In this document: piece by piece, positions 1-34,826 of the stretch
Layout of the letters: each line of letters opens with the position of its first letter
Numbering within the stretch: the first letter of the stretch is position 1
IMG/VR virus record: IMGVR_UViG_2877251553_000002
Strand: one strand, 5' to 3'
Length of the DNA stretch: 34,826 bases
DNA from: a virus
Lineage: Duplodnaviria; Heunggongvirae; Uroviricota; Caudoviricetes
Translations under genes and position numbers: made by a program
Notes under the pieces: generated by a model
The model's database searches: none
Told to the model about the DNA's origin: nothing
The model's input: the letters and a program-made list of their open reading frames with translations, nothing else

Positions 1-381
1 ATGCAGAAAAATGTGAATCCCGGCAGGCGAAAAGGCTGCCCTAATTATCCTCCCGAATTTAAACAGCAGCTCGTTGCTGCCTCCTGTGAACCCGGGATAT
101 CCATCTCAAAACTTGCTCTTGAAAATGGCATTAACGCCAATCTGTTGTTCAAATGGCGACAACAATGGCGCGAGGGAAAGCTGCTATTACCTTCTTCAGA
201 GAGCCCCCAGCTACTTCCTGTGACTCTCGATGCAGCTGCCGAACAGCCAGAATCGCTCGCAGAGGATCCGGAAACCCTCAGTATCAGCTGTGAGGTAACG
301 TTCCGGCACGGGACGCTCCGCTTCAATGGCAATGTCAGCGAAAAGCTCCTGACTCTGCTGATACAGGAACTGAAGCGATGA
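1..381 (+). CDS. IS66-family accessory protein TnpA (orf1), possibly 5' partial at window edge
   Basis: ORF MQKNVNPGRRKGC... identical to orf1 of copies 2 and 3. Confidence 0.8.
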   Translation: MQKNVNPGRRKGCPNYPPEFKQQLVAASCEPGISISKLALENGINANLLFKWRQQWREGKLLLPSSESPQLLPVTLDAAAEQPESLAEDPETLSISCEVTFRHGTLRFNGNVSEKLLTLLIQELKR

Positions 382-725
382 TCCCGTTACCTTCCGGGAC
401 CAAAATTTGGCTGGTTGCCGGTATCACCGATATGAGAAATGGCTTCAACGGCCTGGCGGCAAAGGTGCAGACGACGCTGAAAGACGATCCGATGTCAGGT
501 CACGTTTTTATCTTCCGTGGGCGTAATGGCAGTCAGGTAAAGCTCCTCTGGTCTACCGGCGATGGACTGTGTCTGCTGACCAAACGGCTGGAGCGCGGCC
601 GCTTCGCCTGGCCGTCAGCCCGGGATGGCAAAGTGTTCCTCACACCGGCACAGCTGGCGATGCTCCTTGAAGGTATCGACTGGCGGCAGCCTAAAAGACT
701 GCTTACGTCCCTGACTATGTTGTAA
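378..725 (+). CDS. IS66-family TnpB (orf2)
   Basis: 115-aa ORF MIPLPSGTKIWLVAGITDMRNGF..., ATGA overlap with orf1, conserved IS66 orf2 family. Confidence 0.85.
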   Translation: MIPLPSGTKIWLVAGITDMRNGFNGLAAKVQTTLKDDPMSGHVFIFRGRNGSQVKLLWSTGDGLCLLTKRLERGRFAWPSARDGKVFLTPAQLAMLLEGIDWRQPKRLLTSLTML

Positions 726-773
726 GCCTCTTTATCCTGGTCGACGCTGAATGAGCCTGGTAATATACCCGGT

Positions 774-2311
774 ATGAGCAGCTCACTTCCTGACGATATC
801 AATGCACTGAAACGTCTCCTTGCCGAACAGGAGGCGCTGAACCGTGCCCTGCTGGAAAAGCTGAACGAGCGTGAACGCGAAATAGACCATCTGCAGGCAC
901 AGCTGGATAAGCTGCGCCGGATGAACTTCGGCAGCCGCTCCGAAAAAGTCTCCCGTCGTATCGCACAGATGGAAGCTGACCTGAAGGCACTTCAGAAAGA
1001 AAGTGATACCCTTACCGGTCGGGTTGACGACCCGGCCGTGCAGCGCCCGCTGCGTCAAACCCGCACCCGCAAACCGTTCCCGAATCACTCCCCCGCGATG
1101 AAAAACGGCTGCTGCCGGCAGCGTCATGCTGCCCGGAATGTGGAGGCTCACTGAGCTATCCGGGTGAGGATGCCGCCGAACAGCTGGAGTTGATGCGCAG
1201 CGTCTTCCGGGTTATCCGGACTGTACGTGAAAAGCATGCCTGTACTCAGTGCGATGCCATCGTGCAGGCCCCCGCGCCTTCACGGCCCATCGAGCGGGGT
1301 ATCGCAGGACCGGGGCTGCTGGCCCGCGTGCTGATCTCAAAGTATGCAGAGCACACCCCGCTGTACCGCCAGTATGAAATGTACGGACGCCAGGGCGTGG
1401 AGCTGAGTCGTTCACTGCTGTCGGGCTGGGTGGATGCATGCTGCCGGCTACTGTCACCGCTGGAAGAAGCGCTTCAGGACTATGTGCTGACTGACGGTAA
1501 GCTCCATGCTGATGACACGCCTGTCCCGGTGCTGTTGCCAGGCAATAAGAAAACGAAGACCGGGCGGTTATGGACCTACGTTCGTGACGACCGTAACGCC
1601 GGGTCAACGCTGGCGCCGGCGGTGTGGTTCGCTTACAGCCCGGACAGAAAAGGCATCCATCCGCAGACCCATCTTGCGGGGTTCAGTGGTGTACTGCAGG
1701 CGGATGCATACGCCGGGTTCAACGAGCTGTACCGGGATGGCCGGATAACGGAAGCCGCCTGTTGGGCTCACGCCCGCCGTAAAATCCACGATGTGCACGT
1801 TCGCACCCCGTCAGCCCTGACGGAGGAAGCGCTGAAACGGATCGGCGAACTGTACGCCATCGAGGCAGAGATAAGGGGAATGACGGCGGAGCAGCGCCTT
1901 GCCGAACGTCAGTTGAAAACGAAACCGCTGCTGAAATCCCTGGAAAGCTGGCTGCGTGAAAAGATGAAAACCCTGTCGCGACACTCAGAACTGGCGAAAG
2001 CGTTCGCATACGCCCTGAACCAGTGGCCGGCGCTGACGTACTATGCAGATGATGGCTGGGCTGAGGCGGACAATAACATCGCTGAAAATGCGTTGCGGAT
2101 GGTCAGTCTGGGCCGCAAAAACTACCTGTTCTTCGGTTCGGATCATGGAGGAGAGCGGGGAGCGCTGCTGTACAGCCTGATCGGGACGTGCAAACTGAAC
2201 GGAGTGGAGCCAGAAAGCTACCTCCGCTATGTCCTTGACGTCATAGCCGACTGGCCGATAAACCGGGTCGGCGAACTGCTCCCCTGGCGCGTAGCACTGC
2301 CGACTGAATAA
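774..2311 (+). pseudogene. IS66-family transposase TnpC (orf3), frameshifted
   Basis: ORFs 774-1154 and 1190-2311 together match the intact 512-aa TnpC of copy 3; C-tract at 1079-1081 has 3 C versus 4 C in copy 3. Confidence 0.8.
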
Positions 2312-2344
2312 CACATCCCCGTCAATACGGTTCTTGCTGCACGC

Positions 2345-2701
2345 TTACGATTTTGCCAGCATGACTACCGGGGACAGGCGGCCCAGTGAGTCGGGACCAG
2401 CATTCCAGATACGACCGTTCCATTCAAACGTGAACGGCTTCGCCTCCTGTTCTGCGCGCCATGCTTCAATTTCCTGACGTCTGGCCTCTCTGGCCGCTTC
2501 CTGCATTTCTGGTGTCACAGTGAATGGGGCTATCTCACCCCATTTGCCGCTTTGCAGTTCCTGCCAGATTTGCTGACCCGTCGGAGCGACATCATCAGCG
2601 GTGGCTGTGTAGGGGACTGCCTGGTCCCTGTCGTCAAAAAAAACGTCACAGTCTACTGCGCCACTTTCGGTATAACGGGGATTAATGATTTTTTTAGTTT
2701 C
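2345..2701 (-). CDS. tail fibre assembly (Tfa)-like protein, 3' end probably truncated by IS
   Basis: In-frame GTG at 2701 preceded by GAGGAA; product has no recalled match but sits in Tfa position after a fibre gene; stop codon 2345-2347 lies inside the IS66 terminal repeat. Confidence 0.4.
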   Translation of the reverse strand, partial: ETKKIINPRYTESGAVDCDVFFDDRDQAVPYTATADDVAPTGQQIWQELQSGKWGEIAPFTVTPEMQEAAREARRQEIEAWRAEQEAKPFTFEWNGRIWNAGPDSLGRLSPVVMLAKS

Positions 2702-2714
2702 CACGGTGCATTCC

Positions 2715-3068
2715 TCACGATGTGCGAATAAAAAGCCCGGGCATTGCGCCAGAGACATGTGCATCCGGCACCCCGGACAGGGCGCAATATGACCCCGGTA
2801 ATGAATGCTCTGAACATCCCGTAATGAAAAATTGTGGGGATGCTATATACGTTCCGGTGGGAGTACTGGGCACTGAAATCCCCACCGGTCCCAGTCGTGA
2901 GCCTCTGTATGACTGCCCCCTGACAAGTCTGATGACTTTATCACCGTCAGCTTCTCCCTGGTACGCAGCAATAATCAGCCCGCCAATGTCAGGGGCTCCC
3001 CATCTGTTGCGGACAGAGCTCGCCACGATTCTGTAAATAATATCTTCTGTGGTTATATTTATTTTCAC
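2715..3068 (-). CDS. hypothetical protein downstream of Stf-like fibre gene
   Basis: 117-aa ORF with 4-bp overlap to the upstream fibre gene; no recognisable family. Confidence 0.3.
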   Translation of the reverse strand: MKINITTEDIIYRIVASSVRNRWGAPDIGGLIIAAYQGEADGDKVIRLVRGQSYRGSRLGPVGISVPSTPTGTYIASPQFFITGCSEHSLPGSYCALSGVPDAHVSGAMPGLFIRTS

Positions 3069-4123
3069 CCAGTCAGTCTGGATATGGGCCAGTAGCAGTA
3101 GCGGGTGTGATAAATGGGGCCGTTAATGCCGTAAAAAGTAAGGGATTTGGCTCTGTACCGCGGTTCTGTTGTCTCAGGGCGTGCATCAGTCCACCGGATG
3201 CTGAGCACCCCTTCAAACCGTGTGTCGGGTATGATGCCCAGGCGGCCAGCAACGGAATACTCACCTGGCAGCGCATTCCTTACCCAGGCCAGGAAATCAC
3301 TCTTAGTGTCAAAACGGATAACATCTTCAGGCAGAAAAGCACACCCAAAGCCGAATGCGCCGGGTATCGCCAGACGGCCTTTTGTCCGGTCGTAAATGTC
3401 GCTCTGTGCTTCCATCGTGGCCGCACTTTTCAGCCCCAGATTATCCCGGGACTTCTGTTGTGCCTTTTCGCCTGCTGCTGCGATTTCTGACAGATGGTTA
3501 GCCATTTTCAGAGTGCCGGTAAGCGCAGCATCAATGTCATTTTTGGCCTGTTCTGCTGCGCGGGCATAACCTGCGGCATCCTGTGCGCTCTGTCCGGCTG
3601 CGGCTGCATTTGCTCCTGTGCTTGTCACATCTTCCGCAGTGGCCTTTCTGTCCTCAGCTGTGACGGTTGCATCCTGTCTGGCATTCTCCGCAAAACGTTG
3701 TGCATCATCACGGGCCGTTGCGGCTGCCGCCACATCCTGCGCCGTCTGCTGTGCGTTTCCGGCTGCGGCCCCGGCGCTCTGCTGCGCCTGCACCACCATT
3801 TCCTCAAAGCGTTTGACGACATCCGGTTTCAGGTCGCCCTCATCAGGAGCAATCAGAAAGTCATTCAGCGTGCCGGGCTTTGAGTCCTCATATACAGCAA
3901 TGTCGCCAACGTTGTACTCGTTGTGCCAGCCCGGTTTCAGATACACACCATATTTTCCAGTCCGCGCATGGAAACAGTATTCACCATCGTTTCCTGTCAT
4001 CACATCAGCAACAGTGTGCATCACCACTTCCGGGGTGTTTACCCGGGATTTCAGAATAATATGGTATCCGGACATGGGGATACCTGCGCCATCAGTCAGC
4101 GCACCTGATATCACTACAGACAT
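3065..4123 (-). CDS. lambdoid side tail fibre (Stf)-like protein, short form
   Basis: N-terminus with DIAVYEDSKPGTLNDFL motif resembling the prophage side-tail-fibre N-terminal domain, followed by Ala/Gln-rich low-complexity region; much shorter than typical Stf. Confidence 0.6.
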   Translation of the reverse strand: MSVVISGALTDGAGIPMSGYHIILKSRVNTPEVVMHTVADVMTGNDGEYCFHARTGKYGVYLKPGWHNEYNVGDIAVYEDSKPGTLNDFLIAPDEGDLKPDVVKRFEEMVVQAQQSAGAAAGNAQQTAQDVAAAATARDDAQRFAENARQDATVTAEDRKATAEDVTSTGANAAAAGQSAQDAAGYARAAEQAKNDIDAALTGTLKMANHLSEIAAAGEKAQQKSRDNLGLKSAATMEAQSDIYDRTKGRLAIPGAFGFGCAFLPEDVIRFDTKSDFLAWVRNALPGEYSVAGRLGIIPDTRFEGVLSIRWTDARPETTEPRYRAKSLTFYGINGPIYHTRYCYWPISRLTG

Positions 4124-4475
4124 AGTTTTTCTCGCGATAAATTAAATCAGGAAGAAATTTCCGGAGAGGCGGGCCATTCAATGGCGTTGTATGAGGTTTT
4201 ATCAGTGATGACACTGAAATCCATCGCCTGCAGCGATTTCGCGTAAATGCGGTACGCTTTCAGTTTTTCCCGGTCTTCGTCGCTGATTAGCCCCAGCAGC
4301 AGGTCTTCTTCCCATTCCCCTGTCCGGGCACTGACCTGAGCCAGAAGGGCATCACGCTCATCTTCCGCTTTGAGTCTGTAGTCAAAGACAAATTCATCAT
4401 TGCGGTAAAACCAGTAACCCGGCGCGGTAATGCGGCGGTTGGCGGTAATATCAGGAACTTGGTAATGACTCCAAC

Positions 4476-4979
4476 TTACTGATAGTGTTTTATGTTCAGA
4501 TAATGCCCGATGACCTTGTCATGCAGCTCCACCGATTTTGAGAACGACAGTGACTTCCGTCCCAGCCTTGCCAGATGTTGTCTCAGATTCAGATTATGTC
4601 GCTCAATGCGCTGAGTGTAACGCTTGCTGATAACGTGCAGCTTTCCCTTCAGGCGTGATTCATACAGCGGCCAGCCATCCGTCATCCATACCACGACCTC
4701 AAAGGCCGACAGCAGGCTCAGAAGACGCTCCAGTGTGGCCAGAGTGCGTTCACCGAAGACGTGCGCCACAACCGTCCTCCGTATCCTGTCATACGCGTAA
4801 AACAGCCAGCGCTGACGTGATTTAGCACCGACGTAGCCCCACTGTTCGTCCATTTCAGCGCAGACAATCACATCACTGCCCGGTTGTATGCGCGAGGTTA
4901 CCGACTGCGGCCTGAGTTTTTTAAGTGACGTAAAACCGTGTTGAGGCCAACGCCCATAATGCGTGCACTGGCGCGACAT
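4476..4979 (-). CDS. insB: IS1 InsB
   Basis: 167-aa [19 protein letters not shown]... characteristic of IS1. Confidence 0.85.
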
Positions 4980-5173
4980 CCGACGCCATTCATGGCCATA
5001 TCAATGATTTTCTGGTGCGTACCGGGCTGAGAGGCGGTGTAAGTGAACTGTAGTTGCCATGTTTTACGGCAATGAGAGCAGAGATAGCGCTGATGTCCGG
5101 CAGTGCTTTTGCCGTTACGCACCACGCCTTCAGTAGCGGAGCAGGAAGGACATCTGATGGAAATGGAAGCCAC
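4898..5173 (-). CDS. insA: IS1 InsA
   Basis: 91-aa [26 protein letters not shown]... characteristic of IS1. Confidence 0.85.
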
Positions 5174-5471
5174 GCAAGCACCTTAAAATCACCATCATAC
5201 ACTAAATCAGTAAGTTGGCAGCATTACCCAGGAACTTCAATAACACTGGCGTTACGGGGTTCAATGCCTGTCACATCCTTACCGACCCACACCACGCGAC
5301 CGTCTCCGGTGTAAGTTATTTTAATTGTGTCGCTGGCGAAATTCTTCAGCTCTTCATACCAGTTTTTTCCGTCTTCCGAAAAAAGCCAGGTGACATCATA
5401 TTGTTTTGTCAGCTGATATTGTTCCACGGTTTTCGGATTGCCCGCAGTAATATTTTTTAAATGCAACATTG

Positions 5472-6856
5472 TTAAACACTCGCCACGTTATACCAGGTGC
5501 CATTAATCAGTTTCTGAAGCGGGCGGTAATACACGCCGTTGACGTTATCCGCTGAGTCACGGCCGGTATCCGATATCGCTATCCCTGACAGCCCGTGTCC
5601 CGAAGGTGCGCGAAATCTCCACGAAACGGTGTTACTGCCGGGGCTGTAATACATTTCATGGCCATACCGTACATCCTGTACCCCCTCTGTTCGATATTTA
5701 TAGCGGGCATCGAAGTTTCCGTAATTTAACGGAATTACCTGTCCGTTTACGGCGAACGTGATGCTGTTATCTGTATTCCTCTGGCTGAAAAAATGCCAGC
5801 CTGAATCATCGCCAAGCTCTGCAACAACAGACCTGGATGGATTACCCCACAAATAAAACGCTGCATTTTTCGTGGAGTTGTTGGCGCTGGATAACGTGAA
5901 TTTTCTGGCAGTTCCGGCCTGAATATTCTTAAAAGCAATAGCCACTCCATTCTGAAAGCGGAATACACGCTGACTATTAGCATAAACATCCAGAATACCG
6001 TCTCCATTCTGTTTAAATCCGGTGTCATTATCACCAAGAACAATTGAATTCCCCCCAGGGCGTTCTGAACGCCGATACCCAGCGCACCATTGACCTGCGA
6101 ACCACCGCCAACAGACACTTTATGCGACATGGATATTTCACCCGTCCGCAAATTAATGGTGAACGGGCGCAGGGGACCAATATCGCCATTTTCCCCCTGA
6201 CCTTCACTGGTGGGAATAAGGTGCAGGCACTCTTCCGAACGACGAAAAATCAGGCCAAAAGCTTCGTTGAAAATCCTCAGCGCATTAACACCACGGATTT
6301 TCAGCTCTCCGGTTATTTTATCGCCTTCCCGATGAACATAGCGTTGATCTGACTGCTCTTTACTGTAAACCTGAAGATTATCCCGTGCCGTCCCTTTATT
6401 CTGAAGGTCTGACAGATTGTTCTTCTGCCGCAGGAATATCCTTTTCGGATCCTCAAGAAGATTTACCCAGCCCGCACTGTCGGAGCCTTCAGGATCGGTC
6501 AGGTTATCGTCTGTGGTATTCAGCCAGACCGCTGTTGTTGCGACTCCGGCGAGAATGGCTCCTTTTGCATATCCACCAATGGCCCCCGCAAAACCGGCAT
6601 TATACGTGTACAAACCGCCAGCTTGGGCGAACCGTATTGCTGCGGTAATATCGTACATCAGACCGTTAAAATCCTTGCCGTGTGGCGGTATACCTCCCGC
6701 TGAGACCGCTGTCATGGTCACCGGAGGAAAACCTGAATCATACGCAGCATTACCGCTCTCTCTGGTCTGCTGTGTCGCCTTGTCCGGGATACGGTTTTTA
6801 TCTCCGGTACTCGCAAAGGGGACCGCCAGCTGGCGGGGTTTATCACTGGCCTTCAT
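5472..6856 (-). pseudogene. tail fibre protein with P2 gpH-like C-terminal domain, frameshifted at a C6/G6 tract
   Basis: ORFs 5747-6856 and 5472-5945 overlap in different frames; C-terminal ORF ([11 protein letters not shown]...[11 protein letters not shown]...[11 protein letters not shown]) resembles the P2 gpH C-terminus; frames rejoin if the tract at 6058-6063 had one more base. Confidence 0.7.
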
Positions 6857-7259
6857 TACGGGACTCCTTTAAAACTACTGAAACATAAACACCCGGCGGG
6901 GACGGCAGTGCACCCGACGACTGGATAATCGCCAGTTCTGCCAACGAGAGCGCGGACTCAAAGATGTAACTCATCCTCAGCCCACCATTATTCAGAACAT
7001 AAGCCCGCCGTTTTTTTCCGAACATAAATCTCAGCATCCGGTTAATATCCGGAACGGAACAGTCAGTAATGTTCGACATGGCTTTCATCAGTATCAGCCG
7101 CCGGTATACAGCATCAGACAGGTCAACAGTCCGGGTATCCGATTTTCCGTTGTAAAACGGTGCCTGATTAGACTGGCCCCCTGAATCTCCAGACAACCAG
7201 TATCACTTAAATAAGTGATAGTCTTAATACTAGTTTTTAGACTAGTCATTGGAGTACAG

Positions 7260-7625
7260 ATGATTGATGTCTTAGGGCCGGAGAAACGCAGACGGCGTAC
7301 CACACAGGAAAAGATCGCAATTGTTCAGCAGAGCTTTGAACCGGGGATGACGGTCTCCCTAGTTGCCCGGCAACATGGTGTAGCAGCCAGCCAGTTATTT
7401 CTCTGGCGTAAGCAATACCAGGAAGGAAGTCTTACTGCTGTGGCCGCCGGAGAACAGGTTGTTCCTGCCTCTGAACTTGCTGCCGCCATGAAGCAGATTA
7501 AAGAACTCCAGCGCCTGCTCGGCAAGAAAACGATGGAAAATGAACTCCTCAAAGAAGCCGTTGAATATGGACGGGCAAAAAAGTGGATAGCGCACGCGCC
7601 CTTATTGCCCGGGGATGGGGAGTAA
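7260..7625 (+). CDS. insC: IS2 InsC (OrfA)
   Basis: [32 protein letters not shown]... characteristic of IS2. Confidence 0.85.
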
Positions 7626-8488
7626 GCTTAGTCAGCCGTTGTCTCCGGATGTCGCGTGCGCAGTTGCACGTCATTCTCAGACGAACCGATGACTGGATGG
7701 ATGGCCGCCGCAGTCGTCACACTGATGATACGGATGTGCTTCTCCGTATACACCATGTTATCGGAGAGCTGCCCACGTATGGTTATCGTCGGGTATGGGC
7801 GCTGCTTCGCAGACAGGCAGAACTTGATGGTATGCCTGCGATCAATGCCAAACGTGTTTACCGGATCATGCGCCAGAATGCGCTGTTGCTTGAGCGAAAA
7901 CCTGCTGTACCGCCATCGAAACGGGCACATACAGGCAGAGTGGCCGTGAAAGAAAGCAATCAGCGATGGTGCTCTGACGGGTTCGAGTTCTGCTGTGATA
8001 ACGGAGAGAGACTGCGTGTCACGTTCGCGCTGGACTGCTGTGATCGTGAGGCACTGCACTGGGCGGTGACTACCGGCGGCTTCAACAGTGAAACAGTACA
8101 GGACGTCATGCTGGGAGCGGTGGAACGCCGCTTCGGCAACGATCTTCCGTCGTCTCCAGTGGAGTGGCTGACGGATAATGGTTCATGCTACCGGGCTAAT
8201 GAAACACGCCAGTTCGCCCGGATGTTGGGACTTGAACCGAAGAACACGGCGGTGCGGAGTCCGGAGAGTAACGGAATAGCAGAGAGCTTCGTGAAAACGA
8301 TAAAGCGTGACTACATCAGTATCATGCCCAAACCAGACGGGTTAACGGCAGCAAAGAACCTTGCAGAGGCGTTCGAGCATTATAACGAATGGCATCCGCA
8401 TAGTGCGCTGGGTTATCGCTCGCCACGGGAATATCTGCGGCAGCGGGCTTGTAATGGGTTAAGTGATAACAGATGTCTGGAAATATAG
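7583..8488 (+). CDS. insD: IS2 InsD (OrfB transposase)
   Basis: 301-aa [33 protein letters not shown]... characteristic of IS2. Confidence 0.85.
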
Positions 8489-8784
8489 GGGCAAATCCAC
8501 TGATTAAACGGACAGGGATCATCCATTACCGGGGTGTCCATCCTGGACTCGCTGAAGCCCAGGTAATTAAAATCGTCCTTTACCGTCAGCCGGCGACTGA
8601 CACCCACAATCTTTCCCCAGACATCAAGACCATACTTTTCTGCGGTATCGATGTTCCAGATAAGACCATAAAAATCACTGATAAAACTGTCGGGGGAAAG
8701 CGCTGCGTTAAAGCTGTTAATGAGGGCATTGAGTCGGGGCTGGCAGCATACTGCGCAAGCACAGTGGCAGCCACATTCTGCACG

Positions 8785-10022
8785 TTATGCCTCCTGGAGT
8801 TTCACACTGATATCCGACACATCCAGAACCGGAATCTCATCTATCCCGAAAGTGACAGCCGTTGTCCATGACGAACCGTCACGGCTCACAGTAAGGCCCA
8901 GAATATCAATATGTTCCGGATCGGTTTTGTAAATGCCGGCATAGTAGCGCCCGGCAGAGACAACAGAGGCAACCCTTGCCCGCAGACCACCATCTGTACC
9001 ATTAAATGCGTCCAGCACGGATTGCTGTACCTGTCGGGTAATATCTGAAGGCAGGTAGTCACTTTTTTTCAGCGTCACACTGACATGCAGACTGACGGGT
9101 TTGAGTGTCTGCCAGCTGATTACGTATTCAGGATACGGCGGATCGTACTCCTTATCTGCAACAGTGAACGTTGTGTTGCCATTCATATCAATACCCGGCG
9201 GAGCCTTACGCCAGATGGCCGCCGCGATATCTGCCGGGCTGCCGCCGTACACGCCAACATAAAGCGAACCGGGTGTTAATGGATACTGACTGACTCCGGC
9301 TTTTTGTTCTGTTTTTTTCGGATTATGGGGGACGTAAACATCCACCACGTTTTCTACCGTGGAGAGTATTTCACCCCGGATGGCTTCCAGAATATTCCGG
9401 GCATTACGGGCAACTGAATTACGTCGGCGGTTTTCAAAGTCCGCACGGGTTTCCTCATCGCTGCCCGGCACACCGGCACGGGCGTTAGTGACACCTGACC
9501 AGCCAGGTATTGCCTTATAAATTTTATTCAGCGTCCCCACAGGACAGCCGACGGGGCCGGTGGACAAATTCAGAAATACCGCATCAACCTGCCCTGATGC
9601 GCCGATAGTGACGTCTGACTGACATACTTATAACCGGCCTCATCCTGCCCCATACTGCCCGCCGGGATCAGCGTGCCAACCAGCCCGGTACAGGTCGCTG
9701 TTACTGTCGTACCTGTGGCCCCACGGCGCTCCAGGAAATAAATCCTGCCTATTGCATCCTGAAAGCGACCACTGGAAAAGTCAGGGTTGATCTGGTTAAC
9801 GATATACAGCAACTGATCGTTTTTATCCGCAATAATGGCGCTTTCGCTGGATGCAAGTTGTCCCTGCGGACTGCTCAGACTGGTACTCATGGCCCCGCCC
9901 AGCGCCGCCGAAAAATCAGCAAGCCTGCCGCTCAGAATATCCGCTTCATCCGGCACATTCAGCCCGCTATCCGAAATCTGTACAGCGGGCACTGCGGTAG
10001 AAAAAGATTTATTTTCACTCAT
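8785..10022 (-). pseudogene. baseplate J-like protein, frameshifted
   Basis: ORFs 9570-10022 and 8785-9567 are adjacent in different frames and together resemble a ~410-aa baseplate J-family protein; frame change near a GTCAGTCAG repeat around 9600. Confidence 0.6.
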
Positions 10023-10375
10023 AGCAGTACCGTAAAAATGTCATTATTGGTATCTGTAATACGCAGCACACCTGTTACTGTCCGGGTTTGATCAGCTGTG
10101 ACCTGGCAGACAGCGGCGCTCACGGTCGGCAGTTTAAGTGCTTCCTGTTGCAGAGTGGCATTCACCAGTTGTGTGCCGGGCCAGTGTCCGAGGATGCGTG
10201 GCCAGTAAGGTATGCCAGCCGTTGAGTCGTACCAGCACTCCCCCAGAAAAGTACTGCACGCACACGCCACATCCTGAGCTACCGCATGGGGATTATCAGT
10301 AATGGCAAGATTTCCGGTATCATCAAGCAGGATATCCCATGTCCCGGTGTCAAGAAGAAGTGATCGTGACTGCAT
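10019..10375 (-). CDS. small baseplate protein (gpW position)
   Basis: 118-aa ORF between V-like and J-like genes; assignment by position only. Confidence 0.4.
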   Translation of the reverse strand: MQSRSLLLDTGTWDILLDDTGNLAITDNPHAVAQDVACACSTFLGECWYDSTAGIPYWPRILGHWPGTQLVNATLQQEALKLPTVSAAVCQVTADQTRTVTGVLRITDTNNDIFTVLL

Positions 10376-11063
10376 GTTTTCTCCTGTTTACCGGGATCCC
10401 TGCGTGGTTGAGCCGCCGGACTCAACGCCGCCGTGAACGTGGTTTCCAAAATCAATACCCCGATGTTCGAACCGCCGGAAAGCCTGGACTGCCCGGTAAC
10501 GTCAAGCCCCTTACTGACGGCGGTATCGCCGTTCAGCGCAATTTGTGGTGAGTTAACGGTGAAGCTTTTCGGCGCATTAATCACCCCCTCAGGCGCGGAT
10601 ATCTCCACTTTCCAGGGAGATACAATCCGTATCTGGTTGTCATCAAATACCACAAACTGGACGGGATCACCGTTGAGCACGCCACCCAGCCAGATGGCAT
10701 CAGCATAATTATGGGTACGCTTTGATCCCGGCATCGCAGCCTGACGCGTGGCTTTTACCGCACTGATATCCCGATCGCAGATGGCAAGAAAACCGATATC
10801 CCCCACATGTGGCGGGATAATCACCGCATTACCGCCCCCTGTAGTCGCCATACGGGAATGTTATAAATCACCTCATGTTCAACCGGGGAACCGTCTGCTG
10901 CAACGCCCATTACCATCGGTCGGGCCTCAATAAATCCCTCTTCCACGGCTACCACCCGTCCCAGAGTGATAAACGCATGACGTCCGAGAAACTGCCGCAG
11001 CATAAAGTCCTGTGCATTGATTTCGCTGTTCACGTCTGTCGGGTTACTGAGTGGTTGTGCCAT
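10279..11063 (-). pseudogene. baseplate assembly protein V-like (spike), frameshifted
   Basis: ORFs 10821-11063 and 10279-10851 overlap in different frames; position and size fit gpV/Mu gp45-type proteins. Confidence 0.45.
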
Positions 11064-11913
11064 TTTCTTCAGCCCTCATCATGGTACAGTTGGAACTCCA
11101 CGGACCGCCCACGGTTCGCGAAGTAATGGTGTGTATCACCCCTGTGATCGTATAATCGCCCGTCATATCAGGCAGTGACGATTCCAGATGCGCTGGCCTG
11201 CCAGTAAAGAGATCGGGGCAGAATATCGTGGTGGCGCTGAGTCCGGTCATGGTGTAAACCGGATAGCCAGTCAGTCCGTGATCCGGCGAAATCAGTACCG
11301 GCGGAATATTCCGGTTCTGCCCTTTCGGCCAGATGGTGACTTTCTCCACATTCCCCAGATCAATGTTAATATCGGCGGCTGAAGCGACATCCAGCATTTG
11401 TTGTACAACATTACCGGAAAAATGCGGGTCAGACAGACTGCGGCTGACCCCCTGGTTTTCAAATCCAAGCCCGACAGTTGACGCCAGCGCACGGATAATA
11501 TCTGCAACCGCAACATCGCCCTTTGCGCTGAAATCTGCCGCCGGCTGATTACGCAGATTAAAATGAATCTGTCCTGTCAGAATGAGCGGAATATCCGGCG
11601 CCTGGTTGTAGTCGGCGTATGCATCAGTAATATCACCTTCAAAAATAAGCCGCCCGTCGGCCCACAGCCGCATTTTATTTGCGGTACTCTGCTCCTGTCG
11701 CCACACACCGCGCCAGCTTAAATTCGTCATATGCGCCGGTGACATTCCCCAGATATACAGCGTGATTTGTGTACCAGCCACCCCTCCATATACGGCAATA
11801 CTGGCAAAACAGCTTGCGTCGGTAATGGTCAGCATATTGCCCTGGCCATTACCAAACGTTCGTCCGTCTGAAAGAGTGAACTCCACCGTTATTTTACGTT
11901 GTCTGTAGCTCAT
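11044..11913 (-). CDS. phage baseplate/tail protein (hub-like position)
   Basis: 289-aa ORF in tail-gene operon with overlapping start/stop to neighbours. Confidence 0.4.
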
Positions 11914-12212
11914 ATCAGTTCCTCAGGTAACAGCCAGTAGAGCCGGTACCGGGATCCGAGCCCCCGCCAGTCAGGGTCACTATTCCCCTCCGTGTCGGTA
12001 AAAAACAGATCCCCCTGAAACGGCAGGTATCCGTACCGGACAATCCGGTTATTATTCAGACACAGCACGCCATACAGGCACGGTTCACCATTAACAATGA
12101 TATCGATATACATCCCCGTAGTACGCTGATTCAGGCGAATGGTGCAGACCTGAGCGCCCAGTGTCACCGTAAACTGCTGGGCTTTAACGGGAGATAAAAC
12201 AATTTCCAGCAT
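11910..12212 (-). CDS. phage tail protein, hypothetical
   Basis: 100-aa ORF translationally coupled within tail operon. Confidence 0.35.
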
Positions 12213-12922
12213 CAGGTGATCCCCCTGTTCGTGGCGCTTCGTCTGTCAGCGTCTGACGGTTGTGTCTCCGACGCCGTAACTGGCTGCGTTTTAACCGATG
12301 CGGCCCCTTTTGCTTTATCGTTGTCCGTGGGAGACGACTTATCCGTACTTCCCACTGACACCTCTCCTGTATTCATTACGGTCTGAAATACCGCAGTAAC
12401 CGTCAGTAAGGTCGGACCATTATTACTTCGCATTCGGTAGTCATATTTCACAAGGTCGCAGGATGTCCATGTCTTGTCCGGCGTCTCAATATCGTAGAGT
12501 CCTGCCGTGGTACGCATCCTTTCAAGCGTTTCCAGCACATTCGTCCGCGAGGTGGTGGAAAAATTTGTCAGGTTCGGGACGGATCCGGAAAAGGCCGTCC
12601 ACCCCTCTACAGTGAAAGTCACATGCAGTTCCGGCGATCTCTGGATTTTATTAAAGGTGGTATAAGCCCCCTGCTCCACGGGGACGGTGGAAACAGAAGC
12701 CTCCGCGCCCACCTCAACGACAACAAAAGAATCCGGGGAGAAAGGTTTGCCACCCTTCTGATGGGCACCTGCCGGATCATTCCGTGCGTAATAAATACCG
12801 AATGACGGTGCCAGTACACTATTAATGAGTCCCAGGACACAGCCGCCACGAACTGCACTCAGTACGTTACTTTCACTGAGCGAAAAGTTATTCAGGGAAA
12901 TATTATCGAAAGAAAAACTCAT
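12212..12922 (-). CDS. phage tail protein, hypothetical
   Basis: 236-aa ORF immediately downstream of the tape measure gene. Confidence 0.35.
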
Positions 12923-14938
12923 CCTGTTACCCCGCTGGAATAAACCGACACAAGCGCCGAATTCGTGATACGCCGACGTGCGTCATCGGTAATACCCTTC
13001 ACATTGTCCGACGTTGTGGTGACATTCAGTGTCCCGATATGCGTGGTTTCCGTTACGGTGGACTGCGATACAGGCGCAGGATGGAGCGACCGTATGGCCA
13101 TTGCCGCACCCGGATAAGGCAGGTTCGCCAGCACCCGCGGAATATAGTTGCGGGTCTCCTCCGGAGCAGCAGCCAGTCCCTTACGCTGAACATTTCCCTC
13201 TCCACAGTTATATGCCGCCAGAGCCTTAGCCAGATCGCCATGAAAAAAACGTATCAGGCCACCAAGTTTTCTCGCGGCGGCATCAGCGGCTTTTTCGGGA
13301 TCAAAGGCATCGTTCCCCCTCAGACCAAATTCACTGGCCGTCTTCGGCATGAACTGAAACAGTCCCATCGCACCAGCAGGTGAGACGGCAAACTGATTAC
13401 CACGGGATTCGGTGATCGCAACGCTGCGCAGCAGTCCGGGCGGCAGGTTATATTTTTCCTCCAGTTGAGACAGTTTCGGTTGCAGCCAGCCTAACAGGGC
13501 TTCCCCGGTCTTCGTCGGTCGCTGGCGGTTTTGCATGGCATTACCGAGTTTTTCCTGCGTCGCACGCATACCCTGTAGCCAGGATTCACCGAAGGCTGCT
13601 TCCCTCCCGGTTGCCTGAGAAGCCTGAGTATCCAGCATGCCCTGCTGCCATACTGTGGGTGATTGTGCCCGGGTGATGTTGCCAGGCTTTTCTCCGGCAT
13701 CCAGTTTTGTCTGATACGTCTCCATCTCTTTCTTATTGAAAAAGAAAGTCCCGTCTGAAGCCCAGAAAAAACCATGTGAATCCAGCCAGTCCTTATTTTC
13801 CCTGCCAACAATGGATGTCAGTAATCCGTCAACAACCGGGTAAAGCGCCGTTATCGCAAAAAGAAGGCCTCCGGGGCCACTGAGGGCTTTTGTCAGCCCC
13901 CGCACCCATGACGCCACTTTCAGCCCGATCAGCGTAATAATGACATTCTGCCAGCCCCCAGTTCTCCGGCAGCCTTATTCGCTAGGGAGGCCACTGACTC
14001 AACGTCATTCAGAAATGTGGTGATAAACCTGTTCACTTCCTCCGGATGTTGCTGCATCCAGTCACCGAGTGTCTCCAGCCAGTGGCTGAGCTTCAGCGCG
14101 TACGGCATCAACGCGGTGCTAATCGTCATCCCGATGCCGGACCAGGTCTGATCGAGCTCAACAAGCTCTTTTCGTAGCTTACGGGCCAGCGCTGTACGCC
14201 CCGGCGTAACCTGCGAACGGGAAGTAAATTCGTCCACATCTTTCAGCGCATGACCGGAGCCAAGAAACTGCTGTCCGGCATAACTGAAGCCCAGCGCGTT
14301 GCCGTAGGCAGTTTGTTCGGACTTTGTCAGTCGCGGAAAAATAACCGCCAGCTTGCGCATGATGGCTTCAGTGCTGTCAGTATTTAAATCAACACTAATG
14401 CCCGCCCTGGCTGCAACCTGAAACAAATCCTGTAACACAGGATCAAAGGACCTTCCGGCTCTGAAGGCCGCTTTTGCATTTGCAAGCCGGGAAAATGCCC
14501 CAGACATTTCCCCTTCATCAACATTATTTGCCCGCGCAGCCCGTAACCATCCGTCCAGATTTCTGGCCTTCATGCCAAAAGCATCGGATTCCACGGACAG
14601 ACGGTTCAGATCACGGGCAAAACCTGTTACCAGGTTCTTCAGCCCCCCAGCGTCAGACTGACACCCGCAAGAGCCAGAATCTCGCTACGGATTCCTGAAA
14701 AAAAACGGGACGCCCGTTTCCCGGCATCTTCCATTCGACGGGCCGTTTTATCAGCATCTTTTCCGGTTTTTTCCAGTGATTCACTGGTTTTCTTCTGTCC
14801 CTGACTGAATGTGTCAGCGACACCTTCCATCACCGTCGTGAGCCGGTTAAGGGCAGCATGTACTGCCTGTTCCCCGGCAGTAAAGTCCCTGTCATCAATC
14901 CCGAGGGACAGAACAAGCTCATCAAGTACCTGCGCCAT
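12919..14938 (-). pseudogene. tail tape measure protein with C-terminal lytic transglycosylase (SLT) domain, split over three frames
   Basis: ORFs 14639-14938, 13929-14594 and 12919-13917 are consecutive in different frames; the last has an SLT-like signature (ESRGNQFAVSPAGAMGLFQFMP...AAYNCGEGNV). Confidence 0.55.
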
Positions 14939-15290
14939 TTCTGTTCTCCTGTATCACCTGTTCGTTATGGGCATCCACATGAATTATTTCCAGCAGATCC
15001 CATAAGTCCTGCACACCAAGGACAGAATCCAGTTCAGCTTTTGAAGCCTTACCGGAGGAGATAACGGTCGCAATGGTACGGGGAACATTAACGTAATCCA
15101 CCACCCCGAACGGTCTGTCGGGGTCGAGATAACGCGGGGGATATCTAGCTGACGACGGTAGCGAAAAAATCCACATGCAGCTTAAAGACCTCCGCACGCA
15201 GATTAAGACGGGTAATGATTTCTTCAATATCCTCTTCAACAAGCGGTCTCCGGATGCTGCGTTTTTTCGGATCGGGAACAAACTGCACAC
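14922..15290 (-). CDS. ORF overlapping the 3' end of the tail chaperone gene in the +1 frame (possible frameshift extension)
   Basis: Protein-like acidic sequence (...PFGVVDYVNVPRTIATVISSGKASKAELDSVLGVQDLWDLLEIIH...) spanning the chaperone-tape measure gap; no convincing own start signal. Confidence 0.3.
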   Translation of the reverse strand: MCSLFPIRKNAASGDRLLKRILKKSLPVLICVRRSLSCMWIFSLPSSARYPPRYLDPDRPFGVVDYVNVPRTIATVISSGKASKAELDSVLGVQDLWDLLEIIHVDAHNEQVIQENRNGAGT

Positions 15291-15549
15291 AGTCCATCAT
15301 TTCATCCATCAACGGACGCGCCTCATCAGGCGGAATTTTCGATAATGCTTTCAGCCCTTCAAGGGCAAGCGCAGCCATCCCCAGACTACGAACATCATCC
15401 GGTAACTCCACGCCACCACGCCCCATTGCCATAATGGCACGCATCGCCCACCATTCCGCCTGTGAGGCAGACATTTCGGTAAGATGAAATACCTTGCCCT
15501 TATCCCGTCCCTGACCTTCAATAGTGATAAATTTCTCTTTACGGGCCAT
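15145..15549 (-). CDS. tail assembly chaperone
   Basis: 134-aa helical acidic protein between tube and tape measure genes, the conserved chaperone position; ends with a T-rich heptamer (GAT TTT TTC). Confidence 0.5.
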   Translation of the reverse strand: MARKEKFITIEGQGRDKGKVFHLTEMSASQAEWWAMRAIMAMGRGGVELPDDVRSLGMAALALEGLKALSKIPPDEARPLMDEMMDCVQFVPDPKKRSIRRPLVEEDIEEIITRLNLRAEVFKLHVDFFATVVS

Positions 15550-15887
15550 CAGTTAAAAACCTCCGGAGTAATGGTTTCCCACTCAATAACCGCCTGCCCT
15601 GGCTGCAACGTACGAGCTGCATCAGGCAGCGCTTTCCATTGTTTGAGTACGCCATTCACGCAGGTATATTTACGGCCAATCGCCGGAAGCAGGACGACAG
15701 CGTTACAACGGAATACAGCCCGACTGGCCCGGATGTGGTTGACCAGGTATCAAAAATATCCCGGCTGGGGGAATCCGGCATGATATGAAACGTCTGGATA
15801 ATGTTGCTGTACACAAATCCCGCGGACAGTTTGGTAATGCTGCCAACTTACTGATTTAGTGTATGATGGTGATTTTAAGGTGCTTGC

Positions 15888-16163
15888 GTGGCTTCCATTT
15901 CCATCAGATGTCCTTCCTGCTCCGCTACTGAAGGCGTGGTGCGTAACGGCAAAAGCACTGCCGGACATCAGCGCTATCTCTGCTCTCATTGCCGTAAAAC
16001 ATGGCAACTACAGTTCACTTACACCGCCTCTCAGCCCGGTACGCACCAGAAAATCATTGATATGGCCATGAATGGCGTCGGATGTCGCGCCAGTGCACGC
16101 ATTATGGGCGTTGACCTCAACACGGTTTTCCGTCACTTAAAAAACTCAGGCCGCAGTCGGTAA
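15888..16163 (+). CDS. insA: IS1 InsA
   Basis: 91-aa ORF, two substitutions relative to the copy at 4898-5173. Confidence 0.85.
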
Positions 16164-16189
16164 CCTCGCGCATACAACCGGGCAGTGAT

Positions 16190-16585
16190 GTGATTGTCTG
16201 CGCTGAAATGGACGAACAGTGGGGCTACGTCGGTGCTAAATCACGTCAGCGCTGGCTGTTTTACGCGTATGACAGGATACGGAGGACGGTTGTGGCGCAC
16301 GTCTTCGGTGAACGCACTCTGGCCACACTGGAGCGTCTTCTGAGCCTGCTGTCGGCCTTTGAGGTCGTGGTATGGATGACGGATGGCTGGCCGCTGTATG
16401 AATCACGCCTGAAGGGAAAGCTGCACGTTATCAGCAAGCGTTACACTCAGCGCATTGAGCGACATAATCTGAATCTGAGACAACATCTGGCAAGGCTGGG
16501 ACGGAAGTCACTGTCGTTCTCAAAATCGGTGGAGCTGCATGACAAGGTCATCGGGCATTATCTGAACATAAAACACTATCAGTAA
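16190..16585 (+). CDS. insB: IS1 InsB (N-terminal region carries a TGG to TGA change relative to copy 1)
   Basis: 131-aa ORF matching the C-terminal 131 aa of InsB; the upstream in-frame segment has a stop at codon 11. Confidence 0.7.
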
Positions 16586-17949
16586 GTTGGAGTCATTACC
16601 GACAGTTTACCGTCAATACCGCGGGCAGTTTCCGCCAGTACCAGTGGATCGGTGCCATAAACGTTATCTGTTGCAAATCCCTGAAGTCGTACGCCGGAGG
16701 GATACAGATTATTCACTGTCAGCGTGATAATGGCATCCGCCGCAGTGATGGTGTTGTTGTTACCCGACATTTACTGGACCTCCGTGGATGCAATAACAAG
16801 TTTCTGGATACTACCGCCGTCACAGTACCAGAGCGTACAGGACGGACTGCTACGGGTTGCCCGCAAAGAGGGAAGCATATCGCCGATATACAGGTAATAG
16901 CCGGTGGCAAACAACGTTGAAGAAACATCTGCCTCCACAACATTGTTAATCTGTTTCTTCTGCGCCTCCGTCAGTGTCACCCCTTCACGGATCCCTCCCC
17001 AGCGTTTGTACTGCTGGATAACGTCACTCATTGACGCTGCAACCAGCGCCCGCCCTTCATTGTTGTAGGGGACCGTCTGGTTTGACTTGAATAATGCGAT
17101 CACCGCCCCTGCAAACTGGCATTCAGCCAGATTTGCCCGCAGAAACTGTCCAGCCATTTAAAATCACCGGTAATAGTGCCATCCGCCCAGTAATCTTCCA
17201 CCACACTGTTTTCCGCATATTTTCCGTAGAAATTGTAACCTGCGGCGATCAGCGCATCATAATCGCTGCCACTGGTAACATCAGCGGCCAGCCCCTCATA
17301 CTCGCGGAACTTGAATGATACACGCCCCTCTGGTCGGATAAAATCAAGGCACGCTGCATACCCCAGTACCGCTGCAGCCCGGTTACCATCAGTCGCGAAA
17401 ACAGGTACAACAGAGCTGTAGTTATTGACAGCAATTATCTGGTAAGCGATGTGTTCAGTACTGCCTTTTACTCTGGCGTTGCCGCTGGTTGTCCATGCCA
17501 CATAAAAGTAACGCTTGCCCTGCCCGTTTGCCCATGCAGAAAACGCCAGGTGTTGCTCGTCAGTGACCTCAGATACCGTGGAAAAACCCGCCCATTGCTG
17601 GGAAGCGGCCTTAATGGCTGCCATTGTGTCAGGGACATCAGATACAGGCGCGCCCCGGGATATCACCGCACCGGTGTTACTGGTCATCTTCAGGAGTTCT
17701 GCTGCCGATCCACTGCCGAACGTTATCGTGGTACTCCCGGGTTTCGCCCCGGCGACAGTAATGACAAAAGCATTCTGTGTGGTATCGAATACCACTGTAG
17801 CCACTGCTGCGGTCAGCGCTGTCTGTAGTGCCGTTGCAGCAGCGGCGAAGCTGGCGACACCGTTAAAATTCACTTCAATGCTGACGCTTTTCCCGTTAAT
17901 ACTCAGCATCAGCGTAAGCGTGCAGCAAGAACCGTATTGACGGGATGTG

Positions 17950-19487
17950 TTATTCAGTCGGCAGTGCTACGCGCCAGGGGAGCAGTTCGCCGACCCGGTT
18001 TATCGGCCAGTCGGCTATGACGTCAAGTACATAGCGGAGGTAGCTTTCTGGCTCCACTCCGTTCAGTTTGCACGTCCCGATCAGGCTGTACAGCAGCGCT
18101 CCCCGCTCTCCTCCATGATCCGAACCGAAGAACAGGTAGTTTTTGCGGCCCAGACTGACCATCCGCAACGCATTTTCAGCGATGTTATTGTCCGCCTCAG
18201 CCCAGCCATCATCTGCATAGTACGTCAGCGCCGGCCACTGGTTCAGGGCGTATGCGAACGCTTTCGCCAGTTCTGAGTGTCGCGACAGGGTTTTCATCTT
18301 TTCACGCAGCCAGCTTTCCAGGGATTTCAGCAGCGGTTTCGTTTTCAACTGACGTTCGGCAAGGCGCTGCTCCGCCGTCATTCCCCTTATCTCTGCCTCG
18401 ATGGCGTACAGTTCGCCGATCCGTTTCAGCGCTTCCTCCGTCAGGGCTGACGGGGTGCGAACGTGCACATCGTGGATTTTACGGCGGGCGTGAGCCCAAC
18501 AGGCGGCTTCCGTTATCCGGCCATCCCGGTACAGCTCGTTGAACCCGGCGTATGCATCCGCCTGCAGTACACCACTGAACCCCGCAAGATGGGTCTGCGG
18601 ATGGATGCCTTTTCTGTCCGGGCTGTAAGCGAACCACACCGCCGGCGCCAGCGTTGACCCGGCGTTACGGTCGTCACGAACGTAGGTCCATAACCGCCCG
18701 GTCTTCGTTTTCTTATTGCCTGGCAACAGCACCGGGACAGGCGTGTCATCGCATGGAGCTTACCGTCAGTCAGCACATAGTCCTGAAGCGCTTCTTCCAG
18801 CGGTGACAGTAGCCGGCAGCATGCATCCACCCAGCCCGACAGCAGTGAACGACTCAGCTCCACGCCCTGGCGGCCGTACATTTCAGACTGGCGGTACAGC
18901 GGGGTGTGCTCTGCATACTTTGAGATCAGCACGCGGGCCAGCAGCCCCGGTCCTGCGATACCCCGCTCGATGGGCCGTGAAGGCGCGGGGGCCTGCACGA
19001 TGGCATTGCACTGAGTACAGGCATGCTTTTCACGTACAGTCCGGATAACCCGGAAGACGCTGCGCATCAACTCCAGCTGTTCGGCGGCATCCTCACCCGG
19101 ATAGCTCAGTGAGCCTCCACATTCCGGGCAGCATGACGCTGCCGGCAGCAGCCGTTTTTCATCGCGGGGGAGTGATTCGGGGAACGGTTTGCGGGTGCGG
19201 GTTTGACGCAGCGGGCGCTGCACGGCCGGGTCGTCAACCCGACCGGTAAGGGTATCACTTTCTTTCTGAAGTGCCTTCAGGTCAGCTTCCATCTGTGCGA
19301 TACGACGGGAGACTTTTTCGGAGCGGCTGCCGAAGTTCATCCGGCGCAGCTTATCCAGCTGTGCCTGCAGATGGTCTATTTCGCGTTCACGCTCGTTCAG
19401 CTTTTCCAGCAGGGCACGGTTCAGCGCCTCCTGTTCGGCAAGGAGACGTTTCAGTGCATTGATATCGTCAGGAAGTGAGCTGCTCAT
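17950..19487 (-). pseudogene. IS66-family transposase TnpC, frameshifted
   Basis: ORFs 18513-19487 and 17950-18732 match the intact copy-3 TnpC; 1-bp deletion near 18750 (GTCATCGCATGG versus GTCATCAGCATGG). Confidence 0.8.
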
Positions 19488-19535
19488 ACCGGGTATATTA
19501 CCAGGCTCATTCAGCGTCGACCAGGATAAAGAGGC

Positions 19536-19883
19536 TTACAACATAGTCAGGGACGTAAGCAGTCTTTTAGGCTGCCGCCAGTCGATACCTTCAAGGAGCA
19601 TCGCCAGCTGTGCCGGTGTGAGGAACACTTTGCCATCCCGGGCTGACGGCCAGGCGAAGCGGCCGCGCTCCAGCCGTTTGGTCAGCAGACACAGTCCATC
19701 GCCGGTAGACCAGAGGAGCTTTACCTGACTGCCATTACGCCCACGGAAGATAAAAACGTGACCTGACATCGGAGCGTCTTTCAGCGTCGTCTGCACCTTT
19801 GCCGCCAGGCCGTTGAAGCCATTTCTCATATCGGTGATACCGGCAACCAGCCAAATTTTGGTCCCGGAAGGTAACGGGATCAT
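19536..19883 (-). CDS. IS66-family TnpB (orf2)
   Basis: 115-aa ORF, one substitution relative to the other copies. Confidence 0.85.
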   Translation of the reverse strand: MIPLPSGTKIWLVAGITDMRNGFNGLAAKVQTTLKDAPMSGHVFIFRGRNGSQVKLLWSTGDGLCLLTKRLERGRFAWPSARDGKVFLTPAQLAMLLEGIDWRQPKRLLTSLTML

Positions 19884-20281
19884 CGCTTCAGTTCCTGTAT
19901 CAGCAGAGTCAGGAGCTTTTCGCTGACATTGCCATTGAAGCGGAGCGTCCCGTGCCGGAACGTTACCTCACAGCTGATACTGAGGGTTTCCGGATCCTCT
20001 GCGAGCGATTCTGGCTGTTCGGCAGCTGCATCGAGAGTCACAGGAAGTAGCTGGGGGCTCTCTGAAGAAGGTAATAGCAGCTTTCCCTCGCGCCATTGTT
20101 GTCGCCATTTGAACAACAGATTGGCGTTAATGCCATTTTCAAGAGCAAGTTTTGAGATGGATATCCCGGGTTCACAGGAGGCAGCAACGAGCTGCTGTTT
20201 AAATTCGGGAGGATAATTAGGGCAGCCTTTTCGCCTGCCGGGATTCACATTTTTCTGCATATCTGACACTTTGGTTCCCAC
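19880..20281 (-). CDS. IS66-family TnpA (orf1)
   Basis: 133-aa ORF MGTKVSDMQKNV...; true start may be the internal Met at 20260. Confidence 0.8.
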   Translation of the reverse strand: MGTKVSDMQKNVNPGRRKGCPNYPPEFKQQLVAASCEPGISISKLALENGINANLLFKWRQQWREGKLLLPSSESPQLLPVTLDAAAEQPESLAEDPETLSISCEVTFRHGTLRFNGNVSEKLLTLLIQELKR

Positions 20282-20681
20282 TACTTATTTGGTGGACACC
20301 ACTTTGTCTAATTCGTCAGATTCTGACCAGACGGTTCAGGCTGTACGCTTACGCATCAGCGTGCCGGAAAGTTTTTGTAGCTGTTCAACAGTCGCGCCCT
20401 TAAACGAACCGCTACGTAACCAGGCCGCCGATGGGGCAGGACTGAAACGGGAAAACAACAATTGCCCCGGCGTCCTGGTGGCATTTTTGAAGCCCTGGAA
20501 ATAAAGCTGAGCGCGTGCGTACTCATCGGATAATGCACCAAAATACGCGGCCACATCATCCGGAGAGGAAAACGGAACCACAGTGCCGACCGGAAGTAAC
20601 GGATTACTGGTCAACAGCAGGCCGTTAAGATCGACGGCATTACCCGCCACAGCCAGCACACCGGGATTTATCTGTACATCT

Positions 20682-21107
20682 TTACTGAGTGGAATTGGCA
20701 TTATCAGCCTCCGTTGTCCGGGTGATCACGTTGTCAAAAAACATCAGGGAAGTTGTGACCACAGGGTTAATCTGCATCTGAATATCAAGCGTCCAGCGCG
20801 GTTCATACTGTTGCTGACCGTTGGGGAATGTGGTGTTAAAGGGCTCTGAGCAATACAGCGGGGAAATCAGCCCACCGCCCTGCCGGAAAAGCCGTACGGA
20901 AAATTCAGACCGGAAAAGCGTTGCCAGCACCTGAGCGTTATCTGCCGCGTGAGGGCCGTAGAAATCAAGCTGGCAACGCCATTTTGTGGTACGGGTGATA
21001 TGCTGAGAGCCCTCACCAGCCTGCGCTGGCGCAGAATATGCCACTACCGCAGTGGATAATCCGGTAACATCAATGCCCGTCATGGTGATGAAATTCCCCT
21101 GAGGCAT
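20682..21107 (-). CDS. hypothetical phage structural protein upstream of sheath
   Basis: 141-aa ORF; start of sheath gene overlaps its 3' end. Confidence 0.35.
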   Translation of the reverse strand: MPQGNFITMTGIDVTGLSTAVVAYSAPAQAGEGSQHITRTTKWRCQLDFYGPHAADNAQVLATLFRSEFSVRLFRQGGGLISPLYCSEPFNTTFPNGQQQYEPRWTLDIQMQINPVVTTSLMFFDNVITRTTEADNANSTQ

Positions 21108-21213
21108 CGGGACCTGGTTCTGCTGCGTTCGTTCAATCCCGGCATCAGAAAAAAGCCCCGGTGATAATCACCGAGGGCCTGATAAAGAGCGCTTTCCGTA
21201 ACGGAGAGGGTCA

Positions 21214-21575
21214 CACCTGAAGGCATACAATAACCCTCGTCCAGTCAGGCCAGATTTCCAGTACCTCAATCACCAGCCACGTTTCATCGCCAATAACAAA
21301 TTTATCGCCTCCCTGTTGCCGGGCACGGTTAAGCCCGCACCAGTTACCATCGGTATACAATGTGGCGAAAACTCCCTGCTGGTTAAGATTATCAAGATGA
21401 CGTAAATCAGCCTGGGTGACAGCCTGCTTTTGCCCCTGACGGAAACCGGATCTTCATACTCAGGTACGCGGGAATAATCTGCCTGCTGTGTACTCCCGCG
21501 GGAACGATAAACCAGCGCGTCTGTAAAGGGATTTACCCGACGTACTGCGCCGGAAACAATACCGTGAAAGTTCAT
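21214..21575 (-). pseudogene. hypothetical phage structural protein, frameshifted
   Basis: ORF 21270-21575 shifts near the C4/G4 tract at 21433-21436 into a frame that stays open to a stop at 21211-21213. Confidence 0.35.
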
Positions 21576-21826
21576 TTTTTGCCCCCGTCTACAGAATAAT
21601 CAACGCTGTCCATCATATGTCCGGTTTCAATAAGCGGGTTGTTAAAACCCTTTTGCCGGGCAGTGGATGCAGCGTTGGACGGACTTTCCCAGTCGCGAAC
21701 AGACATCTGCAACTGCCCTTTGATATGTTCTCCCATACACACCAGAGCGGTCGCAGTATCAAAATCATTCGCCCGTAATAAGGTCGCCATTTTTTCGCCC
21801 CATTCGGGACTTTTATGTTCGATCAT
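21572..21826 (-). CDS. hypothetical phage head-tail joining protein
   Basis: 84-aa ORF translationally coupled to neighbours. Confidence 0.35.
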   Translation of the reverse strand: MIEHKSPEWGEKMATLLRANDFDTATALVCMGEHIKGQLQMSVRDWESPSNAASTARQKGFNNPLIETGHMMDSVDYSVDGGKK

Positions 21827-22155
21827 CTTACGGAAGAACGGACGGGGGGAATGGTGACCGTGTGCTCAGGAATAACCACATCCTGAACAAAATTCCCTTT
21901 ACCGGCTTTGACAAAGCGGTGCCCGGTTTCTCCCGTTTTTTCGTTATAGCGAAAGTGGAGCGTCTGCTCACGGGCGGGTATGACCGCTCTTCCACCAAAC
22001 TCCTGAACTGCGGCAATATAAGCCACTGACGTACCGTCAGGGTAAGTTGCTCCCTCAAGAAAACCCACTTTGAGTTTTTTACCCAATGAAAGGTTCGCGG
22101 CAACCTGTTTCAGCTTCTGCCGGAACTGTTTGCCACCTGTGACTTTATTTACCAT
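21823..22155 (-). CDS. hypothetical phage head-tail/neck protein
   Basis: 110-aa ORF in a run of overlapping minus-strand ORFs. Confidence 0.4.
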
Positions 22156-22604
22156 CGACGCCCCCTCCCGTATCCCCGGTAATAATGCCCCGGATATCGC
22201 GAAGGTGCCCCCCCGGAATGATACTGCATTGAGCGGTATGGCGCTGTCGCCTGCCAGTAGTCAGCACCCCAGGGGGTCTGGAGATACCACCACGACGCAT
22301 CATTACTGCCGCTATTATCCACCGATACCGATACAGAACCTTCCGACGCACTGGTGATACGCCCCACCAGACCAGCCTGCCCGTCTCTCCCGTTTCCCAG
22401 CCCCCGCAATGCGCACAGATGCGCAACCAGCAGGAACAGAAGCTGTTCCCGCTCCTTCAGGTCGGTAACCGGACTGTCGTCCGTGTTATCCAGGTACAAC
22501 GCGGTCGCCCGGTTAAACACCGCCGTCAGTAGCTCCGGTGTCACCGTGGAAAACTCCGGGTACAGACTGACAAACATCCGACAGTCAAACGTCACCGTAC
22601 CCAT
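22149..22604 (-). CDS. hypothetical phage head-tail connector-type protein
   Basis: 151-aa ORF upstream of the neck/tail genes. Confidence 0.4.
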
Positions 22605-22609
22605 AGCGT

Positions 22610-23677
<1,068 letters not shown>

Positions 23678-23686
23678 ATGGCGACA

Positions 23687-23902
23687 TTATTCACCTCTCG
23701 CAGCCTTACGCTTATCTTCTCTTATTTTGAAATACAGATTCGTCAGATAAGTCAGAAGCCCCAGAAGCAGACTTCCCAGCACACCAATCGCAGCCCACTG
23801 TGATGGACTGACCTGATCCAACCACTGCAAAAACCAGTAGCCGGCACTGCCGGCGGAGGTGCCGTAGGCAATGCCCGTTGAAATTTTGTCCATGGATTTC
23901 AT
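23687..23902 (-). CDS. class II holin (phage 21 S / EssD-like)
   Basis: 71-aa protein [30 protein letters not shown]... with two hydrophobic segments and charged C-terminus, closely resembling lambdoid S21-type holins. Confidence 0.8.
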
Positions 23903-24194
23903 AGCCTCACCTCCGCAAATAACGGATGGCGTAGTTTTACACTGAGAAATGAAAGGGATTTGAAAAGAAAAAAACGCAAAAGCGGGCGAAACGATATATA
24001 CAGTAAGGAAAGCACTCTATCCAACAAACCACCCACAGTTAATCGGAATAAAAGCAGAGTGCTTATGAATGATCGCACGCCCGAAGGTTAGTATTTCTGC
24101 ACAGCAATTTTGCAAAAAAAGGCGATCATTCATAACTTAAACGTCTTTCAGTCACTCCGGGATTTCCCATCATCGCAGACTGAAAGACTCTGAC

Positions 24195-24269
<75 letters not shown>

Positions 24270-24272
24270 ATA

Positions 24273-24348
<76 letters not shown>

Positions 24349-24350
24349 GC

Positions 24351-24427
24351 TGGCCCACCACCGAGGACTCGAACCTCGCACCGTCAACTTAGAAGGTTGA
24401 TGCTCTATCCGGATGAGCTAGTGGTGG
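24351..24427 (-). tRNA. tRNA-Arg (anticodon UCU)
   Basis: Reverse complement CCACCACTAGCTCATCCGGATAGAGCATCAACCTTCTAAGTTGACGGTGCGAGGTTCGAGTCCTCGGTGGTGGGCCA; 7-bp acceptor stem, anticodon loop CTTCTAA. Confidence 0.75.
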
Positions 24428-24428
24428 T

Positions 24429-24505
24429 TGGTGGCCCTTGCTGGACTTGAACCAGCGACCTGGCGATTATGAGTCGCTCGCTCTGACCAACTGAGCTAAA
24501 GGGCC
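24429..24505 (-). tRNA. tRNA with CAU anticodon (tRNA-Ile2-like, or Met)
   Basis: Reverse complement GGCCCTTTAGCTCAGTTGGTCAGAGCGAGCGACTCATAATCGCCAGGTCGCTGGTTCAAGTCCAGCAAGGGCCACCA; resembles ileX-type tRNA. Confidence 0.8.
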
Positions 24506-24585
24506 GGAGGCAGAATAATAACCATATGTCATCACATCTGCAAACTCATCTGACCACCAGCACGTTTAACGTCCTGTGCCGTTTT

Positions 24586-25886
<1,301 letters not shown>

Positions 25887-26224
25887 CTGATAAAAGCGCC
25901 CTGTACTGGTTAGCAATAGCAAATTTACTACCAGCTGCTCTGATTTCAAGAAAGCTGTACACCTCCCTTATGCCTATATTTTTAACCGGAACACCACCAA
26001 AGTATTCACTTATGATTTTCAACCTCTGGTTGTGTCTTTTCATGGTGTTTGTGCTTAATTGTCTACGCTCTATTTCATTTCTGAAATTTAATATCAGCTC
26101 GCAGAATAATGTTACGCTATTACCTTTTATTCTATCCAGTAAGCTTATATGTTGCGTGGATAATAATTCCATATTTGCCGCAATAGCCTCATTAACTGCA
26201 ATTCTTTTGTCTCTTCCGATTCCA
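25887..26224 (-). pseudogene. lambda-family integrase, internal N-proximal fragment
   Basis: Reads ...GIGRDKRIAVNEAIAANMELL...NSVTL...AIANQYRALLS up to the IS911 junction, colinear with lambda Int residues ~36-160; 5' end replaced by an IS1 terminus at 26225. Confidence 0.8.
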
Positions 26225-26352
26225 GGTGATGACTCCAACTTACTGATAGTGTTTTATGTTCAGATAATGCCCGATGACCTTGTCATGCAGCTCCACCGAT
26301 TTTGAGAACGACAGTGACTTCCGTCCCAGCCTTGCCAGATGTTGTCTCAGAG
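26225..26352 (-). mobile_element. IS1 terminal fragment (~128 bp)
   Basis: GGTGATGACTCCAACTTACTGATAGTGTTTTATGTTCAGATAATGCCCGATGAC... matches the IS1 end at 4461-4590, then is cut by the ISEc8-like terminus at 26353. Confidence 0.8.
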
Positions 26353-26388
26353 TAAGCGTGCAGCAAGAACCGTATTGACGGGGATGTG

Positions 26389-27927
26389 TTATTCAGTCGG
26401 CAGTGCTACGCGCCAGGGGAGCAGTTCGCCGACCCGGTTTATCGGCCAGTCGGCTATGACGTCAAGTACATAGCGGAGGTAGCTTTCTGGCTCCACTCCG
26501 TTCAGTTTGCACGTCCCGATCAGGCTGTACAGCAGCGCTCCCCGCTCTCCTCCATGATCCGAACCGAAGAACAGGTAGTTTTTGCGGCCCAGACTGACCA
26601 TCCGCAACGCATTTTCAGCGATGTTATTGTCCGCCTCAGCCCAGCCATCATCTGCATAGTACGTCAGCGCCGGCCACTGGTTCAGGGCGTATGCGAACGC
26701 TTTCGCCAGTTCTGAGTGTCGCGACAGGGTTTTCATCTTTTCACGCAGCCAGCTTTCCAGGGATTTCAGCAGCGGTTTCGTTTTCAACTGACGTTCGGCA
26801 AGGCGCTGCTCCGCCGTCATTCCCCTTATCTCTGCCTCGATGGCGTACAGTTCGCCGATCCGTTTCAGCGCTTCCTCCGTCAGGGCTGACGGGGTGCGAA
26901 CGTGCACATCGTGGATTTTACGGCGGGCGTGAGCCCAACAGGCGGCTTCCGTTATCCGGCCATCCCGGTACAGCTCGTTGAACCCGGCGTATGCATCCGC
27001 CTGCAGTACACCACTGAACCCCGCAAGATGGGTCTGCGGATGGATGCCTTTTCTGTCCGGGCTGTAAGCGAACCACACCGCCGGCGCCAGCGTTGACCCG
27101 GCGTTACGGTCGTCACGAACGTAGGTCCATAACCGCCCGGTCTTCGTTTTCTTATTGCCTGGCAACAGCACCGGGACAGGCGTGTCATCAGCATGGAGCT
27201 TACCGTCAGTCAGCACATAGTCCTGAAGCGCTTCTTCCAGCGGTGACAGTAGCCGGCAGCATGCATCCACCCAGCCCGACAGCAGTGAACGACTCAGCTC
27301 CACGCCCTGGCGGCCGTACATTTCAGACTGGCGGTACAGCGGGGTGTGCTCTGCATACTTTGAGATCAGCACGCGGGCCAGCAGCCCCGGTCCTGCGATA
27401 CCCCGCTCGATGGGCCGTGAAGGCGCGGGGGCCTGCACGATGGCATCGCACTGAGTACAGGCATGCTTTTCACGTACAGTCCGGATAACCCGGAAGACGC
27501 TGCGCATCAACTCCAGCTGTTCGGCGGCATCCTCACCCGGATAGCTCAGTGAGCCTCCACATTCCGGGCAGCATGACGCTGCCGGCAGCAGCCGTTTTTC
27601 ATCGCGGGGGAGTGATTCGGGGAACGGTTTGCGGGTGCGGGTTTGACGCAGCGGGCGCTGCACGGCCGGGTCGTCAACCCGACCGGTAAGGGTATCACTT
27701 TCTTTCTGAAGTGCCTTCAGGTCAGCTTCCATCTGTGCGATACGACGGGAGACTTTTTCGGAGCGGCTGCCGAAGTTCATCCGGCGCAGCTTATCCAGCT
27801 GTGCCTGCAGATGGTCTATTTCGCGTTCACGCTCGTTCAGCTTTTCCAGCAGGGCACGGTTCAGCGCCTCCTGTTCGGCAAGGAGACGTTTCAGTGCATT
27901 GATATCGTCAGGAAGTGAGCTGCTCAT
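26389..27927 (-). CDS. IS66-family transposase TnpC, intact (512 aa)
   Basis: Single uninterrupted ORF; the only intact TnpC among the three copies. Confidence 0.85.
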
Positions 27928-27975
27928 ACCGGGTATATTACCAGGCTCATTCAGCGTCGACCAGGATAAAGAGGC

Positions 27976-28323
27976 TTACAACATAGTCAGGGACGTAAGC
28001 AGTCTTTTAGGCTGCCGCCAGTCGATACCTTCAAGGAGCATCGCCAGCTGTGCCGGTGTGAGGAACACTTTGCCATCCCGGGCTGACGGCCAGGCGAAGC
28101 GGCCGCGCTCCAGCCGTTTGGTCAGCAGACACAGTCCATCGCCGGTAGACCAGAGGAGCTTTACCTGACTGCCATTACGCCCACGGAAGATAAAAACGTG
28201 ACCTGACATCGGATCGTCTTTCAGCGTCGTCTGCACCTTTGCCGCCAGGCCGTTGAAGCCATTTCTCATATCGGTGATACCGGCAACCAGCCAAATTTTG
28301 GTCCCGGAAGGTAACGGGATCAT
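27976..28323 (-). CDS. IS66-family TnpB (orf2)
   Basis: 115-aa ORF identical to copy 1. Confidence 0.85.
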   Translation of the reverse strand: MIPLPSGTKIWLVAGITDMRNGFNGLAAKVQTTLKDDPMSGHVFIFRGRNGSQVKLLWSTGDGLCLLTKRLERGRFAWPSARDGKVFLTPAQLAMLLEGIDWRQPKRLLTSLTML

Positions 28324-28721
28324 CGCTTCAGTTCCTGTATCAGCAGAGTCAGGAGCTTTTCGCTGACATTGCCATTGAAGCGGAGCGTCCCGTGCCGGAA
28401 CGTTACCTCACAGCTGATACTGAGGGTTTCCGGATCCTCTGCGAGCGATTCTGGCTGTTCGGCAGCTGCATCGAGAGTCACAGGAAGTAGCTGGGGGCTA
28501 TCTGAAGAAGGTAATAGCAGCTTTCCCTCGCGCCATTGTTGTCGCCATTTGAACAACAGATTGGCGTTAATGCCATTTTCAAGAGCAAGTTTTGAGATGG
28601 ATATCCCGGGTTCACAGGAGGCAGCAACGAGCTGCTGTTTAAATTCGGGAGGATAATTAGGGCAGCCTTTTCGCCTGCCGGGATTCACATTTTTCTGCAT
28701 ATCTGACACTTTGGTTCCCAC
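28320..28721 (-). CDS. IS66-family TnpA (orf1)
   Basis: 133-aa ORF; alternative start at 28700. Confidence 0.8.
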   Translation of the reverse strand: MGTKVSDMQKNVNPGRRKGCPNYPPEFKQQLVAASCEPGISISKLALENGINANLLFKWRQQWREGKLLLPSSDSPQLLPVTLDAAAEQPESLAEDPETLSISCEVTFRHGTLRFNGNVSEKLLTLLIQELKR

Positions 28722-28818
28722 TACTTATTTGGTGGACACCACTTTGTCTAATTCGTCAGATTCTGACCAGACGGTTCAGGCTGTACGCTTACGTTTTTAT
28801 AATCCGGCCATGACATTT

Positions 28819-29178
28819 TTACAACATTGTCAGTGCGTTAAGGCGGGATGTTTTTGGCTGACGCCAGTCCAGCTTATCGAGGAGCATTGCCAGTTGCGAG
28901 CGGGTAATGGATACCTTGCCGTCACGCACAGCAGGCCAGATAAACTGGCCTTCCTCCAGGCGTCTGGTGAACAGGCACAGACCATCAGCATCAGCCCACA
29001 GGATTTTAATCATGTCACCCCGTCGGCCACGGAAGATGAACAGGTGACCGGAGAAGGGATTATCATTCAGCACATGCTGTACCTGTTCACCCAGCCCGTT
29101 GAAAGACTTACGCATATCGGTTATCCCAGCAACGAGCCAGATGCGGGTGCCTGACGGGAGTGAGATCATCGTCCCCAC
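28819..29178 (-). CDS. IS66-family TnpB-like protein (divergent)
   Basis: MGTMISLPSGTRIWLVAGITDMRKSFNGL..., roughly 60 percent identical by eye to the ISEc8-like TnpB. Confidence 0.75.
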   Translation of the reverse strand: MGTMISLPSGTRIWLVAGITDMRKSFNGLGEQVQHVLNDNPFSGHLFIFRGRRGDMIKILWADADGLCLFTRRLEEGQFIWPAVRDGKVSITRSQLAMLLDKLDWRQPKTSRLNALTML

Positions 29179-29597
29179 CCGGTCAGTTCACGGATCAACA
29201 CTGTGAGCAGCTCTGGTGAAGGATTTTCCAGCGTCATGTTACCGTGACGGAACTCCACCTTGCAGGAGCTGGCACTAACTGTAGTCTGAGTAGATAAAGA
29301 CGGAGTAAGAGCAGCCACCGGTTCTTTCGGCTCATCCGGCGTTATCTCCACAGGTAATAATTCAACGCCAGTGTCAGAAGAGGTTGTTACCGGAAGACGC
29401 CGCGATATGCGCCCTTCGTTCTGCCAGAGCCTGAGCCATTTGAACAGCAGGTTATCATTGATATCGTGTTCCCGGGCAATACGGGCAACAGAGGCTCCTG
29501 GTTGTGAAGCCAGTTTAACCATTTGAAGTTTAAACTCATTTGAAAATGATCTGCGGGTTCTGCAGATAATGCTTTCTGTTCCATAACAGGTGTCCAC
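29166..29597 (-). CDS. IS66-family TnpA-like protein (divergent); start uncertain
   Basis: Contains the conserved ...DNLLFKWLRLWQNEG... segment of IS66 orf1 proteins. Confidence 0.65.
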   Translation of the reverse strand: MDTCYGTESIICRTRRSFSNEFKLQMVKLASQPGASVARIAREHDINDNLLFKWLRLWQNEGRISRRLPVTTSSDTGVELLPVEITPDEPKEPVAALTPSLSTQTTVSASSCKVEFRHGNMTLENPSPELLTVLIRELTGWGR

Positions 29598-29670
29598 TAG
29601 TTGAAAAGGTGGGCACCTACGTTACCAATACAGGCTTAATGGCTACATACGGCGGTCAGTTTACGCTTAC

Positions 29671-29944
29671 CAAAATACGCTGTTGCTTTTTTTAATATAT
29701 ATCGCTCAAGGCGAGCTTCATTTAACGCCTTACGCAGTTGCAGAATTTCAGATTCCAGTTCAGCCACCGTGCGGGAACCAGGAGTACCGAGCCCTTTTCT
29801 GGCGGCGGTAACCCATTGTCCTAAAGTGCCTTCAGGAAGGGATAATCGGGAAGCGCCTTCACTGATCGAAAGTTGATTTTCAAGAACCGTTCTGACAGCT
29901 TCGGCTTTGAACTCTTTAGAGTAACGTTGGTTTTTTCTGCTCAT
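29671..29944 (-). pseudogene. IS3-family OrfA, 3' truncated
   Basis: First ~91 codons of an IS600-like OrfA; ORF tail at 29636-29670 is IS66-derived. Confidence 0.6.
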
Positions 29945-30008
29945 TATTAGCTCCTTCTGATGCCATTCTATTTCAGGAAGGAGTGTCCGTTAAACTCAGG
30001 CTACCTCA
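29671..30008 (-). mobile_element. IS3-family element 5' fragment (IS600-like)
   Basis: Left end TGAGGTAGCCTGAGTTTAACGGACAC (as reverse complement at 29983-30008) and OrfA N-terminus MSRKNQRYSKEFKAEAVRTVLENQLSISEGASRL..., cut at 29670 by the IS66-family terminus. Confidence 0.6.
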
Positions 30009-30067
30009 GCCTGAGGGCAGGTGTAAAACAATAATCAAGCATGGGGTTCATATCCATAGCTCCATTT

Positions 30068-30613
30068 TTATTTTAAGGAAAGCAACTGCTCTACGGTCAT
30101 GTTTTTAATTGCGCCCCGGTTTACAAGAGTCCAGCCCTGTTTTTCCAGATAAAACCGGAAAGTCTCCAGGGTACAGACCAGTGCGCCATCAGGAACGGTT
30201 TCGGTGAATTCGACATTGCCGAATTTGTCGAAGTGAACAACCAGAGTGCGACCATCACCCGGAATCATCTTGTCAGCAGGTGGGGTGTTATTCTGGCGCA
30301 GTTCGGCCTCCATGCGGTCGAACTCAGCAATGTAGGCTTCCTTGAATGTGGCGGCTTTTTTGCCCGTGAAGCCCATCACCAGGAAAACGAAGCCGTTTTT
30401 GGTGATTTGGTAGGCGTTATAAGAATTGCCGCGGTGTTCGAATTTAACCCGCGAAAAGTTGCTGGTTAAAAATAGTTCAGAACATTCGAGGGATTCTATT
30501 TTTTGAACAACATGGTGATGCTGCTTGCCAAAAAACTCAGCAATCGAAATAGAAGTAGTGACGGCGCGACCATTTTCGATGGTTACGTCAGGGTGAGAAA
30601 GGGTAGTAGCCAT
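30068..30613 (-). CDS. rha: phage regulatory protein Rha (antirepressor-like)
   Basis: Start ATG at 30613 with GAGGA 7 nt upstream; Rha-family signature ...SISIAEFFGKQHHHVVQKIESL...YQITKNGFVFLVMGFTGKKAATFKEAYIAEFDRMEAEL... Confidence 0.75.
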   Translation of the reverse strand: MATTLSHPDVTIENGRAVTTSISIAEFFGKQHHHVVQKIESLECSELFLTSNFSRVKFEHRGNSYNAYQITKNGFVFLVMGFTGKKAATFKEAYIAEFDRMEAELRQNNTPPADKMIPGDGRTLVVHFDKFGNVEFTETVPDGALVCTLETFRFYLEKQGWTLVNRGAIKNMTVEQLLSLK

Positions 30614-30695
30614 AATGACATCCTCAAGTGATAAGTTAATTAACTCACCAGCAGAGGTGCTAATCTCATGGGTGGTGAGACGCACAGGGTTAGCA

Positions 30696-30908
30696 CTACC
30701 GGTCACTCGAGAACCCGGCCAGCCTTGCGGCTGCCCCGCACGCCTCACCATAATTTGAATGTGGCTGTGCATTACGCATAAAAAAAACCGCTTCAGCGCG
30801 GTTATGCGCTCGAGTAACTTTCGGGGTGCTAATCCCGGCGCCCGTTTTATGAGGTGCAGGTGCATTATAATTCCACCCGTTCTGGTTTTCAATAGCTACA
30901 TTCAACAT
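30696..30908 (-). CDS. hypothetical 70-aa ORF with good ribosome site but an intrinsic terminator inside it
   Basis: AGGAAAGAG upstream of ATG at 30908; hairpin plus T8 at 30780-30803 lies mid-ORF, so coding status is doubtful. Confidence 0.2.
   Translation of the reverse strand: MLNVAIENQNGWNYNAPAPHKTGAGISTPKVTRAHNRAEAVFFMRNAQPHSNYGEACGAAARLAGFSSDR
30780..30803 (-). terminator. rho-independent terminator, minus strand, upstream of rha
   Basis: ACCGC-GCTGAA-GCGGT hairpin followed by 8 T on the minus strand, embedded in a longer palindrome CGCATAA...TTATGCG. Confidence 0.5.
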
Positions 30909-30930
30909 TTTCTCTTTCCTTTCATCACCG

Positions 30931-31085
30931 AAGTGAATTTTGTGATGCGGTGCCTAGTGCCTCCAGGTGACGTTAACCAGTTAACAATTACAGTCGGCTT
31001 TCCCACCCAAACCAATAAGGACTAACATGACTTTTAACTGTGCCGCGTGCGCTTAGCCGCATTCACCGCATCACAAAATTCACTT
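30931..31085. repeat. pair of 22-bp perfect inverted repeats (AAGTGAATTTTGTGATGCGGTG) separated by 111 bp
   Basis: Arm 1 at 30931-30952, reverse-complement arm at 31064-31085; spacer contains GTTAACCAGTTAAC. Confidence 0.8.
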
Positions 31086-31140
31086 TAAAAAGGGCGGACA
31101 TCAGCCAGCAATTAAACCGATGCCGCCAACTGGTACTTCA
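31086..31140 (-). ncRNA. DicF-like small RNA with intrinsic terminator
   Basis: Minus-strand sequence ...AGUUGGCGGCAUCGGUUUAAUUGCUGGCUGAUGUCCGCCCUUUUU resembles the DicF sRNA of the Qin dicB operon (GGCGG...CCGCC stem, U-run) and lies in the equivalent position downstream of the dicA-like gene; ends approximate. Confidence 0.45.
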
Positions 31141-31329
31141 CACAGCAATGTCGTTATTTACAACCGGAAGCGCACTCCCACCATTTAAATTTCACAGACA
31201 AGACCGACTCTTTATGAATACCGGAAATGCGCCTTCGTGTTGTGCCCGGTTTTATTTCACCACCTCCGGGCTTTGGTGGCCTCGGCTATACCTCTACAGC
31301 GAGAATATTGAATTAATCCAATAAATGGA

Positions 31330-31482
31330 TTAGCTGGTATTTTTGGCAAGCCAGCGACGTGCGCCAGCTTCGGTTTTAAACGTTTTGCTTTTGGTATACG
31401 TCATGGCGGTGAATGTGCCGTCCTGATTGGGAAACACGCCACACACTAGGGATTCGTTGTTGCCAAGATCGATAGTATCCAT
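31330..31482 (-). CDS. small protein (50 aa), YdfA-like
   Basis: ATG with GAGG 8 nt upstream; MDTIDLGNNESLVCGVFPNQDGTFTAMTYTKSKTFKTEAGARRWLAKNTS; first ORF downstream of the repressor gene. Confidence 0.5.
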   Translation of the reverse strand: MDTIDLGNNESLVCGVFPNQDGTFTAMTYTKSKTFKTEAGARRWLAKNTS

Positions 31483-31682
31483 GCTGACCTCATTTCCCTT
31501 AACGCCGGGTAGCGGAACTGTTTGCTGAGAACACCGTGCGGTGTCTTGATGAATGAAATTTAGAATAACCTAAGGTGTTGGGTTAAGATTTTATGTAGAA
31601 AAACCTAAGTTTTTTTGATGTAAAAAACACAAGTGTTTGAAAGTTTGTGCTTTTTATTACAGGGTGTGGAGAAAAAAGGGGA

Positions 31683-32089
31683 TTATTTGTTTGCGCTTCT
31701 TTTGCGAGCTTTGAGTAGTTCTTCAAAAAGTTTGTTGAAATTTTCAACTCGAGCACGCATCTCTGACAACAGGGCCTTTTGCTCTGACTCAGGCAGTGCG
31801 TCGAACAGTTGAAGTAACTCTTTTTGATCTTCTGTCAGAATGGCTGGCTGATTATCCGGGATCGGTTCGCCTGGTTGTTTATCTTCATCCCAAAAAGAAG
31901 CCAAGTCGGTGAGCACTGAAGCGCTTGGCTCAGTGCGAATAATCTTTTCCCCGCCGGCTGTGTTTCATCTCTTTCCCATTGAGAAATTGTTACGTGAGCC
32001 ACTTTGACCAGCTTACCTAATGCGGCCTGAGACAGTTTTAATTTTTTACGCCTATGTAAGAGGCGAGCACCGAAGGTTTCGTTTTTCAT
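31683..32089 (-). pseudogene. dicA: DicA-like HTH (XRE/cI-type) repressor, frameshifted
   Basis: ORFs 31835-32089 (HTH: ...LSQAALGKLVKVAHVTISQWERDETQPAGKRLFALSQALQCSPTWLLFG) and 31683-31916 (...LPESEQKALLSEMRARVENFNKLFEELLKARKR) overlap in different frames and together resemble DicA. Confidence 0.7.
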
Positions 32090-32165
32090 ATTAGGGAATT
32101 CTAATTTTTCTTGACTTAGGTTTCTCTACGAGCTAGTTTCCTTAGGAAAATCTAAGGAGCTCGAT
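32090..32165. promoter_or_regulatory. divergent promoter/operator region between repressor and cro-like genes
   Basis: TTGACTTAGGTTTCTCT and palindrome-like CCTTAGGAAAATCTAAGG; similar CCTAAG/CTTAGG motifs recur at 31560-31640. Confidence 0.4.
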
Positions 32166-32373
32166 ATGTTGAAAATTGATGCTATAGCGTTTTTTGGCAG
32201 CAAAACAAAGCATTGCCAATGCCGCAGGAGTTAGGCTGGCAAGCATTGCTGCATGGGGGGAACTGGTTCCTGAAGGTCGCGCGATGCGCCTGCAAGAGGC
32301 ATCTGGCGGGGAACTTCAGTACGACCCAAAGTTTATGACGAATATCGTAAGGCAAAACGACCTGGGAAGGTGA
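32166..32373 (+). pseudogene. dicC: DicC-like Cro-type regulator, frameshifted
   Basis: MLKIDAIAFFGSKTK then a 1-bp insertion; the other frame continues IANAAGVRLASIAAWGELVPEGRAMRLQEASGGELQYDPK..., resembling DicC. Confidence 0.65.
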
Positions 32374-32376
32374 TTC

Positions 32377-32798
32377 ATGAAAATCAGGCATGAGCACATC
32401 GAATCAGTGCTGTTAGCCCTGGCAGCCGAAAAAGGGCAGGCGTGGGTCGCTAACGCAATTACTGAAGAATATCTGCGGCAGGGGGCGGCGAATTGCCTCT
32501 GGTACCAGGCAAGGACTGGAACAATCAGCAGAATATCTATCACCGTTGGTTGAAAGGTGAAACGAAAGCGCAAAGGGAAAAAATTCAGAAACTGATCCCT
32601 GCGGTTCTGGCAATTCTTCCGCGTGAGCTGCGTCACCGACTCTGTATCTTCGATACCCTGGAACGCCGTGCATTACTGGCGGCGCAGGAAGCGTTGAGTA
32701 CGGCAATTGATGCGCATGATGACGCAGTTCAGGCCGTTTACCGGAAAGCACATTTCAGCGGTGGTGGGTCGTCCGACGATTCTGTCGTTGTGCATTGA
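32377..32798 (+). pseudogene. YdaT-like protein, frameshifted
   Basis: MKIRHEHIESVLLALAAEKGQAWVANAITEEYLRQG.. then a frame change into ..LPLVPGKDWNNQQNIYHRWLKGETKAQREKIQKLIPAVLAILPRELRHRLCIFDTLERRALLAAQEAL... Confidence 0.65.
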
Positions 32799-32888
32799 TG
32801 TTTATGCCGAACCTCCTCTGGTTCTGTTGATTGGGGAATCACAGATTATATCCGGAGGAAGGTTCGGCACCAGACGAGGTTTCTATAT

Positions 32889-32970
32889 ATGAGCATGAAA
32901 CTAATGGCAAAAGCAATGGAAATTAAAGTGGGTAATCCATTGCGTAAGCTGGTTCTGATTAAGCTGGCTG
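32889..32970 (+). pseudogene. 5' fragment of a gene cut by IS911 (possibly replication-initiator O-like)
   Basis: MSMKLMAKAMEIKVGNPLRKLVLIKLA runs directly into the IS911 left end at 32971. Confidence 0.3.
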
Positions 32971-33042
32971 TGAAGTGGCACACTGAATTTGGCCACCTGA
33001 ACAGAGGTGATATGCTCACCTCAGAACAACACAGGTGCTCCA

Positions 33043-34826
<1,784 letters not shown>

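Follow-up and report, generated by a model that had tools for sequence, protein, structure and literature searches.

In the Qin prophage of Escherichia coli K-12, DicA acts at Oc (TTGTTAGTCATAACTAACAA, TTGTTAG-N6-CTAACAA), a 20-nt inverted repeat at which it represses dicC and activates dicA, and a change of a single base in Oc is enough for DicA binding in vivo to be lost (Yun et al. 2012, PMC3441716). The same in-vivo assay revealed no DicA binding to Om or Oa on their own, and H-NS/Cnu was found to antagonise DicA at Oc (PMC3441716). In ChIP-seq, K-12 DicC was bound most strongly around its own promoter in Qin, one binding site was deduced on either side of dicA, and the DicC-bound regions genome-wide yielded the palindrome TT(A/C/T)G...C(G/A/T)AA (PMC11430063). 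Ragunathan et al. present the operators in both intergenic regions as sequence-based predictions and cite Bejar et al. 1988 on this immunity region (PMC10448788). In the Reg-Seq study, the DicA site at dicB is a low-evidence one and its location is listed as unknown (PMC7567609). For the immunity type described here, neither the O157:H7 DicC paper (PMC6915034) nor the Reg-Seq paper (PMC7567609) contains operator data.

We have analyzed an immunity module in a viral DNA stretch of 34,826 nt (the window; IMG/VR record IMGVR_UViG_2877251553_000002), which, judged from its sequence, belongs to the known DicA/DicC, P22-like type of switch as a heteroimmune member. The order of the genes is that of K-12 Qin (dicC-like, divergent dicA-like and then ydfA-like), the repressor is 135 aa long in both systems and a terminator follows dicA in both (Table 1). 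Unlike in K-12 Qin, the repressor and the Cro-like genes of the window are frameshifted. Intact proteins of this type are, for example, WP_000787424.1 for the repressor and WP_000912291.1 for the Cro-like partner. The intact dicA-like orthologue (135 aa; DNA 97.8% identical with this part of the window) matched Pfam HTH_3 at 7.8e-14, and its closest solved structure was the N-terminal domain of P22 C2 (E = 1e-21, residues 2-69). No Pfam match to Peptidase_S24, the RecA-cleavable domain, was obtained in this 135-aa orthologue. The dicA-like protein is 62% identical to K-12 DicA. The dicC-like orthologue matched Pfam P22_Cro at 3.1e-13 and the ydfA-like one DUF1391 at 3.5e-28, with the window DNA being ~92% identical to K-12 ydfA. 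Downstream of ydfA, the operon contains an IsrK/C4-like RNA region and a Rha/Ash-family gene and not the dicF/dicB of K-12. Both dicF and dicB are absent from the window, where the only Rfam families found were C4, isrK and tRNAs, with no DicF.

The N-terminal DNA-binding domain of P22 C2 is ~60% identical to that of the window-type repressor, and its structures (PDB 1ADR, 2R1J and 3JXB) include complexes on operator DNA. This identity and the HTH_3 match are the basis for assigning the window-type protein to the operator-binding repressors. The Cro-like partner belongs to the P22_Cro family, and the P22 operators have 18 bp. In contrast to the window type, P22 C2 has 216 aa and a RecA-cleavable C-terminal domain, and N32 of its recognition helix is replaced by H in the window type. 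When the operators are aligned by their centre, T3-T4-A5 and G7 of the P22 operator consensus (ATTTAAGATATCTTAAAT) are common to the window operators, and operator position 6 is A in P22 and G in the window type. With lambda cI/Cro, the window shares the divergent repressor and cro genes, putative dyad operators over PR-like and PL-like promoters, a distance of ~25 bp between adjacent operators and, possibly, a leaderless repressor mRNA. It differs from lambda in that the operators have no sequence similarity, only two dyads are present on the PL side, 35 bp apart, and the repressor is of a non-cleavable type. Short repressors without a cleavage domain also occur among the antirepressor-controlled prophages that SOS cleavage does not induce (Gifsy phages; Qin with DicA and Rem, PMC10448788), with K-12 DicA likewise lacking the S24 autocleavage domain (PMC10448788). 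The Rha/Ash-family gene and the IsrK/C4-like RNA of the operon under the OL-like sites may connect the window with these prophages by context.

Table 1. Genes, predicted promoters, dyad-like sites and CCTAAG/CTTAGG strings of the module (window coordinates)
Feature	Position	Strand	Sequence	Remarks
ydfA-like ORF (DUF1391)	31330-31482	-		First gene of the operon under the predicted dicB-type promoter
Predicted dicB-type (PL-like) promoter	31557-31586	-	TTAACC (31586-31581), 18-bp spacer, TAAATT (31562-31557)	
OL1-like site	31559-31574		TTTAG-aataac-CTAAG = TTTAGaataacCTAAG; minus strand CTTAGgttattCTAAA	Matches the dyad pattern
String	31567-31577		AACCTAAGGTG	Gap from dicA-like stop to ydfA-like ORF; exact match
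OL2-like site	31594-31609		TGTAG-aaaaac-CTAAG = TGTAGaaaaacCTAAG; minus strand CTTAGgtttttCTACA	Matches the dyad pattern
String	31601-31612		AAACCTAAGTTT	Gap from dicA-like stop to ydfA-like ORF; exact match
Terminator-like hairpin with U-run	31621-31656	-		Just past the dicA-like stop, between the repressor gene and the OL-like sites
dicA-like repressor gene	31683-32089	-		Two overlapping ORFs; one base missing from a C4 run at 31888
Oa-like site	32090-32105		ATTAG-ggaatt-CTAAT = ATTAGggaattCTAAT	Matches TTAG-N6-CTAA
String	32111-32123		TTGACTTAGGTTT	Divergent dicA/dicC-like gap; exact match
Predicted dicC-like (PR-like) promoter	32111-32139	+	TTGACT (32111-32116), 17-bp spacer, TAGTTT (32134-32139)	
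Om-like site	32115-32130		CTTAG-gtttct-CTACG = CTTAGgtttctCTACG	One mismatch to the dyad
String	32140-32157		CCTTAGGAAAATCTAAGG	Divergent dicA/dicC-like gap; exact match
Oc-like site	32141-32156		CTTAG-gaaaat-CTAAG = CTTAGgaaaatCTAAG	Sole perfect match in the window
dicC-like gene (P22_Cro family)	32166-32393	+		Divergent from the dicA-like gene; frameshifted

According to the original prediction, four CCTAAG/CTTAGG strings around the repressor gene were plausible operator half-sites for the DicA-like repressor, serving the divergent promoters as well as the dicB-type operon promoter. Exact matching located all four strings where they had been placed. Two of them (CCTTAGGAAAATCTAAGG and TTGACTTAGGTTT) fall within the 76 bp that separate the divergent dicA-like and dicC-like genes (32090-32165), and the other two (AACCTAAGGTG and AAACCTAAGTTT) within the 200 bp from the dicA-like stop to the ydfA-like ORF. 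Over the 34.8-kb window as a whole, CCTAAG is rarer than expected (5 copies on both strands vs. 10.8), and four of the five copies fall within these two gaps, which amount to 276 bp of intergenic DNA. We have used 20,000 dinucleotide-preserving shuffles of only these two AT-rich gaps as the null model, and the four observed copies compared with a shuffle mean of 0.25 and a maximum of 3 (P<5e-5).

A repeat search revealed that the hexamers are part of longer, mutually similar units of 16-22 nt, which resolved into 16-bp dyads of the form yTTAG-N6-CTAAr. The pattern TTAG-N6-CTAA had three matches in the window (0.30 expected window-wide) and TAG-N6-CTAAG had four (0.47 expected), all of them in the two gaps. 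With up to two mismatches allowed, CTTAG-N6-CTAAG yielded five sites within the 276 bp, where 0.19 were expected, and five were reached in none of the shuffles. The working unit would be a dyad of 16-18 bp, not the hexamer. The predicted half-site sequences were present, but CCTTAGGAAAATCTAAGG is one complete dyad and not a half-site, and the remaining three strings, although half-sites, are not independent, each being the good half of an imperfect dyad. The four sites were also not the full set, since a fifth dyad, ATTAGGGAATTCTAAT (the Oa-like site), had been overlooked, making five dyad-like sites in all. We consider it highly likely that the strings represent halves of dyad operators of 16-18 bp (CTTAG-N6-CTAAG) for the dimeric, P22 C2-type DicA-like repressor whose gene lies between them.

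The divergent gap holds three dyad-like sequences, 26 and 25 bp apart, and the same three-site layout is found in K-12 Qin, whose gap reads CAT-AGTTAGCTAATGCTAAAT...TTGACT-17-TATCTT-GTTAGTTATGACTAAC...ATG, with the last element being Oc. The TTAG-N6-CTAA core is also common to both, as is the position of Oc directly after a TTGACT-17-TAnnTT promoter and at -67 from the dicA ATG. With its flanks, the Oc-like site extends over 18 bp (CCTTAGG...CTAAGG); it starts two bases after the dicC-like -10, covers the predicted dicC-like transcription start and reaches into the ribosome-binding site AAGGAG. In the dicC-like promoter, the Om-like site fills the spacer and, with its left half, extends into the -35 TTGACT (TTGACTTAG), so that part of the Om conservation is perhaps explained by the -35 alone. 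The Oa-like site abuts the dicA-like start codon and carries TAGAAT on the minus strand (32103-32098), which may be a candidate -10 of a leaderless dicA-like transcript; as an operator, this site is uncertain.

On the left-hand side, the OL1-like site occupies the space between the two hexamers of the dicB-type promoter and overlaps the -10, and the OL2-like site lies just upstream of the -35, 35 bp from OL1-like when measured centre to centre. Ahead of ydfA, K-12 Qin has GTTAGtcatggCTAAT in the OL1-like place and ATGTTAGctatagCATAC at the same distance of 35 bp. The AACACAAGTGTT palindrome beside the OL2-like site is accounted for by the terminator hairpin. The hairpin had a minimum free energy of -9.6 kcal/mol (z = -3.7), with 0/200 shuffles being as stable, and in two more distant relatives (L078 and L080) its sequence is another one, with self-complementarity retained as judged by eye. 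It looks like the terminator of the repressor gene. A third left-hand candidate site (AAAAACACAAGTGTTT, 31619-31638) was rejected, as it has a 5-nt spacer and is out of register, and as an operator it was also ruled out by being the 3' arm of the same dicA terminator hairpin.

A simple sigma-70 scan requiring at least 4/6 matches in each hexamer called neither intergenic promoter, owing to the weak -10 hexamers. Alignment to K-12 and conservation served instead to place the dicC-like and dicB-type promoters, and from these we infer the positions in Table 1. By alignment and by eye, the dicC-like promoter is in the same register as the K-12 TTGACT-17-TATCTT, and its -10 reads TAnnnT in most relatives and TGGTTT in three. 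In the dicB-type promoter TAAATT is conserved, with the -35 being TTAACC in the window vs. TTGACC in most relatives. In K-12, if transcription starts ~7 nt past the corresponding -10 (TAATCT), a stretch of 190 nt counted on from +813 ends in the U-tail of the terminator of DicF. RNase III has been described to cut "between positions 813 and 814" to give the 190-nt DicF (PMC10448788). The K-12 dicB-type start would then be consistent with the DicF processing coordinates, provided that their numbering counts from the transcription start.

DicA-alignment scans gave 99 loci, of which 19 were from genomes and 80 from viral contigs, with the repressor gene being delimited in 85 of them and in the window. 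The helix-turn-helix (HTH) type of the window, ..LSQAALGK[LM][VA]KVAHVTISQWER.., was present in 61 of the 85 loci. All 61 keep the dyads, so that the motif persists in the homologous immunity regions of this type. In the more distant L078, L080-82 and L083 (85%, 79% and 69% repressor identity), CTTAG/CTAAG is kept and the 6-nt spacers and flanks differ.

It is unlikely, but to be taken seriously, that only the Oc-like site, and perhaps the OL1-like one, works, with the other CTTAG sequences being non-functional remnants or promoter elements (the -35 at Om, the -10 at Oa). In K-12, no in-vivo binding of DicA to Om and Oa was seen (PMC3441716), and by this precedent the imperfect sites of the window may be weak, need cooperativity or lack function; cooperative binding, however, escapes single-site assays, as in lambda OR2. 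The Om-like and OL2-like sites show a 94% reverse-complement match over 16 nt that includes the "weak" CTAC half, and both are kept in same-type relatives, those with 79%-identity repressors included, which argues against mere remnants, even though the left half is missing at Om in the E. albertii-type loci. Oa-like sequences (ATTAGAATTxCCTAA) hardly differ between the window type and the E. albertii type despite the different Oc half-sites of the two, and, since they do not covary with repressor specificity, they may be merely the -10 (TAGAAT) of the repressor's own promoter. A Shigella flexneri locus (L021) was found to be an E. albertii-type copy with many indels.

We have then grouped the loci by the sequence of helix 2-turn-helix 3 of the repressor and counted dyads in the two gaps with at most one mismatch. 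The half-site class (CTTAG, GTTAG, ATTGA or GTTGA) followed the HTH type with 0 exceptions in the 85 classifiable loci, 14 HTH sequence variants corresponding to the four half-site classes. CTTAG-N6-CTAAG occurred only with ..SQAALGK..VAHVTISQWER repressors (61 loci, ~2.9 sites each and 0 dyads of the other types) and GTTAG-N6-CTAAC only with TQR-type repressors (K-12, E. albertii, Citrobacter and Rahnella types; 3-4 sites per locus). Cores with ATTGA or GTTGA were seen only with the recognition helices ..S[GDY][SA]SISLWES or ISHATISLWES. Following the motif through related immunity regions thus revealed a half-site that changes in step with the repressor HTH, and such covariation is the signature expected of cognate operators. 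Together with the conservation of the dyads, the positions of the K-12 operators, with the same 35-bp spacing at the dicB promoter, and the K-12 DicC sites on either side of dicA (PMC11430063), it supported the predicted operators at the divergent promoters and at that of the dicB-type operon.

Binding of the sites by another factor, either DicC alone or a host protein (H-NS/Cnu, YjdC or IHF), appears very improbable. A host protein is disfavoured because it would not produce covariation with the repressor HTH across 14 variants and four classes. In lambdoid switches, Cro and the repressor normally share their sites, so that DicC binding is not truly a rival to repressor binding, and by analogy the divergently encoded DicC-like Cro protein very probably binds the same dyads too. 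The K-12 DicC ChIP-seq peaks, which flank dicA and have a TTnG/CnAA motif (PMC11430063), and the antagonism of H-NS/Cnu with DicA at Oc (PMC3441716), in a region that is AT-rich, are the observations in favour of another factor, but DicA binding to the K-12 Oc has been shown genetically.

The window and K-12 Qin differ in the outer bases of the half-site, which are CC/GG in the former (CCTTAG...CTAAGG) and TG/CA in the latter (TGTTAG...CTAACA), in the start of helix 2 (SQA vs. TQR) and in the recognition helix (VAHVTIS vs. ISHVSVS). The outer half-site base is C in the window and G in K-12 Qin and in all TQR-type relatives. Possibly, although we hold this with some doubt, this base is the heteroimmunity determinant and is read by the residue after the conserved helix-2 Gln, not by the recognition helix. 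Helix 2 is proposed because the E. albertii-type repressors have the recognition helix of the window combined with TQR, and the half-site GTTAG. If true, this would provide a simple, portable recognition code for the DicA/P22 C2 family, and for orphaned operator sets such as that beside the broken repressor gene of the window, only prophages of the same type in the same genome could provide regulation in trans.

Variability was calculated as the mean fraction of bases unlike the majority among distinct same-type sequences. It was 0.021 in the half-site columns, 0.049 in the promoter-only columns, 0.062 in the spacers and 0.170 in the other intergenic columns, i.e., among same-type loci the half-sites were ~8-fold less variable than other intergenic DNA. 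Half-sites compared with spacers plus other columns gave a permutation P<1e-5, a statistic that ignores phylogenetic non-independence. The OL1-like site was almost invariant in 37 distinct same-type sequences, and the 7-8 bp between it and the -35 were hypervariable among them. A functionless recurrence due to chance or plain relatedness (recent common ancestry, or OL duplicated from OR) is hardly credible, since, despite the AT-rich intergenic DNA and the >92% overall identity of most of the 61 same-type loci, the observed counts were never reached in local shuffles, the half-sites are fixed beside hypervariable positions, and the dyads persist with other spacers in the 69-85% relatives and switch with the repressor type.

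Taking the dyads as operators of the DicA-like repressor, a switch can be proposed in which binding, repression, dicA activation and any cooperativity are what we infer from the sequence comparisons. The dimeric repressor would have its highest affinity at the Oc-like and OL1-like sites, considering dyad quality and the K-12 data. The Om-like and OL2-like sites, with their weak CTAC half, might be filled cooperatively or at higher repressor concentration, which is speculative. Since the dyads overlap promoter hexamers, repressor on the Oc-like and Om-like sites would keep RNA polymerase off the dicC-like promoter, and repressor on the OL1-like and OL2-like sites would silence ydfA and the genes beyond. 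Occupancy of Oc and/or Om may in addition stimulate a weak leftward dicA promoter, in analogy with K-12. The Cro-like protein might shut off dicA via the same sites, as suggested by the K-12 ChIP-seq and expression data. Induction would occur by an antirepressor and not by RecA cleavage, the latter being disfavoured because the cleavage domain is absent. The C at the outer half-site position, where K-12 Qin has G, would confer its own specificity on this immunity region.

With these assignments, a DicA-like immunity type frequent in E. coli has its predicted promoters and operators, and the comparison shows at which positions of the dicB promoter DicA-type repressors are to be expected. The covariation table constitutes a ready set of natural specificity variants for DNA reading by P22 C2-like proteins. 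In other respects, the module conforms to a textbook lambdoid switch, which is of help for annotation and unsurprising.

The state of this particular copy was assessed by comparison with its nearest relative (L034, 99.6% identity), from which it differs at seven positions. Five of the seven differences are single-base deletions in G/C homopolymers (31495, 31506, 31888, 32324 and 32480), and alignment to intact relatives revealed that the deletion at 31888 frameshifts the repressor gene. The fact that these deletions are all in G/C homopolymers suggests assembly error rather than decay, also for the repressor frameshift. The dicC-like gene is frameshifted by an additional A at 32212 and by the 1-nt deletion at 32324. 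The additional A was also found in independent loci and is probably real. Given the frameshifted repressor and Cro-like genes, the operator sites may be orphaned in the window. The immunity module is a remnant of ~3 kb flanked on both sides by IS elements. Strains with an intact copy include, for example, FDAARGOS_943 and PPompW lysogens. The intact orthologue is annotated as "dicA" in the ~45-kb PPompW prophages of STEC, and the region was present, at a coverage of at least 80%, in 489 of 5,426 complete E. coli genomes, the STEC "PPompW" prophages among them.

The dicC/Cro-like ORF carries one additional A at position 32212 (GCATTGCC vs. GCTTGCC), which cuts it to 22 codons. The same insertion was also found in independent viral-contig loci of two sequence types (L028 and L068), and the loss of Cro is therefore probably real and lineage-specific. 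The window and its nearest relative (L034) share 99.6% identity across 1.9 kb, with seven differences, five of these being 1-nt deletions in G/C homopolymer runs of the window (31495, 31506, 31888, 32324 and 32480). These deletions shift the dicA-like, dicC-like and ydaT-like reading frames. Such a pattern looks like sequencing or assembly error at homopolymers rather than true pseudogenisation.

The predicted dicB-type promoter has TTAACC as its -35 hexamer (31581-31586) in the window and in L034, with TTGACC present in nearly all relatives, possibly reflecting a promoter-down change in this lineage. The ydfA 5' UTR that follows this promoter (31483-31550, minus strand) is near-identical in all immunity types (loci grouped by repressor helix-turn-helix sequence and half-site), including K-12. 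Inspection of the aligned loci by eye revealed two small hairpins in this leader, GACACCGCACGGTGTT and CCCCGGCGTTAAGGGG, and a compensatory hairpin variant, CCCTGGCGATACAGGG, in Citrobacter loci. The leader could hold a nut-like or other RNA signal. The hairpin following the dicA-like gene is likely a terminator and, because of an A-run upstream, possibly a bidirectional one. Two relatives (L078 and L080) have a different sequence at this position and the stem is still formed.

The location of DicA binding at dicB has been given as unknown (PMC7567609). Comparative placement suggests GTTAGtcatggCTAAT and ATGTTAGctatagCATAC as the DicA/DicC sites at the dicB promoter of K-12 (L002, the Qin locus).

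Coordinates and properties of the features (window positions, except for the K-12 sites)
Feature	Position	Strand	Details
tRNA genes, four, clustered	24198-24505	-	Rfam tRNA, 56-70 bits
IS3-family OrfA/OrfB copies	24586-25485; 29636-29944; from 33007		
IS66-family TnpC	26389-27927		
C4 antisense RNA match	30668-30755	-	Rfam, 78.6 bits
isrK Hfq-binding RNA match	30781-30857	-	Rfam, 63.8 bits
A/U-rich hairpin, then U-run	31621-31656	-	directly 3' of dicA-like stop; z = -3.7
Predicted K-12 site GTTAGtcatggCTAAT	within L002 2212-2263		overlaps -10 TAATCT
Predicted K-12 site ATGTTAGctatagCATAC	within L002 2212-2263		35 bp upstream of GTTAGtcatggCTAAT

The C4 and isrK matches both fall within the 5' part of a long ORF (30068-30892) with Phage_ASH and Phage_pRha domains, located in the operon under the predicted OL-like operators. 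This region resembles a secondary immunity or antirepressor module like P1 immI or the Gifsy-1 IsrK/AnrP module.

Only ~3 kb of prophage survive in the window, and insertion sequences are dense at 24586-29944 and 33007-34826. The gene after ydaT is interrupted by the insertion sequence at 33007, and in the ORF at 33372-34826 an rve transposase continues in frame into a phage-integrase fragment. The 16-mer ATTACAGCGCACTAAG occurs at 23566 and 34108, with an inverted copy at 24734, and the tRNA cluster sits between its copies. Those at 24734 and 34108 adjoin the two rve-type (IS3-family) transposase ORFs.
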